DNA of 64,000 nucleotides, from the sequence record OL631479.1; one strand, written 5' to 3'. This document shows, one piece after another, positions 1 to 64,000 of this stretch. Numbering within the stretch: the stretch's first letter is position 1; the number at the start of each line of letters is the position of its first letter. Origin of the DNA: Escherichia phage ECML-10. The translations under genes were made by a program, and so were the position numbers. Below the pieces are notes generated by a model. It was not told the origin of the DNA. It saw nothing but the letters and a program-made list of their open reading frames with translations, and did not search any database.

Positions 1-1009
1 CTATCCACTCTGGGACAAACACTGATGGAAAATCTGTTTCAGAATACCCTTTGGTCGGACTAGTGAATCTGCCAGTTATTGTGTTGGATCTTTTGTCAAA
101 TGAGGCTTCCGGATAGATCTTTACCTCACCACAGACACAATCCTCACTCAGTGTCATTGTTGCCGGGCCATAATATGCACCGACCAGCAAACCATACTTA
201 CCAGCTACATAGCTGAGATCTGCTCCACAAGCTTTCAGCATTTCTGCCATAATACTTGCGGGAGCCTCATCCATGTCAAACTCACCGTTAATGGTGTAAC
301 GTCGCTCACTGGTTCCGTCAGCGTTTTTTACCGCCTCGTCGCATATGTTAGCAGCTTCCTTGAAGGACTCCCAGTTGATGGTTTCGTCAGGACATTTAAG
401 GTACGTTCTTAAATAGTCTAGGATCACCAAGGCCGCGTTATTGGTATACACCTCTTTACTGATACGAGGATCATAGCATTTTTTACCAACCTTGACGAGT
501 GTAACGTTTGGCAACCCAAAAGGAAACTTGTTAGGGTCAAACTTGAAGCTGGCACGTAGCCAACTGATCCCTCTACCTATCATGTCTGGTGACCACGATG
601 GACAGTGTGTCCCCATGAAAGGATCAGCTGTTTTTCTGTCGTTATGTAGCTCCCACGATACCAGATCTCCATACGAGGAAATAGGATTACCGTCGATGAG
701 TATGTCTTCTATACCTTCCAGAGGATGATTGGCAAGAACAATAGCACAGTGGAGAGTTCTGTCTCTATCCTGCTCCAAAAACGCAAGCAATCCGGATGTG
801 CGTGTCTTCCCATACACTACAGAGCAAGGTGCAGCAGAAGATCTGAGAAGCTTTTGTCTATCTTGCTGACTTCTGTAAGATTTGTTGCCCTCAAAAATCT
901 TATCCAGAGTTCTGGTGGTAACAGTGTTCAGGCTGTCAGCCAGAGCTGCCTTGGATGCGTTCCAGTCATAACTTGAAGATCTTGCAGAAGCAACGATGTT
1001 ATCAATCAT
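1..1009 (-). CDS. Tail tip / host-specificity-like protein, partial (runs off window start)
   Basis: Minus-strand ATG at 1009 (MIDNIVASARSSSYDWN...); manual translation stays open to position 1; last gene of the tail module. Not in ORF track because truncated. Confidence 0.35.
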   Translation of the reverse strand, partial: MIDNIVASARSSSYDWNASKAALADSLNTVTTRTLDKIFEGNKSYRSQQDRQKLLRSSAAPCSVVYGKTRTSGLLAFLEQDRDRTLHCAIVLANHPLEGIEDILIDGNPISSYGDLVSWELHNDRKTADPFMGTHCPSWSPDMIGRGISWLRASFKFDPNKFPFGLPNVTLVKVGKKCYDPRISKEVYTNNAALVILDYLRTYLKCPDETINWESFKEAANICDEAVKNADGTSERRYTINGEFDMDEAPASIMAEMLKACGADLSYVAGKYGLLVGAYYGPATMTLSEDCVCGEVKIYPEASFDKRSNTITGRFTSPTKGYSETDFPSVFVPEWI

Positions 1010-1020
1010 TGCAATTGGCA

Positions 1021-1458
1021 TTAATACCTCCAGACATCAACAACGACAGAATCTTTCATATCGAACATAAATACCCCTTTATCACCTTTCGCCCAAATCT
1101 GGTTGTTCCAGAACACACCAGCGGTGAGCCCGTTCAGACCTTCGAAGATAACAATATCTCCACGCTGAACCTGTTTAGGAGTATCCAGCCTAGTCATAAA
1201 GAGATCAAAAATAGTAGGCAGGTGTGTGGTTTTGAAACGGAGCATGCACCATCTTTTGCTTTCCAACTCCGTTTTATACGTTCCTTCGAAGTTAGAAAGA
1301 AAATCTGTTCCGTATTGGGCATCAACACACTTAGCTGCAAAGGTGCAACAATCGTGGAATCCCCATTCAAAAGGTATGGTGGCCTCTTCGTCAAATACTT
1401 TCCACAATCTTTCTTGCCAGTCCACTAGACGAGGATGTGTGCTCATTAAACCTCCCAA
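1021..1458 (-). CDS. Hypothetical tail-associated protein, possible Cys/His peptidase-like
   Basis: 145 aa; FHDCC motif; position in distal tail module. Confidence 0.3.
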   Translation of the reverse strand: MGGLMSTHPRLVDWQERLWKVFDEEATIPFEWGFHDCCTFAAKCVDAQYGTDFLSNFEGTYKTELESKRWCMLRFKTTHLPTIFDLFMTRLDTPKQVQRGDIVIFEGLNGLTAGVFWNNQIWAKGDKGVFMFDMKDSVVVDVWRY

Positions 1459-2012
1459 ATGATCGGGCGGCTCGCCACCTGATCCACATATTTAAAAAAT
1501 CTGTCATTATCGTTTCTTGAGCTGTGGCTTTCCTCCGTGTACCGATAAGGAAAACCTCTTAACCAACTGTTGAAGATGGAAGAGATGGATATGGACAAAG
1601 CACTATTCTCACCAGTCTGAATAGCCATATCTGTTATAAGGCCGTCAAACAAGCCATTAGTTGTAACAGGCAGACCATTCTCCATAGCGGTAATGTACAA
1701 CGTGGCACGACAACCAGAATACTCCGTCTTCAGCAGATCACCCACATACTTAGGATCAAACCCGTTCAATGTCGCTACCACAGATCCGAAGTTGGTGGCA
1801 TCTTTCTCAGACACAGCAGTTAATGTTGCTGATCCACCTATCCCTATAAAATGTTGCCCCTCAATTACTACAACACCAGTGCCTGAGCACACCCTGACAG
1901 TTCCTGTCGGTAGCTCCAGCTTTGCAGCAATTAAGATCTCAACACCATCAAGCTCCAGCTTTTCAAGAAATAAATTATCTAATGGCGCTCTGATCATCTT
2001 AGAAATCCTCAA
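1446..2012 (-). CDS. Hypothetical tail protein
   Basis: 188 aa ORF co-oriented and overlapping neighbours in tail module. Confidence 0.3.
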   Translation of the reverse strand: MRISKMIRAPLDNLFLEKLELDGVEILIAAKLELPTGTVRVCSGTGVVVIEGQHFIGIGGSATLTAVSEKDATNFGSVVATLNGFDPKYVGDLLKTEYSGCRATLYITAMENGLPVTTNGLFDGLITDMAIQTGENSALSISISSIFNSWLRGFPYRYTEESHSSRNDNDRFFKYVDQVASRPIIWEV

Positions 2013-2589
2013 AGAAGTTGATAACTATATTATCACCTTTTTGCATAGCATCGACTTTTTGCTTAATTTTGTAAATATCTCTGATATGAAACCTACCCTT
2101 CGGAGATTGAGTTATTATCTTCATGGTGTCCCCTGCGGCAATAGGTTTTCTAAGTCTTGGAGATATGCCTATAACAGCAGACCCAACACCATCACTACGC
2201 ACTGGAGCTGTTACCACTTTCAATTCATCATTGACAGATATTTTATCCCCAGCTCTGGCTATGTCTCTGTTTGGCTCCCACCCAACAGTCCTCAAAAAAT
2301 CATCGTTACCAGTAGGACCAAGGGCGATTGGCTCATTAGCTGTAACTGAGTGACCGTAAGTTTTAATAAGAAAGATGTTTCCATCTTTATACACCTGGTC
2401 AACAAAGCTCTTAAGCTCTAGCAACTGTGATTCGCTGATATTGGAAACCGTCAAAGTGCCTTTCCAGTTAGGTGTGGCATAGGTTACTTTTTGCGTTTTA
2501 CCTGTAAACGGACTTTTAAACGTAACAATATCTGCCAGCAGCTCCAATCTAATATCTGGAAGGTATCTAGGCCTTTCCCATAAAAACAT
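1999..2589 (-). CDS. Hypothetical tail protein
   Basis: 196 aa ORF directly downstream of the long tail fiber gene. Confidence 0.3.
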   Translation of the reverse strand: MFLWERPRYLPDIRLELLADIVTFKSPFTGKTQKVTYATPNWKGTLTVSNISESQLLELKSFVDQVYKDGNIFLIKTYGHSVTANEPIALGPTGNDDFLRTVGWEPNRDIARAGDKISVNDELKVVTAPVRSDGVGSAVIGISPRLRKPIAAGDTMKIITQSPKGRFHIRDIYKIKQKVDAMQKGDNIVINFFEDF

Positions 2590-2688
2590 TGTGCCTCCAG
2601 GTTAAACAATCATGATAGTTATTTTACCAGATTTTGAGTTAATACGCAATACAAACAAAAAGCCCCCGCCGAAGCGAGGGCAAAACAG

Positions 2689-5600
2689 TTACTTCAGTTT
2701 CTCTTGCAACCCAGTAACAACCTCTGTCAATTTTTTAACCTGCTCCTCAAGGGCGGTTATTTTATCGTCCTGTTCCCTGCAAACCTGGACAAGCAAGCCT
2801 GTTACGGCTGCGTAATCCACGCTGTAGAATCTTTCCTCTGTTATCAAAGGAGTTCCATCTTGATCAGGGTTTGGGATTTCCTTTCTTTGCACGAAAGAGC
2901 TAACTGCTTCCGGCAGCGCTTCAAGCACTTCTTGTGCTATAACACCTGCATAAGGCATACCGTTCTCTTTAAGAGTGTAAGTATAACCCTTCATCTTCCG
3001 GATAGCTTCTAACGCATCAGGAATAACAGATATGTTGTCTTTCAGGTCTCTGTCAGAGCTCTGATTGACAGATGTGCAATTCACAGCACCGTTTACAGAA
3101 AGATATCTTGATTTATCCGGCAAGGTACCGCAATGCCATACCCAATTTGCTTGAGACTCGTCAAGAACCTTAAACTCTAACACGTTTGGACGATCCCCTG
3201 TGCTGCCGTTACCCCAATAGTGCATATGGGCGGCATTAGCAGGCATGTTGCCACCGTTATTAGTAACATGGCTTCCAGAAATATATACCTTTAACTCTGA
3301 GGTCGGTATTTCCCCTTCGGGAGTTGTTCCTCCATATCTGAAGCTAACACCATTGCCACCTGTTTGGGTCCACGGGCCCCAAGTGAAGGTTTGTCTCACC
3401 ATATTACCATAACGTATAAATCTATCGCCGTGATAGGTAATATACTCTTGAACACACCCATTACCGTTATTGGCGTTATTCTGCAACACAATAAGTGTTC
3501 CAGCTTCATTTACCGGATAATGACGATCATATGTTGCATCATTATTTGCCGATTGATGGTAAATGCCTTCCCACAACCCATTATAGGTGTCAAGGTCTGA
3601 GGTACCGAGACCCTGACCCCTGTGCTGCATAGCCTTATTCCAGGGGTGGTGATTACCGCCTTCTATAGACCTGGTGTATAAGTTACTTTGTCTGCCAGCA
3701 ATCTGGAAAGCGTAGTTTCCCGAGAATCCTACAGATAAACCTCCTACAACCATGGTGTCTTGTGGACCGTTAACATTACCAGCCATTATTTTTGACGGGT
3801 TATTAGGCCCGAACTGGTTGTTCCAGTCTCCACCAGTATGACATACAAAACCACCTGGGGCTGAAAAAGTACCATCCTTATTGAAGTTGTAGAATCTATG
3901 AGCTGTGCCCACAACATCTCGAACAATAACTTGACCAGCCTCTGGAGTAGACCTGAACTCTGCTTGACCTTTAAGGCCAGCACCATTACCGCATTTAGAG
4001 GTAAACGTGCCGTTAGTTAGATCCTCTGTTCCATCTGATGCACACTGGAATCCTGCGTTAGAGAATAGCGCCTTTCTAGGACCACTGTAGCACAAATAGT
4101 CAAAACCGTCAGCCCATAGCTCTACTTTAGGCATGTTCATTTTGCTCATTATCGCATAGCGTTCAGCAGTGCCTATATAGTGCCACTGTGTGCCGCCGCC
4201 AGTGTAGAACCCAGAGGTACCTTTGAAGTCAACAATAGGTCTGGTGTTGGTATTGTTATCTCCGAGAACAGCCAGATTTAAATCTGCTGACTGGAGAGGT
4301 GCAACGAACTTAACACCGTCCTGATTGTCTGTTACAGAGCCAACCTGGTAATCTTGCTCCCTGGTAAACACCTCGACAACATTTCTACTTGCGTATATGC
4401 TGACAGGGAAAGCACGCGCCTCTGCATAGAAAGCAACATATTCTTGTTTACCCCTTGTTGGAGCAACCATCCCAAGAAGTGCTTTTTCATTCTGGTAGAA
4501 ATTTACTACCCCGTAGAAAGAGTCTCCTCTGTCTGTCCAACCACCAGTTCTATAGTGACACTGTAAGGTAGCACAGTTCATAGGGTCATTTCCAGATGAC
4601 GATCTGGTAACTATGGTAATATCAGTACCAGTTGCTGGAGCATAGTACGGATCTGTTCTAACGATGATCGGGTAGTATTTCCCATCTTCCATCCCTGCGG
4701 TTCTTGGCAGTGTTAAGAAGTCTTTCACACCTGCTGCTATAGGAACTTTGAACAGATTCTGAGCATCTGCTAGAGTTGTAGCCCCGGTGCCACCTGCGGC
4801 TTGAGGTAGAGGTTCCCACTTGGCCTTCCGGTTGTTATAAACACCCCATTCCAGAGTGCCGTTACCGGATTCGTCCATCCAGCCATCCCAGATAACCATC
4901 TTGGCGGCTTTCTTAGATCCCCAGAAGCCTCTTTCTGCTCCTGAACTACGTATCCACTCTCCAAGTCCCCAGTTTGTCAGCTGACCAGTAAGATCCCCAA
5001 CCTGCATGTATTTAGGGCAGTCTAATACACCGTCTTCGCGGAAACCCAAATATCTATGAGTTTCAGATCCTTTTGCACCTTTGTGGAGGTGGATTGTCAA
5101 CCAAGCCTTATTGTCGTTTCTTACCTCAGAGTAGATCCTATATCCATGCTCAAGGACACCGTCAGCGCTGTATTTGTCCCCGTTAACAATACCGGATGCT
5201 GACTTAACATCAGCAGAACTTTGAGACAGGTAAAGGTGCCCGAAGGTAGGAGAATTTCTAGACCCGAGACCGATGTGCGATCTAAAGGTATCATCGTTAC
5301 GAGGTCTAACCATCGGCTGCCATGCAGTCCACTGATTTGTGTTGGCCTGATAGGTTCTCAAATACCAAACATCTACGTTAGAGAATGGGTAGTATTCCTG
5401 ACGACAACCTGTACCGCCGTTAGCATTGTTCTGCCAAACAATCAAGTGACCAGCACCAGAACCTGCAGGGTAACCATTTGCCTCAGTTGCATAAGCAGTC
5501 ATCGGCTGGTAGTATACACCATCCTGATTACCAGTCAAGTTATTGATATTGAAATTTGGCTCAAGGGCTGCACGTTGCTTATAGAAAGCACCGATATTGA

Positions 5601-6501
5601 TACGGACTCCAGCGGCATCTCTAGCCCCTGTGCCGCCTTGCTCTATAGCAAGAGGTTGCCACGAAGCTGTTTGTTGGTTCCACATACCCCAACGGCCTGT
5701 TGCATCAAGCTGCAAGTACCCTGCCGTATTTAAATCATCTCCAGCACGGATAACTGTTCTTGTTGGGTTGTTTGCCTCTAGGCGTTTAAATTCATCACGA
5801 AGTGCTATTCTTTTCGTTGTTGCTACACCGTTGGTTACTGCAATGGTGTACATGGCTCCGGTGGTAGCGCCACGGAAAATACCATCAACAGTTGTAGTAT
5901 CACGGCGAGATACCACACCGTTCAGAAATTTTTCACCAGCTGCTACAGAAGGGTAGTTGGTGGTTCTTCCCTCTTCAATAACTGCAGGGCCAACAAAGTT
6001 ATCAAGGTGAATAACATCGCCTACGGTGTGCACTGTACCAAAATCTACACGCTGTGCAAGTGCTTTAGCATCGTTAGCTGTCTGAACAGTAACATCCATT
6101 ACATCCTGGACAGACTGCCCTTCGGCTGTCATGATCATAGATGCGCCAATGGTAGATTCCAGCTCCTCCCTTAAGGACGGGTCAGTATATACCATCCATG
6201 CAGCGTCAGTAATCCCACCATCAGCGTACGGTGAAGACAGTGCAGGAACAGTGTGCGGAAATTCACCTTTCCAACGCAGGTAGAGGTCTTCCTCTTCGAA
6301 GTAGGCAAAATCCATTGGGCCGTTTAACTTACCACCTTCCTTAAAGGAGATTACATGAGAAACAGTCCCATCCACATGGACAACATCGCCAATTTTTACA
6401 CGACGGGTCAGGTCTGGTTGCTGAACAACCAGGTAATCATCCTCTGTCACTGCGGTAGTGGCAGGAAGAGATTCAATTCTGACAACTTTAATATCAGCCA
6501 T
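2689..6501 (-). CDS. Long tail fiber protein with C-terminal intramolecular chaperone (peptidase S74-like) domain
   Basis: 1270 aa; internal repeats with W-x-P-L...GGTGA motif; C-terminus SDRDLKDNISVIPDALEAIRKMKGYTYTLKE resembles tail-fiber auto-cleaving chaperone domain; N-terminal ~100 aa shared with the 9136-9804 protein. Confidence 0.75.
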   Translation of the reverse strand: MADIKVVRIESLPATTAVTEDDYLVVQQPDLTRRVKIGDVVHVDGTVSHVISFKEGGKLNGPMDFAYFEEEDLYLRWKGEFPHTVPALSSPYADGGITDAAWMVYTDPSLREELESTIGASMIMTAEGQSVQDVMDVTVQTANDAKALAQRVDFGTVHTVGDVIHLDNFVGPAVIEEGRTTNYPSVAAGEKFLNGVVSRRDTTTVDGIFRGATTGAMYTIAVTNGVATTKRIALRDEFKRLEANNPTRTVIRAGDDLNTAGYLQLDATGRWGMWNQQTASWQPLAIEQGGTGARDAAGVRINIGAFYKQRAALEPNFNINNLTGNQDGVYYQPMTAYATEANGYPAGSGAGHLIVWQNNANGGTGCRQEYYPFSNVDVWYLRTYQANTNQWTAWQPMVRPRNDDTFRSHIGLGSRNSPTFGHLYLSQSSADVKSASGIVNGDKYSADGVLEHGYRIYSEVRNDNKAWLTIHLHKGAKGSETHRYLGFREDGVLDCPKYMQVGDLTGQLTNWGLGEWIRSSGAERGFWGSKKAAKMVIWDGWMDESGNGTLEWGVYNNRKAKWEPLPQAAGGTGATTLADAQNLFKVPIAAGVKDFLTLPRTAGMEDGKYYPIIVRTDPYYAPATGTDITIVTRSSSGNDPMNCATLQCHYRTGGWTDRGDSFYGVVNFYQNEKALLGMVAPTRGKQEYVAFYAEARAFPVSIYASRNVVEVFTREQDYQVGSVTDNQDGVKFVAPLQSADLNLAVLGDNNTNTRPIVDFKGTSGFYTGGGTQWHYIGTAERYAIMSKMNMPKVELWADGFDYLCYSGPRKALFSNAGFQCASDGTEDLTNGTFTSKCGNGAGLKGQAEFRSTPEAGQVIVRDVVGTAHRFYNFNKDGTFSAPGGFVCHTGGDWNNQFGPNNPSKIMAGNVNGPQDTMVVGGLSVGFSGNYAFQIAGRQSNLYTRSIEGGNHHPWNKAMQHRGQGLGTSDLDTYNGLWEGIYHQSANNDATYDRHYPVNEAGTLIVLQNNANNGNGCVQEYITYHGDRFIRYGNMVRQTFTWGPWTQTGGNGVSFRYGGTTPEGEIPTSELKVYISGSHVTNNGGNMPANAAHMHYWGNGSTGDRPNVLEFKVLDESQANWVWHCGTLPDKSRYLSVNGAVNCTSVNQSSDRDLKDNISVIPDALEAIRKMKGYTYTLKENGMPYAGVIAQEVLEALPEAVSSFVQRKEIPNPDQDGTPLITEERFYSVDYAAVTGLLVQVCREQDDKITALEEQVKKLTEVVTGLQEKLK

Positions 6502-6515
6502 TCTTTCTCCTGAAA

Positions 6516-6532
6516 GGGGGCAAACAGCCCCC
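6516..6532 (-). terminator. Hairpin (GGGGGCUGUUUGCCCCC on minus strand) between 865-aa gene and long fiber gene
   Basis: GC stem 5 nt after stop of 6537-9134 gene, followed by short U-run then RBS AGGAGAAAG of fiber gene. Confidence 0.4.
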
Positions 6533-6536
6533 TATG

Positions 6537-9134
6537 TTAAAGGTACAATCCACGGTATTGAGCATAAAGGCCCAGACCGCGAAGGATTTCGCCAGAGTGA
6601 TAGCCAACCGGATCAGAAACTGCCCAGCAGCCGTTTAAAATATTATCCCCATTAATGAAGTGGTGCTTTTGCAGTAGCTTCACACAGGCTTCTACAACAA
6701 TATCTATTTGAGGTATTGTCTCTGAATATCCGCACAGACCTAGCCAGCAGCAACCTGCAAGCCATTCACCTACCACCCACATCCTGTCTCCTCTGTCCTG
6801 ATAAGAATATCCCCCAGAGGTGTTAAAGTCTGTAGGCAGATTTCCTGAATGAGATGACTGGAATCTGTTGAGGAACCATGCCCATTTCTGGCAGAACAGG
6901 AATAGTCTTTCATCAACAGGTTCTTTATGTTTCTTGAGCTCATATATTGTGCGGCACGCAGCAACAAAAGATCTTGACTGGAGCTTAGAGTTATCTACCA
7001 TCTCCCACCAACCAGTCAACCCTTCATTACCTCTTTGCCATACATAACGTGAGGCAACTGGACCCTCTGTCTTAAATGTATTATTATACCAGACTTGAGC
7101 GTCATACAGAAAGCCTATTGTATTTGACAATCTATGGCGATCTATGTTTTCTGCACCCATGCAGTAGACTGCTGGGTATTGCATGCCAGGGTAGGGCCAA
7201 TTTGGCTTTTCCTCTAAGAGATAGTTTTCCTTATCTATCACCTTTCCGGCAGGGAACACACCCGGTGTGTGCCTGTATGCACCTTGCTTGTAGTTTCTGA
7301 CATAGCAATCTCCAACCTTAGCGGTTGATTCTGTCTTGCTTGCCATCCATACACTAAACCAGATTAGATAAGCATCCCTATCTGCAATATAGAATTGCGG
7401 CAGCGTGTTGACGCAATATAGATCAAACAAGCCATTACCTATCTGCCTGTCGCTTAGGCTGAAATCCACAGAGGTGAGCCCCTTAGGATTAGCAAAGAAA
7501 GGTTTAATCTCTTCTTCGGTGTGATGAGGTTGTGTCGGATCTAGTTTGAAATCTCCTAGAGTAAGAGTTTCTGTTATCCATTGTCCATTAGTGGCATATA
7601 GATCAGCATACCATAACCACCTGTCTTTGTCAAGAAATTTGACCCTTACCATCTCATCATCTGATCGATAAGTTACTGAGTTTAAAGAAATCTCTCTTCC
7701 AAAATTGAAAGTTACTTTACCTCTTGCTATATTACAACGGGTGAAGTTGTCAGAGTGGTTGTAAATGTCGGTATCATACTGCATACTGACACTAGCGCCA
7801 CCGCTCACGGCAATGTTTTCCTCTTTAGGTAAGAGATACGGATTACCGTCTTTACCAACCACCTCTACGAAATCGGTAACCTTGGCAACTATTTCTGTTA
7901 CCTCTGCCCCTCCAAAAGGAACCCCTATCCTGTACTGTTTTTTGTTATTGTTGCCATCATTAAGGATGAAATGTGGCTGGAACAGAACCCCTTCTCCTCC
8001 GAAATTCATAACAATTTCAGCATCTCTGCCTATTTTGTATGTAGTCCCTTTTTGGATTATTTCGCAAGGCTGGCGTGCGTTCATTCTAAAATTGATATAC
8101 CCGTCACTGTCCCTGCTCATGACAGGAACTGTTCCTGCAACAAGACAAGTACCATCTGTAAACGGTGCCTTAATCAACGTGGTCTTTCTAAACAGTTTGT
8201 CGTAGGCGTTTATATCACTGAAATTAAGCAACTTGTTGTAAGACTGTTCAAACGCGGTGTAATACTTTTCCTCACCTGTTAAGGTGTAGAGTTGATAACA
8301 AGCGTCACACCACATCTCTTCCCCGTCCAACTCTGGGGCTTGATTATCTGCAACCACGTTTATAGGATTTACAATTACAGGCGATCCTGCAGGTATCACC
8401 GATCCACCCTGCTCTTGGGGTAATCTTACACAATAGGTCACCTTGTGGCTGCCTGTAACACCCTTATCTTGTAATTGGATTGTGCCGAACTCTACAGACG
8501 TATGACCACTGTCGGCTATGCTACCGTTAGCCCAATAGCGGTTACCATCCCATGCTATATACCACTCAACCCACCAACTTAATCCAGATGTTGTCCAATC
8601 TGGGTTAGCATCTGTGCCGCCGTAAACATCAGCGTCTACAGTGTTTCTTCCTAACACACCGTTATATGCTTGGAAGGCCTTGTCCAGGTATTCTCCCCAT
8701 GTCGGAGATCCAGCTGGGATTTTTCCTCTACCGTTAGTAAAAGACACCACCACATCTTTAAACCCACCATGTGATGGGACCCCGTCTGTGGATAGAGGGT
8801 AGTGGGACAATCTTTGCATTTTACTTTCTACAGCATATGCGCCCAGAAGATGACTATTGTAAGCTTCCCAAGCATCTTTTGCCCTATCCAGATAGAAATC
8901 GCTTTTCGATGCCCTGTATGCTTCAATGTATCCCAGAATCAACACAGCTTGGGACTCATGCATTGCCCAATCATTATTTATCTTATTACCTGCCCACCCT
9001 GCAGCTATAAGACCATCAGGGTTTACTAGCTTATTTTGTGTAGGGGTGTTGGTAATACCTGTGTTGTTATCGAGGCACTTCCTGTGCCCCTCAATCATCT
9101 GAAATACGTTATCAATGTTGTGTTGAATACGCAT
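6537..9134 (-). CDS. Tail fiber/spike-like protein, possibly enzymatic (glycosidase-like)
   Basis: 865 aa, Trp/Gly/Tyr-rich, between two fiber genes; no recognised anchor domain. Confidence 0.45.
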   Translation of the reverse strand: MRIQHNIDNVFQMIEGHRKCLDNNTGITNTPTQNKLVNPDGLIAAGWAGNKINNDWAMHESQAVLILGYIEAYRASKSDFYLDRAKDAWEAYNSHLLGAYAVESKMQRLSHYPLSTDGVPSHGGFKDVVVSFTNGRGKIPAGSPTWGEYLDKAFQAYNGVLGRNTVDADVYGGTDANPDWTTSGLSWWVEWYIAWDGNRYWANGSIADSGHTSVEFGTIQLQDKGVTGSHKVTYCVRLPQEQGGSVIPAGSPVIVNPINVVADNQAPELDGEEMWCDACYQLYTLTGEEKYYTAFEQSYNKLLNFSDINAYDKLFRKTTLIKAPFTDGTCLVAGTVPVMSRDSDGYINFRMNARQPCEIIQKGTTYKIGRDAEIVMNFGGEGVLFQPHFILNDGNNNKKQYRIGVPFGGAEVTEIVAKVTDFVEVVGKDGNPYLLPKEENIAVSGGASVSMQYDTDIYNHSDNFTRCNIARGKVTFNFGREISLNSVTYRSDDEMVRVKFLDKDRWLWYADLYATNGQWITETLTLGDFKLDPTQPHHTEEEIKPFFANPKGLTSVDFSLSDRQIGNGLFDLYCVNTLPQFYIADRDAYLIWFSVWMASKTESTAKVGDCYVRNYKQGAYRHTPGVFPAGKVIDKENYLLEEKPNWPYPGMQYPAVYCMGAENIDRHRLSNTIGFLYDAQVWYNNTFKTEGPVASRYVWQRGNEGLTGWWEMVDNSKLQSRSFVAACRTIYELKKHKEPVDERLFLFCQKWAWFLNRFQSSHSGNLPTDFNTSGGYSYQDRGDRMWVVGEWLAGCCWLGLCGYSETIPQIDIVVEACVKLLQKHHFINGDNILNGCWAVSDPVGYHSGEILRGLGLYAQYRGLYL

Positions 9135-9135
9135 C

Positions 9136-9804
9136 TTAGATAGCTCCTGCGATAATCAGTGCCCCGTACCAAGTTAACCCGTTGTCGTAGGTTTCCAACT
9201 TGAAAATGTCTGTTGCACCAGCCGTGAATGTTAGGATAGGATCTCTTCCATAAGCCCATTTAACATTATCAGGCCAATAGACTTTGTTGCCGCCAGAGGT
9301 CTGCGTAATGCATACGGTTATAGTTCTCGCCACCCCTTCAAGACCTTCTGTTTGATTTTCAAAAGAGATTGTGGTATTTGAAGTTAGTCGAACTTTAAAG
9401 GTATCCGCAACTTCAAGATCCATATCAAGCTGACCACCGATAGATCCGTAATCAACTATTCTGCCAGAAGAAGTTGCAGCAAGCTCACCAAAAACAGACC
9501 AGGCATTTGCAGACACACCCCCAGCACCCTCTACAGTGGAGTCTGGGAGGATTATTTTAGGATAATCCCCGTTCCACGTGTAGTAGCGCTTAGTTTCGGG
9601 GTCGTAAGCAAAGTCCTTCTTGCTCTTAAGATAACCACCCTCTGTGAAATAGACTATCTTAGTAATGCTAAGATCGTTGACAACATCGTCAATCTTAGCC
9701 TTTCTTGTCCCATCAGTCTGGTTGACAACCAAGAAGTCATCACTCAGGACTGTTTCTGCATCTTCAAGATCTGGAATTGGTATTGTAGGATAAGCTACAG
9801 CCAT
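9136..9804 (-). CDS. Short tail fiber/spike protein sharing N-terminal anchor domain with long fiber
   Basis: 222 aa; N-terminus (DDFLVVNQTDGTRKAKIDDVV...YFTEGGYLKSKKDFAY) aligns with N-terminus of 2689-6501 product. Confidence 0.5.
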   Translation of the reverse strand: MAVAYPTIPIPDLEDAETVLSDDFLVVNQTDGTRKAKIDDVVNDLSITKIVYFTEGGYLKSKKDFAYDPETKRYYTWNGDYPKIILPDSTVEGAGGVSANAWSVFGELAATSSGRIVDYGSIGGQLDMDLEVADTFKVRLTSNTTISFENQTEGLEGVARTITVCITQTSGGNKVYWPDNVKWAYGRDPILTFTAGATDIFKLETYDNGLTWYGALIIAGAI

Positions 9805-9813
9805 GATTTCTCC

Positions 9814-10530
9814 TTAGTTAACATCAATAGCACGACCAGACTGGTTGGCAATAGCCTCATCGTTGGAGGTAGCAATAACACCAGAGTATTCGCGCTCATC
9901 TGGAGCAAGCGTCCAGGTATTGCGGTTAATGGTTTGTTCTGCCTCAGTCATCAGCAGATCTTTATCCTGAGTCAACAGAGAGCCTACAGGGATCGGGTTT
10001 TCCATCTCAGGACCAGCATACTGGTTCCACCATGTGGCATCTCCGGTTCTAGGCAACCTGAAGTTGATCAGATAGTACAGTTTATTAGCCCACTTAATCC
10101 AACCCTCATCATCACAGAGAGAGGTTGTCCCAGAATCAGGCTGTGGGTAGGTGAACTGATCAAGACCTACGAAAGCCAGTCTTACAATCTCGTTCTCTTT
10201 GGTAACAACCTCAAAGAACGCTTGGTATGTTCTCGATCTTCGATCCATGGTAGACTGGAAGTTTATGATGTTTAGCACATCCGGCTCTTGTCTTGCCACT
10301 TCCATGATCTTGTTATCAAGAACAGTCTTCATGACCTTCTTACTGAGAAAGTCCATATAAGGGAAGCCAAACAACTCGTCAAAGTACCAGCTCCCCTTCC
10401 ACGTATTAAACCTCATCCACAAGCGCTGGCGCAGACTTACCTGGTTTGAATCTATCAACTCAAGACCTTTGTCTATCGCCAAATCGCCTGTCTGTGGGTC
10501 CATCAATATATCACTATAAAGCGTAGCCAT
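9814..10530 (-). CDS. Putative baseplate protein
   Basis: 238 aa ORF between spike-like protein and fibers. Confidence 0.35.
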   Translation of the reverse strand: MATLYSDILMDPQTGDLAIDKGLELIDSNQVSLRQRLWMRFNTWKGSWYFDELFGFPYMDFLSKKVMKTVLDNKIMEVARQEPDVLNIINFQSTMDRRSRTYQAFFEVVTKENEIVRLAFVGLDQFTYPQPDSGTTSLCDDEGWIKWANKLYYLINFRLPRTGDATWWNQYAGPEMENPIPVGSLLTQDKDLLMTEAEQTINRNTWTLAPDEREYSGVIATSNDEAIANQSGRAIDVN

Positions 10531-10542
10531 GAAAGCCCTCTA

Positions 10543-11220
10543 TTAGTGCGGTCCACTTGTCTCGCCATCAGGGCAAGAGTGGGTATGACCTTTATATTCT
10601 GCATAGAATGAATCCAAATCCACACCAGCAGCAGTTATAATTCTACCAGATGGGTCTATTGTGGCACCATTCATTCTGATATTTCCATCCACAGCAGCTC
10701 GCAAATTGGCAGCCCCGTTAGTGAAAGAAAACTCCCCACTGCTGTCGCACCGTAATGTCCCACCAGGTGTTTGAAGCTCAAAATCGCCAGAAGGTGTCAG
10801 TTTAAAATAAACCCTATCATTCCATAACTCTACGTTATCAGGATCGATCTGTAAAGCGTTTGAGTCTGAATGAACAGAGGTGATTGCCCACCCTGGAAAC
10901 AGGCCGTGAGTTTGTTGATCGTCGTTATTGTTTTCATTTCTCTCTGAAAACTGCAATCCTACAACATCTCCGGCCTTAATAGGAAGTGTTAACCTTGCCT
11001 TTCCGCTGTTTGCGGACATCACTTGGATTGGAACGTCATAGATAAGAGGGTATCTCTCCACATCTCCGTCATCAAACGTGGTTTCAGCTATTGGCTGCAC
11101 GGCTGCAGAAGGTATACTGTAGTCAACACTGACAACTCTGGCCCTGATACTTGTGTGGTAGTCCCTCATCATTTTTTCTATGAAGGATCTTACAGCAGCA
11201 TCTTTCCTATTTATTGCCAT
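10543..11220 (-). CDS. Putative baseplate central spike protein
   Basis: 225 aa; Gly/Asn-rich beta-helix-like repeats and C-terminal His/Cys cluster (GHTHSCPDGETSGPH). Confidence 0.35.
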   Translation of the reverse strand: MAINRKDAAVRSFIEKMMRDYHTSIRARVVSVDYSIPSAAVQPIAETTFDDGDVERYPLIYDVPIQVMSANSGKARLTLPIKAGDVVGLQFSERNENNNDDQQTHGLFPGWAITSVHSDSNALQIDPDNVELWNDRVYFKLTPSGDFELQTPGGTLRCDSSGEFSFTNGAANLRAAVDGNIRMNGATIDPSGRIITAAGVDLDSFYAEYKGHTHSCPDGETSGPH

Positions 11221-12224
11221 TATACCTCCTCAGTTTTGTCAACAACTCCACCCACTGTTTCCCCAAGGCCAAGCTCTGTAGTGTAATCACCTCCTTCTAT
11301 GGTGCCCTTATGATGCACCGTGATCACCTTATAGAATCCTGTATATTGCTTGCTTTTAAGATAAATAGTGGACTCTGGGAGGATAGCTCCGTTAAGGCAG
11401 GTGGTTACAGTAAGGCCAACATCCTCTCTCGGGTTTTTCTTTTTCTTTTTAGATGTCGAACCACCTTTGGCAGCAGCTTTAGCTTTTCGTTTTTTAGCAG
11501 GTTCTGGGTTTTTAGGGGTAGGCGATCCGTGCATCCCAGACTCTGCACTTATTTCAAACACAGAGTCTTTGAACCTTTTTCCAACCTTGGTCCAATACAA
11601 AGCTCCATCCTGAACGCTAAATGTGGAGTTGGTCAGCCTTGCAAACCTGCGGAGGTTCTCTGCAGTGTTTCCAGAGAAAGCCATAGAGTATTGCAAAGTC
11701 TGGTTTCCAAAACCAACAACCCTACCTTTTGGCAAGTTCATATCCTTCAGTAGGTCATTAAGCACAGAGTTCAGAGGTGTGCCTTTCTGATAAGATCTTG
11801 TGCTTTGGCACTTAATGATGTTCTCAGTACCATCCCCGAAGATGAACTTAGTTTTTCTGGTCGGACCTTCCCATCTGTCTTCAACAAACTCTACAGTTCC
11901 GGAGAATATCAACTGGTTCTCATCATCATAGCCAGCTTCAAACATAACTGCAAGGGCATCAGCCTGATGCATATCCAGATAGTTAACTGTATCGTCAGAC
12001 AGGTTGTAAACTGTCACATAACCTTTGTTTGGCTCTTTGGTATTGTCCTTTTGTATGTCAAACTCTATATTGGCGGCACCAGTGTCTGAGCTAACTTCAT
12101 AAACTCCGGAATCACTCTCCCCTTTCTTTTCAACAGATTTTGGGATATTGGTTTTTGATTTACCGCCATGCTCTACCGGACGACCAAACAATAATCGCCA
12201 TGTTCTACGTCTGTACTCTGCCAT
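11220..12224 (-). CDS. Putative baseplate/tail hub protein
   Basis: 334 aa with Lys-rich internal linker; position after tape measure. Confidence 0.3.
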   Translation of the reverse strand: MAEYRRRTWRLLFGRPVEHGGKSKTNIPKSVEKKGESDSGVYEVSSDTGAANIEFDIQKDNTKEPNKGYVTVYNLSDDTVNYLDMHQADALAVMFEAGYDDENQLIFSGTVEFVEDRWEGPTRKTKFIFGDGTENIIKCQSTRSYQKGTPLNSVLNDLLKDMNLPKGRVVGFGNQTLQYSMAFSGNTAENLRRFARLTNSTFSVQDGALYWTKVGKRFKDSVFEISAESGMHGSPTPKNPEPAKKRKAKAAAKGGSTSKKKKKNPREDVGLTVTTCLNGAILPESTIYLKSKQYTGFYKVITVHHKGTIEGGDYTTELGLGETVGGVVDKTEEV

Positions 12225-12604
12225 TATTCTAACCCTTGCTGTTCCTTGTAAAGATCAACCGGGGTGCCGTATACAAGTTGTAGCTCAGATCTCGCCCCAA
12301 GGTTATATCTTCCAACCCTACCCCAATATTGATCGTCTTTAAACGACAGCGCCATCAGTCTACCTTTCGGTAAATCATCTCTGTAATGCAGTCCGTCTAA
12401 AATATCTTGACAAGCTGTTACTTTTCTGGTTACTAAAGGGCTGTCACCTACTGGACCAAGAGATAACCACCAGGACTCATCCCTCTCATTCCATTGCATA
12501 CGCATTTCATACGTTTCATTGTCTAAAACAACACGCATGGTTTGATCAGGAAAGCCGTCAATGTCCCACACAAAGGTAATTATGCACCAATCTTTAAGCT
12601 CCAT
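12224..12604 (-). CDS. Hypothetical tail protein
   Basis: 126 aa ORF in baseplate block. Confidence 0.3.
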   Translation of the reverse strand: MELKDWCIITFVWDIDGFPDQTMRVVLDNETYEMRMQWNERDESWWLSLGPVGDSPLVTRKVTACQDILDGLHYRDDLPKGRLMALSFKDDQYWGRVGRYNLGARSELQLVYGTPVDLYKEQQGLE

Positions 12605-12616
12605 TATACGCTCTCC

Positions 12617-13501
12617 TTATTTCCCGTTAACTTTGTTGTAGTTTCCCTGCTCAGAGGGGACTATGGTAGAAGGTCTTCCATATTCCTGATAATACCAATC
12701 CGCAGCCGATTGGGTAACACCGTTTTCATCTGTCCACATCATAGATTTGTATGGCTGCCACTCCTCTGCAGCGTTTGTGGATGCAGTGTCTGCGAATGCT
12801 CCTGTGTCCCTCTTGTTACCCACGTTACTGCCATTCTTACAGTCGTTGACAGCACCTTTTTGCTGGGTTTTGCCTACTTTCTTAGGATTGCTGTATACAG
12901 TTGCATTAACAACCTTATTCAAGTAGAATGTGCGGAACTCTGTAAGCTCTACATCAAACACCATTGCAGCGCCTTCACCAACAGACTTGTTGGCAGAAAG
13001 ACTGGTTATGATGTAGTTCTCAAGAAGTCTCTCCTCGGTAACCAAAGAAACCAACTGTCGCTTATTGATAATCTCAGTCAAAGCCTCCAATGCAGCGCCT
13101 GGTCGCATAGATGCTGCAGGGTTTTTAGAGTCAGTATTCCTATCAATGTAGTTTTGCTCATAAATTATGTGTGGGGATGTATTTACCCTACCAGTAAAAG
13201 AAAATACACCATCTTTAATTACAGCGTGGTCTGACAGGGTAGATTTATCTTCCACCGCAAACCCAGTCTTATCAACAGAATGTTTGAAAGAGTAATTCTC
13301 AACCTGATCGAAGATAATGGCAAGATCGTTAGTAAAGTTTTTACCCTTCATCTCCGTATTGCGACCGCCATAGTTAAGACCGCTGACAAACATAGTGTAC
13401 TTTACATCGCTTTCAGTTTGCTGCTCTGCCTTTTCAGCCTTTGGAGATTTAACCTCTTGAGGCTTGTACAGGTCTTTTTCATCAACTATATTGCTTGGCA
13501 T
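12617..13501 (-). CDS. Hypothetical tail/baseplate protein
   Basis: ORF trimmed to ATG at 13501 (RBS GGAGAGG) because promoter -10 lies at 13535-13540. Confidence 0.3.
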   Translation of the reverse strand: MPSNIVDEKDLYKPQEVKSPKAEKAEQQTESDVKYTMFVSGLNYGGRNTEMKGKNFTNDLAIIFDQVENYSFKHSVDKTGFAVEDKSTLSDHAVIKDGVFSFTGRVNTSPHIIYEQNYIDRNTDSKNPAASMRPGAALEALTEIINKRQLVSLVTEERLLENYIITSLSANKSVGEGAAMVFDVELTEFRTFYLNKVVNATVYSNPKKVGKTQQKGAVNDCKNGSNVGNKRDTGAFADTASTNAAEEWQPYKSMMWTDENGVTQSAADWYYQEYGRPSTIVPSEQGNYNKVNGK

Positions 13502-13534
13502 AACCTCTCCAGGACACTCCGATACCATCTAGAT

Positions 13535-13563
13535 ATTGTATCATAAAATAGCCGTTTTTACAA
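13535..13563 (-). promoter_or_regulatory. Sigma70-like promoter (TTGTAA-N17-TACAAT)
   Basis: Minus-strand hexamers with 17-nt spacer upstream of 13501 start. Confidence 0.4.
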
Positions 13564-13566
13564 CAC

Positions 13567-13594
13567 CGATAAAATAAAGGGGGCCGGAGCCCCC
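13567..13594 (-). terminator. Rho-independent terminator after tape measure gene
   Basis: Minus-strand GC hairpin (GGGGGGCUCCGGCCCCC) followed by UUUUAUUUU. Confidence 0.5.
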
Positions 13595-13606
13595 CTGCAC
13601 AGTTTA

Positions 13607-15943
13607 TTACCAAAGGTCGGTAGACATGAAGTTGATATCTTTATTGTTCTCCCACTCAAGTTTTGCATCAAATATTTTGTTAAACTCACCCTCATCTATT
13701 GAAATCGTGATTTTCCCATCACTGATCTCTAAAGGTAGCATTTCCATAGTTCTTAATTGAGAAGCAAAACCAGGGCCACCCGGCAACGGAAGAGTCCCGC
13801 CCGGTAAGGTGTCCAAAGGATTAACAAACCCGTTACCTCCCGATATGATATCTTTGCGAATCATATCGCTGATAGTATCCAGCTGCTGATTTCTTTCACT
13901 TAGTGGGTTGTAACGGTCATTAAATAATTCCCCGGCGCTTAGTATTGTACCGATAATGCCCAGCTTACCGAGCAGACCAACTTTGCCACCAGGTGTCTTG
14001 AGGCCACCTCCACCTTTTCCTGCCGGAGCTCCACCACCAGATCCTTCTGTAGTAGCGGCACCCGCTGCTCCAGCTGCACCCCTTAGAGAGTTAAGGAATT
14101 TAAAGGTTTTTACAAGCATAGATGCCATGACAAAACCTTTTGTTAGGGCGTTGACGACCAGCATGATGGCAGCAGCAAACCCTGCCCATTTAGCATAGCT
14201 AAAGGTGTCATGAAGCTCTTCAGAATATTCCTTCGTCTTGGCTGTTATGAACCCCCATTTAATCCCCCATTCAAGGAAAAACATGCGGATCTTGACTATA
14301 GTGTTGTTTAGTTCACCAACTACCCAGTTAAGGCCTCTCACAAACCCGCTAACAAAATCACCAGAGGCATCCCACACAAATTGCAGAGTCTCACCAGTGC
14401 GGATTAGTGTATAATAGAACTCTGTTAGTTCGTCAGACCAACGGGTGAACAGTTTCTGACGAGTCAGTTCGATAAAGGTTTTCAGTCTGTTTTCTGCCAG
14501 CACGTTAGACTTCTGCATTCTTTCATAACCAGCTGCAGATGCCTCGTTCATGTACTTAGCCACATACTTCATGATCTTGGCTGTTTTAACCTCGCCTTTC
14601 TTCATCATATCCATGAACTGATCCATGGAGAGTTCAGAAAGACCAAAAGCCTCTTTGGTGGCCTTGATAAAAGGTTCGTATGCACCAGGCAATGCTTCAG
14701 CAAGCTGTTGCTTCAGTTCCTCGGACATTACTTGTCCCTTGCCAAGCATCTGTTGGATTGCCATAATACCGCGCTGGTATTTTACCTCATCGGCACCATA
14801 AGCAGCAGCATACTGGGAGTATGCAGAAAACAGCTCATGCACTTCCTGATTTGTCATCTGGTTTTTGGCGTTTACCGACATCTGGGCGTAACCTTGAAGA
14901 CCAGATTTGAGATCAAAACCAAGACGCATAGCCTCTTGCTGGACAAACGCAACCTCACTGTTGGCTTTGTTTGGATCTCCAGTAACAGCAGTAAGAGCAG
15001 CACTTGCCCCCTCCATCATGTGACCGGATCTGTTAACCGCAGCAAATCCAGAAAAAGCTGTATACGCAGCTGTTGCATTAATAACAGATCTACGTAAGTC
15101 TCTCATGGCATCGCCTAGTGTAAGCGTTTGACTGGTGGCGCTTTTAAACCCAGACTGCAGCGCTGACAGGTGGGCGTTAAAGGTTGACTTCTTCATCTCC
15201 CCGCGAGCAAACCTGGACTCTAACTCTGAGTATCCTGGCAAGCTTCCACGGAATCCGGCCCCATACTTGGCAGAAAGTCTTATCGCGGAGTTGTAGAGGT
15301 GGGTTCTCCTTGCCTCACGATCCGACATAAGCCTATTATCCATACCAGCTTTACTGTCTCTTCTTAGCTGTCTATGATAACGATTCATAGCGGCTGTCTG
15401 AGCTTTCACAAGGTTAGGGTCGGAAGCCACACCACCCATATTAGGGTTACCGGGGATATATTTGAAAGATTTGGCATTAGCCAAAACTCTTGCCTTAGGT
15501 GCCTTATAACCACCGTAAGACACTGGTGCAGATTTGGCAGCCTTTTTGGCCTCTTTAGCTTGCTGCTGGTAGAACTTACGCATCCTAGCCATTTCTGGAT
15601 TTTTAGCGGTAAGATTACCTACAGCTTGTTTACGTCTCGCATTCTCCCTACGTTCTATTGCAGCCCTTACTGCAGCCTCTTTCTTGGCCTGTGCTACGCT
15701 CTCTCTGTGCAGTTTAGCATTTGCCTGAGATTGCTGTCTGGCAACCCTCTGCATTGTCTGCTGGGTTTTAACAGCTACCGCCTGCCATCTACTCATGGGG
15801 TTGGCTGAGTTAAAATCCTCGCCCAGTTTCCTGAACTCCCTCCCAATACTGCGAATTTTCTCTACAGCTTTTTTGTAGGAGGAGTTCTCTATCTCAAAGC
15901 CAATCTTGTTGACTGTTGTGGCAACTATTTTGTTTGTAGCCAT
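13607..15943 (-). CDS. Tail tape measure protein
   Basis: 778 aa, coiled-coil-rich with Gly-rich segment (GGGAPAGKGGGGLKTPGGKVG); between chaperone ORFs and baseplate genes. Confidence 0.7.
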   Translation of the reverse strand: MATNKIVATTVNKIGFEIENSSYKKAVEKIRSIGREFRKLGEDFNSANPMSRWQAVAVKTQQTMQRVARQQSQANAKLHRESVAQAKKEAAVRAAIERRENARRKQAVGNLTAKNPEMARMRKFYQQQAKEAKKAAKSAPVSYGGYKAPKARVLANAKSFKYIPGNPNMGGVASDPNLVKAQTAAMNRYHRQLRRDSKAGMDNRLMSDREARRTHLYNSAIRLSAKYGAGFRGSLPGYSELESRFARGEMKKSTFNAHLSALQSGFKSATSQTLTLGDAMRDLRRSVINATAAYTAFSGFAAVNRSGHMMEGASAALTAVTGDPNKANSEVAFVQQEAMRLGFDLKSGLQGYAQMSVNAKNQMTNQEVHELFSAYSQYAAAYGADEVKYQRGIMAIQQMLGKGQVMSEELKQQLAEALPGAYEPFIKATKEAFGLSELSMDQFMDMMKKGEVKTAKIMKYVAKYMNEASAAGYERMQKSNVLAENRLKTFIELTRQKLFTRWSDELTEFYYTLIRTGETLQFVWDASGDFVSGFVRGLNWVVGELNNTIVKIRMFFLEWGIKWGFITAKTKEYSEELHDTFSYAKWAGFAAAIMLVVNALTKGFVMASMLVKTFKFLNSLRGAAGAAGAATTEGSGGGAPAGKGGGGLKTPGGKVGLLGKLGIIGTILSAGELFNDRYNPLSERNQQLDTISDMIRKDIISGGNGFVNPLDTLPGGTLPLPGGPGFASQLRTMEMLPLEISDGKITISIDEGEFNKIFDAKLEWENNKDINFMSTDLW

Positions 15944-15997
15944 GGTTTCCTCATAATAAAAAGGGCCAGATCCCAGAAAAGGAATCCGGCCCTTAGA

Positions 15998-16246
15998 TTA
16001 TCCTCTCCTGCGCTTAGCTTTCGCAGCAGCTGCGGCAGCCTTCTGCTCCCGCTCCATTTCCCTGTTTTGGACGGTATCTAGGAATTCTTCGATATCAAGA
16101 TACTCACAGAGCTTCAGGAAATACGCCATATCTGCAAGATTTAGCGATTCAAAATTTTCCCCTTTGAAATTCTTGAGCACCCTGCACCAAAGAAAGTCGA
16201 ACCAGTTGAGTGAACTGTTCTTGGCTGCCCACTCACTGGCCCTCAC
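15998..16246 (-). CDS. Putative tail assembly chaperone (small)
   Basis: 82 aa ORF immediately upstream of tape measure. Confidence 0.35.
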   Translation of the reverse strand: MRASEWAAKNSSLNWFDFLWCRVLKNFKGENFESLNLADMAYFLKLCEYLDIEEFLDTVQNREMEREQKAAAAAAKAKRRRG

Positions 16247-16257
16247 AACAACCTTGC

Positions 16258-16731
16258 TTATTCCTGCTCTTCCGGAGTCTGATCCAGGTTGTTCACCTGC
16301 TGAATCATACCCATCTGCTGTAACATCTCCAGAAGGCTTCCTAAACCGTCTTGTGTGAAAAAACAGCCGTAGTTAACCTCCAGAACCTTACCTGCCAGCT
16401 TAATCATCTCCAGCAGATGCCCTGCAAACACAACATCCGGGTTAAGCTTATCCACACCATCTACGGTAATATCTTCGAACAAGATTTTAAATAGCTCTTC
16501 AATAGAGTTATCATCAAGTTCTTGGAACAGGTAAGCCAGAGCTGTAGGAAGGACCTCTGCCATGTTCTGACCGCCTGAGATAATAGATCCACCGATAGCA
16601 CCTAGCGGGACAGCCACAATCTTACCGATTTTAGGCATGTTTTTCATTGCTTTCATCGGTCCCCAGTGGGTGATCACAAAGTTGTGCCCTGCTAAATCAA
16701 TCTCTGTTGTAGGTCTAAAGTTTATAGCCAT
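16258..16731 (-). CDS. Putative tail assembly chaperone
   Basis: 157 aa acidic ORF between tube and tape measure genes. Confidence 0.35.
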   Translation of the reverse strand: MAINFRPTTEIDLAGHNFVITHWGPMKAMKNMPKIGKIVAVPLGAIGGSIISGGQNMAEVLPTALAYLFQELDDNSIEELFKILFEDITVDGVDKLNPDVVFAGHLLEMIKLAGKVLEVNYGCFFTQDGLGSLLEMLQQMGMIQQVNNLDQTPEEQE

Positions 16732-16774
16732 TTTATAGCATCCTTATTAGTCATGTTGTGCACCATATTTGTGT

Positions 16775-16803
16775 ATTTTACCATGATTATGGTGCATTGT
16801 CAA
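16775..16803 (-). promoter_or_regulatory. Sigma70-like promoter (TTGACA-N17-TAAAAT) flanked by inverted repeats
   Basis: Minus-strand hexamers upstream of 16731 start; GCACCAT / ATGGTGC inverted repeats flank the -10. Confidence 0.45.
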
Positions 16804-16852
16804 TTTAACCTTTCAAGCAATTCAAGAACGTGTGTCAAAACCATAAAAGCAA

Positions 16853-16884
16853 AAAGCCCCACCCGAAGGTGAGGCTTATGCTAA
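16853..16884 (-). terminator. Rho-independent terminator after tube gene
   Basis: Minus-strand 8-bp stem with UUCG tetraloop (GCCUCACC-UUCG-GGUGGGGC) followed by UUUUUGCUUUU. Confidence 0.6.
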
Positions 16885-16893
16885 AGTGTGCCC

Positions 16894-17367
16894 TTAGATA
16901 ATACCTGCAAGACCTGCGAGGCCAGTAAGAGCACCAGTGATGTTATCACGGTTGAGCCATGCATCCAGAATACCGATATCCCAGTCCAGCTGACCTACTT
17001 CGGTTCCGTAAGTCAGGTCAGGCTGTTTCTGGATCCAACCAATTGTGGAAATACCAGGGCCCTGGCTACCTTCCAGCAGAACCGGGAAGAATACCAGGCC
17101 AGTAATCGATGCCTGTTTCTGCCAGTCAGAAAGGTAAGCGTTCCATACAGAAGTGTTCTGCAAAGATACAGTCATAACACCAGATTGGTTACGAGACAGG
17201 GCAGCAGACATTTCGCCATCCACACCAACGTGAGGGTAGATGTTGTCTTCGTTTCTTGAAACAACGATCTTGGTGTCAGCAGCGAAGCCAGTGACACGCT
17301 GCTGCATCAGATACAGTTTGACCTTTTTAGGATCATAAGCATAAGGAGTTAAAATTTGAGTTTCCAT
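16894..17367 (-). CDS. Putative tail tube protein
   Basis: 157 aa ORF directly downstream of the putative sheath gene and followed by a strong terminator. Confidence 0.5.
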   Translation of the reverse strand: METQILTPYAYDPKKVKLYLMQQRVTGFAADTKIVVSRNEDNIYPHVGVDGEMSAALSRNQSGVMTVSLQNTSVWNAYLSDWQKQASITGLVFFPVLLEGSQGPGISTIGWIQKQPDLTYGTEVGQLDWDIGILDAWLNRDNITGALTGLAGLAGII

Positions 17368-17377
17368 CTAGTCTTCC

Positions 17378-18754
17378 TTATTCAGTCATTGCAACAGCAT
17401 TGGTGGATTTAGAACCAACTTTGTCCAGAAGGACGTTGATCCGGATACGAACGAAGTGCAGGGCGTTGTTATACACCAGTTCTACTTTCACACCTTCCAG
17501 AACACGAGCAGCCAACTGATTGGTTGGAATCTCTGCACGTTTAGGAACTGTGATGATCGGGTCGTAGAACACATTGTTGTCTTCGTCAAAACCTGTCAGG
17601 ATCGCACCATTCTTAATGCCAGTGTTGATTGGGTTGTTCATCAGGACAGACTTGATGACCGGAAGATCATCATCAGACATCTTCATGCTTAAACCCATGT
17701 TGGAGCGACGATGCATGTACCCAAACATAGATTCTTCAGATCTGAACTTGATCCAGTGTGCAAAACGAATAGCGTCTGCATACTGACCTGAAGCACACTT
17801 ACCTTCCCAGAAAGCGCCAACACCGTTAATCATTCTGTAGAAGTTAACGTGGTTTTCCCAAATAGCCATACGCTGAGTTAAAGTCAGAGACGGTGCAATC
17901 ACACCTGGCATCTGTTTTAAGTGCAAGCTGTCGCCGTAGGACGGATCGTTGGATGCCATAGCACCTATGATACCACCCTCCGGGAAGTCCTTATCTGCAC
18001 GAGGATCGTACATGCCAACACTGTCATATTGTGCAGCTTTCAGTTTGGTAGCGATGTTACTATCTTTGCCAGTCACATCTTCTGCAGTAGAGTAGACGTG
18101 CAGCTTGTAGTTGGCCTGAGCCCACTTAGCACATGCTTCAATGTCGGTGTGGTCTTCATGGCACAGGAAGTACCAATTGTCCCGCTCAGCATTGATCTTA
18201 TCAACTACTGTAGAAGGTTTTTCAGCATTGGCGATATTTTTAATTGTATAGTTACCAGTATGATAACCTACAGTGCAGTCACCAGTGATGGTGATAACAC
18301 CGTCTTCAGCCGCTACAGTGATATCGTCCAAGTTATCATCTGCTTCGATTTTAGTCTTCATGGACTCTGCGATCTGAGTTGCAGCTGTCCCACCAGAGAT
18401 AGGAACTATCAAAGAGGTATTGTAGCCACCTTTTGCAATAGTCATTACTACATCGGTATCAGCTGCGGCAGCAATACCTTTAAAATCTACAGTGGTTTTT
18501 TCTTTGGCCTGTCTGCCGATCATAACATATTGTGGAGGGAATACACCACCAAAAGCTTTTGCTGCAAACTCATACGCTGCAGAGCCTTGTGCGAAACCAT
18601 CTTCCACCATCTGATCCAGCTCCGCATATACGCGAGCTCGCTCAGTAAAGTTGTTGTGGATAGCGATGAACAGGGGAGTTTCGAAACCTACAGTGTCAAT
18701 AGGTTGGGTTCCGAGGTTAACTGTAACATCTACCACTTTATCTAAATATGGCAT
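17378..18754 (-). CDS. Putative tail sheath (major tail) protein
   Basis: 458 aa; sheath-tube-chaperone-tape measure gene order typical of contractile tails. Confidence 0.5.
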   Translation of the reverse strand: MPYLDKVVDVTVNLGTQPIDTVGFETPLFIAIHNNFTERARVYAELDQMVEDGFAQGSAAYEFAAKAFGGVFPPQYVMIGRQAKEKTTVDFKGIAAAADTDVVMTIAKGGYNTSLIVPISGGTAATQIAESMKTKIEADDNLDDITVAAEDGVITITGDCTVGYHTGNYTIKNIANAEKPSTVVDKINAERDNWYFLCHEDHTDIEACAKWAQANYKLHVYSTAEDVTGKDSNIATKLKAAQYDSVGMYDPRADKDFPEGGIIGAMASNDPSYGDSLHLKQMPGVIAPSLTLTQRMAIWENHVNFYRMINGVGAFWEGKCASGQYADAIRFAHWIKFRSEESMFGYMHRRSNMGLSMKMSDDDLPVIKSVLMNNPINTGIKNGAILTGFDEDNNVFYDPIITVPKRAEIPTNQLAARVLEGVKVELVYNNALHFVRIRINVLLDKVGSKSTNAVAMTE

Positions 18755-18826
18755 TTGTTTCCTCTTAATATCTGTGCACGGATATCAAACACGCAGTGTA
18801 ATCATTACACTACACAATTATAACGA

Positions 18827-19378
18827 TTACTGACCACTGTCTGTAACCGATTTATCAGAATTGGGTGAAGGGAAGTGTGTGGTTATTTCAGCCTTAATTC
18901 CCTGAAGATCCTCAAAAGCCCCAATGTCTGTCTCAACAAACCTTACGTTAAATGTCAGCATTACCGTGGCTCTATTTTCATACGTCTGCTTATTCAACGG
19001 CACTCTTTGAGGTGAGATTGTTGAATTGTTAGAGTAGGCAAAGCACGATCCCAGAGGGAAATACTTGTCATAAAACATTGGAAGGTTTATTGCTTGCAAT
19101 ACTCTGCTAAGTGCAGCATATGCCCTGCCGCGATAAGCTGTTAACAGATAAGTAACAGTGTAACTGTGGGTGACGTAAGCATTACCTTCCGCATCTTGAA
19201 ACTCATTATCTTCCCAAGTGGTGGGATTGATCGCCAGGGTTTGCAAAAGTACAAACTCACCTTCCGGCTTCGGTATGGTAGAGCTTTCTGCCAGAACTAC
19301 AGTTCTTCCTGTGGCAACCTTGACAAGCTTAGCGATGGTTGTTTCAAGATCAGAAAAAACTTTTTCGAAAGCTTCCAT
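18827..19378 (-). CDS. Hypothetical neck/tail-completion protein
   Basis: 183 aa ORF between capsid and tail genes. Confidence 0.3.
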   Translation of the reverse strand: MEAFEKVFSDLETTIAKLVKVATGRTVVLAESSTIPKPEGEFVLLQTLAINPTTWEDNEFQDAEGNAYVTHSYTVTYLLTAYRGRAYAALSRVLQAINLPMFYDKYFPLGSCFAYSNNSTISPQRVPLNKQTYENRATVMLTFNVRFVETDIGAFEDLQGIKAEITTHFPSPNSDKSVTDSGQ

Positions 19379-19803
19379 CAGTTTTCTCCTTCAGGCTCTT
19401 CTACCACAAAAAATCTATATCTTCCACCACCAGACGTGACATAAGCATCACATTTTAAAACGGTAAACCACTTCAGGTCACCACGGATGTCAGGCAGTTG
19501 AATTTGATCAGCCATTGCATATGTTCCTTCGTCTGGACTATACAACTTGGTTGAGGAGTAAACTGTAAAAGCCTCGTACTGTCTGTCACCCTCAGGATTT
19601 ATCTGGGAGGAGTAATCTTTAGCTGCCCTTCCTGTCAACGGCTGCACAACACACTCTAAGACATCAAACTCTTCATACTCAAGTTCTAACCCCTCGTTGG
19701 CAAAAGGGCCACCAACTGTTTTGTTATACACTCTGTGGCGACCTTTGAATGTTTTACGAGGTATTAGTCTGTTCTTTCCTATCAGCTTATAACCTGCTGC
19801 CAC
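19378..19803 (-). CDS. Hypothetical head-tail joining protein
   Basis: 141 aa ORF, start overlaps stop of upstream gene. Confidence 0.3.
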   Translation of the reverse strand: MAAGYKLIGKNRLIPRKTFKGRHRVYNKTVGGPFANEGLELEYEEFDVLECVVQPLTGRAAKDYSSQINPEGDRQYEAFTVYSSTKLYSPDEGTYAMADQIQLPDIRGDLKWFTVLKCDAYVTSGGGRYRFFVVEEPEGEN

Positions 19804-19819
19804 TCAACCCCCCTTATTT

Positions 19820-20290
19820 TTACTGTCCGATTTTAAAGGTTGCAGATTCAAGCAGCACATCGTAATGCCGCATAGCCTCGTTGAAGCCTTTCTCTTGTGC
19901 CCACTGCTCGCTAACAGTAGGATTACTAAACTGCCCAGCCTCAATAACAAACTGGATAGCTTTGGCCCCTGTGTCCCCCATCTGCTTAAGAATAGCCTCT
20001 GCACTCGATCCCCTAGCCATAGCTCTCAACAATTTTTCTGTCAAGGTCTGTAGTTGAGTACTATGAAATGCAAAAGCTGTCTCCATGAAATTGCGAACAG
20101 GCAGCCCGTTCCAACCGAAGTTGTGAATGGCTGCCAATGTTGCCATATTTAAGCCTGACGGGTGAGGTTCGTCATAAAAGCCGTAGGTTATTGTTTTACT
20201 TTCAAGTCTCACAAGCTCTTTGTAGAAGCGATCTAAACGCTTTAGGTTGAACCTTGTTTGACATTTAACCTTTAGCATTATATCCCTCAC
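19820..20290 (-). CDS. Hypothetical head-tail joining protein
   Basis: 156 aa ORF in connector region. Confidence 0.3.
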   Translation of the reverse strand: MRDIMLKVKCQTRFNLKRLDRFYKELVRLESKTITYGFYDEPHPSGLNMATLAAIHNFGWNGLPVRNFMETAFAFHSTQLQTLTEKLLRAMARGSSAEAILKQMGDTGAKAIQFVIEAGQFSNPTVSEQWAQEKGFNEAMRHYDVLLESATFKIGQ

Positions 20291-20331
20291 TAATGTATTT
20301 TACCACAAAGATGCATCAAAAGCAACAATTT

Positions 20332-21009
20332 TTAAAAACTGCGTTTGCGTCTTGGGTGGCGAGGAGGTTGGTTATTTAGACCACTGATAGGTGTAATCCC
20401 CTGGACATCGAACGGTCCGTTGCTGTTTTCATTAAATTTAACCCGAATTCCTTCGTCTACACGAACACCACCAATGATAATCATTCTGCTGTAAGCATCT
20501 AACTCAGAATCTACATAGTCTGGGTGTGCCAGCAGCCAATCAAGAAAATCCTTCCATTGGGCGTAGGAAGATCCACCACGAATCTCTATGGTCTCATCAC
20601 CTATTTTTTCCAGACGGGAAGTTATACTTGCATTACCACTGGACACTTCCTGCATCATCAGCCACCGCACAAGTTGCACAAGAACATTGTACTTAAGCAG
20701 CGGTAGCTTATCAGGATCTGCCGGATAATTTAGTTTCAACTTCTCCATGTCAAGGAATGTTTTAATTACCTCATCAGGGAGAGTTTCCTCATCAACATTG
20801 CCAAGCAATAACCTCATAATATCAATAAGAGGTTGGTCTGGATCAGGTTCCGGAGGCACAGGATCTTCTTTTGGTGGTTCTTCTGGGGTATCGACTACAC
20901 CATCATGGTTAGGCGGTGACGGGATAATCTCTTCATCTTCATACCATGCCATTTGAAAATACCTCGTAAAAATAAAGCCCCATTCCTGATTTGGAAGGGG
21001 CCTTAACAA
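20332..21009 (-). CDS. Hypothetical virion protein
   Basis: 225 aa with Pro/Glu-rich linker (PPEPDPDQP). Confidence 0.3.
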   Translation of the reverse strand: MLRPLPNQEWGFIFTRYFQMAWYEDEEIIPSPPNHDGVVDTPEEPPKEDPVPPEPDPDQPLIDIMRLLLGNVDEETLPDEVIKTFLDMEKLKLNYPADPDKLPLLKYNVLVQLVRWLMMQEVSSGNASITSRLEKIGDETIEIRGGSSYAQWKDFLDWLLAHPDYVDSELDAYSRMIIIGGVRVDEGIRVKFNENSNGPFDVQGITPISGLNNQPPRHPRRKRSF

Positions 21010-21011
21010 AA

Positions 21012-21839
21012 TTATGCCAGTGCAGCCTCAAAATCTTTCATCATATTTTGGAAAGTTTTTGCCTTACTTAAGGTAACACCGTACTCTTTAGCGAAGGTTT
21101 GGAGTGCATCTTTTGAACCACTTTTGTCATCTTCGTTGTTAAGAGCTGCGGCCTGTTTAAGGATTTCATCCTTATTCTCAACGGTTACAAATGAGGAAGA
21201 GGATACAGTCACATCTTGCGGATCTGCTACAGTAACTTCACCGTCACCACCAGGTTCAGTAGGACCTACAGGTGGCTCCGGCTCTGGTTCAGGCGGTGGA
21301 GCTATCGTAGAGACCAGTCCAAGATTTACAACCTGAGAACGTTTCTTAGGCCACTCAATGGTGAAAGTTTGGGTATCTTCTTCATAAACAATGTTGCATT
21401 GCTCATCGTTTATGGTCACTTTTTTAGGCATCCCTACAGGGTCCCATAGATGGCCCTCTGCCACGGAAACTTGGAAAGCCGCATCTACCTCTTTAAACAC
21501 TGACGGGGTGAGTGTGATATTGACATCACCGCTTTGCAGTGTTAAAGTGCTTTCATCAAGGTTCTCTGTGAAGAACAGAAGAATAACACCCATACGAATA
21601 GTTGAGATACCAGTATCAATTGGCAGGCCTGTGTGTTTTGCAATCTTCTCGAAGAAGTCTACAATCGTTCTGCACGGATAGTGAACACTGCCAATAACGA
21701 ATTCTGTTGGTGGCAGCAGGGCTGATAAACCAACATTGATTTCTGGATTGTATTGTGATAAAAATTGATAAAAACTTAACTGATTGTTGAAAACTCTTAA
21801 TAGAGGATCATACTCGACTGGATATACAGCTCTCTTCAC
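21012..21839 (-). CDS. Hypothetical virion protein
   Basis: 275 aa with Pro/Glu-rich linker (PPPEPEPEPPVGPTEPGG). Confidence 0.3.
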   Translation of the reverse strand: MKRAVYPVEYDPLLRVFNNQLSFYQFLSQYNPEINVGLSALLPPTEFVIGSVHYPCRTIVDFFEKIAKHTGLPIDTGISTIRMGVILLFFTENLDESTLTLQSGDVNITLTPSVFKEVDAAFQVSVAEGHLWDPVGMPKKVTINDEQCNIVYEEDTQTFTIEWPKKRSQVVNLGLVSTIAPPPEPEPEPPVGPTEPGGDGEVTVADPQDVTVSSSSFVTVENKDEILKQAAALNNEDDKSGSKDALQTFAKEYGVTLSKAKTFQNMMKDFEAALA

Positions 21840-21860
21840 GGGACACTCCTGTTAAACCCT

Positions 21861-21900
21861 AATAAATAAAAAGGGGAGGGGAGAACCCCCTCCCCCCCCC
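21861..21900 (-). terminator. Rho-independent terminator after major capsid gene
   Basis: Minus-strand long GC hairpin (GGGGGGGGGAGGGGGUUCUCCCCUCCCC) followed by UUUUUAUUUAUU. Confidence 0.55.
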
Positions 21901-21924
21901 ATATGGGATGAATCACCTTAGTGA

Positions 21925-22932
21925 TTATTCACTTTTCAGAGTTACTTTAACAACCAGCTCTGGACGGGTGTTAACTGCCAGCATAGAAGTTTCAGATTCA
22001 ATCTTCTCTTCACGCAGGTATGCAGAGTGTTTATACCACATGTACAGTTCCTGTGCTGGAGTGTTTGCTTCGTTAACATCGTCTGCCGGAGCAAAGTGCA
22101 GCTGGAACATCTGATCAATACCCATCGGCAGAATGCGAGCTTCTTTCTTAGGAATATTGCCAGAGATATCTTCGATAAAGGTGATACCTTTATGCTCAAA
22201 CACACGGTATACGCTGTCTTGACCGCCAGCACCCAGACGGCGACGCAGAGGTTCCTGAGCAGAGCCGTAATAGGTGTATGCCAGTTCTACCAGCGGGTGA
22301 TGAGTAACAGCACTGAAGAACTCCGGTGAGCACAGGGCTACAATGCGATAGCCAGCTGCGTTATCACCAGCTTGCAGTGCGATGTGCAGACGAGCTTCTT
22401 CCAGAACCTCCATAGGATCCTGATCTGCTTTTGCAGGGTCGATCTCAACAGACTTCTGAGACACACCCCACAGAGTGTAGTAATCATACTGGCAGGTAGC
22501 GTCACCAGGTGCATAGGATTTACCCAGAATAGCCTGGAACAGCGCTTTCTCACGCAGTGCTTCATGGGAAACACGGATACGGCGAACAACGCGGGTCACT
22601 ACGTCCTGAACAGTTTTCGGAGCATCAGGGGTGAAGTAACGACGGAAGTTCTGGACATCTGCAGCAGTGATGCCTTTATCCAGAGGGAAGAACGGGATGT
22701 TCAGGTTTTTAACCTGAGCACGTTCATTACCAACGTAGTTACGCTCACCACCACGACGGCGTGCTGGAATGTCGGTTACAACTTCATCAACACGCTCAAT
22801 CTGAGCAATTGTTGAGGTGCCGAGACGAGTTTCGAACAGATCCATACCGGTAATCAGGCGAAATTGACGCGGAACAAGGTCCAGAGTAGCACCTAAATCG
22901 ACAATGCCAAATTCATCTTTACGAGTAATCAT
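21925..22932 (-). CDS. Major capsid protein (lambda gpE-like)
   Basis: 335 aa; follows decoration gene and precedes strong terminator; resemblance to lambda E family from memory. Confidence 0.7.
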   Translation of the reverse strand: MITRKDEFGIVDLGATLDLVPRQFRLITGMDLFETRLGTSTIAQIERVDEVVTDIPARRRGGERNYVGNERAQVKNLNIPFFPLDKGITAADVQNFRRYFTPDAPKTVQDVVTRVVRRIRVSHEALREKALFQAILGKSYAPGDATCQYDYYTLWGVSQKSVEIDPAKADQDPMEVLEEARLHIALQAGDNAAGYRIVALCSPEFFSAVTHHPLVELAYTYYGSAQEPLRRRLGAGGQDSVYRVFEHKGITFIEDISGNIPKKEARILPMGIDQMFQLHFAPADDVNEANTPAQELYMWYKHSAYLREEKIESETSMLAVNTRPELVVKVTLKSE

Positions 22933-22984
22933 TTATTTCTCCAAAGTAAAACTTAAATATTTTTCCCGAACAATTTAGGGCTTA

Positions 22985-23371
22985 TTATTCACCAATAGTC
23001 TGGACGTGAACTTTGTTACCTAAAGCTTCCAACTTATCCAGAATTCTTTGGTCTGCTTTAGCTCCATCTGCACCTAACAGCATGTCTTTTGCAAAGGTGA
23101 CACCATGGACGGCAACAACCAGGTTATAGGATTGTCCTACTTCTAACGGTTTTGCAAGATGAACCGTACCAGCATCTTTGACAAGAGCACGGTCAACAAG
23201 AACGCCGTACACATCAGAACCGTCTGCGTTAGCGATGGTACCTGTTTTTGTTACAACAGTGCCAGCGTGGTGATGCTCTGTCAGTGTTACCTTAATCTCT
23301 TTAAAATTGTAGCCAGCATCGCTAGAATCAACTTTGCCGAGCACGATATCAGAATATTGAGCGGTAATCAT
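22985..23371 (-). CDS. Head decoration protein (lambda gpD-like)
   Basis: 128 aa ORF immediately upstream of major capsid gene. Confidence 0.5.
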   Translation of the reverse strand: MITAQYSDIVLGKVDSSDAGYNFKEIKVTLTEHHHAGTVVTKTGTIANADGSDVYGVLVDRALVKDAGTVHLAKPLEVGQSYNLVVAVHGVTFAKDMLLGADGAKADQRILDKLEALGNKVHVQTIGE

Positions 23372-23391
23372 TTATTTCCCCCGTTAATGTC

Positions 23392-24369
23392 TTATTTGTT
23401 AGATTCTGCACGTGCACGAGCAAGTGCTTTTGCAACGTTTTCAGCAAGAATTTCTTCTGCGGATTTTGCAATATCATCCACAACAGGTTCGCCATCATTA
23501 CCATGTTCAGTGGTGGCAAACTCTTCTTTAGTTTTATGCACCTCTGCTTCCAGCTCTTCAATTTTTGCTTGAGCTTTCTCCAGCATAGCTACGATAGGTT
23601 CGTTAGCTTTTTCCAGCATGAAGTCAACCAGGGTTGCGTGATCTTCTTCACCAACAAAGCTTAAAGCTTGAGCCTTAGTCAGCATTTTAGCTTTTTCAAC
23701 TTCAACCTGGGCCTTGATGATTTCTTCAGCTTTACTCTGGGTTGCTTTCAGCTCTTCTACTTGCTTCAGCAGATCCAGATACTCTTTAGTTTTGGTTACG
23801 TCCACCGGATTCTCCTCGGTATTTGCGGATTTTGCAACATCATCCACCTCGGTAGTTTTATCCACCTCAGCAGGTTCCTGTACCGCCTTGATCAGGTTCC
23901 CTTCTTTATCGAAGAGATCAGCGGTTACTTGTTCAAAAATCTGTTGTGTTTTTAACAGGCTGTACTGATCTACCACACTAAGCTGCTTGCCTTCTTTTGC
24001 AGCCTTATGAATGGTCACGTTATCACAACGCTCTTCCAGCCATGCAATACAAGACTCTGCGTCAGCTTGCGCCCATTCCCAATCAGGATGCTCTTTAGCC
24101 CAAGCCTCCTCTTCAATCTCAAAACCAAGCATGTGTGCAAGTGCTTTAGCATCATCATACCACATATCGAAGAAACGACGCAGGTATTCTTCAAAACTAA
24201 GCTCCACAGTAACTTGGCGAAGTGCCTTAACAATATCGTCTGTTAACTGCTCAGGCTTAAGATCACTCTTCATCAAAAGAGATACAGGTCTATTGTTAGC
24301 GCTATAGCCTTGCGCCTTGTGGCACAGGGCAATCCCCTTCTCTTTAATAGTAATCGTTTTTTCAGACAT
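23392..24369 (-). CDS. Putative scaffolding protein
   Basis: 325 aa with Glu/Lys-rich coiled-coil C-terminal half; between portal and capsid genes. Confidence 0.45.
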   Translation of the reverse strand: MSEKTITIKEKGIALCHKAQGYSANNRPVSLLMKSDLKPEQLTDDIVKALRQVTVELSFEEYLRRFFDMWYDDAKALAHMLGFEIEEEAWAKEHPDWEWAQADAESCIAWLEERCDNVTIHKAAKEGKQLSVVDQYSLLKTQQIFEQVTADLFDKEGNLIKAVQEPAEVDKTTEVDDVAKSANTEENPVDVTKTKEYLDLLKQVEELKATQSKAEEIIKAQVEVEKAKMLTKAQALSFVGEEDHATLVDFMLEKANEPIVAMLEKAQAKIEELEAEVHKTKEEFATTEHGNDGEPVVDDIAKSAEEILAENVAKALARARAESNK

Positions 24370-24800
24370 TATTCATTGCCCTCTTCTACAACACTGATCC
24401 CGAAGTTTACGTTGGTAATTTCACCAGTTTCTTCATCAACATTACCTGTTGCCTGAATGCTTAGGCCACCAACAATGCCAGCCTTCTTAGCTTCCCATAG
24501 TTCAGGATTATTGTATTTAACTTTAGCAACCCAAGAGCCAGCCTTGATGACCTGCTCAGTGCCAATCACTACAACATCAAACTCTTCTTGAATCCACGTC
24601 TTTTCAATGGTGAAAGCATCTGTAGAGGTCAAGTGGAAAAGGTTCTCAGAAACTAGGCCTGCGGCGTATGCTGCGTCCCAGTTATCTTTGGCCTTTTTGA
24701 TGGTGTCTTTACTCATCCACTCCCCGTGAGCATCTTTAGTGTCAGGTTCGTAGATGATTTCGTAGGAAATCATTTCTTCCTGTGGCATCTTATTCCCCAT
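24369..24800 (-). CDS. Hypothetical head morphogenesis protein
   Basis: ORF trimmed to internal ATG (24800 or 24788) to avoid overlap with portal. Confidence 0.3.
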   Translation of the reverse strand: MGNKMPQEEMISYEIIYEPDTKDAHGEWMSKDTIKKAKDNWDAAYAAGLVSENLFHLTSTDAFTIEKTWIQEEFDVVVIGTEQVIKAGSWVAKVKYNNPELWEAKKAGIVGGLSIQATGNVDEETGEITNVNFGISVVEEGNE

Positions 24801-24855
24801 GTGGATTATTTTATCACGCCAAAGGAGGTTTTGCAACCCCCTGTGTTGATAATTT

Positions 24856-26412
24856 TTAATTTTCCATGTTGGATATGGAATTATCTCTGGTTGATGACAT
24901 CTTAGAAGTGCCGTTGCCAGTGGATCCTGCAGCCATTCCATCACCAGCCCTACTGATGTCCTGGCCCAAGAGCTTCATCAGCTCTTCCTGATCCATGTCC
25001 TCGTCAAATCTTTCATCAAACCCGCCTACTTCAAGAATCTTATTAATTACTGCAGGAGTTTTTGGCAAGTAACCTACAGCACCGATCCTCTGGACAAACT
25101 TGGAGAAGCTCTCCATGTCCACTTCTTCAATCAGACCAGGTTTCAGTTTAGGCATATCATCATCCTCAAGGATGATACCATTCAATGCCAGAAGCTGTGG
25201 AATAAGATCTTTATTGAAGGCCTCAGTGATAATATCTATATCACGCTGAACAAAATGACCATGAATAGATTGTTTTGACTCAGACAGAGAGAAGGATCCA
25301 ACGTTATCGTTACCAAGGTTAATAAAGCCAGCACCGAAACGGTCAAGAATCGCCTTCTTACGGGCATCAATCAAATCTTTAGTGGAATACTGCTTACCCA
25401 TACCGTCAACCCCCTTCAGGGTCATGGAGTAAAGCTCTTTACCAGACTTATCTCTATCAGACGGAAGTATAAAGAAACTTTGCTCACCACTATGGGCGTT
25501 TGCTGCGTCAAGCATAAGGTCTGCAACCATTCTCCCTTCCATTGAATTCGGGTCAATGCTGGCCTTGTTCAAAATATTGGAAGGAATTTTCAGCTCAAGC
25601 ACACCACCAAGGTCTTTGGAACAGCCAACAACCTCAAGGTTTTCAATCAGAACTTTCTCACGGAAAGATCTGTAGCAACCTATCATCGGTGACACACCTG
25701 CAGGGTTAGATTCTGTTCCTGACAGGGTCATGAGCATAAGCTTTTTAGCAGGGATGAAAATTTCAGGCTCATTAAAGCCTTTTGAAGGCATTGCAGCAAG
25801 AGGTCCAGCCCAGCGTGCATTCTGAGTGTTTAGAAATGCATTAGGTGACTGATAAATACCTGTCAGTGTTCTACTATTCTTGTCAAAGACAAACGGCTCT
25901 GATCTGGACAAACTGGCCTGAGGTCGGAATGCAATTTTATCAATAAGAAGCATCCCGGCATATTTACCTTCTTTCTCTCTGCGGTATACTTTCTCAAACA
26001 GTGAAAAACCATACTCGTTAAAGGTAGCTGCGCTTCTTGCAATATCTCGAAGAGTTTGTTGGTTTGCCAAATTACGCAAAGAATACTCTATAAGCTCGGC
26101 AGCTTTCTTAGAGTCTTCACTTTTAACATTGTAAAGGATCTTAAAATCATTGAATGCTTTCGTGATGAAAACATATTTTGTATCTAAGGCAGTAGCAACT
26201 GTGGAATCACATTTCATAGTCTCCACTGTGGCAATCAGCTGAGGCCAACGCAATTCCTCAACCATCATAGATTGCGATTCTGCCATAATTTGGGAAAGTG
26301 CGCCAGAACCGATCTCACTCATACGAACATTATGAGTTGGTGCGCCTGCGTTCCCAGATTTATTCACAGTTTTGGCTGTGGCGTTGTGTTTCCTGCGGTT
26401 CTTTTTGGACAC
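24856..26412 (-). CDS. Portal protein
   Basis: 518 aa ORF immediately downstream of terminase, upstream of scaffold/capsid genes. Confidence 0.6.
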   Translation of the reverse strand: MSKKNRRKHNATAKTVNKSGNAGAPTHNVRMSEIGSGALSQIMAESQSMMVEELRWPQLIATVETMKCDSTVATALDTKYVFITKAFNDFKILYNVKSEDSKKAAELIEYSLRNLANQQTLRDIARSAATFNEYGFSLFEKVYRREKEGKYAGMLLIDKIAFRPQASLSRSEPFVFDKNSRTLTGIYQSPNAFLNTQNARWAGPLAAMPSKGFNEPEIFIPAKKLMLMTLSGTESNPAGVSPMIGCYRSFREKVLIENLEVVGCSKDLGGVLELKIPSNILNKASIDPNSMEGRMVADLMLDAANAHSGEQSFFILPSDRDKSGKELYSMTLKGVDGMGKQYSTKDLIDARKKAILDRFGAGFINLGNDNVGSFSLSESKQSIHGHFVQRDIDIITEAFNKDLIPQLLALNGIILEDDDMPKLKPGLIEEVDMESFSKFVQRIGAVGYLPKTPAVINKILEVGGFDERFDEDMDQEELMKLLGQDISRAGDGMAAGSTGNGTSKMSSTRDNSISNMEN

Positions 26413-26436
26413 AAGCTTTACCCCTCAAAACAGTAT

Positions 26437-26463
26437 AACAAAATAGCCCTCGTGTTAGAGGGC
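26437..26463 (-). terminator. Hairpin terminator between terminase and portal genes
   Basis: Minus-strand GCCCUC-UAACAC-GAGGGC stem-loop followed by UAUUUUGUU. Confidence 0.45.
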
Positions 26464-26514
26464 CAGTATCTCCGATTACTCTATTCTACCACATCTAATT
26501 AAGATTGGCAACAC

Positions 26515-27321
26515 TTAGATAAAACGCTTGAACATAGAAGGTGATGAGATTGATGGAATCACACAAGGAAGTGCTACCTCCTCTTTCTCCAGGAAATTAA
26601 TCGCAGAAGCTACACAGTCGGCCCAGTCGTCTTTCCTGTTAAATGTTGATCTTTCCCCGTTGAATTTTTCAAGTTCAGTCAGAAATGCTTCCAGAGTATC
26701 AGGATGGAAACTGGATTTTACAATCCTAACCATTCCTTGTTGGGCAAGATTGGCAAAAGGTGAGAACCTTGTCAGTTTAGATTTGTTGGAAGGCATTGGG
26801 TCTTCTTCAACCCTAAACCCTTCGGCGAGCAAGGATCTGGAGGATGTTAAGAACTCACTCTTACCTGCCTGACCAGGGTCCACAGAGAATACGATTATAC
26901 AATCATCACCATCAAACTGCGCCTGTTTCCTGATGATCACATCTCGTTCACCAGCCTTTTTACAGAACTTACCTTCCAGACCTGTGGAATACCTCCCGTC
27001 ATCAACGTTCTCAGGACAATAATCACCGGACAGGTAATAAAAGCCGTCGCTATCCTTACTTACCTTAACACTGGCTGTAAAGTCAGGAAATTTATTACCG
27101 GAAGTTCTCTCGGTTCCTGCCTTATCCCATGCCCTGCAAGATACTGATCCAAGGGGTACTCTATCGGCATCACGAAGGAAAGATCTTTGAAAATAGTTTG
27201 CACCCTCAGGCTTTGCAAACCAGTTGCCATGAAGAAGCTGGGCTTTTTCAAGCTCGGGCAGACCTTCAAGAAAAGCAAGGTATTCTGGGTTGTCTCTTAA
27301 GCAGACAGGATTATCGAATCC
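26515..27321 (-). CDS. terL: Terminase large subunit, C-terminal nuclease part (putative exon 2)
   Basis: Frame open from 27321 to 26515 (269 codons, longer than the 141-aa track ORF); RAWDKAGT and DFTAS motifs typical of terminase nuclease domain. Confidence 0.65.
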   Translation of the reverse strand, partial: GFDNPVCLRDNPEYLAFLEGLPELEKAQLLHGNWFAKPEGANYFQRSFLRDADRVPLGSVSCRAWDKAGTERTSGNKFPDFTASVKVSKDSDGFYYLSGDYCPENVDDGRYSTGLEGKFCKKAGERDVIIRKQAQFDGDDCIIVFSVDPGQAGKSEFLTSSRSLLAEGFRVEEDPMPSNKSKLTRFSPFANLAQQGMVRIVKSSFHPDTLEAFLTELEKFNGERSTFNRKDDWADCVASAINFLEKEEVALPCVIPSISSPSMFKRFI

Positions 27322-28291
27322 TTATATTCAAAGGTGGTCGCAACACCACCTTCCGCACCTTTACGTGCTGCTGCATGTTACCATGCAGAGTAGACTATAT
27401 CACCACCCATTTCAGGGTGCTTCGCTTTTCGAGCGCCATAAGCTTGCGCCCTACTCCCTCTCGGGATAGTCGTTGAACTACATTACCAATCGTAATTGTT
27501 TGAAATATAGGTGTAAGTCTTACGGTCTTTTATTCCTTTAACAACACTAAAACTTACTCCCCACTTCTTAGCTATTTTATTTACACACAAGACCTTATCA
27601 CTAAGATCCTCGCAGATACCTATTATCTTGTGCTCACTTATCCGATTAGAGGTTGGCACTTTTCTAAAGTTAAACTCTTTAGAAATATCTGGGTATACTG
27701 AGCCATTCTTTATACCACTTACAAGTGGTTGATTGACACCAAACATTTCACAAATGTCTTTTACCCTTGCGCCTTGCTCTAACAGCCTACATATTTCAAG
27801 AGCAGTGGCATCATCCAGAGACCTGTATTTATTGACATAGTCCTTTTTAAGTCCCATTTCATGAGCGTGATGTGTGTTTTCCTCAGGCGTTGTCCACTCA
27901 AGGTTCCATGCGGCGTTATTCAACTTATTACCATCTAGGTGGTTTACTTGAGTTTTTACGCTGGGATTGTCATTATCAACAAAAGTCATAGCAATCACTC
28001 TGTGAACGAGCACTTGGAACTTTTTACCGTCCTCGCACAAAGTTACCATAGCATAGCCAGTCTTTTTCTGCACATTAGGATGGAGGAATTTATTAGAATA
28101 CAGACTGTAAATTCTGCCATCGTATGTAGCACAATAATGATTGTAGCCTAAAAAGCCTAAATTTTTCATTTCAAACATCTCCCTACTACAGGTTCGGAAG
28201 GGTAATTATAGCTGCTGATTGTCCGTTTAGCAATCGGATTTCCCAGCAATTAACGAAGTTATTCGACGTGCATTTCTGCACGAAGCCACTA
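27322..28291 (-). other. Intervening sequence in terL, putative group I intron carrying an HNH ORF
   Basis: ~970 bp between the two terminase halves; same-strand HNH ORF; 3' part contains a GATATAGTCT-like element. Boundaries approximate. Confidence 0.45.
27483..28178 (-). CDS. HNH homing endonuclease
   Basis: 231 aa; HNH motif VNHLDGNKLNNAAWNLEWTTPEEN; located inside interrupted terminase gene. Confidence 0.8.
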   Translation of the reverse strand: MFEMKNLGFLGYNHYCATYDGRIYSLYSNKFLHPNVQKKTGYAMVTLCEDGKKFQVLVHRVIAMTFVDNDNPSVKTQVNHLDGNKLNNAAWNLEWTTPEENTHHAHEMGLKKDYVNKYRSLDDATALEICRLLEQGARVKDICEMFGVNQPLVSGIKNGSVYPDISKEFNFRKVPTSNRISEHKIIGICEDLSDKVLCVNKIAKKWGVSFSVVKGIKDRKTYTYISNNYDW

Positions 28292-29041
28292 TCATTTAAT
28301 GGTTGCGCCTATGAACGAGAATGACAACGGTCTTGGCTTGATCTCTACACCCAGTCCGTTAACCGTGGTGTATTTCTCTATCAACTCTTCTTTAGAGTCT
28401 CCCCATATAAATTCACCGTCGCGTCGGATAAAATATCTTTTCTTACCGCATTTCTCCGGATCTGGATACCCTTCATCGTCCAACCACCATCTAACCAGTT
28501 TGGCAAGCATGTGTTCTGAATCGGGGTTACAGCTGATAACCATTCTTGATGGATACTTTGACTGAGATCGCAGACGAGACATCAGATAGTCTATCTGCTC
28601 CCATTCGAACTGCGTGCCCTCATCGAAGCAAACCATGGTGTACTCAAGCCCCTGATGGTTAAGCTTATCTTGTACATACTCCATGTGGCAGTATTTTACA
28701 ACAGCTCCCTTTTTGCTTCTATCCCACTTGCCAGTGCTCGGATCAAACCGTGGAAAAATGAACTTATGATCCTTCTCTCTGAACTTTGGCTTAATGTTTT
28801 CAGGCAGATCACTATAAATAGCTACTGCTTTAGGCCATAGTCCACCCTCACCTTCCAACTGTGGGGTTGTTCTTCGGAACATAACCACAGAGCTGTGGGG
28901 GTCATCAATAATTTTAAGTGGCATCAACTGCAAGAGGAACGACTTGCCAGACCCTGCGGCACCGCCGATTACCAAAATATCTGCATCGTTTTCTAGGATC
29001 ATCTTCTGCTTTTCAGAACACGGTCCGTAAATCTTAGACAT
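28292..29041 (-). CDS. terL: Terminase large subunit, N-terminal ATPase part (putative exon 1)
   Basis: Walker A GGAAGSGKS, Walker B-like VCFDEG; 249 aa. Confidence 0.75.
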   Translation of the reverse strand: MSKIYGPCSEKQKMILENDADILVIGGAAGSGKSFLLQLMPLKIIDDPHSSVVMFRRTTPQLEGEGGLWPKAVAIYSDLPENIKPKFREKDHKFIFPRFDPSTGKWDRSKKGAVVKYCHMEYVQDKLNHQGLEYTMVCFDEGTQFEWEQIDYLMSRLRSQSKYPSRMVISCNPDSEHMLAKLVRWWLDDEGYPDPEKCGKKRYFIRRDGEFIWGDSKEELIEKYTTVNGLGVEIKPRPLSFSFIGATIK

Positions 29042-29328
29042 TAACCTCTCTCCTTTGGAAACAGTGTTCTAATATAGTCTTGCAAAATGATCAATTTAGC
29101 TCTATCATTGCTACAAGACAGATTATTATCCCTCATAATGCCAGAGTTCACTGCATCTGGCGCACCTTTCTTCAAAGGCATAGCTTTAGCAGGTGGTTTC
29201 ATGGCACCTTCTGGGGGTTTAACAATCAACCTTCCTACATCTGGAGGGTCAATCTTGTATTCTTTCTCAACACTGGTTGCACACCCACATAATAACAAGC
29301 ACGCAATAAACAGTGTAGCAACTCTCAT
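29041..29328 (-). CDS. Putative o-spanin (outer-membrane lipoprotein)
   Basis: 95 aa; N-terminal signal with Cys cluster (FIACLLLCGC), Pro-rich mature region; follows i-spanin-like gene with 4-nt overlap. Confidence 0.5.
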   Translation of the reverse strand: MRVATLFIACLLLCGCATSVEKEYKIDPPDVGRLIVKPPEGAMKPPAKAMPLKKGAPDAVNSGIMRDNNLSCSNDRAKLIILQDYIRTLFPKERG

Positions 29329-29723
29329 CGATCCTCCTGATTGATACTCTCATTATAAATATCTATAAGCTGATCAGGAAGTGTTGACTTCTTACCTTCA
29401 GGTGATTGGAGGTAGATAATCTGCTTTTCTCTACCTGCCCTCTCAGCTATATTTAATTTATCCTGCAAATCAGAAAGAGATTTTTCAAGGTTTTTAACCT
29501 CCTCTGCGTGGCCCATTTTAATTTTGTCGGCCTGCTTTTGTTGCTGATCAAGGATCCGTTCCCACTTTAACTCTGTTGCTGACACACCCTCTTGGTAGGC
29601 ATCATTAAGCTTAGAGTTAAACCAATACACGGCCCCAAGATAAGCTGCACCTATAGCCGCTGCAAAAACTAAACCTTTTATGATCCCTTTATACCTACTC
29701 AGCCATGTTAAAACTGAAATCAT
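29325..29723 (-). CDS. Putative i-spanin
   Basis: 132 aa; N-terminal TM helix (GLVFAAAIGAAYLGAVYWF) followed by charged coiled-coil region. Confidence 0.5.
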   Translation of the reverse strand: MISVLTWLSRYKGIIKGLVFAAAIGAAYLGAVYWFNSKLNDAYQEGVSATELKWERILDQQQKQADKIKMGHAEEVKNLEKSLSDLQDKLNIAERAGREKQIIYLQSPEGKKSTLPDQLIDIYNESINQEDR

Positions 29724-29828
29724 TTTAAGGCTCCAGAAACGAAAAAACCCCGCAGCTATGCAGCTAACGGGGCGGGTTAAAATTGAGTAACCTAAATAGA
29801 TCGAAACTAACTAAAAGGAGACTAATAC

Positions 29829-30098
29829 TTATCGAGGCACTCGGTGGATGATTCTAACAGTAACTGCATTTTCATTCATCAAGTATGCATCTACATCTCT
29901 GTAAATATAAAACTTCTGCTCACTATCAACAACACAAGCTACCGCCCCTTCAGAGTTGTCTTCAAAAAAGACCACCACTGCATCGCAGCTGAGTTCATGA
30001 TATGACTCTCGAAGATTTACAGCCAGAGGATTGAAATCGTCACGAAAATCTACGGTATGGGTTGGATTTACACGCTCTACAATTTTAAGTGTATACAT
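29829..30098 (-). CDS. Hypothetical protein
   Basis: Track ORF 29829-30188 trimmed to ATG at 30098 (RBS AAAGGAAC) because upstream part overlaps tRNA-Pro. Confidence 0.3.
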   Translation of the reverse strand: MYTLKIVERVNPTHTVDFRDDFNPLAVNLRESYHELSCDAVVVFFEDNSEGAVACVVDSEQKFYIYRDVDAYLMNENAVTVRIIHRVPR

Positions 30099-30143
30099 TT
30101 TAAAGGTTCCTTTTGTTTGTATATGTTTAAAGTATAACTGAAA

Positions 30144-30221
30144 GTGGTCTCCACGGAGTGATTCGAACACTCGACCTCCTGATCCCAAATCAGGCGCTCT
30201 ACCAAGCTGAGCTACGCGGAG
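30144..30221 (-). tRNA. tRNA-Pro (anticodon UGG)
   Basis: Hand-folded cloverleaf: 7-bp acceptor, T-loop TTCGAAT, anticodon loop UUUGGGA, encoded CCA. Confidence 0.75.
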
Positions 30222-30232
30222 TATTCATTATT

Positions 30233-30307
30233 TGGTGGCCCTGGGTGGAATTGAACCACCGTCTGGCGATTATGAGTCGCTTGCTTGAACCTTCCAGCTA
30301 CAGGGCC
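30233..30307 (-). tRNA. tRNA-Met (anticodon CAU; could be Ile-lysidine type)
   Basis: Acceptor GGCCCTG/CAGGGCC, T-loop TTCAATT, anticodon loop CUCAUAA, CCA encoded. Confidence 0.7.
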
Positions 30308-30308
30308 A

Positions 30309-30384
30309 TGGTGCTGATGGCAGGACTTGAACCTGCAACCTATTGATTACAAATCAATTGCACTACCAATTGTGCTACATCAGC
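30309..30384 (-). tRNA. tRNA-Thr (anticodon UGU)
   Basis: Acceptor GCTGATG/CATCAGC, D-stem GCAC/GTGC, anticodon loop UUUGUAA, T-loop TTCAAGT, CCA encoded. Confidence 0.7.
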
Positions 30385-30390
30385 AAAAAG

Positions 30391-30488
30391 GTGCTAGGTG
30401 ATGGAATCGAACCACCTATGTATTCAACGACTACCTCGTCTATTTTCAGGATTAAAAATCCTCGCCCTTGCCAAAGGGCTTACCTAGC
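30391..30488 (-). tRNA. Atypical tRNA-like gene (~98 nt), isotype unresolved
   Basis: Perfect 7-bp acceptor and 4-bp D-stem, T-loop TTCGATT; anticodon arm has only 4 bp with loop UUUUUAA (UUU) and a ~30-nt variable region. Confidence 0.4.
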
Positions 30489-30596
30489 TCAGTATGTTGA
30501 CCATGTTGCTAGTCGGCGATGACGACTGTAACATTTGATAATCCGGTTCTGCTTCCGGCTTTCGCTTAATTACAAGGTCAACAATATGGCAGAGGA

Positions 30597-30686
30597 TAAT
30601 GGAATCGAACCATCATCGAGTCATCCTCAACGGGACGGTTTTCAAGACCGCTTGAGCACCATTGCTCCCTACCCTCTTTTATAAAC
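30597..30686 (-). tRNA. tRNA-Ser (anticodon UGA)
   Basis: Type II tRNA with long variable arm; anticodon loop CUUGAAA; T-loop TTCGATT; CCA encoded. Confidence 0.65.
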
Positions 30687-30791
30687 AATACTGATAATGA
30701 CACTGATTTTCGAGCAGTTAGTGACTAGTATAAACGACGATAAATATCAATGCCATTATCTGTATGATTTATGCATTTAAAAATATAAATT

Positions 30792-30879
30792 TGGTGGTGA
30801 GTGATGGAGTCGAACCACCAGAATCGCAATGATAACAGATTTACAGTCTGCCCCGCTACCCCTACGGAATTAACTCACC
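30792..30879 (-). tRNA. tRNA-Tyr (anticodon GUA)
   Basis: Acceptor GGTGAGT/ACTCACC, anticodon loop CUGUAAA, long variable arm, T-loop TTCGACT, CCA encoded. Confidence 0.7.
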
Positions 30880-31009
30880 TAAATACTAATATTTAAATTC
30901 TTTTTAAAATAGCTAGTGTTCTCACCACTAACTATGAGGTATCGGTAAAGTGGTTACCGCCACTTGCCGAAGATTTACTCTGCTAAAGTAAGCTACATTA
31001 AAAAGAACT

Positions 31010-31084
31010 TGGCACCCCGTACTGGACTCGAACCAGTGTCAACGGCTTAGAAGGCCGCTGCTTTATCCACTAAGCTAACAGGGC
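31010..31084 (-). tRNA. tRNA-Arg (anticodon UCU)
   Basis: Acceptor with two G-U pairs, D-stem GCTT/AAGC, anticodon loop CUUCUAA, T-loop TTCGAGT, CCA encoded. Confidence 0.65.
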
Positions 31085-31180
31085 ACTGGGTGGCTTTCTT
31101 TTACACCTTAGCCGCCAGAAAAGGTGGGAGACCATGTTTACAATATTACACTGTTAAGCAAAGTTTGTCAAGAAAATATT

Positions 31181-31516
31181 TTAGCTATTGCTAACAGGCT
31201 GTATTTCTGTAGTAAATGGCATAAAAGGTGCTGGTTTTTCAGCCTCTTCCACTACCATCTCTTCCTCTTCACCAAACATCTCATCATATTCTTCCTGCAT
31301 TCGGTCTGCCTTATCAAGAACATACTCTGCAATGCTTTGACGAATATTTTGTTTGGTTTTCGGGTCCAACATCATCTCTCTTAAAACTTTGTGAGCTTCT
31401 GGAACCATCGCTATAAAAGATTCCTTCATATCAAGGATGTTCTTCTCTAGCTGAATGGCGTTGGACTCCTCTTTCAGAGGTCTGCCTCTACGGCGACGCT
31501 TTTTAGTTGTATCCGC
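31181..31516 (-). CDS. Hypothetical protein with basic AT-hook-like N-terminus
   Basis: Start chosen at MADTTKKRRRRGRPLK; acidic C-terminus. Confidence 0.3.
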   Translation of the reverse strand, partial: ADTTKKRRRRGRPLKEESNAIQLEKNILDMKESFIAMVPEAHKVLREMMLDPKTKQNIRQSIAEYVLDKADRMQEEYDEMFGEEEEMVVEEAEKPAPFMPFTTEIQPVSNS

Positions 31517-31865
31517 CATGTTTCCTCCATTATCACGTGATAGGTGGATTTTATCATAGCAAATACTGATTGTCAAGTTCGCCGCAGGGTGGTATTCCCT
31601 GCGACTTGTCCAGCGTCCTGGACCAGCAAGACCCAACAAGTGGGTTACCAGAGGCCTATTACCCGCGCTTCGGCTCGACCTTGTTACAGGTTGGCTGGGG
31701 TCACATCGTCATGTGCTGGCTGCCCCTACCATTTTAAGTGTGGTGCACTATCAAGCCCTCTAAGGGGAACTCAGTCTTCTCCGAACCCTGTTTCAAAGCA
31801 TCCGGAGATAAAGCCATCAAATTCATCTTTAAATTGGATATTCATCATGATACACGAAAACAACC

Positions 31866-32108
31866 TCATTGTAAAGCACAAATAAATAAAACATACTTAA
31901 TTTGTTTGTTATCAGGCTCAGGGTAGAAGTAGAAGATCTTGCTATCACCGATCTGAACACCACCATCCCAACAGCATAGCCCATAACCTGTATTCATACA
32001 AGCTAAGTCGTTGGCAAAATCTATTGCATCATCCAGTGCACGAAATTCACCTTCATCTTCTAAATAATCCTCATTCATGGAACGAAAAACGAGCTTAACC
32101 TTAAACAT
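31866..32108 (-). CDS. Hypothetical protein
   Basis: 80 aa ORF, co-oriented. Confidence 0.25.
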   Translation of the reverse strand: MFKVKLVFRSMNEDYLEDEGEFRALDDAIDFANDLACMNTGYGLCCWDGGVQIGDSKIFYFYPEPDNKQIKYVLFICALQ

Positions 32109-32184
32109 AGCATTACCTGTAGACCTCGTAAGTTAAAATTGTAGCACATCATATTGCAGATCTTATCAGGTAACATTATTTTTG

Positions 32185-32394
32185 TCAACAGATTCCGGCC
32201 TTATCTCGCCTGTCTGCGTATTCTTTAATCGCAACCTCATCTGCATTAGTGACCAGGTCTTCAAAGTAACTCTCAAGCTCCTCGTCAATGTCAGGAGACC
32301 AGCTCTTTTTCCTGTCAGTGTGAATTGCAGACTTGTTGAACTTATTACAGTTCTTTGCTACCGGATTATTCATTAAGCGCTCCTCAGCGTTCAT
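32185..32394 (-). CDS. Hypothetical protein
   Basis: 69 aa ORF overlapping upstream gene end. Confidence 0.25.
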   Translation of the reverse strand: MNAEERLMNNPVAKNCNKFNKSAIHTDRKKSWSPDIDEELESYFEDLVTNADEVAIKEYADRRDKAGIC

Positions 32395-32962
32395 AGTAAA
32401 TTTTATTTAACATTACCTCATCCTTTGCAGAAAGAATACCGAGATATGCATCACCGAATCTACCTGCAACAACCTCTGCGTGATACATCACTTCGTTAAT
32501 ATCGTCAAGAGTGATAACTGGATGACCGTATCTCTCTGAGTATTGTCTCAGAGTGCGATGTAGGGAGTCATCATCATAGGCAGACTTTTTAATATCACAA
32601 ACACGACGAATAGCCTTGATGTCGAAAAACCCTGTACGATACCAACCAAGAAAAAGGTTTCGTGCAGTGTCAACATCTACATCAATACCATCAAGAACCT
32701 TATCTACAAGATAGCTGTCATCCTTTGGACCTGCTTCCTTAGTGCGAATGTAGTTGCCATCTTTTCCAGGTGACAGCTCCTTCTCATCACCAACCTGAAT
32801 GCCATCATTTGGCGGTGTTAACCACTTATCCGGATGCTTACGATCACGAGCGTTAGAATGATTACGCTGGAAACCTGGCTTCCACTTGAAAGTTTTCTCC
32901 ATCTGTTCTTCATTCTGATAACGTTTTGCAATCTTTTCACGGTCATCTTTGCGTGAGCTCAT
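32384..32962 (-). CDS. Hypothetical protein
   Basis: 192 aa ORF downstream of the non-coding repeat region. Confidence 0.3.
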   Translation of the reverse strand: MSSRKDDREKIAKRYQNEEQMEKTFKWKPGFQRNHSNARDRKHPDKWLTPPNDGIQVGDEKELSPGKDGNYIRTKEAGPKDDSYLVDKVLDGIDVDVDTARNLFLGWYRTGFFDIKAIRRVCDIKKSAYDDDSLHRTLRQYSERYGHPVITLDDINEVMYHAEVVAGRFGDAYLGILSAKDEVMLNKIYYER

Positions 32963-33465
32963 AGCTGCCTCCTCTTCAAGTTATAGAAAAACTCACTGTA
33001 TCGCTTTGTAACGAGCTTTTCTATCAAACTGGTGCGATTGCATTACTTGGTATGGTTTATACAGCTGTGGAGCGATTTAGGGGCCTCATTATCCGTTTCC
33101 ACACATAAACTTTATCCAAACTCGCGCGGGAGTCTCTCAACCGACTCCTTACGGCGCTGGCAAGCTTTCGTCGGTGGCCCACATTAGTGCTCGGCCTTTG
33201 GCCTGCGCTATCGCTTCGCTCCCACACATGTTAACAGACCTGCATGTATGCACTTCTGTTATTGTGTGCACTATGGAGGCCCGGCATCTCGCCCCCTCGT
33301 AGGCGAGTGCCAATGAAGGGCCGACACTACCTATAGAAAGTAATAAATTTAAAACATGGTACTTAGGATCTAGTATATTCTACATAAGTTAAGTATATGT
33401 ACTTAGTACCATAAGTACTAGATCTTTTATTTTTTATTATTTAGTTATTTTAGTTATATTCTTTA

Positions 33466-33549
33466 TGTGTCCGTATCACGGACAGTTAGTGTCCGTATTA
33501 CGGGCAGATGTGTCCGCGTGACGGACAGTAGTGTCCGTATCACGGACAG
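33466..33549. repeat. Four tandem 21-bp palindromic repeats (consensus TGTCCGT-NNN-ACGGACA), candidate iterons/operators
   Basis: Units at ~33466, 33487, 33508, 33529, each an internal inverted repeat; preceded by AT-rich tract 33421-33465. Confidence 0.7.
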
Positions 33550-33623
33550 TTACTAGCCTCTGTTCCAGGGCGAACATAAAACATACGAATCCTTATAGTA
33601 CAGATATTTAAGTTTTTACTGGT

Positions 33624-33974
33624 CTAACCAGTTGTTGACATCCGAATAACTTCTTCTGGTGGCAAAACTTTGGAAAATGTGCATCTTTTACCTCTCCCTT
33701 GTGTGGATATTTCAACCACTCCCGCACATTCTAAAGTTTTAACGCACGCTGCTGCTTTTGTTTTCTTTATCCCAACATCTGCTGCAATTTTCCTTGTGCT
33801 GGGTGTGAAGCGTGAATTTCCTCCAAGCTTATACCAGTTGTGCAGGTAGCAGTATACAATCTTGTCATACAAGTCAAGAACAACAACCTCTCCAGTTGTG
33901 TCATTCAAAACTTTTGACATAGACAGTATTTCAAGGGGGACTTTAAGATATAGCAGCTTATCCCCATCTTTCAT
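33624..33974 (-). CDS. Hypothetical protein, possible DNA-binding
   Basis: 116 aa ORF ending ~75 bp upstream of the palindromic repeat array; basic segment RKIAADVGIKKTKAAACVKTLE. Confidence 0.3.
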   Translation of the reverse strand: MKDGDKLLYLKVPLEILSMSKVLNDTTGEVVVLDLYDKIVYCYLHNWYKLGGNSRFTPSTRKIAADVGIKKTKAAACVKTLECAGVVEISTQGRGKRCTFSKVLPPEEVIRMSTTG

Positions 33975-34021
33975 ATCTCCTGATTCTCCTTGTGTGGCAA
34001 TTTTCTTTAAAATAGCAGGGA

Positions 34022-34576
34022 TTACTCCCCGCTGTCAATAGCAAGACTCATTGCAATACGGTATGCCTCTTCTAATGGTAAGAGTCTCCCCCACACATCC
34101 CAACCGACATCAAGCTGCCTGCCAAACAACTGTTGTGTGGTTCCGTGAGCATGACCGAACAGTTGGACTGATCCATGAGGCTTTCTGTTCCACTTTGCAA
34201 ACTGGTAATGGCTCATACAGATCAAATTCTTGTTGTGGCGAAGCTCGTAATAATCTACAACCTCGTGATAGAACTCTTTCATAATTCTGACAGTCGTCCT
34301 TGTGTCATGGTTGCCACGAACAAGAATAATATGTCCGTTCAACATATTTAGAATATCCGGGAGTAAGTTGTTGATATTCTTATCATTAGTGCACGCAATA
34401 TCTCCCAAGTGGAACACAGTGTCTGCAGGTGACACAACAGAGTTCCACTCGGCGATGATTCCTGCATTCATACTGTCAAGATTGTGATCATACTGAGATC
34501 TGTGTTTTTGACATGAATCAAACTCCATGACCCGCTGGTGGAGAAAGTGTGTGTCGCTTGTTACAAAGTATTTCAT
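34022..34576 (-). CDS. Calcineurin-like metallophosphoesterase
   Basis: Motifs GDIACTND, GNHD, GHAHG; start at ATG 34576 (RBS GAGGAA) just after kinase gene stop. Confidence 0.65.
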   Translation of the reverse strand: MKYFVTSDTHFLHQRVMEFDSCQKHRSQYDHNLDSMNAGIIAEWNSVVSPADTVFHLGDIACTNDKNINNLLPDILNMLNGHIILVRGNHDTRTTVRIMKEFYHEVVDYYELRHNKNLICMSHYQFAKWNRKPHGSVQLFGHAHGTTQQLFGRQLDVGWDVWGRLLPLEEAYRIAMSLAIDSGE

Positions 34577-34583
34577 ACATTCC

Positions 34584-34994
34584 TCATTTAAGTTTAATGC
34601 AGTTTTTAAGCTGGCGTTCCATACGATCCACAACCCTGTCTGGAACATCATGAATGCTTTTATTACCGTGGCGGTTTTCAACCACGATCACGGTATAACT
34701 ATACCCATGACTGATTGCCATGTCAATATATTCTTGCACATGTTTTTCTTTTGTAAACGTATTACTTACCACGATACGGTCGTATCCCATACGCATCATA
34801 TCTTCTACGTTATCTTTGCACCATTTTGCTGCAAGTGTTACTTTACTTGCATCCCAGTTGTAATTTCCGTCATCGTCGTACCAGAACATGTCGTTCTCAA
34901 AATGTGGATACAGACCTTCTAAAGATAGAGCATTTGCCAGTGTTGATTTGCCAGACCCTGGTATACCACGCACGATATATAGCATTTTAGACAT
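34584..34994 (-). CDS. P-loop polynucleotide kinase-like protein
   Basis: Walker A GIPGSGKST near N-terminus like T4 Pnk kinase domain; start ATG 34994 with RBS GGGGGA. Confidence 0.5.
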   Translation of the reverse strand: MSKMLYIVRGIPGSGKSTLANALSLEGLYPHFENDMFWYDDDGNYNWDASKVTLAAKWCKDNVEDMMRMGYDRIVVSNTFTKEKHVQEYIDMAISHGYSYTVIVVENRHGNKSIHDVPDRVVDRMERQLKNCIKLK

Positions 34995-35022
34995 AGCAAT
35001 CCCCCGTTTTAATTTTAATGAT

Positions 35023-35051
35023 AGTATACCTAACTGTTTTGTTAATTTCAA
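35023..35051 (-). promoter_or_regulatory. Sigma70-like promoter (TTGAAA-N17-TATACT) for kinase/phosphoesterase genes
   Basis: Minus-strand hexamers in divergent intergenic region. Confidence 0.4.
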
Positions 35052-35054
35052 GTG

Positions 35055-35084
35055 TTGACACTAGGTTGTTTGTGTGGCAGGATA
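35055..35084 (+). promoter_or_regulatory. Candidate promoter for RNA ligase operon (TTGACA, weak -10)
   Basis: TTGACA at 35055-35060; -10 region diverged; shares leading GTTGACA with other plus-strand promoters. Confidence 0.3.
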
Positions 35085-35094
35085 GACTGACAAA

Positions 35095-36030
35095 ATGACA
35101 AATGAGGAACGTATGATGAAGTATTTTAATGCAGACGATCTAGTTGACAAAGGTCTTGTAACCAGTCGATATTATCCAGATCTTGGATTAAAGATCTATA
35201 AATATGCCAGAAAAGTATTCTACAACAATCTGTGGCATTTGTCCCCTCGTTTGCTGGAGTGCCGAGGCATTGTTGTCGGTAATGAAGGAAATGTTGTGGC
35301 ATGGCCCTTCACAAAAGTGTTTAACTTGGGAGAAAATCACACCAACCTGCCTGACAATAAGCTTGTGACGGCGGTAGAGAAAAAGAACGGATTCCTCGGC
35401 GTGGTGTCATCTCATAAAGGTGAACTATTGTTCTCAACAACCGGATCTCTTGATTCCCCATATTGTAACCTCGCAAAGGAAACCATCCGGGAGCAATGTG
35501 GTAATTTAGATCTTATCAAGAAGGTTATGGGCAATGAAAACATGACATTCATGTTTGAAATTTGTCACCCTTCAGATCCGCATATTGTTCAGGAAGATCA
35601 TGGCGCATATTTGATAGGTTGCAGATATAATGATTCTGGAATAATGCTGCCAGAAGCAGCTTTAGATGGGATTGCCAAATACCTTGGCGCAAAACGTCCT
35701 CACACTGTGCGTGAAATTCCGTTCAGCTATGCAAAAGAATTGGCTGCAGAAACAAGAGGTGAAGGGTATATGATTCGTAAGCCTTACTACCCTTATGATC
35801 TGCAGCTGAAGATCAAGTCTCCATACTATCTGGCACGGAAGGCCGTAATGAGGGGTAAAGCTTGGAAGATTTGGGATGATGATATCTTTAAACGTGTTGA
35901 CGAAGAGTTTTACGGCATGGTAAACTTCATTCGTAGCAATTACACAGAAGATGTGTGGAACTGCCTACTGGAGCAGGAACGCAGGGAGATACTCGACCAC
36001 TATTTCCACAACGAGGACTATATGCAATGA
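35095..36030 (+). CDS. rnlA: RNA ligase 1 (T4 RnlA-like)
   Basis: LLECRGIVV, FTKVFNLGEN, VEKKNGFLGVV (motif I), GEGYMIRK (motif IV), LKIKS (motif V); matches T4 Rnl1 as recalled. Alternative start ATG 35113. Confidence 0.7.
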   Translation: MTNEERMMKYFNADDLVDKGLVTSRYYPDLGLKIYKYARKVFYNNLWHLSPRLLECRGIVVGNEGNVVAWPFTKVFNLGENHTNLPDNKLVTAVEKKNGFLGVVSSHKGELLFSTTGSLDSPYCNLAKETIREQCGNLDLIKKVMGNENMTFMFEICHPSDPHIVQEDHGAYLIGCRYNDSGIMLPEAALDGIAKYLGAKRPHTVREIPFSYAKELAAETRGEGYMIRKPYYPYDLQLKIKSPYYLARKAVMRGKAWKIWDDDIFKRVDEEFYGMVNFIRSNYTEDVWNCLLEQERREILDHYFHNEDYMQ

Positions 36031-36377
36031 AGAAGTTGATTGTGTGGCTGGATGATTTGAGAGATCCGTCAAATTATGGACTCCCAGACGCTGTTTGGCT
36101 GAAGAATTCCTCCGAGTTTATGGATTTTATTAACGATAAGGGAAAGCTCTACAGACGCGTTTCTGAGTGGCATATGGACAACGACTTAGGAGAAGTATTC
36201 GAAGGATATGATTGCCTATCCATGTTGGAGGAAAAATTTGTATTCGGTAAGCCTCCAGTGGTTGACAACGTGAAGATTTTCGTACATACTTCTAATCCAT
36301 CAGCGGCTCGTAAATTCATGCTTGCAGCTGACTCGTTTAAAAAGTTTGGAATAGAGATTAAACAAAACATCTACTGA
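36027..36377 (+). CDS. Hypothetical protein (receiver-like N-terminus), translationally coupled to rnl and sir2
   Basis: ATG overlaps rnl stop (ATGA); begins MKKLIVWLDDLRDP. Confidence 0.3.
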   Translation: MKKLIVWLDDLRDPSNYGLPDAVWLKNSSEFMDFINDKGKLYRRVSEWHMDNDLGEVFEGYDCLSMLEEKFVFGKPPVVDNVKIFVHTSNPSAARKFMLAADSFKKFGIEIKQNIY

Positions 36378-36385
36378 GGACACTT

Positions 36386-37147
36386 ATGCGACGACTGATT
36401 ATTATCTCCGGTGCTGGTTTGAGCGCTGAATCTGGTATTCCCACTTTCCGATCTGGTAGCACTGCAATGTGGGAGAATTTCAGCATCGATGAGGTGTGCA
36501 ACATCCACACCTTTGCCAAGAACTACTATAAGGTGCATGACTTTTACAATGCACGTCGTGTAGCTCTGGGCAGTGTTGATCCTAACCTTGCACATCTTCG
36601 GATCGCTGAGTGGTATTCCCGCTGGTCTGGTCGTGTGATCAACCTTACCACCAATGTAGATGATTTGCTGGAGCGTGCTGGTGTAAAACATGAAGATATT
36701 TTACATGTCCACGGGTATTTGCCTGAAATCACCTACGAAGATGCTGAAGGTAATGATGTAATTAAAAATATCGGATACACGGAGGTAGATACAGGTAAGT
36801 ATACCTGGGTTAAGCCCAATGTAGTGTTCTTCGGTGAGGTTGCTCCTAAGTATACAGACATGTATGACCTGTTGACATCTCTCACAAGCAATGATATGGT
36901 GATCCTGGTAGGTTGTTCTAACACAGTTATTAATTTTAACTGGGAATTGTTTCCTGCTACTTGTAAAGGCACAAAACTGCTGATTGTAAACAAGTATGAT
37001 TCGCAGAGTGCAGATGGAAGTGGCATTTCACGTAGCGACCTTTATCAATATGAGGATCGCGGGATCCCTGTATGGTTTAACGGTGCTGTTGACGCTTTCT
37101 CTGATAAAGTATTTATTGAAACTGTAGAAAACTTTATGGAACTTTAA
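36386..37147 (+). CDS. Sir2-family NAD-dependent protein (sirtuin-like, no zinc ribbon)
   Basis: GAGLSAESGIPTFR, TTNVDDL, HVHGY, VVFFGE, LVGCSNTV motifs; no CxxC pairs. Confidence 0.75.
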   Translation: MRRLIIISGAGLSAESGIPTFRSGSTAMWENFSIDEVCNIHTFAKNYYKVHDFYNARRVALGSVDPNLAHLRIAEWYSRWSGRVINLTTNVDDLLERAGVKHEDILHVHGYLPEITYEDAEGNDVIKNIGYTEVDTGKYTWVKPNVVFFGEVAPKYTDMYDLLTSLTSNDMVILVGCSNTVINFNWELFPATCKGTKLLIVNKYDSQSADGSGISRSDLYQYEDRGIPVWFNGAVDAFSDKVFIETVENFMEL

Positions 37148-37160
37148 AAGGAGACCTTTA

Positions 37161-37874
37161 ATGCTGAATACTAAACTGATCGACAACCTGGAAAAACTGT
37201 CTCAGCCTGAAAACTACCTTTGGTCTGCCAACTGGGTGGAAAACTGGAACCGTGTGGCAGCTAAGGTGAAAAAATCATACACACCATTCGAATTACAGCT
37301 TAGCTTCATTGAGGAAGAGTTCAATGAAGTTTTGGAAGAGCTGGAGAAAGGTGATGGTGGAGATCACTTGCTAAAAGAGGCCTGCGATCTTCATGTTGTC
37401 ACAAGTTATGCCGCTTATCTTGTTAATGACAATCACGAAAAGTGGTCAAACCTGTTTGATAATCCACGAGGTATTAAGTTCAAGATTGGTGAGTTCTATG
37501 ATACACTGATCGCTGCGAAAAACACCTCTAAGCAAAGAGCGTCTGCTTACCGCTTAGCAGAGTTGTCAACAGCTTTGCTGTTCCAGCTTCGCGGTGATGT
37601 GTGCGGGATGATGCGTAAGGTTCTCAAATCGAATGACAGCAAGTTTGCACGGGTCAACCATCTACGGTATTCACACGGTGCCAGTGCAGATATGCCTGCT
37701 GAACAACTCATCGAGTTGGAGATTAAAGATCTTGAGCGACGCTTTGATGGTCGATATGAAGGTTTTGTTGCCAAGGAAGAATTCTACAACGGTAATAAAG
37801 TTATCATATTCCTTGACAGTAAAGGTAAGATCATGAAGCCTTCAAGCTTCAAGGATGTAACAGAGTATATTTAA
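37161..37874 (+). CDS. Hypothetical protein, possibly MazG-like nucleotide pyrophosphohydrolase
   Basis: Glu-rich helix IEEEFNEVLEELEKGD; assignment tentative. Confidence 0.3.
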   Translation: MLNTKLIDNLEKLSQPENYLWSANWVENWNRVAAKVKKSYTPFELQLSFIEEEFNEVLEELEKGDGGDHLLKEACDLHVVTSYAAYLVNDNHEKWSNLFDNPRGIKFKIGEFYDTLIAAKNTSKQRASAYRLAELSTALLFQLRGDVCGMMRKVLKSNDSKFARVNHLRYSHGASADMPAEQLIELEIKDLERRFDGRYEGFVAKEEFYNGNKVIIFLDSKGKIMKPSSFKDVTEYI

Positions 37875-37880
37875 CAACAT

Positions 37881-37905
37881 AGCCGGGTGATCCCGGCTTT
37901 ACTTG
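37881..37905 (+). terminator. Rho-independent terminator ending the rnl-sir2 operon
   Basis: Hairpin AGCCGGG-UGAU-CCCGGCU followed by UUACUUGUUG. Confidence 0.45.
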
Positions 37906-37937
37906 TTGTGGAAAGTATGCAAGTGAGGCAGATAGTT

Positions 37938-38246
37938 ATGTACAAGCACTCTAGAGATCTTGAAAACGATGCTGTGTTTGGGGATCAGATGAAAGAGTTG
38001 GTTAAACTCATAGACAGGATAGAGGATAAGTTTGACACTAAGATCTACATCGACAGCAAAGTATTCAACCACAAAATATGGACAAATCTGTGTGTTGGGC
38101 TACATGGTGATAAAGATATTGTAAATTTGGTTGTAATAAAGTTCATAGTGTGGCAGAATAAGACTATACGTTATTCCGATCCACACTTACTTGTTTATCC
38201 TATAAAAGACCTACTACAGAAGGAGGACTGCAATGCCGTTATTTAA
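37938..38246 (+). CDS. Hypothetical protein
   Basis: Start trimmed to ATG 37938 (RBS GAGG) downstream of terminator. Confidence 0.3.
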   Translation: MYKHSRDLENDAVFGDQMKELVKLIDRIEDKFDTKIYIDSKVFNHKIWTNLCVGLHGDKDIVNLVVIKFIVWQNKTIRYSDPHLLVYPIKDLLQKEDCNAVI

Positions 38247-38502
38247 TCTTGCTAAACCTGTAGAAGCCCACCAGTTTGACGGAAGCTCTTCATCAGTATC
38301 TGATCTGCAACGGTGGATTGATACAGGTGTGTTTACATCGTCACCTGTTCGGACCAGAGATCTTCGTCGCATGTGTGAGCTTGTCGAGCCTTTTGGTAAC
38401 CTTGTCTTGTACCAGGGAGATTGGCTAGTTGACTTTATGGGAGACTGGTTGGTAATGAGTAAAGAAGAGATGTTTAAAATTTTTAAGGAAGAGGCCGAGT
38501 AA
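38233..38502 (+). CDS. Hypothetical protein
   Basis: 89 aa ORF, overlaps neighbours by a few nt. Confidence 0.3.
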   Translation: MPLFNLAKPVEAHQFDGSSSSVSDLQRWIDTGVFTSSPVRTRDLRRMCELVEPFGNLVLYQGDWLVDFMGDWLVMSKEEMFKIFKEEAE

Positions 38503-39785
38503 TGCATCAAATCAAAACAACACTGTACGCACTGAACAAAGATGGCAGCTACCAACAGTGGAAAGTATTCACTGATGGCGAAAAGGTTATCGTAGAGTTT
38601 GGCAAGCTTGACGGTAAATTGCAGTACAAAGAGACGGTATGCACACCTAAGAACGTAGGTCGTGCCAATGAGACTACAGCTGAGCAACAGGCCGAGCTTG
38701 AGGCTATCAGCAAGTGGGAAAAACAAGTCCGTCTGGGGTATGTTGAAAACATGGAAGATTGCGAGCAGGGTGTTGATCTTTTACCCATGCTGGTGCATGA
38801 CTACCTGAAGCGTGGCAAGGCACTTAAATTACCTTGCTGGATCTTGCGTAAGTTAGATGGCCTTCGTCTGCTTGTTGTTTTCCAAAATGGTGAGCCTAAA
38901 TTTATTTCCCGTGGTAATAAGTCCTATCCTATTCAAGGAAAGCTTTTAGAGCAACTTCGTTCTTTCCATTCTACCACTGGGATTAAACAACTTGATGGGG
39001 AACTATACATTCATGGTCTTCCTTTGCAGAAAATAGTGTCTCTTGCTAAACGGTGGCGCACACAGGAAGAGATTCAGGCCGAGATCGATAAAGACTATGA
39101 GGCAGATAAAAAACGCCGTCATGCCGCAATTAAGGCAGGCTTATCAACATACAAAAACTTCAACAAGGTAGATATTCCTGTCGATGTTGAGCCTGTTCGT
39201 GATGATTTGCGTTACGGTGGGTACTGTAGCTACGATCTTGAGTATCACATTTTTGATATTCCTAGCGACAAGGTGTGGTGGGATCCAGAAACAGAGTCTG
39301 GACGCTGCAAGGATCTTATGGATGCAGAGGATACCGTTACCACTCTGATGCTTGACCATATCAAGGTTGTTGACGCAGAGCTTGCGTACACAGTTGATCA
39401 TTGCGAAGAATCTGTTGGTATATTCATGTCCGAAGGATATGAAGGTACCATTATGCGTAACTTCTGTGGTAAATATGAGTATGGTCAGCGAACATCTGAA
39501 GCATTGAAATGGAAAAAGTTCAACGACGCAGAGGTGAAAGTTATTGACGTTGAGAAAGATAAGAATGATGAAGGTGTTCTTATCTGTGTTGACAAGGAAG
39601 GTGTTGTTGTTAAAATGAAGATGAAAGGCACGCACGAGGAGCGTAGCTATGACAGGATGCAGAAAATGATCGGCAAGTTTGTCACCTTCAAATATCAAGC
39701 AAGGACAGAAGACAACAACTACCAATTCCCTGTCGGTATCTGCGTCCGAAATGTTAACCCAGACACTTGGGAGGTTCTGGAATGA
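38502..39785 (+). CDS. ATP-dependent DNA ligase
   Basis: 427 aa; motif I RKLDGLR (KxDG), DGELYIHG, EGTIMRN; nucleotidyltransferase layout. Confidence 0.65.
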   Translation: MHQIKTTLYALNKDGSYQQWKVFTDGEKVIVEFGKLDGKLQYKETVCTPKNVGRANETTAEQQAELEAISKWEKQVRLGYVENMEDCEQGVDLLPMLVHDYLKRGKALKLPCWILRKLDGLRLLVVFQNGEPKFISRGNKSYPIQGKLLEQLRSFHSTTGIKQLDGELYIHGLPLQKIVSLAKRWRTQEEIQAEIDKDYEADKKRRHAAIKAGLSTYKNFNKVDIPVDVEPVRDDLRYGGYCSYDLEYHIFDIPSDKVWWDPETESGRCKDLMDAEDTVTTLMLDHIKVVDAELAYTVDHCEESVGIFMSEGYEGTIMRNFCGKYEYGQRTSEALKWKKFNDAEVKVIDVEKDKNDEGVLICVDKEGVVVKMKMKGTHEERSYDRMQKMIGKFVTFKYQARTEDNNYQFPVGICVRNVNPDTWEVLE

Positions 39786-39912
39786 TGTAGGATGGTTTAG
39801 TAGATAACGGTAGCCAATTGAATGATGGTTTTTCAATTGGCACCTACATAACCACACTATGCAGTGTTGTTGTTGATCGGGTTAGTTATGAGTAAACTGG
39901 AGAGTATGAAAA

Positions 39913-40410
39913 ATGAAACTTGATAAAAATGTTCAACGAAAAGCTTTCTTGGATCTTATTGGCTGGGCAGAGGGAACAACAACCCACCCTGCCACCAAAT
40001 GTGGAGGATACGATGTTGTAGCATACGGGATGGACGGAAAACCTGAAATCTTTACAGATTTTTCTACGCACCCTTTTGCAAACGGTCGCCCTGGTAAAGT
40101 GTTTAACTCAAAAGGGCAAAGAACTACAGCCTGCGGTAAATATCAATTTCTTGTCAAATACTGGGAACACTACAAAAAACAGCTTAAGTTGCCGGATTTT
40201 GGACCAGATAGCCAGGATAAGTGGGCAATCCAGTTGATCAGGGAACGTAAAGCACTTGAAGACATAGATAACGGTCATATTAAATCTGCTATACGTAAGA
40301 CCTCAAATATTTGGGCTTCGTTCCCATACAACCAGTACGACCAAAATCCAAAAACCATTGACAAGTTGCTTAAGAAATTTGTAGAGTTTGGAGGTGTTGT
40401 TCTGGATTAA
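39913..40410 (+). CDS. Endolysin, lambda R-like lytic transglycosylase
   Basis: 165 aa; QRKAFLD, EGT, GYDV, GKYQ, SQDKWAIQLIRERKAL, NIWAS align with lambda R as recalled. Confidence 0.85.
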   Translation: MKLDKNVQRKAFLDLIGWAEGTTTHPATKCGGYDVVAYGMDGKPEIFTDFSTHPFANGRPGKVFNSKGQRTTACGKYQFLVKYWEHYKKQLKLPDFGPDSQDKWAIQLIRERKALEDIDNGHIKSAIRKTSNIWASFPYNQYDQNPKTIDKLLKKFVEFGGVVLD

Positions 40411-40464
40411 TGATCAAAAGGTAGGCCACTCGCCTACCTTTCTACACCAGAGGTGTGTTGAGAT

Positions 40465-41226
40465 ATGAAGATACATTTCTTTTTTAATGATCACTATCCT
40501 TATTGGTACAAGGATGGTGATCTAATCTTTTGGAAACCTGGCTACAGTAGGAATGGAAATAGGGCTGGACACTACAACAAAAAGACTGGATATTTCCAAG
40601 TGTACAATAAGCTGACAAATGTTAAACGTGGCAGACATAGGGAAATTTTTGACATGTTTTACGGATGTGTCACAGATACTTGGCATATCGATCATATCGT
40701 CTCTAAGAAAAATTCTACTAACGGAGTGCCTGTAGACAAGATAGAAAACCTTCAAATGTTGAAGCCTTGGGATAACTACTGTAAGAGAGCCTTGGAAAAT
40801 GTGCAAAGCAATAACACCTCTACAGTGACTGGTGTGGTATGGCTGAAAAGAGAGGGTAAGTGGAGGGCAAGTAGAAGGATAAATAGGGTAAATGTTAGGT
40901 TGGGAGATTTTGACACTTTCGAAGAGGCTAAGTCTAGGGTTGAATGGTCAATAGCCAACCCGGAAGAGGCTTTAAAGATAGTTCCAAACCCGCACAAGAA
41001 TAATATCCTGCCAGGTATTGATTGGTCTAAGAAAGATACCTGTTGGAGGGCACGAGATAACAAAGGAAGAAACTTAAGATGCTTCAACGACAGGAAGTGG
41101 CTAAATCCGTGGTGGGAGGCAGTTTGTGCAAGAAAGTCTTGGGAAGTAAACTGTCTCTACGGAGGGATGTCACTAACTGAGTGGAAGTTATCCAGAGGCT
41201 ATCCAAGACCTTGTGTTGAGGATTGA
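40465..41226 (+). CDS. HNH homing endonuclease with AP2-like DNA-binding domain (free-standing)
   Basis: HNH motif WHIDHIVSKKNSTNG...NLQML; AP2-like segment GVVWLKREGKWRASRRINRVNVRLGDFDTFEEA. Confidence 0.75.
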   Translation: MKIHFFFNDHYPYWYKDGDLIFWKPGYSRNGNRAGHYNKKTGYFQVYNKLTNVKRGRHREIFDMFYGCVTDTWHIDHIVSKKNSTNGVPVDKIENLQMLKPWDNYCKRALENVQSNNTSTVTGVVWLKREGKWRASRRINRVNVRLGDFDTFEEAKSRVEWSIANPEEALKIVPNPHKNNILPGIDWSKKDTCWRARDNKGRNLRCFNDRKWLNPWWEAVCARKSWEVNCLYGGMSLTEWKLSRGYPRPCVED

Positions 41227-41289
41227 TCATTGACATAACCACACGGACGTGGTACTGTTACCTCATAAAATGTTTGAGGGGGTTTAACC

Positions 41290-41496
41290 ATGAAAGATTT
41301 TCTGTTGGCAATTTTGTTCATGGCGGCATGTCTGGCCTGTGGTGTCGTGTTTGCAGGTGAAACAGCGTATCTTGTCGATGTATATCGTGACAATGGTAAA
41401 CGTATTTGCCTTTATGAGACAAGCCAAGGTGAGCTCTACGAGCTTGTGAAACAAGGTGAGGCAGGTTCCTGCCCTCGCACCAATTTCTTTGAATGA
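41290..41496 (+). CDS. Small signal-peptide protein
   Basis: 68 aa; hydrophobic N-terminus LLAILFMAACLACGVVFA. Confidence 0.35.
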   Translation: MKDFLLAILFMAACLACGVVFAGETAYLVDVYRDNGKRICLYETSQGELYELVKQGEAGSCPRTNFFE

Positions 41497-41505
41497 GGGA
41501 GAACA

Positions 41506-41971
41506 CGTGGAAGACGGACGTTTAATGAAGTCTGAACGAAGGCTTATTGTGCAACTGATCCCAGAAACAGCTTGGTATAATAACCTCCGAAACGCTGTGA
41601 AGAAGAGTGAGTGGGATAAGATCCGCAAGAAGTGCTATAGAGAAGCCAACTACACCTGTGAGGTGTGCGGCGGTAAAGGCAGCAAACACCCAGTGGAGTG
41701 TCATGAACTTTACACTTTCGAAGAGGGAGTGATCCGGCTTGTCGGACTGATAGCACTGTGCCCGGATTGTCACACATCGGTGCATCCTGGGTTAGCAAAT
41801 ATCCGTGGAAAGTATGCTCAGGCAGTTAATCAGTTGGCTAAGGTGAATAAGATCACCAAGAGTATGGCAGAGGCGTATTACCGAGACTGCTTTGCAGAGT
41901 GGCGTGAGCTTAGTAAAGTTCCAGAATGGAAGACTGACTTTTCGTGGATAGAGGGTTACCTTGATGGCTAA
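41506..41971 (+). CDS. Zinc-finger protein, possible HNH-like nuclease
   Basis: GTG 41506 preceded by RBS GAGGGAG; CEVCG...ECHEL...CPDCH pattern. Confidence 0.3.
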
Positions 41972-42254
41972 GAGACCTGTAAAAGAGAAATTCGATAAGA
42001 CAGCTTTTGTATTCGATACACCTCTGGACGACATCATTAGAGGTATGCAATCATTGTATCGGAAGGCTGAATCTGAGCAGCTGTCGGAATCAGAACTTTA
42101 CTGGCTCGGTTGGTGGGAGTTAAACCTGCCTAAAGCTGAAAGTTCTTCTCTGAGAACTGTTAAAACGTGCGCCCAAGAAAACGCTGCACTTGGAATCTAC
42201 CACAAAAGGAAAAGATCAACAAAAAGCTCTCCAAGAAAGACTAAAAAGTCTTGA
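41961..42254 (+). CDS. Hypothetical protein
   Basis: 97 aa ORF with basic C-terminus. Confidence 0.25.
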   Translation: MMAKRPVKEKFDKTAFVFDTPLDDIIRGMQSLYRKAESEQLSESELYWLGWWELNLPKAESSSLRTVKTCAQENAALGIYHKRKRSTKSSPRKTKKS

Positions 42255-42280
42255 CAAAAGTGTTATTAATCTGATATTAT
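42251..42280 (+). promoter_or_regulatory. Sigma70-like promoter (TTGACA-N18-TATTAT)
   Basis: Consensus -35; member of recurring GTTGACAAA...AGATATTATCGG family. Confidence 0.5.
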
Positions 42281-42313
42281 CGGTCAGATATCTATAAACT
42301 AGGAGAACTAGAT

Positions 42314-42622
42314 ATGCTTAAAATTTTTATTGTTGAAGATAAAGATATTGTCCAGTTGTATGCAAACGAGAATCATAAAGGTATGATTCTGAAGAAGGCA
42401 AGCAACCTTCATGAAAACACAATTCAACCTGGCGATGTAATTAAGATCTGTGGTTATATGATACCAGACTCCTTGATGAAAATAACCCACCACTGGGGGT
42501 CTAATCCGTTCCTTTTTGAAAAGTATTGGGATGTTGAGTCACTTATTGCAGAGAGTGATGATGCATTCCATTACAGCATCCAACCATCTTGCAGAATAAC
42601 TAACAGGAGGGTCTTTGAGTAG
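42314..42622 (+). CDS. Hypothetical protein
   Basis: 102 aa ORF with RBS AGGAGAA. Confidence 0.3.
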   Translation: MLKIFIVEDKDIVQLYANENHKGMILKKASNLHENTIQPGDVIKICGYMIPDSLMKITHHWGSNPFLFEKYWDVESLIAESDDAFHYSIQPSCRITNRRVFE

Positions 42623-43754
42623 AGAATATCCACTTATTGAGTCCATAGATTGTCTGGCTGATCTTCTTGAACCTGACGCTATAGTTTATTATGACTTCGA
42701 TCAGGTTGCATATCAAGCTGCAGCAAGTTGTGAAAAAAGGACAATTGAGGTAACACACAAAGCCTCCGGACGTAAGAAGATGTTTAAAACACGAACAGAG
42801 TTCTGGGGGCGGCAGAAGAACACAGTTGGTGGTTGGTTAAAAGCTGAGAATACCAACCGTGAAGCTGCATGTAAAAAGGCTGGCAAGGAGTTTATTCCGT
42901 GGACACGAGAAGATTTCGATGTCTTGGATATCCAAACCCCTGATCCTGTAGAGAACTGCTTGCACACAATTAAGTGTAAAGCGAATGCAGTCCTTAATTA
43001 TCTCGGTATTCCGGAAGATCGGTGCGTGGGGGTACTTGGAGGCACAGGTAATTTCAGACTAGATCTTCCCATGCCGGAAAGATATAAAGCCAACCGTAAC
43101 AATACTCTTCGACCACTGCTGCTTGGAGATGCAAGACAGTATCTCCAAAAGCAGTATAATGCTCAAGTGATCAACGGTATCGAGGCTGACGACTGGTTAG
43201 CTATCCAGCAATTTGAAGGTTGGAACCACTACCAAAAAACAGGTAAGTTCAACAAGTTTATTATCTCTATTGATAAGGACCAAAGAACACTGCCGGGGCT
43301 TGTGTTCGATCCCATGCGAAACGATAAGGGAGATTTTGTAAGGGAAACCCCTATGCTGATCGATAACGGTATGGGGAACATCTTCATGAAGCCTAATGGA
43401 GAGGTTGGTGGTTACGGAATGCTGTTCTTCGGATACCAAATGCTGTGTGGTGACTCTGCCGACAATATCAAGCCGTATCAAGGACTTATCGGTAAGGGTA
43501 AGTTCGGGGATGCCTCAGCATTCTACCTACTGTCTCAGTGCAGCACTCCAAAGGAGATGTGGGTGGCTATTATTGATCAGTACAAGAAGTGGTTCCCGAA
43601 AGGTGTTGTTAAGTATACTGACTTCAATGGTGTTGATCGTAGAATTTCCGTAGGTCAATGGATGAGTATAATTTTTGACTGTTTGTATATGAAGCGAACA
43701 TTCAATGATCAAACAAAACTTGTTAACGTTCTTAGAAATGTTGGAGCAATTTGA
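42615..43754 (+). CDS. 5'-3' exonuclease / flap endonuclease
   Basis: GIEADDWLA and LCGDSADNIKPYQGLIGKGKFGDAS (H3TH-like) motifs. Confidence 0.65.
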   Translation: MSREYPLIESIDCLADLLEPDAIVYYDFDQVAYQAAASCEKRTIEVTHKASGRKKMFKTRTEFWGRQKNTVGGWLKAENTNREAACKKAGKEFIPWTREDFDVLDIQTPDPVENCLHTIKCKANAVLNYLGIPEDRCVGVLGGTGNFRLDLPMPERYKANRNNTLRPLLLGDARQYLQKQYNAQVINGIEADDWLAIQQFEGWNHYQKTGKFNKFIISIDKDQRTLPGLVFDPMRNDKGDFVRETPMLIDNGMGNIFMKPNGEVGGYGMLFFGYQMLCGDSADNIKPYQGLIGKGKFGDASAFYLLSQCSTPKEMWVAIIDQYKKWFPKGVVKYTDFNGVDRRISVGQWMSIIFDCLYMKRTFNDQTKLVNVLRNVGAI

Positions 43755-44086
43755 TGACTAAAAATTCTGTAGATAGTGCAATTATGGAAGCTGTTTTTGA
43801 GGATGATCATACAACAGGGACACTTAAAACAAAAAATACATTCGTTGTTGCCACAGGTATGTGGCGGTTGTATGAAGATGACACCATTTCATACATCCTG
43901 TACACTGATGATTACGCAGATGACCGTGTATGGTCTGCTGTTTTAAAAGAGGATTGTGAACTGATTGAGGGCGAGCGGTTATGCATGTTCCCCAGTGTGG
44001 AAACAGATGTTAAGCTTTGCTCTCTCGTCTTGTTCAAAGATAAGGCTTATGCTCCTGATGAAGGAGAGGAGGATGAGGAAGTATGA
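43751..44086 (+). CDS. Hypothetical acidic protein
   Basis: 111 aa ORF, overlapping start/stop with neighbours. Confidence 0.25.
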   Translation: MMTKNSVDSAIMEAVFEDDHTTGTLKTKNTFVVATGMWRLYEDDTISYILYTDDYADDRVWSAVLKEDCELIEGERLCMFPSVETDVKLCSLVLFKDKAYAPDEGEEDEEV

Positions 44087-44712
44087 GAGAGCGTCTATTA
44101 TCCATAGACCAGTCGTTGACACACACAGCTTGCGTTGTATGGGACGATGGAAAGCCTGTTCATAAGGTTGTGTTACGAACTCAAAGCTCATCTGCAAAAG
44201 AGAAGAAACCAGGGACGGTTTCTTTTGCAACAGCTGCTGAGCGTATTGACTGGATCTGCAAACAGGTCAGATATTATATCCACACGCACGGAGTTGACAC
44301 CGTGGTTATGGAAGGACTTTCCTTCGGATCTCGCGGGGATGCCACACGTGAACTGGCTGGGTTGTTTTACGGTCTCGAAGTTATGCTTTGGGATGCTTTA
44401 GCTGATTGTGAAAATGACGGCCTGTTTAAGGTTCACACAGTGACACCAACAACTGCCAAAAAGTTTGCTCGTAGTCATCTTCCTGAAGAACTTGCTTTTG
44501 AGGAGAAGAAAAAGCTTGACAAAAAGACAGGTAAAGAGCATACTGTGAAGAAACCTGTTACGATGGATAAAAAGTTGATGGTTAAGGCCTGCGAAGTATC
44601 TGAACCAGGGTTCCTAGATGGGATCAATTTGGTACAAGGTAAGGCCGATCTCGCAGATGCTTATTGGATAGGCAGGGCGCATCTGGAGGGGTTATCGCAA
44701 AGCGTAAAATAA
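44083..44712 (+). CDS. RuvC-like Holliday junction resolvase
   Basis: N-terminal LLSIDQSLTHTACVVWDDGK and C-terminal KADLADAYWIGRAH resemble RuvC motifs. Confidence 0.5.
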   Translation: MRERLLSIDQSLTHTACVVWDDGKPVHKVVLRTQSSSAKEKKPGTVSFATAAERIDWICKQVRYYIHTHGVDTVVMEGLSFGSRGDATRELAGLFYGLEVMLWDALADCENDGLFKVHTVTPTTAKKFARSHLPEELAFEEKKKLDKKTGKEHTVKKPVTMDKKLMVKACEVSEPGFLDGINLVQGKADLADAYWIGRAHLEGLSQSVK

Positions 44713-45269
44713 GAAAGAAAGCTGTCAAAGCCCCCGTTCATAGCGGGTGGCTAAAAGATTCTAAGGACATAGCCAACTTTCGAAAAGAATTGTCAGAGGA
44801 GCAGGATGGTCTTGATCCGATCTTGTGCGAGCCACTTCGTAAGCCTTGTTTAGATCATGATCATCTGACTGGTCGTTGCAGGGGTGTTTTGTCTCAGTGC
44901 ACTAATACCTTTGAGGGGTATGTGCTTAAATACTGGATGAAATACTGTAACGAGTATACAGATTGCAGTTTATCAGAGGCGTTGCGCCGGATGGCTGACT
45001 ATCTGGAGAAAGACTACAGCGACTTCCCGCTCCACAAAAACTACAGAGATGATATGACAAAGTTCTTGAGGAGATGCTCTAAAGCTACGATTATTGCACG
45101 AGCAGAATCAGATCTCAATCTTGTCATTAATCCAGAGTGCACCAAGCATGAGGCTATTGAGTCCTACATGCAGGAGTTTATAAAGAAAACTGAGGAGAGA
45201 GATTTCTATGGGGATGAAAAAGGTATTCAATCCTTGCGACTCAGTCCTGATCAGGATGAAATACCGTAA
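44664..45269 (+). CDS. Endonuclease VII-like (T4 gp49-type) resolvase
   Basis: CLDHDHLTGRCRGVLSQCTN motif; start uncertain (TTG 44664 overlapping upstream gene, no early in-frame ATG). Confidence 0.65.
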   Translation: MDRQGASGGVIAKRKIRKKAVKAPVHSGWLKDSKDIANFRKELSEEQDGLDPILCEPLRKPCLDHDHLTGRCRGVLSQCTNTFEGYVLKYWMKYCNEYTDCSLSEALRRMADYLEKDYSDFPLHKNYRDDMTKFLRRCSKATIIARAESDLNLVINPECTKHEAIESYMQEFIKKTEERDFYGDEKGIQSLRLSPDQDEIP

Positions 45270-45429
45270 CTGGAAAGGTGTTGTTGCAGATCGCTGCGTT
45301 ACTGAGCCTAATTTATGGTTTGGCTCTACAGAGTATCATAAAGAAGAGCAGTGGTTGATGCATGCCTTTGATGTAGACAAGGGCGAATATCGTGACTTCG
45401 CTTTAAAAGACATTCTTCAGTTTTACTAA
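45208..45429 (+). CDS. Hypothetical small protein
   Basis: 73 aa ORF overlapping 3' end of preceding gene in another frame. Confidence 0.2.
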   Translation: MGMKKVFNPCDSVLIRMKYRNWKGVVADRCVTEPNLWFGSTEYHKEEQWLMHAFDVDKGEYRDFALKDILQFY

Positions 45430-45441
45430 GGAATTTTGACG

Positions 45442-46425
45442 ATGATGGCAAAGTTAACTCTTGAGCAAATTTTAACACTAAAGCAGCAGGGATACACTAA
45501 TAGACAAATTGCTCGTGAATTTTTAGGCCGTGAGTCACGTGAGAGTTGGATCCGACTACAGCTTAAACGTGCACAAGAGAATATGTCAGAGATTGTAGGA
45601 GAAGCAACGGAGCGCTTCCTTGAAGAACACAAAGGAGCTAAAGTTTGGGTGTATGATACAGAAACATCACCAACAAACGGCTGGTTCTTTGGGCACTATA
45701 AGACCAACATTCAAACCTGCGGTATTGAAATTATGCCCTATATGCTAACTTTCGCAGGTAAGTGGTTAGACAGTCCTAGTGTGGTTGACTGCGCTCTTCC
45801 CGATTACAAAATGTGGGATGAGGATATTCACAATGACCTCGAATTGATTCAGGACTTGTGGTATTATCTGGATAAATGTGATGTCGCAGTAGCCCACAAT
45901 TCAGGTTTTGACTGTGGGTGGGCAAACCAACGATTTGCATTTCACGGGTTGCCTCCAACAAGCCCATACAAAGAGGTTGACACCCTTAAAATGATCAAGA
46001 AGGCATTCCGTTTGAATGCAAACACTTTGGAGTATGCATGCAAATACTTCCAACTTGCCAGACAGAAACTGATTGACCACACATTTGAAATGTGGATCAA
46101 GTGTGTTCATGGTGATCTTGAGGCGTTTAAACAGATGCGGGAGTACAATGTTGGTGATATCCTATCTCTGGAAGGCCTGTATTTGCTGGCACGCCCGTTT
46201 GCTAAGCAGCACCCCAACATGTCATTGTACTACCAGGATGAGGAGCCAAAAGTTCGTTGCCCACGCTGCGGTGGAGAACACCTTCACGAGGAAGAAGCTT
46301 TGGCGTATACTCAACTGAGTGCATTTAAAACATATCGCTGCGAAGGTTGTGGATCTGTTGTTCGTGACCGTAACAACATCCGTACCAGAGAAGAAATGAA
46401 AAACACCCTGATTCAGATAATCTAA
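45442..46425 (+). CDS. HTH / DEDD-family 3'-5' exonuclease / Zn-ribbon fusion protein
   Basis: N-terminal HTH-like LKQQGYTNRQIAREF; VWVYDTETSP, AHNSGFD, EYNVGD exonuclease motifs; C-terminal CPRCG...CEGCG. Confidence 0.5.
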   Translation: MMAKLTLEQILTLKQQGYTNRQIAREFLGRESRESWIRLQLKRAQENMSEIVGEATERFLEEHKGAKVWVYDTETSPTNGWFFGHYKTNIQTCGIEIMPYMLTFAGKWLDSPSVVDCALPDYKMWDEDIHNDLELIQDLWYYLDKCDVAVAHNSGFDCGWANQRFAFHGLPPTSPYKEVDTLKMIKKAFRLNANTLEYACKYFQLARQKLIDHTFEMWIKCVHGDLEAFKQMREYNVGDILSLEGLYLLARPFAKQHPNMSLYYQDEEPKVRCPRCGGEHLHEEEALAYTQLSAFKTYRCEGCGSVVRDRNNIRTREEMKNTLIQII

Positions 46426-46434
46426 TCAAGTATA

Positions 46435-46462
46435 GGGAGGCTTGCGCCTCCCTTTTCCTTTT
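46435..46462 (+). terminator. Rho-independent terminator
   Basis: Hairpin GGGAGGC-UUGC-GCCUCCC followed by UUUUCCUUUU. Confidence 0.5.
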
Positions 46463-46471
46463 GGAGGCACT

Positions 46472-47290
46472 TTGAGCAAGAAAGAGTCCAACGACAAATA
46501 TTACACAAACCCTGAGTATGCAGAATATCTTGTTGGTAAAGTAAAAGATAAGTATGGAAATTGTGCATACGTTGAGCCTTCTGCTGGAAGGGGTTCTTTT
46601 TCAAAACTATTTTCAGAGATACTGTCTTACGATCTAGTACCAGATCCTGAATTTGAAGGACCAACACCGTGCATTCAGGCAAACTTCTTGGAGGTGCATC
46701 CCAAGGCAGATGTCTTCATAGGTAACCCACCATTTGGCAAGAATTCATCTTTAGCTTGCAAATTCTTTAACCATTGTGCATCATTGCTAGAGCTTGGAGG
46801 GGCTATAGCCTTCATCTTGCCACGGACATTTGAAAAAATATTTTTTGCAAACAAACTGGACATGTCGATGCACCTTGTCTACAGTGAAAGGTGCCCTAAG
46901 AACTCGTTTCTACTTAATGGCAAACCTTATGACGTGCCGTGTGTTTTCCAAATTTGGGAGAAAAAGGCGTGCAACAGGGATCCTGTAGAGATTGGGGAGA
47001 ATAAGTTATTTTCTTTTAGCACTCCAGATGACTACGACTTCTGTGTAAGACGTGTTGGGTATAATGCTGGAAAAGTATTGGGGGAGGATGACCCAAAATC
47101 TGAAGAATCAACATATTTCATAAAATCTTTAGTTGACGGTGTTGACAGAGTGTTTGCTGAATGCTATTCTTCTTTTCAAGAAGAAGCAGGTAAGACTGCC
47201 GGAATGAAGAGTATAGGTAAGAAAGAACTACAATACATTTTGGAGACTAGGTATGATCAAAAGCATAGACTTGACCAAAGAACTTACTGA
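46472..47290 (+). CDS. N6-adenine DNA methyltransferase
   Basis: Motif I-like VEPSAGRGSF and motif IV NPPFG; start TTG 46472 after GGAGG (no early in-frame ATG). Confidence 0.6.
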   Translation: MSKKESNDKYYTNPEYAEYLVGKVKDKYGNCAYVEPSAGRGSFSKLFSEILSYDLVPDPEFEGPTPCIQANFLEVHPKADVFIGNPPFGKNSSLACKFFNHCASLLELGGAIAFILPRTFEKIFFANKLDMSMHLVYSERCPKNSFLLNGKPYDVPCVFQIWEKKACNRDPVEIGENKLFSFSTPDDYDFCVRRVGYNAGKVLGEDDPKSEESTYFIKSLVDGVDRVFAECYSSFQEEAGKTAGMKSIGKKELQYILETRYDQKHRLDQRTY

Positions 47291-47711
47291 TGCAAAAGCT
47301 TTTGGTGAGACAGCGGTACAAAGGGGGCAGGCGATGGGACTGGCACTACCTTTCGTATTAAAAGAGCACTTTACAGATTTTCAACTTATCAAGGGTGATA
47401 AGGGAATGCTTATCCTGGAGCATAAGTTGAGTAAGAAACGCTATAAAGTTGTTTTTAATTCTAAAGCTCCAACAAAACTGGGATTCAGAACTTACAATCT
47501 TAACCCATCCTACACTAAGGGTGTTGGAAGGGTAGAACAACAGCATTTCAGTGCCAGAGCTTCTTTAGCCCCTTTGATGCTAAATTTCTCAGGGGTGGCT
47601 TTAGGATACCTTGATAAGAAAAGAGTTCTTCATGTCCGTTTCACAGACTTTGTAACGCTTCTAGCCAACAACGAGGTTGATGAAAAGGGACGTGTAAAAA
47701 CAAACTTCTAA
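47253..47711 (+). CDS. Hypothetical protein
   Basis: 152 aa ORF overlapping end of methyltransferase gene. Confidence 0.3.
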   Translation: MIKSIDLTKELTDAKAFGETAVQRGQAMGLALPFVLKEHFTDFQLIKGDKGMLILEHKLSKKRYKVVFNSKAPTKLGFRTYNLNPSYTKGVGRVEQQHFSARASLAPLMLNFSGVALGYLDKKRVLHVRFTDFVTLLANNEVDEKGRVKTNF

Positions 47712-47738
47712 TAACGCATAGTATGATTGGAGAACGCA

Positions 47739-47930
47739 ATGACACTAAAGTTAACAATTCCAGACAGCTTTTCAGAAGACTTTATCCCAGAAATGATGGG
47801 TAAGATGCGATCATTGCTTGATCAGATCGAGGAAGCTGTTTGGGAAGACGATGCTGTAGTGGCTAACGAGCTGGTAGATAAGTGTAAAAGTATTATTGAT
47901 GCAGTTGAAGAATACCACGGAGGTTTTTGA
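47739..47930 (+). CDS. Hypothetical small acidic protein
   Basis: ATG 47739 with RBS GGAGAA. Confidence 0.25.
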   Translation: MTLKLTIPDSFSEDFIPEMMGKMRSLLDQIEEAVWEDDAVVANELVDKCKSIIDAVEEYHGGF

Positions 47931-48544
47931 TGGATATTATTGTTCTTAACGCCCCACCCAGCAGTGGTAAGGATCACATTGCAGATCTCTTGTTGGAAGC
48001 TATTCCTAACTCACACCACCGTGAGGTTAAGGAGATGCTCTTCAGTGTGGCAATTAAGGCAGCTGGTGTAACTCCTCAACTCTGGAATGCACTTTATGAC
48101 CGCCACTACAAAGAAGAGCCTTGCCCTTTCTTAATGATAGACGGCAAGCATGTTTCTCCGCGAGAATGGATGATCCATTGTAGTGAAAATCTGATTAAAC
48201 CTATCTTTGGTGAAGATGCTTTCGGTAAAGCCGCAGTCGCATCTTTGAAGAAAGATTTCCCTAAAGGTAAAGGGGTTGTTGTTTACTCCGATGGTGGATT
48301 CAAAGAGGAGCTGGCATGCCTTAGCGAGTACGCGTACAGCACAGGTGGAGATCTGTTGTTGTTCCGTATTCACCGTGTCGGATATGACTGGGGAAATGAT
48401 TCCAGAACCTATCTAAGTCTGGAAAAGAACGGAATAAAAGGAATTGAGTTCGATGTTGTAAACCCTGAAGGTGCACCTTGGGAATGTGCATCGGAGATTG
48501 TGTGCAAGTATATTGATGCTAAAGAGGCCCAAGAAGAATGTTAA
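47930..48544 (+). CDS. Putative deoxynucleoside monophosphate kinase
   Basis: N-terminal P-loop variant NAPPSSGKD resembling T4 gp1-type kinases; RBS GGAGG. Confidence 0.4.
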   Translation: MDIIVLNAPPSSGKDHIADLLLEAIPNSHHREVKEMLFSVAIKAAGVTPQLWNALYDRHYKEEPCPFLMIDGKHVSPREWMIHCSENLIKPIFGEDAFGKAAVASLKKDFPKGKGVVVYSDGGFKEELACLSEYAYSTGGDLLLFRIHRVGYDWGNDSRTYLSLEKNGIKGIEFDVVNPEGAPWECASEIVCKYIDAKEAQEEC

Positions 48545-49131
48545 TCGGTATTGATGTAGATTTGACACTGGTAGATTCAGGAACAGCATGGTGGGAGTGG
48601 TTGGAGCGTTTATATGGTCCAGCCAGTAAGACAGTCACTAAACCTTCTAATGGGTTAATGTATTACGATCTGTCAAAGTATTGGCCTGATCGCCCCAAAG
48701 AAAACATCATAGGGCCTTTTGATTTCTGGAGTGACCCGTTCCTCTACGACTTTCTTAAGCCTGAAGAGGGGGCTATTGAGGTTATGAAAGATTTGGTGGC
48801 TCGTGGTCACAAGCTTGCATTTATCTCGGTATGCAAGAAAGGTCACCTTGCATCTAAATCAAGGTTCTTAAAGCGTTGGACTAGTGATTTTATGGATCTG
48901 GACGATCACACCCAGGGTCACGGCTTCTACGCCACGCATTTCAAGGGAAATGTGGCTGTAGATGTTATAATTGACGACAGGCATGAATACCTGAACCAAT
49001 TCGCTTCACGCCCTGAAGTTATTAAAATCCTAAAAGATACGCCTTATGAGCAATTTGAGGAGTTAAAGGTTAGTGTTGACTATACCGCTAATAGCTGGTA
49101 TAAAATAGGAAAGTTTTTAGAAGGTATTTGA
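48538..49131 (+). CDS. HAD-family phosphatase / 5'-nucleotidase-like
   Basis: N-terminal HAD motif I IGIDVDLTLV. Confidence 0.45.
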   Translation: MLIGIDVDLTLVDSGTAWWEWLERLYGPASKTVTKPSNGLMYYDLSKYWPDRPKENIIGPFDFWSDPFLYDFLKPEEGAIEVMKDLVARGHKLAFISVCKKGHLASKSRFLKRWTSDFMDLDDHTQGHGFYATHFKGNVAVDVIIDDRHEYLNQFASRPEVIKILKDTPYEQFEELKVSVDYTANSWYKIGKFLEGI

Positions 49132-49132
49132 A

Positions 49133-49333
49133 ATGGGCAGATGTTCTAAAGGTGGCGATCCTGTAGTCAGATACGGTGACTGGCTAGAGGTGTATGATCT
49201 GGGAGGTAAGCTGGTGTATGCCTCCAGGATCACCCAAGACATGTGCTCCGATATGTTCAACAGATACCTTGCATTTAAGGCCAACATAAACCCAGACGAA
49301 ATTTCCAAAATTAAAACAAGGAGAGCTAAATAA
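49133..49333 (+). CDS. Hypothetical small protein
   Basis: 66 aa ORF tightly packed between neighbours. Confidence 0.25.
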   Translation: MGRCSKGGDPVVRYGDWLEVYDLGGKLVYASRITQDMCSDMFNRYLAFKANINPDEISKIKTRRAK

Positions 49334-50316
49334 TGCTAAAACTGTGCACTGCAAAGATCATTGCTGACAGCATTTCCGAGAAAGGTAAGCGCATCACAAC
49401 TTTTGAGCTAGAGTATCCTCGAATTATTCACTCAGAGCTTATGACGCACCGAGTGTTCAGCCGAAACGCCATGTCTTCCCGTGCAGTGCCTGTCGGAAAG
49501 ATGCTGCAACAGATTGTGGAGAATCCGGCAATGCCAGTTCGCTTCGGTGTAAATAAGCGAGGAATGGAAGATGGTGGGGAACACGATCAAAAGATCCGTG
49601 TAGAGTACACTGATATGGAGCTAACTCCGGAAGAGTTTTGGAAAGAAGCTGCAAAAAACGCCGCTTGGCATGCAGAGAAGTTTGCCCTTGCTGGTTACCA
49701 TAAGCAAGTATGTAACCGCTTAGTGGAGCCTTTTCAGCGCATGAAAACAGTTGTAACAAGCACCGAGTGGAATAATTTTTTCCACCTCCGTTGCTGGCAC
49801 GATGCGGATCCTACGATTCAGATGTTAGCTAATTGTATGTGGGAGGCTCTTGTGAATAGCACTCCTGAAATCCTTAAACCGGGTCAATGGCACACTCCAT
49901 ATGTAGAGCACGTTTATTTGGACGGGGAGTTTAACTACGCTGTACGTGACACAGAAGGAAAGCTCTGCATTCTCGATACTAAAGAAGCTCTGTCTATCAG
50001 TGCTAGTTGCTGTGCACAAGTATCTTATCGAAATATTGACAGCACGTTTGAAAAGGCAGACAGTGTGGCTAAAAAATTGATTGGTGGGGATCGTATTCAT
50101 GCAAGCCCTTACGAGCACCAGGCAACACCTATGGATCACGATAACGCAATGGAACGTTTAAACTACTACCTGTCTTCATGTGAAATCACACAAGACATCA
50201 GTACTTGGCAGGAAGGTGTAACCCATCAAGACCGTGATGGTAAATTCTGGTCTGCCAACTTTTGTGGGTGGGTTCAGCACAGACAACTGCTTAATAACCA
50301 CTTCGTGAAAGGTTAA
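49333..50316 (+). CDS. thyX: Flavin-dependent thymidylate synthase ThyX
   Basis: SELMTHRVFSRNAMSSRA matches ThyX signature (ELVRHRxxSxxxxSxR) as recalled. Confidence 0.7.
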   Translation: MLKLCTAKIIADSISEKGKRITTFELEYPRIIHSELMTHRVFSRNAMSSRAVPVGKMLQQIVENPAMPVRFGVNKRGMEDGGEHDQKIRVEYTDMELTPEEFWKEAAKNAAWHAEKFALAGYHKQVCNRLVEPFQRMKTVVTSTEWNNFFHLRCWHDADPTIQMLANCMWEALVNSTPEILKPGQWHTPYVEHVYLDGEFNYAVRDTEGKLCILDTKEALSISASCCAQVSYRNIDSTFEKADSVAKKLIGGDRIHASPYEHQATPMDHDNAMERLNYYLSSCEITQDISTWQEGVTHQDRDGKFWSANFCGWVQHRQLLNNHFVKG

Positions 50317-50317
50317 T

Positions 50318-50344
50318 CCTATCACAGCGATAGGTAACTTTTGT
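50318..50344 (+). terminator. Hairpin after thyX
   Basis: CCTATC-ACAGC-GATAGG stem-loop followed by TAACTTTTGTG. Confidence 0.35.
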
Positions 50345-50345
50345 G

Positions 50346-50374
50346 TTGACTAATAGTATTAGATAATCTATAAT
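50346..50374 (+). promoter_or_regulatory. Sigma70-like promoter (TTGACT-N17-TATAAT)
   Basis: Near-consensus hexamers with 17-nt spacer. Confidence 0.6.
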
Positions 50375-50414
50375 AATGGCTCACTTTGTTGGTGAGCCAG
50401 AAATGGAGACAGAT

Positions 50415-50876
50415 ATGAGTAATGTTATGATTCCTAAAAAGACATTTATTTCAGTTACTTTGGATTTCCTATCTACCGTTCCCGGGTTTAACGTTCGCAC
50501 ACGAAACGGTCTCCGAGCTGCACTCTTTGCCGTAGGGTTTGATTTAAAAAGTATTGATGTTCTTCGTGGAAAAAACGTTCGATGCAAAAATAAGCCAACA
50601 CATTATCGAAAGGCAGATGTATTTGCTGGTGTCATGCGTGCAGACTTTAGATACCCGCAAATGTATAACGGTGTAGATATTTTAGATGTGGATAAAGCAC
50701 CTGGTGAGGCAATGCTTGTTCAAGATCTTCCGTATGATATTCCTGTAGAGGATCGTGTTAATGTAAGAAAGTATACAAAACAATCTGAAAAGGCTGAAGA
50801 TATTCATATTGTTGATGAACCTTTCAATTTTGAAGATCTGCATCGCCTGGAAAAATTATTCGGTATTGAAAGCTAA
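50415..50876 (+). CDS. Hypothetical protein
   Basis: Track ORF trimmed to ATG 50415 because promoter -10 ends at 50374. Confidence 0.3.
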   Translation: MSNVMIPKKTFISVTLDFLSTVPGFNVRTRNGLRAALFAVGFDLKSIDVLRGKNVRCKNKPTHYRKADVFAGVMRADFRYPQMYNGVDILDVDKAPGEAMLVQDLPYDIPVEDRVNVRKYTKQSEKAEDIHIVDEPFNFEDLHRLEKLFGIES

Positions 50877-50886
50877 GGTGGTGAAG

Positions 50887-51117
50887 ATGAGTCATAACTC
50901 CAAGTGGAAGGATCTTGGTTTTGCAAGTCGGTCAGAGTATGTTGGTTGGCTTTGGTTCAACGGCCTGACAAATGATATTAAAATGTATGATGATGTTTAT
51001 TATGACGAGTATACAGGCAAAATTATAAATATCTCTGTAGAAGAGGATACCTTTATCCAGCAAGATACTGATACCTGCCTTGATAAATACGTTGATGAAG
51101 TGGAGGAAGCAAATTGA
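50887..51117 (+). CDS. Hypothetical small protein
   Basis: ATG 50887 with RBS AAGGTGGTG; stop overlaps nrdA start. Confidence 0.25.
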   Translation: MSHNSKWKDLGFASRSEYVGWLWFNGLTNDIKMYDDVYYDEYTGKIINISVEEDTFIQQDTDTCLDKYVDEVEEAN

Positions 51118-53429
51118 TCACCAAGGTAATTAAAAGCAACGGATGTGAAGTGGCATTCGATCCAGAACGTTTAAATAAGGCAGCTATTTTCGGTGACGAC
51201 GGTAACGGCAATTGGTCACATATTGCACTGGATGCATACAAACGACTGTATGATGGATGTACAACCAAAGAAGTTAACCAAGCTATCATAGACTCCTGTG
51301 TTAGCCGTAAAGACGAAGCACATTCCTGTATGGCTGGTCGTGTTCTTATTGGTCAGATTTATAAAGAGGCTTTTGGAGGGTTTACAAAGATCCCTTCCTT
51401 ACCATCATTTTACAACGACATGGTTGAGAAAGGGTATTGGGAGGATATGGGATATAGCTTTACCGAGCTAAACACTTTAGACGCTGTTATTGACCACAGT
51501 AAAGATCTCGGTTATGGCTATGCAGTCCTTAAACAGTTTCGCGACAAATACGGGATCAAGGATACTCTTAAAGACACCTTGTTTGAATCTCCCCAGATGA
51601 TGTTTATGGGGATAGCAATGGCTGTCATGAAGAATATGCCGAAAGAACGTCGTATCAACGATGTTGTAAAATTATACACTTATCTGTCCGACTTAAAGAT
51701 CAATGCCCCGACACCGTACTTAAACGGGCTGCGCACAGGTAAGACAGGGTATGCATCTTGTTGTGTAATAAAAGCTGACGATACAGCAAAATCTATTGGT
51801 GTGGCACGTGAAGTTGCGTACACAATGACGGTTAACCAAGCAGGTATCGGCTACTATTTATCATCAAGATCTGCAGGTGATGGTGTTCGCGGTAACACTA
51901 TTAAACACATGGGTAAGATTCCATATTATCGAGGTATTGACGCTGGGGTTAAGGAGAACAGGCAACAATCACGTGGCGGTTCTGCAACAGTATCATTCCT
52001 TGCACTAGACCCGCAGATTGATGAGCTAATCCGCTTGAGAAACCCTATGACTGTTGCTTCAAAAAGAATCAACACCATGGACTACTCCATCGGTATTAAT
52101 AGGTCGTTTATCAACCGTGTGGCTAAGAATTTAGATTGGATGCTTGTTTCTTATAAGCACGCTCCTCAACTGCATGAGGGTATCTTCACCATGTCTATGG
52201 AGGAGTTTGATGCAGAGGTTGATCGTATTGCTAAAGATGACAGTATCCCTAAAACATGGATCCGAGCCAGAGATCTTGCTGTTGAACTGATCACGCAGCG
52301 TACTGAGGTGGGAAGGCTGTATGTATACTGGACAGATGAGATGAATAGACATACACCTTTTAAAGATGTGATCTATTCAAGTAACCTGTGTGCAGAAATA
52401 GCCCTCCCTACAAAAGGCTATTCAGATATGCGTAATATCTTCAAGTACGATGCTGATGATGGAGAGGTTGCATTGTGCTTCCTGTCATCTCTTGTAGCTG
52501 GAAGGGTTACTCCAGAGGAGTATGAGGATGTTGCATACTACACGGTGCTTATGATTGACAATGTTATGGAAATCATGACATATCCGTATGAAAATATGGA
52601 AAGCACAGTTAAAAAACGCAGATCCATCGGGGTTGGCCTTACCAATGTTGCACATTTTATTGCCAGCCACAAGGTTACTTACGGATCTCCTGAAAGTAAA
52701 CAGCTTGTTCACGATCTTGCAGAACTTCACAGCTACAGCTTGCATAAGGCAAGTTTACGGTTGGCAAAAGAGCGTGGTGTCTGCGAGTGGATGCATAAAA
52801 CAAAATATCCAGAAGGTTGGTTACCAATCGACACCTATAACAAAGAGGTCGATAGCGTGGTGAAAGATCCTTCTCTTAAACAGGATTGGGAAGGGTTACG
52901 TAAAGAAATTATTGAAAATGGTGGGCTACGTAATAGCGTTCTTGAAGCATATATGCCTAATGAAAGCTCTTCGCTGGCAACAAACACCACTAACGGGGTT
53001 TATCCTGTCCGTGAGCACATTATCTTTAAAAAGTCGCCACAAGGGCAGGTGCTGTTTATCGTTCCTGACTATGATGAGTTGAAAGAGTATTACACCTCGG
53101 CTTGGGACGTTGATACTAACGACATGATCGATATGTATGCTGTGATTCAAAAATTTACAGGTCAGGCAATCAGCGCGGATTTATACATAGACTACACCAA
53201 GTTGAAAGATGGTAAAATTTCAATGAAGGAGCAGCTAGGGTACCTTATCCGTGCCACTAAATTCGGGATGAAGACATGGTATTATTTAAACTCCAGGGTT
53301 GGTGCTGGTGACTCATTGGCAGAGGAACTTCATGCCAAGAAACAGGCTGAAGATGAAACCAGAAAGAACTACCCTTTGATTGCAGATAGTTCGGTTGAAG
53401 ATCCGTATTGCGAAAGTTGTGCACTATAA
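51114..53429 (+). CDS. nrdA: Ribonucleotide reductase class Ia alpha subunit NrdA
   Basis: 771 aa; ATP-cone N-terminus, NLCAEIALPT active-site motif, C-terminal CESCAL; TTG start after RBS GGAGGAAG. Confidence 0.9.
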   Translation: MITKVIKSNGCEVAFDPERLNKAAIFGDDGNGNWSHIALDAYKRLYDGCTTKEVNQAIIDSCVSRKDEAHSCMAGRVLIGQIYKEAFGGFTKIPSLPSFYNDMVEKGYWEDMGYSFTELNTLDAVIDHSKDLGYGYAVLKQFRDKYGIKDTLKDTLFESPQMMFMGIAMAVMKNMPKERRINDVVKLYTYLSDLKINAPTPYLNGLRTGKTGYASCCVIKADDTAKSIGVAREVAYTMTVNQAGIGYYLSSRSAGDGVRGNTIKHMGKIPYYRGIDAGVKENRQQSRGGSATVSFLALDPQIDELIRLRNPMTVASKRINTMDYSIGINRSFINRVAKNLDWMLVSYKHAPQLHEGIFTMSMEEFDAEVDRIAKDDSIPKTWIRARDLAVELITQRTEVGRLYVYWTDEMNRHTPFKDVIYSSNLCAEIALPTKGYSDMRNIFKYDADDGEVALCFLSSLVAGRVTPEEYEDVAYYTVLMIDNVMEIMTYPYENMESTVKKRRSIGVGLTNVAHFIASHKVTYGSPESKQLVHDLAELHSYSLHKASLRLAKERGVCEWMHKTKYPEGWLPIDTYNKEVDSVVKDPSLKQDWEGLRKEIIENGGLRNSVLEAYMPNESSSLATNTTNGVYPVREHIIFKKSPQGQVLFIVPDYDELKEYYTSAWDVDTNDMIDMYAVIQKFTGQAISADLYIDYTKLKDGKISMKEQLGYLIRATKFGMKTWYYLNSRVGAGDSLAEELHAKKQAEDETRKNYPLIADSSVEDPYCESCAL

Positions 53430-53436
53430 TTTTAAA

Positions 53437-53456
53437 GGGGCTTCGGCCCCATTTTA
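53437..53456 (+). terminator. Hairpin after nrdA (GGGGC-UUCG-GCCCC + AUUUUA)
   Basis: Short GC stem with UUCG loop and U-rich tail between nrdA and nrdB. Confidence 0.45.
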
Positions 53457-53468
53457 GAGGTTAGAATA

Positions 53469-54557
53469 ATGGCTGTATTTAATGCTGAGAACACCGCTCA
53501 TAAAACTGGTGACTATCCGCTGTTTCTAGGACAGCAAATGGGTATGTATGACTCTATCAACAAAAAATATCCACAACTGTTTGAACTATACAAAAAACAA
53601 AAAGAGCAAGATTGGGCAGAGGATGAAGTGGATTTGTCGCAATCTATTTCAGATTTTGTAACATGCTCCAAGTCAACTTATGACGTGATGGTGCAGACCT
53701 TGATGTGGCAATGGGAGGCTGATAGCGTTGCGGCAAGATCGATCATCTGCCTCTTTTCACCATTCATCACTAATAGTGAGCTTTTCACTCTATTGATGAA
53801 ACAGTCAGAGATTGAAGTTCTTCACGCACTAACTTACTCAGAGATTGTTAGACAATGCCTCCCCAATGCCCGTGAGATTATAGAAGAGATTCAGGAAAAC
53901 CAAAACGTTCTGAGCAGATCTGGCGTTATTGTCAAATACATGCAAGAGCTCGAGGTTATTGGTGCAAAATACCGACTGGATCCTTCTAGTGTTGAAGAAG
54001 ATGTTGTGCGGAAATGCATTCTTAGAGCGCTTTTTGCACTTTTAGCCCTGGAAAGTATTGAGTTTATTGCAAGTTTTGCATGCACTTTCGCAGTAGCTGA
54101 ACAGGGTATCTTTGTTCAGGTGGCGCAGCTTGTTCAAAAAATCATGCTTGACGAAATGCTACATTCGAAAGGTGATTTTGCCATCATTGATATCCTGCTT
54201 AATGATCCCACATGGGAGAAAAGCTTCCTTGAGATAAAGGGGGAGTTAAAAGAGATTCTTGATGAAGTACGAACCAAAGAGTACGGTTGGAGTGACTATA
54301 TTTTCAGCGAAGGAAGGGCGATTATAGGTCTTAACTCACCGTTGCTTAAAGAATGGGTTGACTATAACTGCTCACCGATTTATGATTACTACGACATCGA
54401 CAAAGACTTTGTGCCGCCAACAAAGGACCCGCTACCGTTTATGCAGGTGTGGATGAAACCTTCATTGCAACAGACGGCGAACCAAGAAATGTCGAACACT
54501 GACTACCGCGTCAACACAACTGTTAACGACGCTGAAGAAGAAATTTGGGAGTTTTAA
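53469..54557 (+). CDS. nrdB: Ribonucleotide reductase class Ia beta subunit NrdB
   Basis: 362 aa ferritin-like protein directly after nrdA; acidic aromatic C-terminal tail (EEEIWEF). Confidence 0.85.
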   Translation: MAVFNAENTAHKTGDYPLFLGQQMGMYDSINKKYPQLFELYKKQKEQDWAEDEVDLSQSISDFVTCSKSTYDVMVQTLMWQWEADSVAARSIICLFSPFITNSELFTLLMKQSEIEVLHALTYSEIVRQCLPNAREIIEEIQENQNVLSRSGVIVKYMQELEVIGAKYRLDPSSVEEDVVRKCILRALFALLALESIEFIASFACTFAVAEQGIFVQVAQLVQKIMLDEMLHSKGDFAIIDILLNDPTWEKSFLEIKGELKEILDEVRTKEYGWSDYIFSEGRAIIGLNSPLLKEWVDYNCSPIYDYYDIDKDFVPPTKDPLPFMQVWMKPSLQQTANQEMSNTDYRVNTTVNDAEEEIWEF

Positions 54558-54560
54558 TAT

Positions 54561-54839
54561 ATGAGCTGCGAAAAATCTTTTTTCATCATCATTTACGGTA
54601 AGGATAACTGCCCACATTGTGTCAGAGCAAAAGAATTTGCAATCAGCAAAGGTCTGCCTTTTGTATATAAGACACTTGGCGAGGGCTACACAAAAGAAGA
54701 GCTTATTGAGAAGTGTAGTCCAATCGTCCCCCGAACGTTGCCGCAGATCTTCTTAGAAAGCGATCTTGACAGTATCCATATAGGCGGTGCCGACGATTTC
54801 ATCTCTTTTGTTAAGAATGGTTTTGGAGAGAAAAAGTGA
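54561..54839 (+). CDS. Glutaredoxin-like protein
   Basis: 92 aa; CPHC redox motif; between nrdB and nrdD. Confidence 0.75.
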   Translation: MSCEKSFFIIIYGKDNCPHCVRAKEFAISKGLPFVYKTLGEGYTKEELIEKCSPIVPRTLPQIFLESDLDSIHIGGADDFISFVKNGFGEKK

Positions 54840-55699
54840 AAGTTGTAAAACGGGACGGTAGAGAAGAGTTCTATAACGGAATTAAGGTGATCAAGGCGGC
54901 AGAGTCCGCCTTATTTGAGTCTGGACATACTGAAGAAGAAGCTTACCGGATCGCCTGCGAGGTTAATGAAGTTGTTGCTAACAATCTACCAACCGACCAG
55001 TGCACGATCTCTGTAAAAAATATCCATATCCTTGTTGAAGACGCTCTTATGGATATGGGTTTAAAATGTGCAGCCAGAGAATACATCCAGTATAGGCAGA
55101 CAAGAGATAATAACAGAGAGGCAGGTGGAAAACTGCTCGCAGATATTAGTGGCTTCTTGGATCGCACTTGTGATGAATTTACAAAAGAAAACGCAAATAA
55201 GCCTACCAATCATGTACACACTCATCGTGACCTGCTTGCAGGCATCCTTAGCAAACACCTTGCATCAACACAGATCCTGCCAGACCGTGTCTCAGAAGAG
55301 CACAATAAAGGCTTCATCCATGTGCATGATCTTGACTACTTGATCAGTCCGTTAACAAACTGTTGTTTGGTAAATTATCCAGATATGTTGGAAAACGGAT
55401 TCAACATTGGTAACGCCCATGTCAGTAAGCCGAAGTCAATAGGGGTTGCAACAACAATCCTTAGCCAAATCTCTAGTGCGGTAGCTAGTGCTCAATATGG
55501 GGGTCAGACTATGAGCCATATTGATCATTATCTGGCACAGTATGCTGAAGCGACCTATGAGAAGAACCTTAAATTTTGCCAGGAACATTGGTTGCCAGAT
55601 GCTGAGACTGTTGCAATGCAAATGACAGATAAAGACGTATTTGACAGTATGCAGACATTACTTTATCAAATCAACACGTTAACCTCTGTCAACGGTTAA
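54836..55699 (+). CDS. nrdD: Anaerobic ribonucleotide reductase NrdD, N-terminal part (putative exon 1)
   Basis: ATP-cone-like N-terminus MKVVKRDGREEFYNGIKV; ORF ends at in-frame stop presumably inside intron. Confidence 0.75.
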   Translation: MKVVKRDGREEFYNGIKVIKAAESALFESGHTEEEAYRIACEVNEVVANNLPTDQCTISVKNIHILVEDALMDMGLKCAAREYIQYRQTRDNNREAGGKLLADISGFLDRTCDEFTKENANKPTNHVHTHRDLLAGILSKHLASTQILPDRVSEEHNKGFIHVHDLDYLISPLTNCCLVNYPDMLENGFNIGNAHVSKPKSIGVATTILSQISSAVASAQYGGQTMSHIDHYLAQYAEATYEKNLKFCQEHWLPDAETVAMQMTDKDVFDSMQTLLYQINTLTSVNG

Positions 55700-56547
55700 C
55701 AAACTGGCCGTTGTAAAACTCTCCTAACCTCATAAGAGGGGTCGGTAAATCCGGCTAACGGGGAACGCTAAGGCGAAAGCTATGCCAATCCCGTGACTAG
55801 TTCTTACAGGAGTTGGAACGGTTGTAACGACTAACGAAAGGCAGAGATGCTTGACAAACATTTCTGAACCAAGTAGTGTAGGGGTTAGTTGAAATACTAA
55901 CTTCGAAATGGAGAGGCTCTATGAAAAAGATCATTCTTAATGGTGAAGAATCAAACTATGTGATTGATGAGGTTGGAAACGTATACGGAAAACGTGGAAT
56001 GCTACACCCAATATTGTGGGGAGGTTATGGAAAAGGTAACAAGCATGTTAAACGCCGTTATATGTACTCTTTCAACCACAAAGGTAAAAAGATTCGAATC
56101 CAAACCTCAAGGATTGTTGCCTTGTATTGTTTGCCGGATGTCCCAGAAGACCCTGAAAACTGGGAAGTGAATCATAAAGATGGCAATACATTGAATGATC
56201 ATCCGTCTAACCTAGAGTGGGTTTTGCCGGAAGATAATAAGAGACATGCTTTCCGAACAGGACTTTGTCCAGGTAAGTGCTATAGGAAAGTGCAGGCATA
56301 CAAAGGGAAAACCTTGGTGGGTGAATATCCTTCACTCTATGCCTGTGCAAAAGCCTTAAATTTGAACGTAGGTAACGTTCATAGGGCTATCGAAGGAAAT
56401 GCCGAAGGTAAGCATCTCACAATAAAGGGTTATTATCTTATTGAAGTAGAGTAAGAGATAGTCTGGCCCTGTGGAAACACAGGGAGGAGACAGCAGACTC
56501 CATTCATCACATTAAGTTTAGGACTGGATACCTCGGTCTTTGGTAGA
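55700..56547 (+). other. Putative group I intron in nrdD carrying an HNH ORF
   Basis: ~850 bp between the two nrdD parts with ~220 nt structured leader before the HNH ORF. Boundaries approximate. Confidence 0.5.
55921..56454 (+). CDS. HNH homing endonuclease (intron-encoded)
   Basis: 177 aa; HNH motif VNHKDGNTLNDHPSNLEWVLPEDN. Confidence 0.8.
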   Translation: MKKIILNGEESNYVIDEVGNVYGKRGMLHPILWGGYGKGNKHVKRRYMYSFNHKGKKIRIQTSRIVALYCLPDVPEDPENWEVNHKDGNTLNDHPSNLEWVLPEDNKRHAFRTGLCPGKCYRKVQAYKGKTLVGEYPSLYACAKALNLNVGNVHRAIEGNAEGKHLTIKGYYLIEVE

Positions 56548-57756
56548 ATGATTACCAAAAACTACTTGAAAGTCCACAAAATGGGTCTTGGTGAAGAACG
56601 TATCACACCTGTGTTCCCTAAAGTGCTGTTCTTCCTAGAAGAGGGTGTCAACATGAACCCTGGAGATCCTAACTATGATTTGAAACGATTAGCTCTGGAA
56701 TGCTCTGCAGAGCGGATTTATCCTGACTTTGTTTCTGTTCCACTAAATCGTAAAGTGACAGGCTCGACAGATGGTAAAGTAACGAGCATGGGTTGCCGGA
56801 GTTTTCTTAGCAAATACAATGACTTGGAAACAGGCGAGGAGAAATACCTTGGTAGATTTAACTTAGGCGTTGTTAGCCTTAACCTGCCAATGATTGCGGC
56901 AAAAGCTAAGACGGAAGGTGTTGATTTCTTTGCCGTTCTTGACGAGTATCTGGATTTGGCATATGAAGCTCACCTTGTAAGGGTTAACCGTCTGAAAGGC
57001 ACCAAAGCAGGGCAGAACCCTATCATGTGGTGTGAAGGCGCTCTTGCTCGCCTGGATCCTGAAGAGAGTATTGATAAACTCTTCTATGACGGGTACGCTT
57101 CCATCAGTATTGGGTATATTGGTGTGTATGAAACCTGTCAGATTTTGGGCAGGGAGGGTGACAAGGCTTTAGCTCTTGGAATACTTCAGCACATGAGAGA
57201 TGCTTGTGAGCGATACAAGAAGGAAAGTAGACTAGCGTTTAGCTTGTACGGCACCCCTTCTGAGAGTCTATGCTATAAAGCTGCAACCTGTCTGGATCGT
57301 GAATATCCTGAAGTGTTGAAGCACGAGCATGAATATCTCACCAACAGTTTCCATCAGCCAGTATGGATCAATAGCTCTCCTTTTGATAAGTGGGAGTATG
57401 AGGAAGGTTTTGCTATGATCTCCTCTGGTGGCAACATCGGATACGTAGAGACACCAAATCTGAAAAACAACTTAGATGCTTTGGAAGCTCTTGTTGATTT
57501 CGGATATAAACACATTATGTATTTTGGTATCAACCAGCCTGTGGATAAATGTCTCAAGTGTGGTTTCTCTGGTGAGTTCAGTGCAACAGCTAAAGGCTTT
57601 GTATGCCCAGAGTGCGGAAACCATGAAGAGGGAACGATCAGCGTAATTCGACGTGTGTCTGGATACCTTTCCAGTCCTAACTCTCGTCCTTACAATAAAG
57701 GTAAGCAAGCGGAAGTTATCGAGCGAGTTAAGCACTACGGAAGTTGTGGTTGCTGA
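56548..57756 (+). CDS. nrdD: Anaerobic ribonucleotide reductase NrdD, C-terminal part (putative exon 2)
   Basis: Glycyl-radical motif RRVSGYLS near C-terminus; Zn-ribbon CLKCG...CPECG. Confidence 0.8.
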   Translation: MITKNYLKVHKMGLGEERITPVFPKVLFFLEEGVNMNPGDPNYDLKRLALECSAERIYPDFVSVPLNRKVTGSTDGKVTSMGCRSFLSKYNDLETGEEKYLGRFNLGVVSLNLPMIAAKAKTEGVDFFAVLDEYLDLAYEAHLVRVNRLKGTKAGQNPIMWCEGALARLDPEESIDKLFYDGYASISIGYIGVYETCQILGREGDKALALGILQHMRDACERYKKESRLAFSLYGTPSESLCYKAATCLDREYPEVLKHEHEYLTNSFHQPVWINSSPFDKWEYEEGFAMISSGGNIGYVETPNLKNNLDALEALVDFGYKHIMYFGINQPVDKCLKCGFSGEFSATAKGFVCPECGNHEEGTISVIRRVSGYLSSPNSRPYNKGKQAEVIERVKHYGSCGC

Positions 57757-57822
57757 TACTTGACAAAAGCCACAAGGATGTGGCACACTTAGTTCAAAGA
57801 TTAGAGCTAAGAAGGTTCAGCA

Positions 57823-58950
57823 GTGTCCAGAAAACTTACAACAGATGAGTTTATAAAGAGGGCAAAAGCAGTTCATGGAGATAAGTATGATTACTCTAAG
57901 GTTGAGTATGTAAATGCCTGCACCAAGGTTATAATTATCTGCCCATATCATGGAGAATTTGAACAAGCTACCCACCAACACCTTGCAGGACGAGGCTGCC
58001 GGGAATGTGGAAAGCTAAAAATGGCACAAAGCCACATTATACCACATAAGGAGTGGTTGAATGTTATCCAAGAGGTCAATCCTTATGTCGAAGTGATTGG
58101 AGAAATAATAAGCTGCAGAACAAAAGTGCCGTGCCGCTGCAAAATTTGCAGTCATGAATGGTCAGCAATGCCTTATCTTCTTAAACAAGGACATGGGTGC
58201 CCTAGATGCGGCAAGCTAAAATTCGCACAAAGCAGAGCTATAGCCCATACCGAGTGGGTCGAGGACATAACGAAGAAAAATACATATATTGAAATAGTAG
58301 AAAGGGTTAAAAATAGCGATACACCAGTATTGGCACGATGCAAAATTTGTAGTCATGAATGGTTAGCAAGACCATCCCATCTTAAACGAGGGCATGGGTG
58401 CCCTAGATGTAAAGGCAATGCAAAGAGATCCCATGTGGAATGGGTAGGGCATATAAAGGTTGTCAATCCAAGTATTAAAGTGCTTGGAAAAATTAAAAAC
58501 GGCAGTGCAAAAGTATTATGTAGGTGTAAGATTTGTGATTATGAATGGTCTCCTGCTCCTATTAGGCTCAAGCAAGGACATGGGTGCCCTAGATGTGCTA
58601 ACTACGGCTTTTTATCGTACAATCACGGCAAACTTTACATTATGGTTGATGACTTAGAAGTACCAACACTTATGAAGATCGGTATTAGCGTCAGTGTCGA
58701 AGAGAGAAAAGATAGGATATTGAAAAGTGCCAAAAGGGCAGGGGTAGGTATTTATGATCTCTACCTGGCGAAAACGTGGGAAGGATCAACTCAAAACATG
58801 GCAGATTTAGAAAAATCTGTGCATAAGGCCTTCAGCAAGTATAAAATAAACTTCCCTGTAAAATTTGATGGTAGCACAGAATTCTTCTACTACAGGCCTG
58901 AAGTGTTTGACACGGTGGAAGAAGTATACAGGAAGATTTGTGGTAAATGA
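57823..58950 (+). CDS. Zinc-finger repeat protein with C-terminal GIY-YIG/T5orf172-like domain (putative nuclease)
   Basis: Four ~60-aa repeats (C-x-C-K-I-C...HEW...GHGCPRC) also visible as nucleotide repeats; C-terminal KLYIMVDD...MKIGIS; GTG start. Confidence 0.35.
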   Translation: MSRKLTTDEFIKRAKAVHGDKYDYSKVEYVNACTKVIIICPYHGEFEQATHQHLAGRGCRECGKLKMAQSHIIPHKEWLNVIQEVNPYVEVIGEIISCRTKVPCRCKICSHEWSAMPYLLKQGHGCPRCGKLKFAQSRAIAHTEWVEDITKKNTYIEIVERVKNSDTPVLARCKICSHEWLARPSHLKRGHGCPRCKGNAKRSHVEWVGHIKVVNPSIKVLGKIKNGSAKVLCRCKICDYEWSPAPIRLKQGHGCPRCANYGFLSYNHGKLYIMVDDLEVPTLMKIGISVSVEERKDRILKSAKRAGVGIYDLYLAKTWEGSTQNMADLEKSVHKAFSKYKINFPVKFDGSTEFFYYRPEVFDTVEEVYRKICGK

Positions 58951-59002
58951 TCGTAGAAAGATATGCATATCTTAAATATGCTATTAACTAAGGAGGTTCA
59001 GT

Positions 59003-59119
59003 ATGTCATCGGGTATCTATAAAATCTGCAAGTGCGGTTGTCATTGTAATCTTCGTTGGTGCAAGGCACTGGACGATTTTATTTGGCATTGCCCTAAATG
59101 TGATGCGGAGTATCTATGA
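59003..59119 (+). CDS. Small Cys-rich zinc-ribbon-like protein (38 aa), not in ORF track
   Basis: RBS AAGGAGG 7 nt before ATG; MSSGIYKICKCGCHCNLRWCKALDDFIWHCPKCDAEYL; stop overlaps nrdG ATG. Confidence 0.4.
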   Translation: MSSGIYKICKCGCHCNLRWCKALDDFIWHCPKCDAEYL

Positions 59120-59589
59120 ACATTGCCGGATACACAGAAATATCTTACACCGAAGGGCCAGGTATTAGAACTGCCTTATGGGTATCTGGGTGCCCACACG
59201 CCTGCCCTGGTTGCTTTAATCAGGCATTTTGGTCAAAAGATAAAGGAAGAGAGTTCACTGAAGAAGACTTGCAAAAAATCTTGTCAGATTTAGATAACCC
59301 GTCTGTGTGCGGTATCTCTCTGCTGGGTGGAGAACCCTTAGCATACTATAATGAGCCAGATATTATTAACCTGATGGAGAAAATTAAGGAAAAATTTGGT
59401 GACAAGAAAACTATTCTTGTATATACTGGGTTCACATTTGACCATATCTCTAGCGATGTTCTTAAACTGGCTGATATCATCATTGACGGTAAGTATGTAA
59501 AAGATTTACCAACCAAGAAACCGTTCCGAGGTAGCGATAACCAAAGAATGTTTAAAAAAGTATCAGGCGGTTGGGTTCAGGTAGACTAG
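59116..59589 (+). CDS. nrdG: Anaerobic ribonucleotide reductase activating protein NrdG
   Basis: 157 aa; radical-SAM CxxxCxxC motif CPHACPGC. Confidence 0.8.
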   Translation: MNIAGYTEISYTEGPGIRTALWVSGCPHACPGCFNQAFWSKDKGREFTEEDLQKILSDLDNPSVCGISLLGGEPLAYYNEPDIINLMEKIKEKFGDKKTILVYTGFTFDHISSDVLKLADIIIDGKYVKDLPTKKPFRGSDNQRMFKKVSGGWVQVD

Positions 59590-59592
59590 TTG

Positions 59593-59622
59593 TTGACAAA
59601 GCTTTGTTTAGATAGGTATAAT
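59593..59622 (+). promoter_or_regulatory. Sigma70-like promoter (TTGACA-N18-TATAAT)
   Basis: Consensus hexamers; same family as 42251, 50346, 60986. Confidence 0.6.
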
Positions 59623-59653
59623 TATCGTAAAATGAAAGCAGAGGAGGTGCCAA

Positions 59654-59767
59654 ATGGCTAAAAAAGCCTTGAAGAAGGCGTACAAGAAAGAGATTGCGCT
59701 TGAGCTTAAGAAAAAACACAAGCGTGAAAAGAAACATCATGAGGATGAAGAGGGGGTGCAACAGTGA
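59654..59767 (+). CDS. Small Lys-rich basic protein (37 aa), not in ORF track
   Basis: RBS GAGGAGG; MAKKALKKAYKKEIALELKKKHKREKKHHEDEEGVQQ; stop overlaps GTG start of next ORF. Confidence 0.35.
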   Translation: MAKKALKKAYKKEIALELKKKHKREKKHHEDEEGVQQ

Positions 59768-60114
59768 CACAAGAACGTATCGATTTGGCTAATAAGTTTG
59801 TAGATCTCATTTTGCCACGGTTAGTTACTCAACATGCAGACGCTATTTCTACTAATCTTGATGGCTTACGTCTAATGCTAAATCGCACAGATGACCCTCG
59901 TATTCGGGCTGATTTAGAAGCCTCTGCCAACAAACTGGAAAAGTTCTTGCAAGTAGATACGCAAGAAGCCTTACACAAGATTATGGTGGAAGGTTTCTCT
60001 AAAGAATTTACCATTAAAGAGCTTAAGGAGCTGATCCACCAAGAAGAGATGAATATCCGAGTTCAGGCTGTTGCAAGCAGCATGGAGGCGGCTATTGAAA
60101 AACTGTTGCAGTAA
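59764..60114 (+). CDS. Hypothetical protein
   Basis: 116 aa helical ORF, GTG start. Confidence 0.3.
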   Translation: MTQERIDLANKFVDLILPRLVTQHADAISTNLDGLRLMLNRTDDPRIRADLEASANKLEKFLQVDTQEALHKIMVEGFSKEFTIKELKELIHQEEMNIRVQAVASSMEAAIEKLLQ

Positions 60115-60152
60115 AAGTACTTGGCACATCTCAATCTGAAAGGAGTCCCAAC

Positions 60153-60941
60153 ATGGGTCGAGCTAAAGAAACAAAACGCATGCGTGATGAAGCTAGAGAG
60201 GCTCGCAAATCTGATCGCCTGCGTAAGGCTGCTGAGAAATTTGCTGACGAACGAGAGCACACCGCTCCAGCTCTCCGACCAATGAATAAAAAGCAGCAAA
60301 AGTATCTTGATTATCTAGGGTCACGTAAGATTATTATTGTAAACGGTGTGTTTGGATCCGGTAAGACATTCATGGCATCTGCATATGCAGGTGATCTTCT
60401 GCGTAAGAATGAGATTGATAAGATCATTGTTGCACGTCCTTATGTACAGACCGGAAAATCAAGCGGATACAAACCGGGAACGTCAATGCAGAAGCTTTGG
60501 CCTTACCTTCGTAGTATGATGGACACGATTTGTCGTCGTGTTGGCAAAGGTGCTTTTGCCGCAATGCTGGGAGACGGTCAGAACAGCCGTATCGAGATTT
60601 GTGAAGTTGAAAGCATTCGTGGTCGTAGTTTCGATGAGCGATGCTTTGTCCTGATTGACGAGGCACAGCAAACTAACCCTGAAGAAATGTTGTCAATTAT
60701 CACAAGGATCTCTGATCAGGCCACCCTTGTAATTATGGGCGATAATAGCCAACGTGACATCCCTGGTAAATCTGGCCTTGCATGGGTGACGGATTTCTTT
60801 ACTCGTCATCCAGATCCTGAGGTTGGAATGATCAGCTTTGATAGTCCAGACGATGTCGTTCGTTCCGGGTTGGGTCGTCAGATTGCACTCAATCTTATTG
60901 AGGATCGTGCAAATCATATTTGGACCCCTGTTTCCGAGTAA
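60153..60941 (+). CDS. phoH: PhoH-like ATPase
   Basis: 262 aa; Walker A GVFGSGKTF and PhoH-like downstream motifs. Confidence 0.85.
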   Translation: MGRAKETKRMRDEAREARKSDRLRKAAEKFADEREHTAPALRPMNKKQQKYLDYLGSRKIIIVNGVFGSGKTFMASAYAGDLLRKNEIDKIIVARPYVQTGKSSGYKPGTSMQKLWPYLRSMMDTICRRVGKGAFAAMLGDGQNSRIEICEVESIRGRSFDERCFVLIDEAQQTNPEEMLSIITRISDQATLVIMGDNSQRDIPGKSGLAWVTDFFTRHPDPEVGMISFDSPDDVVRSGLGRQIALNLIEDRANHIWTPVSE

Positions 60942-60985
60942 TACAGAAGGGTGGTTATTCCACCCTTAAATATCTAAAACAGTTG

Positions 60986-61014
60986 TTGACAAATAGGCAA
61001 GCTTTAGATATTAT
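60986..61014 (+). promoter_or_regulatory. Sigma70-like promoter (TTGACA-N17-TATTAT)
   Basis: Follows hairpin 60947-60967; -10 context GATATTATTATCGG resembles promoter at 42251. Confidence 0.55.
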
Positions 61015-61041
61015 TATCGGACAAAACAAGGAGAAGGACAG

Positions 61042-61354
61042 TATGGCCACAATACAAGAGAAACTGAATAAAATATACTGCCTGTTTGTCTATAACGGCG
61101 AGACAATTTTGGCATATAAAGGATCCAAGAATGTATGGATCAAGGACAGTGGTGGTAATATAATCAATTTAGCGTTGCTACGTGAGCGCCGACACAGATT
61201 CTTTATCGAGTCTAGAATTATTGAAAGTAGTACCTGCTACAGAACAGGCGATAAAGTAATTGTTGACAATGATACGTGGTATGTGGTAGACTGGCAATCA
61301 TTGAGCTGTGATGCTTCTGACAATCGTAAGTACTCTATAGTGATTGCTAAATAA
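61042..61354 (+). CDS. Hypothetical protein
   Basis: Start ATG 61042 with RBS AAGGAGAAGG downstream of promoter. Confidence 0.3.
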
Positions 61355-61414
61355 AGGTAAATGTGAATCAGGTTTAAATAAATAGCTTTCAACTTCCAAT
61401 ATTAAGGATTTCTC

Positions 61415-62464
61415 ATGAATTTAACACCTCGCAGCACCATGGTACACGGCATGAAAGAAAAACAGAACGGTTTCGAACCTATGAGTAATAAAATGTTCGG
61501 TATGCCGGGTGGTATTATGGAAACATACAGCTACCCAACACCAGTTGTTGACCACGTTCTTTATATCGACGATTTGGAAGACTTACAAGATCATATGTCT
61601 CGTCTGCAGACGATCCGTATGGCTCAGCCGGAAGAAAGCATTCGGGTGATCATCAATAGCCCTGGGGGTTGCGTGCACATTGCAATGGCTTATCTGCAGG
61701 CATTCCGCGAGTCTCAGGCAAGCGTTGTTGCACATGCTGAAGGGATGTGTTGCTCTGCTGGAACAATCTTATGGCTTGGTTGCAAAGAACGTACTGTGGC
61801 TCCGGACACAGAATTTATGTTCCACTACTATCAAGGTGGCACTTATGGTAACGGTGTGAACATGAATACTCAGGTCAGCTACTGGAAAAAACGTTTTGAA
61901 CGCCTGATCGAAAAATACTACGGTGAGGTGCTGACAGAAGATGAGATCGCATCCATCACAGCTGGTGGCGAAGTGTGGTTGGACGGAGAAGAGCTGGCAG
62001 CACGCACTGGAGCTATTATTCTGGATGAAGGCAACATACAACGCATCCAGAACGGACAAAAACCGAAAAAGCTTCTGGCAAAAGGTGATGAGGAAGGCGT
62101 GTTAGGTGAAGCAGGTCTTCCGGAGATTCACCAGTGCACATCTTTAGATGAGTTAGTTCATGCTGTTGAATCTGCAAAAGAGGGTGGTTCGAAAGGTGAT
62201 GTTCACACTGTGTTCCTGAATCTGCAGATGGAAAGTGGCGAGACCGTCCGAATTGCCCTGGGTGAGATTACTTCAGAAGATCTGCAGAGATTCTCTGTCG
62301 TTGAACTTCAGGATATTCTGTCTCAATTGAAGACCACTCTGAACGGCGGTGAAGAGGTTAAGGTGAAAGATAAGACTCGCAAGCGTCTTGTGGACAATAT
62401 TATTAAAACAGCAAAAGAGCTCAATGAAAAAATCCTGGGTGCAGGAATTGTCGAAGAAGCTTAA
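61415..62464 (+). CDS. ClpP-like serine protease (S14 family) with C-terminal extension
   Basis: VIINSPGGCVHIAMA and HAEGMCCSAGT (catalytic Ser context); ~150 aa Glu-rich C-terminal extension. Confidence 0.7.
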   Translation: MNLTPRSTMVHGMKEKQNGFEPMSNKMFGMPGGIMETYSYPTPVVDHVLYIDDLEDLQDHMSRLQTIRMAQPEESIRVIINSPGGCVHIAMAYLQAFRESQASVVAHAEGMCCSAGTILWLGCKERTVAPDTEFMFHYYQGGTYGNGVNMNTQVSYWKKRFERLIEKYYGEVLTEDEIASITAGGEVWLDGEELAARTGAIILDEGNIQRIQNGQKPKKLLAKGDEEGVLGEAGLPEIHQCTSLDELVHAVESAKEGGSKGDVHTVFLNLQMESGETVRIALGEITSEDLQRFSVVELQDILSQLKTTLNGGEEVKVKDKTRKRLVDNIIKTAKELNEKILGAGIVEEA

Positions 62465-62476
62465 ACATTAATTCTA

Positions 62477-62500
62477 AAGCCCTCTTCGGAGGGCTTTTAT
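62477..62500 (+). terminator. Rho-independent terminator after ClpP-like gene
   Basis: Hairpin AAGCCCUC-UUCG-GAGGGCUU followed by UUAU. Confidence 0.55.
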
Positions 62501-62515
62501 GATCTGGAGATTTGC

Positions 62516-63049
62516 ATGACTTGTGCTAGAAAACCTGATGAACAACGTAACGCATACGATGAGTATGTGACACCGGAGTGGTGTGCAGAAGGGCTGTATG
62601 ACCTCATTCCGTTCCCAGAAGATTGGACCTATTTGGAGCCTTGCAGAAATAGCGCCTCAGGCGTGTTCTACTCCCGTATGCCGTTAGGATCTGCATGGGG
62701 AGAAATCCAAGAAGGTGTTGACTATCTGAATACAGAATACAACCATGTTGACTGTATTATCACCAACCCACCGTACAGCTTGGCTCGTGAGTTTGTAGAC
62801 AAGGCGTTGAAAGATGCTGACGTAGTTATTATGCTTTTGCGTCTTAATTTTCTGGAAAGCAAAGCCAGATTTGAATGGTGGCTTGATAATGCACCTACCA
62901 CTGTGATCACAATATCTAAGCGTCCATCATTCCAATCGAATGGCAGAACTGACGGGCAAGCATATGCATATTTTGTATGGGACAAGAAAAACCGTCTAGA
63001 CTTGCCGCCATTTATGTGGTTGGCACCACCAGAGGCAGATTTGAAATGA
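62516..63049 (+). CDS. Small N6-adenine methyltransferase-like protein
   Basis: 177 aa; DCIITNPPY (motif IV) and EPCRNSASGVF (motif I-like). Confidence 0.4.
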   Translation: MTCARKPDEQRNAYDEYVTPEWCAEGLYDLIPFPEDWTYLEPCRNSASGVFYSRMPLGSAWGEIQEGVDYLNTEYNHVDCIITNPPYSLAREFVDKALKDADVVIMLLRLNFLESKARFEWWLDNAPTTVITISKRPSFQSNGRTDGQAYAYFVWDKKNRLDLPPFMWLAPPEADLK

Positions 63050-63330
63050 AAATGAGTGCTAAGGACAAGTTGCACCAGTTAGCGCTAAAACGTCCTGTAA
63101 CGCTCCCTGACGAGCTTAACTCCATTTATGATGCGATTGTAGGGGAGATACAAAATAAAGCGTTAGCAGGCTTTCTGGGATGCGGATTTTCGATAAATCT
63201 ACCCTCACATCTCTCAGATTACTTCCCGCATATTGTTGGGGATTTGAGGGCAGGAGGTCTGCAGGTAGATGTTGTTGGCATCTCTCCAGAGAAAAATAAC
63301 ACGGTTGCCTACTTGACAGTAACCTGGTAG
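63046..63330 (+). CDS. Hypothetical protein
   Basis: ATG overlaps upstream stop (ATGA). Confidence 0.25.
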   Translation: MKMSAKDKLHQLALKRPVTLPDELNSIYDAIVGEIQNKALAGFLGCGFSINLPSHLSDYFPHIVGDLRAGGLQVDVVGISPEKNNTVAYLTVTW

Positions 63331-63364
63331 TTGTGTATTGTTGTTATCAACAAGGGGGTCATTT

Positions 63365-63604
63365 ATGTACAAGTCATTTTCAATTTACTCAAGACAGGCG
63401 AAACACTACACAGAGATCCTGATTACTCAGAAAAAATCTGTAGAGGGTGAGTGGGAGTATCACCATAAAATGTTGCGTCCAGCTTGGGTTTTTGATAGAC
63501 TTATTGCTATGATCCCTCTTGGAGAAGTATACCCTCTGACAGGTCATAGGGATGCTTGGGATTTAATTGATTACATAGATTCATTTAAGGAGCCCAGTGT
63601 ATGA
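63365..63604 (+). CDS. Hypothetical protein
   Basis: ATG 63365 with RBS AAGGGGG. Confidence 0.25.
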   Translation: MYKSFSIYSRQAKHYTEILITQKKSVEGEWEYHHKMLRPAWVFDRLIAMIPLGEVYPLTGHRDAWDLIDYIDSFKEPSV

Positions 63605-63999
63605 AGATTGAGATCACTAAAGAAGGTAAGAAAGTGTCTGGAGACTATGCAACAGTAATTCGAGATTTAATGTTTGAAACCACCAAGTTCGGCACATCTA
63701 AAGTTGGTCAAACGGTGAGTGTGCAAGGTAATATCACCTCAGGAGAGAAGATAATCATCGTGATCAAAGGACAAGATCCTGTGGAAGGAACAGTGGGCCG
63801 AGGAGGCTACCTGTGCATTTCTGAAGAACCGCGCATGCTGGTTGCTGATGACTCCACAGGTAAAAAGCGGGTATGTAACACTGACGAGGTGATGATTATC
63901 TATCCAGTCAACCCAGATGATCCTGCAACATGGATTGTGGGGAATGAAATCTTCTCTTTAGAAGAGTTATCCTTCCCAGCTCCGCGCTCTGTTCAGTAA
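63601..63999 (+). CDS. Hypothetical protein
   Basis: 132 aa ORF, start overlaps upstream stop. Confidence 0.25.
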   Translation: MKIEITKEGKKVSGDYATVIRDLMFETTKFGTSKVGQTVSVQGNITSGEKIIIVIKGQDPVEGTVGRGGYLCISEEPRMLVADDSTGKKRVCNTDEVMIIYPVNPDDPATWIVGNEIFSLEELSFPAPRSVQ

Positions 64000-64000
64000 T

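Follow-up and report, generated by a model that had tools for sequence, protein, structure and literature searches.

A conserved tRNA-shaped RNA with a short "anticodon" arm and a large extra domain in the tRNA operons of Vequintavirinae phages

Introduction

The tRNAs of bacteriophages have lately been found to arm phages against bacterial defence systems in which host tRNAs are cut. PrrC, RloC and the PARIS nuclease AriB target tRNA-Lys (PMC11464382, PMC2610378), and phage tRNA repair is described as counteracting PrrC (PMC2610378). The tRNA-Lys of phage T5 neutralises PARIS through changes in its anticodon stem, the cut made by AriB lying between positions 40 and 41 (PMC11464382). A phage tRNA-Tyr acts against retron-Eco7 (PMC11555353), and anticodon-loop variants of phage tRNAs have been set against tRNA-targeting defences (PMC10264068). 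The published defence-defeating tRNAs are canonical 76-nt molecules for which either charging or the rescue of translation was demonstrated, whereas the phage RNA considered here, which shares with the T5 tRNA-Lys type its phage origin and its place in a tRNA cluster, is known from sequence, has a non-canonical arm and carries an extra region of 31 nt.

Long extra arms and unusual D arms have also been described. A long extra arm and a D stem of 6 bp closed by a 4-nt loop are typical of tRNA-Sec and the allo-tRNAs (PMC5389517, PMC7609411). Allo-tRNAs and selC* tRNAs likewise occur in phage tRNA clusters, and some allo-tRNA-like RNAs have been suggested to act in regulation or otherwise outside translation.

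The stable RNAs C and D of phage T4 (species 1 and 2 RNAs) lie in the T4 tRNA cluster, are processed like tRNAs and are partly tRNA-like. The bacterial Y-RNA-like YrlA contains a tRNA-like module, is encoded beside RNA-repair genes and acts outside decoding. A non-translating tRNA-like RNA, tRNA-Other, has been described in Bacillus cereus (PMC3399842).

Six tRNAs are given in the genome paper of rV5, the RNA described here not among them (PMC3606486), and later genome papers count five. Searches of the literature on tRNA-like RNAs or pseudo-tRNAs of the Vequintavirinae and rV5, on PARIS and tRNA-Lys, and on phage tRNA and anticodon nucleases returned no description of it. Here, we describe this RNA in Escherichia phage ECML-10, compare it with its homologues and weigh the functions that it might have.

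Results

A tRNA-like gene in the tRNA operon of an rV5-like phage

The window analysed, a stretch of 64,000 nt from record OL631479.1, belongs to an rV5-like myovirus of E. coli, in the genus Vequintavirus. ARAGORN places in it a tRNA operon of seven genes, all on the minus strand (30145..31084), in the order Arg-UCU, Tyr-GUA, Ser-UGA, the tRNA-like RNA, Thr-UGU, Met/Ile2-CAU and Pro-UGG. A putative sigma-70-like promoter, recognised by its match to the consensus (TTGACA-17-TAATAT; 31143..31171, minus strand), lies ~60 nt upstream of the tRNA-Arg gene and is likely to be the operon promoter. The fourth gene is 97 nt long from G1 (30488) to the discriminator A73 (30392..30488, minus strand), is followed by CC at 30391-30390 and then by UUUUU, and is present as a single copy in the window, where the number expected by chance is 0. 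An earlier note, made from the letters of the window, had proposed an atypical tRNA-like gene here and left its strand unstated; the gene, supported by ARAGORN and Rfam RF00005 matches, by its folding energy and by covariation across homologues, is indeed present, on the minus strand.

Standard tools miss this RNA or mislabel it. ARAGORN reported it (30390-30488) as "tRNA-???" with a 4-base anticodon, "atcc". The Rfam tRNA model RF00005, whose gathering score is 29, matched the window copy at 35.5 bits (E=9.5e-4 for a search of the whole window) and did so in the register first read from the sequence, with a 4-bp AGGA/UCCU stem, a UUUUUAA loop and a large insertion before the T arm. For the copies in other genera, the best match in the clan was a sub-threshold tRNA-Sec. 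The GenBank labels for the locus disagree, being "tRNA-OTHER (Asp|Gly)", "tRNA-Lys", "tRNA-TERM", "tRNA-???(atcc)" or none; the tRNA-Lys label is that of BASEL and other annotators. The earlier note had offered a standard tRNA fold in a different register as an outcome that would overturn its proposal, and ARAGORN produced none: its alternative, an AUUUU/AAAAU stem, gives a non-standard 4-base anticodon. This register is also unconserved in relatives, being broken in phages of the Av-05 type and lacking its U-run in other genera.

Read from its 5' end on the minus strand, to which all of the following coordinates refer, the RNA opens with the acceptor strand GCUAGGU (30482..30488), which pairs at seven of seven positions with ACCUAGC (30393..30399), the latter followed by the discriminator A at 30392. 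The D arm, GCCCUU-UGGC-AAGGGC (30464..30479), was read as GCCC-UUUGGCAA-GGGC, with a 4-bp stem established by covariation; it can be extended, as in the minimum-free-energy (MFE) and RNAalifold structures, to 6 bp with a 4-nt loop by use of the invariant U14, U15, A20 and A21. The "anticodon" arm, AGGA-UUUUUAA-UCCU (15 nt; 30448..30462), was assigned from its pairing and from the arm length of the family, and is flanked by an invariant G at 30463 and another at 30447. Its stem has 4 bp and its loop 7 nt, although U-A pairs within the loop could give 5 to 6 bp with a 5- or 3-nt loop. Exactly 31 nt separate this stem from the T stem, and ~16 of these bases are unpaired. They comprise the single-stranded 5' linker GAAAAUA (30441..30447), an extra hairpin of 5 bp, GACGA-GGUAG-UCGUU (30426..30440), supported by the fold and by a compensatory change in Av-05, and the single-stranded 3' linker GAAUACAUA (30417..30425). 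The T arm, GGUGG-UUCGAUU-CCAUC (30400..30416), is supported by family covariation and has one G-U pair and a canonical T loop. The RNA has A8 in place of U8 and lacks nucleotide 26, and where a fifth pair of the "anticodon" stem would stand it has G.G.

The 97-nt RNA, when folded by itself, had an MFE of -34.2 kcal/mol (z = -4.09), and none of 200 shuffled sequences was as stable. The MFE structure is a five-helix cloverleaf made up of the acceptor stem, the 6-bp D arm with its 4-nt loop, the "anticodon" hairpin, the 5-bp extra hairpin and the T arm. The perfect acceptor stem, the D and T arms and the 4-bp arm around UUUUUAA that the earlier note had picked out are thus all found again, the last of these in the same register in the RF00005 alignment. 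The region that it had put at ~30 nt measures 31 nt here and 39 to 41 nt in other genera and is indeed longer than known type II variable arms, and its suggestion of a tRNA with an insertion is supported to the extent that a tRNA shape carries an extra, insertion-like domain.

A family maintained by compensatory changes

Homologues were gathered by BLAST with diverged copies and by pattern scans of viral and metagenome collections, which yielded 33 distinct sequences from Vequintavirus, Avunavirus, Seunavirus, Mydovirus, Henunavirus and uncultured relatives with genomes of ~147 kb. The metagenome scan required part of an AUACAUA motif located in the 3' linker, and was repeated with a pattern taken from the 5' half only; this returned one new true member, in which AUACAUA was still present. 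An exact-pattern scan for the conserved 3' core gave no match in 185,579 bacterial and archaeal genomes. Across the collections searched, these data show a tRNA-like RNA family specific to the Vequintavirinae and their metagenomic relatives. Recent duplication of a phage tRNA was considered as a source of the gene and rejected, as the 228 tRNAs that were predicted in these loci include no close paralogue.

Outside Vequintavirus, the gene starts 2 to 6 nt past the CCA of the preceding tRNA, and a CCA is encoded at its own end in 25 of the 33 members. This spacing and the encoded CCA suggest that the RNA is part of a polycistronic tRNA transcript, with ends of the kind that an RNase P substrate would have. 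An A discriminator is confined to the rV5 clade; the other members have U (27 of 33) or, in one case, C. The full gene is kept in ~113 of the 115 rV5-like genomes that cover the region. In phage V18, a deletion joins the 5' part of the tRNA-Tyr gene to the 3' third of the tRNA-like gene, so that the 5' two-thirds are lost, and in O157 typing phage 4 the gene is partly lost. Since V18 is a viable isolate despite this loss, the RNA is dispensable for plaque formation, at least in the laboratory.

Covariation was assessed in an alignment of 32 sequences, covering the acceptor, D and T pairs and the outer "anticodon" pairs (704 cells). The pairs were intact in 99.9% of the cells, compared with 36 to 51% when the partners were slid by 1 to 3 columns. 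Doubly changed pairs numbered 11, and the covariation score was 0.406, which none of 500 shuffled alignments reached (0.160 ± 0.011). The acceptor stem was 100% paired family-wide, with double changes at five of its seven pairs. The T stem was likewise 100% paired (pair 90-102 being UA in 26 sequences and CG in 6), and the fourth pair of the "anticodon" stem was formed in 33 of 33 members (AU 7, UA 13, CG 12 and GC 1). The elbow contact between column 18, the equivalent of G19, and T-loop column 95, the equivalent of C56, was GC in 22 sequences and UA in 10 and was never broken; this covariation of the D loop with the T loop points to a tRNA-like L shape. RNAalifold independently recovered the fold, including the 6-bp D stem with its tetraloop. 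The two extra pairs of that stem are invariant U-A and hence beyond covariation. "Swapped" tertiary pairs, A8-U14 and U15-A48, would compete with the 6-bp stem, and all four of the positions involved are invariant.

Identity between genera was 72 to 99% in the core of the element and 60 to 96% in the adjacent tRNA-Thr, compared with 45 to 65% in the downstream spacers, which is the alignment baseline. At the level of comparative sequence analysis, these observations demonstrate that the tRNA-shaped RNA gene is genuine and selectively maintained.

Frozen linkers around a changing hairpin

The variable region between the "anticodon" and T stems spans 31 to 41 nt across the family, and the linkers around the extra hairpin are the most conserved parts of the RNA. 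The 5' linker GAAAA has a single exception in the family (GUAAAA), and the 3' linker AUACAUA is invariant in every member. The hairpin between them is also present in every member, in at least four unrelated designs that differ in sequence and size by subtype, and 5 to 10 unpaired bases part it from each of the neighbouring stems. Compensatory changes were seen within the designs: CCUCC/GGAGG, CUCUC/GAGAG and CCCCC/GGGGG; ACGA/UCGU versus ACGG/CCGU in Av-05; and CAC/GUG versus UAC/GUA.

A kissing interaction between the "anticodon" loop and the loop of the extra arm was considered and rejected, as 4-nt matches arose in 14 to 38% of shuffled loops and were missing in most subtypes. The matches UCCA/UGGA, of the PVP-SE1 type, and GCCA/UGGC, of 4MG, had looked compensatory.

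A short "anticodon" arm with a variable loop

The "anticodon" arm is 14 to 16 nt long in all 33 members, never the canonical 17, and takes the form of 4 bp with 7 nt, 5 bp with 6 nt or 4 bp with 6 nt. There are 14 distinct versions of the stem and loop. Depending on closure of the fifth pair, the loops have 5 to 7 nt, and those seen include CAUCCA, CAGCCA, CCUCAA, CCUCCA, CUUCCA, GUGAUA, CAUCAAA, UAUCAAA, AAUCAAG, UUUUUAA and UUUAUAA, with triplets that read UUU, UAU, UCC, GCC, UCA or GAU/UGA-like. No anticodon is conserved among the orthologues. The window copy has both U33 and A37; most relatives have 5 bp with 6 nt or an A at position 33, which is often A or C across the family. Because the loop varies in both sequence and length, the family taken together is unlikely to decode in the ordinary manner.

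In members other than those of the rV5 clade, the loops are not random: they follow the pattern N-N-(U/G)-C-(C/A)-A and resemble Gly (UCC/GCC) or opal (UCA) anticodons with A37, and some decoding-type or anticodon-binding constraint may act on them. An opal-suppressor role for the UCA-loop versions was rejected: the phages that carry them show no avoidance of TGA stops, which make up 26% of stops compared with 25% and 20% in the others. Introns were also rejected as an explanation for the unusual arm. On inspection of the sequence, no excision yields an arm of 5 bp and 7 nt, the arm being short rather than interrupted, and a group I intron would be very much larger than the insert.

Relation to described tRNA classes

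The RNA shares with canonical elongator tRNAs the 7-bp acceptor stem, the 5-bp T stem, the T loop and the elbow contact, with all pairs kept, and lacks their 17-nt arm of 5 bp and 7 nt and a conserved anticodon. By its arm geometry and the absence of a conserved anticodon, it is not a canonical elongator tRNA.

Class II tRNAs (Leu, Ser and Tyr) resemble it further, in their five-helix cloverleaf with a 7-bp acceptor stem, a 5-bp T stem and a canonical T loop, and also in the G18G19-type elbow, the hairpin between the anticodon and T arms and the position in a tRNA operon. However, their extra region measures about 13 to 21 nt, compared with 31 to 41 nt in the phage RNA, and 1 or 2 unpaired nucleotides stand beside their extra hairpin, compared with 5 to 10 near-invariant ones on each side in the phage RNA. 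The phage RNA also differs from class II tRNAs in its arm of 14 to 16 nt instead of 17, in having A8 rather than U8 and in lacking a Leu, Ser or Tyr anticodon.

The long extra arm, and a D arm in which 6 bp can enclose a 4-nt loop, are shared with tRNA-Sec and with allo-tRNAs and selC* tRNAs, as are the U73 of most members and the occurrence of triplets, UCA included, that differ between relatives. In contrast, the acceptor and T branches of those RNAs are 8/5, 8/4 or 9/3 and their anticodon stems are longer, whereas the phage family is 7/5 in all members, without the 12-bp branch (8/4 or 9/3) of allo-tRNAs, and has a shorter stem. The invariant GAAAA and AUACAUA linkers have no equivalent among them. 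Members of the family scored 23 to 37.6 bits against the Rfam tRNA-Sec model (RF01852), below the gathering score of 47, where the ordinary tRNA-Ser of the window scored 39.4 bits, and a forced RF01852 alignment left the extra pairs mismatched. The UCA and G73 of tRNA-Sec are replaced by UUU and A73 in the window copy, and the relatives with UCA have an A at position 33 and U73. Because of the 7/5 branch, the short anticodon stem and the sub-threshold scores, membership of the tRNA-Sec and allo-tRNA groups was rejected.

Among RNAs that resemble tRNAs in part, T4 RNAs C and D are, by their description, likewise small stable RNAs among phage tRNA genes, but they are larger and are not full cloverleaves. 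YrlA lacks a free acceptor end, and Rfam YrlA matches were weak (22 to 25 bits compared with 69) and fell on the neighbouring tRNAs, not on the tRNA-like element. The B. cereus tRNA-Other acts outside decoding and, unlike the phage RNA, is a cloverleaf of canonical size. The design of the phage RNA is unlike that of every described tRNA class, and we would file it with the tRNA-like RNAs and the non-canonical long-arm tRNAs.

Discussion

We consider, with moderate confidence, that this RNA is a processed tRNA mimic, plausibly engaged in conflicts over host tRNA, and that the copies in rV5-like phages have acquired a tRNA-Lys-like hairpin. On this view, the conserved working part is the L-shaped body together with the extra domain carried by the linkers, and not an anticodon. 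Its anatomy and position suggest that it would be transcribed as part of the phage tRNA operon, its 5' end being released by RNase P and its 3' end by the usual 3' trimming, and that the CCA, which most genera encode, would in rV5 be completed from CC. The predicted fold is an L whose acceptor end is canonical and whose elbow is formed by the D loop and the T loop. From the pattern across the family, namely the short arm, the changing loop and the constrained linkers, it would probably not read codons in the ordinary way. More speculatively, its tRNA-like body and CCA end could dock on a tRNA-binding factor, with the unusual core and the extra arm providing a private recognition surface. A host or phage factor might in this way be diverted, occupied or informed in a conflict over host tRNAs during infection. 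The likeness of the rV5-clade arm to that of E. coli tRNA-Lys, the A73 of this clade, the RNA-repair genes of the window and the published cases of T5 tRNA-Lys against PARIS and of tRNA repair against PrrC speak for such a setting.

A serious rival to the mimic reading, which we regard as a real possibility even if on the unlikely side, is that the rV5-clade RNA is a true but odd tRNA-Lys(UUU). It would have an expanded variable arm, be charged by host LysRS and act in decoding as a spare that escapes host tRNA-Lys nucleases, as T5 tRNA-Lys escapes PARIS. In E. coli, the LysRS identity set consists of the anticodon bases and A73. Only the rV5 clade has A73, and there it stands with a 7-nt UUUUUAA loop containing U33, the UUU triplet, A37 and A38; the co-occurrence of A73 and the UUU loop represents a single evolutionary event. 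The RF00005 match is above threshold in this Lys-like register, the tRNA-Lys label is in use among annotators, and tRNAs with long arms are compatible with the ribosome. When the arm was compared with that of E. coli tRNA-Lys (sequence taken from PMC11464382), 11 of 17 positions were identical, including G30-C40, A31-U39 and U33-A38, and the two loop-proximal stem pairs were the same. The rV5-clade arm keeps the tRNA-Lys loop on an anticodon stem that differs from that of the host, including at position 41, the nucleotide 3' of the AriB cut site (40/41). The suggestion in the earlier note of a Lys/Leu-type tRNA therefore holds in part: the loop and A73 of the rV5 clade are Lys-like, but no anticodon fits Leu in any register.

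However, the body of the RNA does not correspond to class I tRNA-Lys, which has a variable loop of 4 to 5 nt and a 5-bp stem; here, the variable region has 31 nt, ~16 of them unpaired, and the stem has only four Watson-Crick pairs, with G.G at the fifth and nucleotide 26 absent. The family outside the rV5 clade does not look Lys-like, no homologue from another genus has a canonical arm of 5 bp and 7 nt, and the anticodon is not conserved. In the nearest sister clade, that of Av-05, the middle base of the "anticodon" has changed relative to rV5 (UUU to UAU) and position 73 is U or C, yet the D loop, the T loop and the two linkers are identical; we know of no E. coli identity set that UAU with U73 or C73 would match. 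Between rV5 and Av-05, the loop has accepted substitutions at the pace of the loop of the extra hairpin, with the linkers frozen, and the gene has been deleted in V18. If the RNA is nevertheless a working tRNA-Lys, then an anticodon stem of 4 bp and an extra domain of 31 nt are no bar to translation, which would be relevant to tRNA engineering.

The likeness to allo-tRNAs raises the question of recoding. In that case, SerRS or another synthetase blind to the anticodon would charge the RNA by way of its long arm, and a "wrong" amino acid would be inserted at the codon matching the loop, AAA in rV5 and GGA/GGC or UGA in other genera; this is improbable. The long extra arm, the D arm capable of 6 bp with a tetraloop, the U73 of most members and the diverse triplets, as found in allo-tRNA and tRNA-Sec, are what such a recoder would share. 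Its acceptor/T branch is nonetheless 7/5 and not 8/4, 9/3 or 8/5, and its anticodon stem is shorter instead of longer. In most members, moreover, closure of the fifth pair leaves a loop of 6 nt, or position 33 is an A, and the 5 to 10 unpaired bases set the extra arm apart in a manner unlike the arms of Ser and Sec tRNAs. The phages with UCA loops do not avoid TGA, and rV5 has A73 rather than G73 or U73.

A pseudo-tRNA, as the earlier note had also suggested, would be a decaying and functionless remnant kept by its position in the operon. The non-canonical "anticodon" arm, the failure of most annotation pipelines to report the gene and its loss in V18 and partial loss in O157 typing phage 4 are in keeping with decay. 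Against this, conservation of the gene equals that of the working tRNA next to it, and its flanking spacers have diverged to the alignment baseline; every helix is held by compensatory changes over at least five genera; the single-stranded linkers are invariant, GAAAA with its one exception; and most members encode CCA. The comparative data thus disfavour this reading, which we take to be highly improbable.

That the RNA reads quadruplets as a frameshift-type tRNA, through "atcc" in rV5, as in the 4-base anticodon of ARAGORN, and in the Seuna/Mydo types through an AUCC that is central in an 8-nt loop, CCAUCCAG, if the closing C-G pair is left unformed, is scarcely credible, as it needs an AUUUU/AAAAU stem that is broken without compensation in Av-05 and unable to form in any other genus, would destroy the covarying AGG/CCU stem, relies on two "AUCC" strings that are not positionally homologous, would place A or C at position 33 and runs against the thermodynamic preference for C-G closure to a 6-nt loop.

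Under the mimic reading, the RNA might go further and represent an undescribed class of tRNA mimic in the Vequintavirinae that neutralises or senses tRNA-targeting immunity. Such a mimic would combine a canonical acceptor/T branch and elbow with a D arm like that of tRNA-Sec, a truncated anticodon arm and a private extra domain between invariant linkers; in rV5-like phages it could, for instance, inhibit tRNA-Lys nucleases or serve them as a decoy substrate, with other specificities in other genera. We offer this more specific proposal tentatively and regard it as doubtful. If true, no dedicated "anti-defence tRNA decoy" of a phage, as opposed to a tRNA that replaces a lost one, would have come before it; to our knowledge, there is no published precedent for a phage tRNA decoy. 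Any mimic or decoy of this design would be a new type of player in the tRNA arms race. The RNA is conserved in well-studied and easily handled phages of E. coli, Salmonella, Klebsiella and Erwinia, including a dozen BASEL phages. Its annotation in more than 150 phage records merits harmonising, and an Rfam family could be built from the sequences.

The window also encodes an RNA-repair cassette (34022-36377), 3 to 6 kb from the tRNA-like gene, with a T4 Rnl1-family ligase, a P-loop kinase, a metallophosphoesterase and a cREC domain protein. The Rnl1-type ligase was considered as a specific partner of the RNA and rejected: it occurs in 732 phage records, many of which lack the tRNA-like RNA, and the repair cassette is thus best regarded as context. 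Homologues of the cREC protein and the phosphoesterase lie near the tRNA-like element in some distant relatives, which is weak evidence of a connection. A SIR2 protein is also encoded with the RNA-repair cassette, and cREC denotes a "cyclic-phosphate processing" domain.

Candidate structured segments around the tRNA-like gene

Directly upstream of the tRNA-like gene in the window lies a spacer of 98 nt (30489-30586, minus strand), which has a cloverleaf-like predicted fold (z = -2.6; 3 of 200 shuffled sequences were equally stable). This fold consists of an 8- to 9-bp closing stem, GUUGACC.../...GGUCAAC, with three hairpins inside it. In other genera, a canonical tRNA is found directly upstream of the tRNA-like gene, at the position occupied by the spacer in the window, and the spacer may therefore be the remnant of a decayed tRNA.

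Between tRNA-Arg and tRNA-Tyr, a segment of 134 nt (30876-31009, minus strand) is predicted to adopt a multibranched fold with an 11-bp closing stem (z = -3.0; 6 of 200 shuffles equally stable), and no match to it was found in Rfam. The segment could be either a small mobile insert or a further structured RNA. Most relatives align in two pieces, with 94% coverage, and in phage Murica the tRNA-Tyr and tRNA-Arg genes are spaced by 4 nt. The segment is absent from many rV5-like phages.

The sequence directly 3' of the tRNA-like element, AAACAUNUUAUGUACGGGUUUGAGANUCUUAAA..., is common to PVP-SE1-type and FENT2-type phages, as observed by comparison of the homologous loci L004 (2604-2660), L017, and L023. 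The two types differ in the design of the extra arm, the hairpin preceding the T arm, despite this common 3' flank. Downstream of the element, a gap of 165 to 180 nt, in which the only annotated features are tiny ORFs, precedes tRNA-Leu and may contain a further conserved non-coding element.

Neighboring tRNA calls and natural deletions

The neighboring tRNA-Ser(UGA) (30587-30677, minus strand) was called by ARAGORN only and fell below the threshold for the Rfam tRNA model; the top Rfam match of the phage tRNA was tRNA-Sec, at 39.4 bits versus a gathering score of 47. The CAU-anticodon tRNA (30233-30307, minus strand) was assigned as Met by ARAGORN and is annotated as "tRNA-Ile, codon ATA" in the BASEL phage collection; it may be a lysidine-type tRNA-Ile2.

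In Escherichia phage V18 (NC_041937; L005, 1145-1245), the final third of the tRNA-like gene has become fused, by a natural deletion, with a 5' portion of tRNA-Tyr, and tRNA-Ser has been lost as well. The fusion apparently arose through the near-identical T arms. Just 31% of the element is left in O157 typing phage 4.

RNA-repair cassette and database records

At a distance of 3 to 6 kb from the tRNA cluster, an RNA-repair cassette (34022-37147) encodes a metallophosphoesterase (34022-34681) and a P-loop kinase (34584-35051) on the minus strand. Its plus strand encodes a T4 Rnl1-family RNA ligase (35095-36030), together with a protein that has a cREC_REC "cyclic-phosphate processing" domain (35955-36377) and one of the SIR2 family (36386-37147). 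The tRNA-like gene likewise lies near cREC and phosphoesterase homologues in three distant metagenomic relatives (L032, L061, and L047).

Approximately 18 to 23 GenBank records labeled "Campylobacter phage" (MG0656xx) showed 98 to 100% identity to rV5-like E. coli phages, across both the tRNA-like gene region and the RNA ligase gene, and are probably mislabeled or contaminant genomes.

Follow-up and report, generated by a model that had tools for sequence, protein, structure and literature searches.

A candidate iteron-type replication origin with its own initiator-like gene in an rV5-like phage of Escherichia coli

Organization of the locus

The DNA analysed here, referred to as the window, is a 64,000-nucleotide stretch of Escherichia phage ECML-10 (OL631479.1), a Vequintavirus, that is, an rV5-like E. 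coli myophage. Over the 1.2 kb around the repeat array described below, 117 phage records are 95-99% identical to the window. The minus strand carries every gene from ~35051 down to the terminase (~28300). A divergent transcription switch is located at ~35051/35095, 1.4 kb from the array, and the minimum of the cumulative GC skew, ~1.4 kb from the region, coincides with this change in the direction of transcription.

In transcriptional order, the locus contains: the gene for a 116-aa winged-helix protein homologous to rV5 gp075 (33974 to 33624, minus strand); a 74-bp spacer between the stop codon of that gene and the first repeat (33550-33623); four dyad-symmetric repeats; an AT-rich tract; a set of interleaved repeats; a 300-bp GC-rich stretch; and the gene for a 192-aa protein (32962 to 32384, minus strand). 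The latter is the first gene past the non-coding region and was taken from the list of open reading frames. Its product is the homologue of rV5 gp073 and matches PHROG 12226, a family of unknown function. Beyond it are more small genes, seven tRNAs, the spanins and the terminase; the large terminase gene lies ~4.6 kb downstream of the region on the same strand.

An earlier reading, made from the sequence alone, described 32963-33623 as free of open reading frames of 60 aa or more. This holds, with the longest frames measuring 56, 54, and 51 aa. Some records, including that of rV5 (gp074), annotate small open reading frames of 31-56 aa in the region. These were judged non-coding because alignment of the phage with the plasmids described below places gaps of 4 and 1-2 columns across the 56-aa frame, and also because the window carries a 1-bp indel relative to its relatives. 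No sigma-70 promoter was found between 33000 and 33620 on either strand, and a terminator scan identified no intrinsic terminator inside 32963-33623; the rV5 annotation has neither at this location.

Conservation across the region was assessed in an alignment of five genomes, one of which encodes a copy of the 116-aa protein that is only 89% identical. The repeats, the AT-rich tract, and the interleaved repeats are nearly invariant in this alignment. The spacer is the least conserved part of the region: alignment columns 77-100 are variable, with free variation over the 25 bp that precede the array.

Four phased palindromes at a single genomic site

The array had been described as four tandem dyad units of the form TGTCCGT-N3-ACGGACA with a period of ~21 bp. 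Both Tandem Repeats Finder (period 21 bp, 4.0 copies, 33467-33550) and a separate repeat search recover it in this form. Combined with a motif scan, these searches place the four units, GTGTCCGT-N3-ACGGACAG, at 33467-33485, 33489-33507, 33510-33528, and 33531-33549. The resulting spacing of 22, 21, and 21 bp corresponds to about two helical turns. Within a unit, 3 bp separate the 7-bp arms TGTCCGT and ACGGACA; one uncompensated substitution is found in unit 2 and another in unit 3.

When GTGTCCGTNNNACGGACAG is searched at up to 3 mismatches, the 64-kb window yields 8 strand-hits, all in the array, against 0.23 expected, and this number was reached in 0 of 100 shuffles. The sequence-only reading had proposed a genome-wide search for further copies as a check on its own interpretation, with units scattered without positional logic indicating a generic repeat family. 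Whole-genome scans used APECc02, a close relative with a complete genome of 135.4 kb, where the palindrome at up to 2 mismatches occurs as one cluster of four only. With the motif at one place in that genome, the scattered-repeat explanation fails. A scan of IMG/VR for the palindrome returned isolated chance matches only.

The array of four units and its spacing are retained in 8 of the 8 Vequintavirus loci examined. Deviations across these loci are mostly single substitutions in one arm, which fits sequence-specific protein sites better than hairpins that need only to pair. Iteron origins are characterized by three or more directly repeated, helically phased sites at a single place or a few defined places. 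The array supplies four such sites, and in the APECc02 genome they are undispersed.

A readily melted tract and interleaved repeats beside the array

The 45-bp AT-rich tract adjacent to the array (33421-33465), already remarked upon from the sequence, is 89% A+T and is a candidate DNA-unwinding element. Duplex stability was calculated from nearest-neighbour free energies in sliding windows of 40, 60, and 100 bp. At all three sizes, no other duplex in the 64-kb window, or anywhere in the APECc02 genome, is as unstable as the stretch beside the repeats. The least stable 40-mer, 33426-33465, has a free energy of -37.4 kcal/mol as compared to a mean of -53.3 (SD 3.4), a difference of ~4.7 SD; the second-least-stable 40-bp stretch of the window is found at 30871-30910 and the third at 33368-33407, within the interleaved repeats described below. 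By sequence and by computed stability, the tract is a candidate for the AT-rich unwinding element that adjoins the sites in iteron origins.

Within the tract, Tandem Repeats Finder detects mini-repeats of 7 and 9 bp. The start of the tract, GATCTTTTATTTT (33421-33433), is the sole exact match in the window and the APECc02 genome to GATCTnTTnTTTT, the 13-mer consensus of E. coli oriC; this match is counted as minor because it is present in a single copy. DnaA boxes form no cluster in the region and no exact TTATNCACA occurs there, with one single-mismatch site (33112-33120) representing background density. Such boxes are optional for the iteron-type class of origin.

Inverted repeats had also been reported upstream of the tract. 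These are present in AT-rich DNA at 33356-33424, where inverted and direct repeats comprise the pairs ATGGTACTTAG/CTTAGTACCAT and GATCTAGTA/TACTAGATC and two copies of GTACTTAG. The inverted repeats follow the order A B ... A' B' and are thus interleaved and un-nested, an arrangement that does not allow a simple cruciform.

A predicted stand-alone domain related to RepA_N initiators

The 116-aa protein (33624-33974, minus strand) was analysed using PHROG, Pfam, and PDB profile searches, AlphaFold2, and Foldseek. It matches PHROG 12838, 'replication initiation protein', at 2.5e-80. Two Pfam families are near-misses, each by less than 1 bit, so that no curated threshold is reached: DUF6945 (PF22182; 27.1 bits against a cut-off of 28) and HTH_36 (PF13730; 24.5 against 25). 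PF06970 (RepA_N) gave no match to the protein in a Pfam search up to E = 1. Homologues identified by tblastn and word-indexed protein searches are confined to the genus; an exhaustive profile search yielded 15 matches, and a mixed alignment extended the set to 31 proteins. When a profile of the protein family was compared to PDB sequences, 4RO3 was matched at E 1.8e-6 over residues 10-93.

Structure prediction points in the same direction. A model built by AlphaFold2 from a 30-sequence alignment, assembled through remote homologues, has a pLDDT of 74, a moderate confidence; a model from 5 sequences (pLDDT 48) was set aside. In a Foldseek comparison of the predicted model to the PDB, 4RO3 is the top match, followed by the RepA N-terminal domains 4pql, 4pt7, 5kbj, and 4pta. 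TM-scores are 0.57-0.60 when normalised to the query and 0.52-0.61 when normalised to the target, over 98-118 aligned columns. The N-terminal domains of pSK41/pTZ2162 RepA, among them the iteron-bound complex 5kbj, cover the full length of the protein in these alignments (113-118 columns), as against ~68 columns only for ordinary winged-helix regulators (CodY, LexA, MarR-like). On the model, the protein accordingly has the winged helix with N-terminal extension that is found in pSK41/pTZ2162 RepA and in the N-terminal domain of DnaD, and that typifies the RepA_N fold.

The top match, 4RO3, is the N-terminal domain of RepA from the Vibrio cholerae satellite PLE, a RepA_N-type initiator that has been shown to bind semi-palindromic iterons and to drive replication (Barth et al., PMC7145576). 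Through 4RO3, the 116-aa protein is similar to an experimentally characterised initiator. The replisome-recruiting C-terminal domain of such proteins is absent: the protein ends at residue 116, and the model comprises the N-terminal-domain fold only. In line with this, the PHROG 8102 and 428 profiles (337-455 positions) align over the N-terminal ~100 residues only. As the best matches are the N-terminal domains of initiators, the protein appears to be the iteron-binding domain of an initiator standing alone, without a C-terminal domain. From its sequence, it is best described as a putative stand-alone RepA_N-like/DUF6945 DNA-binding domain and a candidate iteron binder or initiator. The product of 33624-33974 had been put forward as a candidate binder of the repeats, and both the RepA_N-type homology and the joint replacement of gene, repeats, and AT-rich tract described in the next section lend support to that assignment.

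Existing annotations of the gene vary, from 'putative transcriptional regulator' in many records to replication initiation protein by PHROG transfer.

Gene, sites, and AT-rich tract are exchanged together

An informative comparison comes from L123, an IMG/VR contig that represents a 137-kb Vequintavirus-like genome. The proteins flanking the locus in L123 are 84% (the 192-aa gene product) and 87% identical to those of the window, with 83% identity over the 3' 360 bp of the intergenic region. Between these, its winged-helix allele has 143 aa and only 27% identity. The TGTCCGT repeats are absent from L123, which has instead at least six ATCTGATRCA/TGYATCAGAT dyads, and the locus again has its stability minimum in an A/T-rich tract, one that differs from the tract of the window. 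Gene, sites, and AT-rich tract have been exchanged as one cassette.

More remote homologues are encoded by Klebsiella phage KpS8 (gp245, PHROG 8102), Salmonella phage PVP-SE1 (gp99), and the metagenomic contigs L117-L120. In each, non-coding, lineage-specific repeats adjoin the gene and are followed by the least stable stretch of the locus; the order is invariably gene, sites, AT-rich tract. Across five lineages, the protein and its adjacent repeats differ together, with two copies each of ATTCCC-N5-GGGAAT (PVP-SE1), AGCCTRTGCTCAWTTTGA (KpS8), and CAAGTCGTTCGGGTTGC (L118). The placement of the module relative to the gene is of two kinds: in PVP-SE1, KpS8, L118, L119, and L120 a divergent promoter region immediately preceding the gene contains the sites, and in this phage and L117 they lie downstream of the gene.

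Two further similarities were considered and rejected. AGATCT or AAGATCT as a cross-genus origin motif was discarded, AGATCT occurring 41 times in the window without positional logic. Homology of the AT-rich parts between genera was likewise dropped, as the DNA alignment is too weak for such a claim.

A folded GC-rich element shared with capsid-encoding plasmids

The sequence-only reading overlooked a conserved GC-rich structured element at 33031-33329 (minus strand), identified through folding, plasmid homology, and compensatory pairs. This element of ~300 bp is highly conserved and has a GC content of 56%, as compared to 43% for the genome. It is 83% identical in L123 despite the replacement of the iterons there.

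Both strands of the element fold better than shuffled sequences, with z-scores of -2.7 and -3.2. In 8 sequences, pairing is complete (100%) in a core 6-bp helix around the invariant GAAAGCTTGCCAGCGCCG (33140-33175), with 3 compensatory pairs as against 0 in slid controls. A 15-bp hairpin at 33278-33323 is 100% paired in 6 sequences and contains 2 compensatory pairs. The sequences form only two or three clades, so the number of independent changes is small. A single G-U intermediate points to the gene-sense strand. The RNAalifold consensus of the core conflicts with the covarying helix and was rejected, and individually named helices were therefore tested instead. Taken together, the compensatory base changes suggest that the element acts as a folded single strand, either DNA or RNA. 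Rfam 15 gave no credible match over 32900-33700 at E up to 5, and none for the plasmid copies; at gathering thresholds, tRNAs and noise were the only matches in the whole window.

Circular E. coli plasmids of 13.2-13.7 kb, among them NZ_CP020521.1, contain a non-coding stretch homologous to the element (two blocks, 82-87%), and a 39.6-kb plasmid matches it at three places. The plasmids encode a major capsid protein and have no annotated terminase. Three other products of theirs, a tape-measure protein, a baseplate-annotated protein, and an additional structural protein, share 25-50% identity with products of the window's own structural genes. On the plasmids, the element follows 5-7 iterons with a 23-bp period that differ from plasmid to plasmid, and in at least two plasmids an AT-rich stretch separates the iterons from the element. 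Further on is a 303-aa Rep-like HTH protein with a weak match to 'replication initiation (O-like)' PHROGs.

These observations suggest that the GC-rich element most probably belongs to the origin region as a second component that does not depend on the initiator; it may alternatively have a role in packaging or be a free-standing RNA. A more specific proposal, offered tentatively, is that the element is an undescribed cis-acting signal that is independent of initiator specificity, either a single-stranded DNA site for priming or helicase loading or a structured RNA, and that the 13-kb plasmids, themselves an undescribed family, would be satellite-like parasites using it to tap Vequintavirus replication or packaging.

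Single-strand initiation signals of the G4 and phiX types, and primer RNAs such as RNA II of ColE1, are known from other origins and provide a lead for the GC-rich element only. Like them, it is folded, strand-specific, origin-adjacent, and preserved through compensatory changes; it differs in that no sequence or Rfam match was found.

Origin, operator, or packaging site

Taken in aggregate, the sequence comparisons suggest that the interval 33350-33623 and the gene at 33624-33974 probably constitute an iteron-type replication origin with its own initiator-like binder. The sequence-only reading had offered an origin and an operator array as alternatives. The origin half of that proposal is favoured by the coincidence of the AT-rich tract with the stability minimum, the layout resembling ori-lambda, the single site of the motif, and the lack of a detected promoter or terminator; the operator half is weakened.

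An operator array is nonetheless the serious rival, if an unlikely one. It would consist of sites through which a winged-helix transcription factor cooperatively represses or activates the downstream operon (gp073, tRNAs, lysis genes, and terminase) or regulates its own gene, with the AT-rich tract as promoter or UP-element. AT-rich, easily melted DNA is also typical of promoters, and initiators of iteron plasmids often autoregulate through their own iterons. The protein could equally be a regulator because it lacks the C-terminal domain of RepA_N initiators and of lambda O, and winged-helix regulators do appear among its weaker fold and HMM matches. Many records use the name 'putative transcriptional regulator' for the gene. 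A comparative point comes from PVP-SE1, KpS8, L118, L119, and L120: with the sites directly upstream of the gene in most of the remote relatives, in a divergent region where good sigma-70 hexamers could be read by eye in PVP-SE1 and KpS8, the autoregulatory reading stays alive. In this phage and in L117, however, the sites are downstream of the gene, and the interval 33000-33620 contains no sigma-70-like promoter that could be found on either strand or that is annotated in rV5. The best homologues over the whole protein are proven initiators, not regulators. An operator would also leave unexplained the instability of the flanking tract, which is unmatched in a 135-kb genome.

Recognition of the repeats by a protein resembling a small terminase subunit, making the region a pac site, is improbable. 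Vequintaviruses package by headful, are circularly permuted, and have no mapped pac site (PMC8407724, PMC13211470); our literature search found nothing on a Vequintavirus pac site or on satellites. The large terminase gene is on the same strand ~4.6 kb downstream. A pac function would also account for an element common to satellite-like plasmids, since plasmids that encode a capsid protein but have no annotated terminase would require packaging by the phage terminase. Against this, the homologues that can be detected for the 116-aa protein are DnaD-like proteins or replication initiators and include no terminase subunit, and compensatory changes indicate that folding of a single strand is under selection, a property for which a double-stranded pac site has no use. 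The plasmids must also replicate themselves, and their iterons and Rep-like gene adjoin the element. Finally, a pac site has no need of the most meltable DNA of the genome alongside it.

The remaining two alternatives fit poorly. It is very improbable that the four units act at the RNA level as tandem mRNA hairpins, in the role of a stabiliser, processing site, or terminator: each could form a 7-bp stem with a 3-nt loop, and the array is within the transcription unit, 74 nt past the stop codon, but no T-run follows it on either strand and no terminator-like site was found, the four units keep one arm sequence, with mostly one-sided deviations that suggest sequence-specific recognition beyond structure alone, strict 21-22-bp phasing is meaningless for RNA, and in L123 the array was exchanged along with the protein allele. 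Partition centromeres typically consist of short tandem repeats to which small DNA-binding proteins attach, and TubR is a weak fold match (3m8e, E 0.02), yet a centromere-like site bound by a TubR/ParR-type winged-helix adaptor is scarcely credible in a virulent phage with no partner NTPase gene adjoining the site, given that the TubR match is confined to a 66-column core and that the AT-rich tract would be left unexplained.

A possible route to initiation

If the locus is an iteron-type origin, as favoured here, initiation would involve: binding of the iterons; melting of the adjacent tract; and entry of the replication machinery. We infer binding, melting, and origin firing as follows. The 116-aa protein, expressed early, would bind each of the four 17-bp dyads as a dimer. 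With half-site centres separated by 10 bp and a site spacing of 21-22 bp, all four dimers would be placed on one face of the helix. The resulting nucleoprotein array could strain the adjacent 45-bp tract (89% AT) and thereby open it. The phage helicase-primase and polymerase, both of which are listed for rV5 (PMC3606486), would then enter at the opened tract.

As the protein consists of a DNA-binding domain only, a different factor, of phage or host, would have to recruit the replisome. A contribution from transcription across the region is also conceivable, as at ori-lambda. One possibility for the downstream folded element at 33031-33329 would be a signal for priming or loading on the single strand; alternatively, it may function as an RNA.

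Relationship to characterized origins

The closest parallel in layout is the origin of phage lambda. The annotated lambda record contains four 18-bp dyad iterons with a spacing of 20, 24, and 23 bp, followed by an A/T-rich tract and then a palindrome. Both origins thus combine four dyad iterons of 17-19 bp, placed about two turns apart, with a 40-45-bp A/T-rich tract and inverted repeats; the interleaved repeats of this phage (33356-33424) occupy the position that the palindrome has in lambda, to the right of the tract. In both, the site is inside a transcribed unit. In both, too, the initiator gene and its sites are swapped as a specificity module, as O-ori among lambdoid phages and as the cassette replaced in L123 here. 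Lambda O and the 116-aa protein have no sequence similarity (BLASTP E 0.3). The C-terminal domain of O recruits P-DnaB, whereas the 116-aa protein is without such a domain. The lambda origin is inside the O gene, and the array described here is 74 bp downstream of its gene. Furthermore, the phage studied here is a large virulent myophage that encodes its own helicase-primase and polymerase.

In terms of the protein, the best sequence and fold matches are to the N-terminal domains of RepA_N initiators, that is, PLE RepA (4RO3) and pSK41/pTZ2162 RepA (4pql, 4pt7, 5kbj). The 116-aa protein departs from this class in lacking the C-terminal domain, in narrowly missing the Pfam thresholds, and in leaving PF06970 unmatched. 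In addition, the dyad centres are not a poly-A tract here, the iterons are outside the gene, and the element resides in a virulent phage of a Gram-negative host.

The iteron plasmids of Gram-negative bacteria (pPS10, R6K, F, P1) resemble the locus in their tandem iterons, adjacent AT-rich unwinding element, and winged-helix initiator encoded alongside. A likeness to E. coli oriC is limited to the one exact match to the 13-mer consensus GATCTnTTnTTTT at the edge of the AT-rich tract. Unlike these plasmids and oriC, the locus has no cluster of DnaA boxes, one 13-mer only, and a protein with a single winged-helix domain, not two.

Implications

Phages related to rV5 are widely isolated and are used in biocontrol of E. 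coli O157 and in therapy cocktails. To our knowledge, the replication origin of an rV5-like phage has never been located. In the rV5 genome paper an origin was sought by skew analysis, which found only switches in the direction of transcription (PMC3606486). In our literature search, no publication came up that interprets the repeats as an origin, and none that reports satellites of this phage group.

An origin of this design would be of a well-known kind; the folded element and its occurrence on capsid-encoding plasmids are less expected. A defined origin/initiator module would make the replication of rV5-like phages testable. It would also explain the hypervariable 'specificity cassette' between genomes that are otherwise near-identical, and could serve as an engineering handle, for example in the design of replicons that infection would amplify. 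Through the shared folded element, the phage is connected to the small capsid-encoding plasmids. If these plasmids are satellites, they would represent a new family of E. coli satellites and the element a new kind of shared cis signal.

The array itself is already marked in some GenBank records, where it appears as a bare 'repeat_region' without comment.

Shared element and capsid-encoding plasmids

The GC-rich folded element of the phage (window 33031-33329, minus strand) is also present in a set of circular E. coli plasmids of ~13.2-13.7 kb, represented by the loci L121/L124 (NZ_CP020521.1), L122, L125, L126, and L127. Besides a major capsid protein, these plasmids encode a tape-measure protein, a protein annotated as baseplate, and an additional structural protein, the latter three sharing 25-50% identity with the phage's own. 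They additionally carry their own iterons, with a 23-bp period, and a Rep-like helix-turn-helix gene. Taken in aggregate, the plasmids appear to form a hitherto undescribed family of satellites or mini phage-plasmids with a link to Vequintavirus.

The short sequence motif (A)TGTGTGG(G/A)A occurs repeatedly within the folded element; its reverse complement, TTTCCCACACA, is repeated in the plasmids, on the upstream side of the element. In one orientation or the other, the motif is found at 33094-33106, 33173-33185, and 33217-33229 of the window; at 52-64 and 985-997 of plasmid locus L121; and at 148-160, 358-370, 814-824, and 965-975 of plasmid locus L126. The motif may be recognised by a protein; it departs from a DnaA box at two of nine positions.

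A second long stretch without an annotated gene lies outside the window, at ~33376-35046 of the close relative APECc02. It contains the second-least-stable DNA of that genome (33930-34029) and has two short matches to a 13.7-kb plasmid. This stretch may represent another region with an origin-like or cis-acting role.

Gene neighbourhood in other lineages

In other lineages (L118 251-1075 and the flanks of L119/L120, all metagenomic contigs; the flanks of L011/L012), the small winged-helix gene is consistently adjoined by NAD-salvage and PRPP genes, encoding NAMPT or NAPRTase and ribose-phosphate pyrophosphokinase. There, the winged-helix gene is located where transcription diverges, whereas the Vequintavirus cassette is 1.4 kb away from the switch in transcription direction; this implies a rearrangement.

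Additional features of the region

Eighteen records named Campylobacter phage (MG0656xx) match this E. coli phage group at 97% identity across the region and are therefore probably mislabelled or contaminated. The sequence of one, MG065672.1, begins 3 bp ahead of the first iteron.

The large terminase gene is split (window 28292-29041, minus strand, and upstream; 29184-31623 in locus L009). In APECc02, an endonuclease VII gene lies between two CDS annotated as terminase large subunit, an arrangement suggestive of an intron, an intein, or the insertion of a homing endonuclease.

Midway through the phage tRNA cluster, ARAGORN reports a 99-nt tRNA-like gene (30390-30488, minus strand) with an undetermined, four-base anticodon (atcc). 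Its tRNA score in Rfam is weak (35.5 bits), and it carries no annotation in APECc02 or MiataMamis.

Across the whole window, GATC is commoner than expected (345 versus ~250), with AGATCT especially over-represented (41 versus ~16). Given that several DNA methyltransferases are encoded by the phage genome, this excess may reflect methylation or restriction pressure.

Follow-up and report, generated by a model that had tools for sequence, protein, structure and literature searches.

Which function, if any, is related to the GC-rich gap that separates a minus-strand gene from an array of direct repeats in the genome of Escherichia phage ECML-10 (record OL631479.1)? The window, i.e. the whole stretch of 64,000 nucleotides that was analysed, represents a Vequintavirus (rV5-like) phage; the 1-kb region around the gap matches 119 phage records with 90-99% identity, all of them Vequintavirus, including 18 unverified ones that are labelled 'Campylobacter phage'. 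The initial annotation had described positions 32963-33340 as GC-rich DNA of about 340 bp with several hairpins and no ORF, and had considered a structured small RNA, a ribozyme-like element or an intron remnant. Coordinates and placement were correct: the segment is intergenic; to its left is the 192-aa ORF on the minus strand, whose start codon ends at 32962, and to its right are the iterons, which begin at 33467. The elevated GC content was found as well (55.5% at 33100-33335 compared to 43.4% in the whole window), and 33064-33336 is one of only five places in the 64 kb where a 150-nt window exceeds 56% GC. However, the left part (32963-33060, approximately 41% GC) is not GC-rich, hence the GC-rich stretch amounts to approximately 270 bp instead of 340 bp. 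Altogether, we regard the gap as a real, conserved and base-paired, probably new non-coding element (Table 1), whose function we infer in the following from sequence comparisons.

Table 1. Features of the non-coding element and its surroundings (positions in the window).
Feature	Position	Sequence or strand	Basis and remarks
Hairpin HP1	32983-33024	ATAGAAAAACTC / GAGCTTTTCTAT	Inverted repeat I8, 12 nt, 92% complementary
Block A, moderately conserved leader	33025-33121		Alignable between phages and plasmids
Core	33122-33196	Stem P_b and 24-nt loop	Covariance model R1, stem covariation
Long hairpin	33223-33268	CACACA/TGTGTG (base), AACAGA/TCTGTT (middle), TGCAT/ATGCA (top)	Inverted repeat I2
Hairpin M5	33278-33322	GGCCC-GGCA-T-CTCGCC, loop, GGCGAG-TGCC-AATGAA-GGGCC	Comparison of phage and plasmid copies
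AT-rich tract	33340-33466	About 30% GC, about 130 bp, interleaved inverted repeats	Composition, inverted repeat I13 and neighbours
Four iterons	33467-33552	GTGTCCGTATCACGGACAGTTA	Direct-repeat family D1; spacing 22, 21 and 21 bp
116-aa winged-helix protein, putative origin-binding initiator	33624-33974	Minus strand	phrog_12838
192-aa ORF	32384-32962	Minus strand	Directly downstream of the element (minus strand); no Pfam or PDB match

The element was found in all Vequintavirus genomes (118 of 118), always as a single copy and at the same place, and with mostly 90-95% identity among the phages it is more variable than the flanking genes. Existing annotations leave the gap mostly empty, and some records put small hypothetical ORFs there. 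The earlier statement that no ORF is present needs a correction, because ORFs of 30-56 aa exist and one of them is annotated in rV5, but none of them is conserved. The annotated one (33057-33227 on the minus strand, ORF 78 of rV5 in RefSeq) is interrupted by an internal stop in the phage variant L011 and by a frameshift in L071, it has no counterpart in the plasmid copies described below, and its variable sites are distributed over the three codon positions as 17/20/17, i.e. without codon-position bias or any excess at the third position. The remaining short ORFs of the segment are broken in most variants. Hence, the segment is to be regarded as non-coding, and ORF 78 was rejected as a protein-coding gene.

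Known RNA families did not explain the element either. Searching the whole window with Rfam 15 at the gathering threshold returned only six tRNAs, and with E values up to 10 nothing credible appeared over 31300-33700; the best match, rli43, reached 26 bits compared to a gathering score of 100 and falls mostly on the AT-rich tract and the iterons. The array of the plasmids gave no Rfam match, also at the permissive threshold. Described RNA families (ribozyme, group I/II intron, 6S, tmRNA, plasmid antisense RNA) were therefore rejected, since none attained a gathering-level score in Rfam 15. The covariance-model scan, which the initial annotation had proposed as a check, thus found no family for the segment, and its suggestion of a ribozyme or intron remnant is not supported, as no Rfam ribozyme or intron model matched even at E values up to 10.

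Evidence for a specific structure comes from the core, a sequence of about 70-75 nt that is kept invariant in 118 phages and in several plasmids, whereas the DNA around it drifts. Its 6-bp stem P_b is formed by ACCGAC (33140-33145) and GTCGGT (33170-33175) and closes the 24-nt loop TCCTTACGGCGCTGGCAAGCTTTC (33146-33169), which is invariant but for one A/C position across 15 distinct core sequences. A competing stem, GGAGTC/GACTCC (33129-33134/33143-33148), overlaps P_b by three nucleotides, the shared GTC. Three of the six P_b pairs are changed on both sides between phages (ACCGAC/GTCGGT) and plasmids (GCTGCC/GGCAGC), and 97.8% of the cells are paired in the alignment compared to 25-52% in slid controls, except for the +3 slide with 81%. 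Scored with covariance model R1, all phages and those plasmids with the rV5-type core (so far L005, L006, L037 and L042) reach 88-106 bits, with one copy each. Within the window, a 19-mer of the core is unique even when three mismatches are allowed, and no complementary target of the core was identified.

The hairpin M5 behaves in the same manner. Among the phages it varies in the apical and internal loops only, and in plasmid NZ_CP020521 it carries two double changes (GGCA/TGCC to GTCA/TGAC and CTCGCC/GGCGAG to CTCTCC/GGAGAG). The comparison with relatives, also proposed initially, hence delivered compensatory double changes in P_b (three) and M5 (two), although this covariation rests on approximately four independent lineages, namely the main phage clade, L010, L011/L090 and the plasmids. 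Stems that are invariant or changed on both sides, together with variable loops, point to intramolecular base pairing of a single strand. Both hairpins quoted in the initial annotation exist (GGGAGTC at 33128-33134 with GACTCC at 33143-33148; CTCGCC at 33288-33293 with GGCGAG at 33302-33307), and its structured-RNA reading holds insofar as a conserved element with intramolecular pairing is present, without its ribozyme and intron part. Folding supports this picture, with z values against dinucleotide shuffles of -3.87 (minus strand) and -3.23 (plus strand) for RNA, none of 100 shuffles being as stable, and of -3.85 and -3.28 for the two strands folded as DNA, but because the independent lineages are few, these shuffle statistics overstate the significance. 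For a second GC-rich gap of the window, 31555-31767, folding revealed no unusual structure (z -0.74).

The remaining parts of the element are more variable. The loop of HP1 contains TAACGAG (33009-33015), which reads TAACGCG in the plasmid copies, where another stem, CTCTAAAATC / GATTTAGAG, is found at the matching place relative to TAACG. In block A, ATTTAGGGG is found at 33075-33083, a small hairpin at 33050-33062 and the first copy of CCACACA at 33099-33105; two pairs of this hairpin (33051-33054/33058-33061) covary among phages. In the long hairpin, the fifth pair of AACAG(N)/(N)CTGTT (33233/33260) is formed by A-T in the window, by C-G in L011 and by T-A in L090, and it is mismatched in several variants. 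The top of this hairpin is dispensable, because it is removed by an 18-nt deletion in rV5, A147 and Pr121LW. Several further structures and signals were considered and rejected. The global consensus folds of phages and plasmids disagree outside P_b, no common structure could be derived beyond the helices described above, and two long-range helices, GGGAG/CTCCC closing the core and CCAC (33099-33102) with GTGG (33174-33177), are contradicted by L090. The CCACACA / CCCACACA motif showed no enrichment in the window that would mark it as a genome-wide signal. Candidates noticed by eye, i.e. T7-type primase sites, a sigma-54 promoter, a DnaA box, Chi, an SRP-like stretch CCGGAAGGAGGCAGC and a Shine-Dalgarno sequence with leader peptide, are not conserved between phage and plasmids.

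A wider view was obtained by blastn searches of complete E. coli genomes, in which the element matches unannotated DNA of small circular plasmids. Such molecules of 13.2-14.3 kb (approximately 13.5 kb) were found in 7 of the 5426 complete E. coli genomes, exclusively in plasmid form and in one case as a trimer of 39.6 kb; their capsid family comprises 18 tight clusters on contigs of mostly 13-14 kb. Among their products are a major capsid protein, a Dit-like baseplate protein with 54% identity to a protein encoded in the window, a neck protein 48% identical to gp56 of rV5 and a tape-measure protein with a distant relationship to its rV5 counterpart; these capsid, tail and neck genes are of a diverged rV5 type. 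Furthermore, the plasmids contain an O-like winged-helix initiator (a weak match to an 'O-like' PHROG, 6e-4), some small ORFs and non-coding DNA amounting to about 2.9 kb, and are without annotated terminase, portal or polymerase. Judged from this gene content, they are putative, so far undescribed satellites of rV5-like phages. Despite the 48-54% identity of baseplate and neck proteins, the core is the only strong match at the nucleotide level between the plasmids and the 64-kb window. Nevertheless, the homology spans most of the element, namely the TAACG hairpin, the ATTTAGGGG block, the core and, in one plasmid, M5.

In the plasmids, core, AT-rich tract and iterons follow the order and orientation of the phage, with five iterons of 23 bp that differ between plasmids. 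The Rep gene lies beyond the iterons in the phage, whereas in the plasmids it is found at the opposite side of the element and is preceded by a promoter of its own. The plasmid element appears as an array of small hairpin cassettes joined by CCCACACA-like (CACACA) linkers, and the cassettes are present or absent in varying combinations among otherwise nearly identical plasmids. In three complete plasmids, another hairpin with a 9-bp stem, an 18-nt loop and similar flanks replaces the rV5-type core, while block A, cassettes and iterons are retained; hence, the rV5-type core is not needed for plasmid maintenance. Core and iteron types assort independently, as exemplified by the plasmids L009 and L092, which have the same iterons and different cores. 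At least three unrelated iteron sets are found beside the element (the window type, the L011/L090 type and the plasmid types). The element thus seems to be the constant partner of exchangeable origin cassettes, with a core that is itself exchangeable.

Beyond these two groups of replicons the searches ended quickly. An exact scan with the core 19-mer gave only chance matches, in GC-rich bacteria, among the GTDB genomes; 26 of 32 matches in metagenomes were due to chance, and IMG/VR contributed one rV5-like contig. The core covariance model did not match any of 17 loci from IMG/VR for which the adjacent RNA ligase served as anchor, and pattern scans of IMG/VR for the alternative core and for block A found none. 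Both flanking proteins (192 and 116 aa) are confined to Vequintavirus, therefore no distant relatives can be reached through them. The element family appears to be confined to Vequintavirus and these plasmids, which makes deeper comparative power unavailable. Our literature search on rV5 satellites, transcriptomes, pac mapping or these plasmids found nothing relevant.

The neighbourhood of the element gives the most direct hint to its role. The order and orientation of hairpin element, 130-bp AT-rich tract, four iterons and winged-helix gene are fixed in the phage. The iterons are 21-22 bp long, 77-100% identical and each have an internal dyad symmetry (17-bp palindrome); in phage nom they are annotated only as repeat_region. 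The 200-nt window adjoining them has 30.5% GC, and the AT-rich tract is a candidate DNA-unwinding region. With at least three direct repeats of about 17-23 bp, helical-turn spacing and an AT-rich tract, the region resembles an iteron-type origin, so that the 'repeat array' of the initial annotation may be read as such an origin with an adjacent putative initiator gene. The 116-aa product of this gene matches phrog_12838, 'replication initiation protein', with 2.5e-80 and other initiator PHROGs more weakly, and in Pfam it matches HTH_36 (2.3e-5) and DUF6945 (4.7e-6), both just under the cut-off. The 3' end of the gene faces the iterons, and other records call it 'putative transcriptional regulator' or 'replication initiation protein'. 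In L011 and L090 this protein and the iterons are replaced together, by a 143-aa protein and different iterons, and the break of this swapped cassette is located exactly at the end of M5, which means that the element stays with the constant part of the genome. On its other side, the 192-aa ORF is not strictly linked to the element, because a 50% identical homologue occurs in another phage without the element upstream. The rV5 genome paper describes a circularly permuted genome with sigma-70-type promoters throughout and no mapped origin, a long leftward transcription unit that takes in the region of the element, and a GC-skew analysis that was uninformative on the origin. A gp4-type primase-helicase is encoded by rV5 (PMC3606486).

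The position and orientation relative to the iteron origin are the sole feature common to every copy of the element; genes and promoters nearby differ. Hence, we favour the explanation, though tentatively and with somewhat less than even confidence, that it is a cis-acting, base-paired single-strand recognition or priming module close to the origin, which would be read by the phage machinery and copied by satellites. According to this proposal, the winged-helix initiator would bind the four iterons and open the AT-rich tract, and leftward synthesis or transcription would then expose the GC-rich region as a single strand, either as displaced minus-strand DNA or as a minus-strand transcript. The exposed strand would fold and offer its invariant loop as a loading or priming signal to a constant phage-encoded factor, for which the T7 gp4-like primase-helicase would be the obvious candidate. 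Initiator and iterons would provide the replicon specificity and the hairpin core the access to the shared replisome, and the plasmids of about 13.5 kb, having their own initiator and iterons and the core of the phage, would become amplifiable by an infecting rV5-like phage.

This origin-proximal module is supported by the iterons with their dyad, the tract of about 30% GC and the winged-helix gene of an 'initiator' PHROG that all adjoin the element. Moreover, both strands, as RNA or DNA, beat the shuffles about equally, as expected if pairing outweighs RNA chemistry, and the minus strand, on which the wobble in the core would be formed, is the strand that leftward synthesis would displace. 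Comparable arrangements are well known: the origins of ColE1, pAMbeta1 and RSF1010 have hairpin single-strand initiation sites beside the initiation region, and such ssi sites are sequence-specific and active only as single-stranded DNA. In RSF1010, a replicon-specific primase recognises them, whereas the iterons are bound by a separate initiator. Like the element, the ssi or primosome assembly sites (pas of ColE1, ssiA of pAMbeta1, ssiA/ssiB of RSF1010) are hairpins within a few hundred bases of initiator and AT-rich part, and they share the order of iterons, AT-rich tract and hairpins. However, the likeness concerns the layout, and known ssi sites cover 40-100 nt compared to approximately 350 nt here, organised in modules and, in the plasmids, in a variable cassette array. 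The origin of phage lambda, where the iterons are bound by O and a palindrome is found in the flank, likewise combines four dyad-symmetric iterons of about 20 bp, an AT-rich tract and dyad-symmetric DNA, but it lies inside the O gene and is without a GC-rich hairpin module of 350 nt, and the 116-aa protein corresponds to a DNA-binding domain only.

Nevertheless, several observations speak against the origin-proximal module. The assignment of the initiator rests on PHROG naming and sub-threshold Pfam matches, the element with its several hairpins would be much larger than known ssi sites, and we know of no precedent in origins for a variable cassette array as in the plasmid version. The three plasmids without the rV5-type core, the promoter-like site and M6 that bracket a plus-strand unit in the plasmids, the G.U pairs that some hairpins would form on the plus strand only, and the small number of lineages would also have to be reconciled with it.

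Generally, the strand evidence is mixed, and the folded molecule may be RNA or single-stranded DNA. In the phage, no sigma-70-like promoter or intrinsic terminator was found at the borders of the element, and the minus strand is transcribed by default, with the sigma-70 promoter P76 placed ahead of the Rep gene and without a canonical terminator before the element. The outer P_b pair of L010, L011 and L090 is A.C on the plus strand and G.U or G.T on the minus strand, where it may represent an intermediate between A-T (main clade) and G-C (plasmids), and the minus-strand reading also yields C(UUCG)G and GAAA loops. In contrast, the hairpins 33050-33062 and 33176-33196 have G.U on the plus strand. 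On the plus strand of the plasmids, a promoter-like TTGTCA-16-AATTAT site (9/12 match) and the hairpin M6 with a T-tract bracket an ORF-free unit of 600 nt, which suggests a discrete plus-strand RNA. The minus-strand operon promoter of the plasmids is located downstream of the element, so that the element lies outside that mRNA. Fold energies favour neither strand consistently, and the stems are almost purely Watson-Crick, with about two G-T/G-U in approximately 110 bp according to our tally from the aligned sequences.

These observations bear mainly on the alternative of a structured regulatory non-coding RNA, which we regard as possible but rather unlikely. Read from the minus strand, it could regulate the genes downstream as a leader or intercistronic RNA, e.g. 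through processive antitermination or a switch between the alternative hairpins P_b and GGAGTC/GACTCC; read from the plus strand, it could be an RNA antisense to the early operon or directed to the origin. A phage protein or a complementary RNA would be the partner of the invariant loop, and the plasmids would couple their expression to the infection by the helper. Such an RNA would fit the default transcription of the minus strand from P76, the position of the element at the head of a long leftward unit running into tRNAs, terminase and structural genes, the two mutually exclusive core stems that share GTC, the minus-strand G.U intermediates of the core, the C(UUCG)G and GAAA loops of that strand, the plasmid unit between promoter-like site and M6, and the folding z values of -3.2 to -3.9. 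On the other hand, neither phage nor plasmid copies match Rfam, the phage copy is without a promoter/terminator pair, the operon promoter of the plasmids lies on the wrong side, their plus-strand promoter is merely a 9/12 match, and the signals of the two strands conflict while G.U pairs are rare. Furthermore, a regulatory leader would need no fixed position relative to the iterons, and the homologue of the downstream 192-aa gene does without the element.

Known RNAs show the same ambivalence. ColE1 RNA II/RNA I, R1 CopA/CopT and the pseudoknot-forming Inc RNA of IncI/IncB plasmids are, like the element, multi-hairpin structures beside an origin or rep gene with conserved contact loops, and the promoter-like site and terminator-like hairpin of the plasmid copies point toward the origin as in these origin-linked RNAs. 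In contrast to them, the element does not match RNAI, CopA or others in Rfam, and its phage copy is without an evident promoter or complementary target. The put sites of HK022 and the nut sites of lambda are short RNA elements with two stems near the start of long phage operons, and the core likewise has two adjacent or overlapping stems in approximately 70 nt; however, the plasmid element is placed upstream of the operon promoter, and there is no match in sequence or model.

An improbable alternative is a pac region, which would be read by the small terminase of the phage and copied by the terminase-less plasmids for packaging by the helper. It is a classical feature of satellites that their cis-acting packaging site is also that of the helper, the cos common to P4 and P2 being an example. 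Headful packaging and circular permutation imply that rV5-like phages need a pac site; the papers on rV5-like packaging report 'circularly permuted / headful' without a pac location. By analogy to P4 and P2, a packaging site shared by helper and satellite could be expected here, all the more as the plasmids encode a capsid protein without annotated terminase or portal, the large terminase gene is situated about 4 kb from the element on the same strand, and the repeated CCACACA could form a multi-site protein array. Also the cos of P4/P2 and of cos-type PICIs resembles the core in being the non-coding site that is the best-conserved DNA between a phage and its dependent small elements. But these sites act as double-stranded DNA, whereas here the stems covary and the helper-satellite relation is deduced from gene content; compensatory stem changes indicate single-strand folding, for which a double-stranded pac site would not be selected. 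Moreover, pac sites usually belong to the small terminase gene or its immediate vicinity, nothing in terminus or coverage data puts pac at the element, three plasmids are without the core, and CCACACA is not enriched in the window.

Finally, a selfish or decaying insertion without current cis function (a mobile GC-rich hairpin cassette, an intron remnant or the ORF 78 gene) would agree with an element that mostly shows 90-95% identity and is more variable than its flanking genes, with its partial deletion in rV5 itself, with plasmid cassettes shuffling at CACACA junctions and with the RefSeq annotation of ORF 78, but it is very improbable in view of a core that is invariant across 118 phages and several plasmids, stems that covary while loops vary, one copy at the same place in every genome, an ORF 78 without codon-position bias that is broken in L011 and L071, and the missing match to intron or ribozyme models.

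A further resemblance concerns the left-terminal-repeat 'Repeat Region 1' of phage T5 (inverted repeat B), in which 30 of 34 bases are common to block A of the plasmids (CAGAAGGCCATTTAGGGGGCTTATTTTCGATTTA compared to CAGAAAGCGTTTTAGGCGGCTTATTTTCGATTTA in T5). Both lie in large, conserved, untranslated and repeat-rich regions of virulent coliphages. However, this similarity is of short length and only marginal in the phage collection (E 0.03), the motif order differs, and T5 has no match to the core.

A further, though doubtful, proposal concerns the core itself: it could be a swappable helper-recognition cassette that acts as folded RNA or single-stranded DNA and is read by an rV5-encoded factor. 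The plasmids would then be rV5-like satellites that couple to their helper through this cassette, and the alternative cores would match other helpers.

As candidates for therapy and biocontrol, rV5-like phages are in wide use, but their origin, packaging site and regulatory RNAs are unmapped. The element described here offers a concrete target of 75 nt for studying the start of replication or the control of the long leftward operon. Furthermore, since the core also occurs in plasmids that carry structural genes of the rV5 type, a satellite family may have gone unrecognised that could interfere with therapeutic phages or be mobilised by them. The array of hairpin cassettes with CACACA linkers and an exchangeable core represents an unusual architecture, whose helper specificity would be directly testable by cassette swaps. 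If the core indeed serves as a helper-recognition cassette, this would be the first satellite system of Vequintavirus and the first case in which helper and satellite are coupled via a covarying nucleic-acid structure in a cassette array.

In the small circular E. coli plasmids that carry copies of the hairpin element, the GC-rich non-coding segment is built as an array in which small hairpin cassettes, unrelated to one another, are joined by linkers of the CCCACACA type, and the combination of cassettes present or absent varies even among near-identical plasmids. Read on the plus strand, the final cassette of this array, GCCTAAAGAG...CTCTTTAGGC with a T-tract behind it, resembles an intrinsic terminator. 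Three complete plasmids (L091, L092 and L094) lack the rV5-type core, which is replaced between similar flanks by an alternative core consisting of GGTCCGGAT, an 18-nt loop and ATCCGGAC. This alternative core was absent from every phage in the collections searched. Furthermore, all plasmids contain a C-run/G-run segment, CCCCATTCCCCCTGGGGGGGTTAGGGGGG, placed between the iterons and the hairpin array; this segment may fold into a G-quadruplex or a hairpin. Between the initiator operon and the array, the plasmids have two back-to-back promoter-like sites, and four or five ATTGTCAA repeats overlap them; this arrangement resembles a divergent promoter under operator control.

Two divergent rV5-like lineages (L011 and L090) have retained the hairpin element and carry a different initiator of 143 aa as well as different iterons, of the ATCTGATGCAAATATGTATC type. 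The boundary of this exchange lies immediately past M5, the last hairpin of the element, and therefore origin cassettes were exchanged as whole units. Outside the rV5-like phages, a likeness to T5 was found. Its 'inverted repeat B', which belongs to Repeat Region 1, a conserved untranslated part of the left terminal repeat, is identical to block A of the plasmid copies at 30 of 34 bases, which is a marginal match. Moreover, T5 shares 15 nt of the rV5 copy (CGCTTTGTAACGAGC) just beside the partner repeat B', and this match reaches a few bases into the end of B'.

Features of the hairpin-element copies, their relatives and the ECML-10 window (L004, L009, L037, L091, L092, L094, plasmids; L011, L090, rV5-like phages; L095, T5)
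Feature	Location	Strand	Details
Alternative core	L091 2470-2600; L092 12120-12240; L094 12700-12810		
Hairpin cassette array	L037 4800-5010; L009 1600-1800; L004 7080-7310		
C-run/G-run segment	L004 7770-7820; L037 5025-5090		conserved
Back-to-back promoter-like sites	L004 6660-6830; equivalent position in other plasmids	both	minus TTGACA-17-TAAGAT; plus TTGTCA-16-AATTAT
T5/block A match	L095 1501-1534 (T5 AY587007.1 5284-5317) vs L091 2425-2458		
Exchanged initiator/iteron region	L011 1950-2350; L090 1800-2620 (reverse strand)		
Second GC-rich stretch	window 31555-31767		between minus-strand genes; <=61% GC
tRNA of undetermined identity	window 30390-30488	minus	ARAGORN; 99 nt; four-base anticodon (atcc)
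Plasmid family members	L006 (NZ_CP020521.1, whole record), L005, L007, L008, L009, L037, L042, L091, L092, L094		

Within the window, the AT-rich tract at 33356-33424 holds two interleaved inverted repeats (33356-66/33402-12 and 33369-77/33416-24), and it might additionally act as a weak bidirectional terminator, because each repeat has a T-run behind it on one strand. The second GC-rich stretch has a strong sigma-70-like promoter downstream (31576-31548) and only weak ORFs; its fold is unremarkable (z -0.74, minus strand), and Rfam gave no match. The tRNA with the four-base anticodon belongs to the tRNA cluster, scores 35.5 bits with Rfam and is listed as 'tRNA-OTHER' in the annotation of phage nom.

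The plasmids themselves form a family of circular elements of 13.2-14.3 kb hosted by E. coli, which was detected in 7 of 5426 complete E. coli genomes, every time in plasmid form. One record described as a plasmid (NZ_CP043822.1, 39,610 bp) contains the 13-kb element three times. The copies may be joined head to tail as a trimer, which a packaging or rolling-circle intermediate would be expected to show, or the record may be a product of the assembly. In addition to an O-like initiator and iterons, the plasmids encode capsid, Dit-like baseplate, neck and tape-measure proteins with 25-54% identity to their rV5 counterparts, and no terminase, portal or polymerase was found among the plasmid annotations. 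Judged by its gene content, the family looks like a group of undescribed putative satellites of rV5-like phages.
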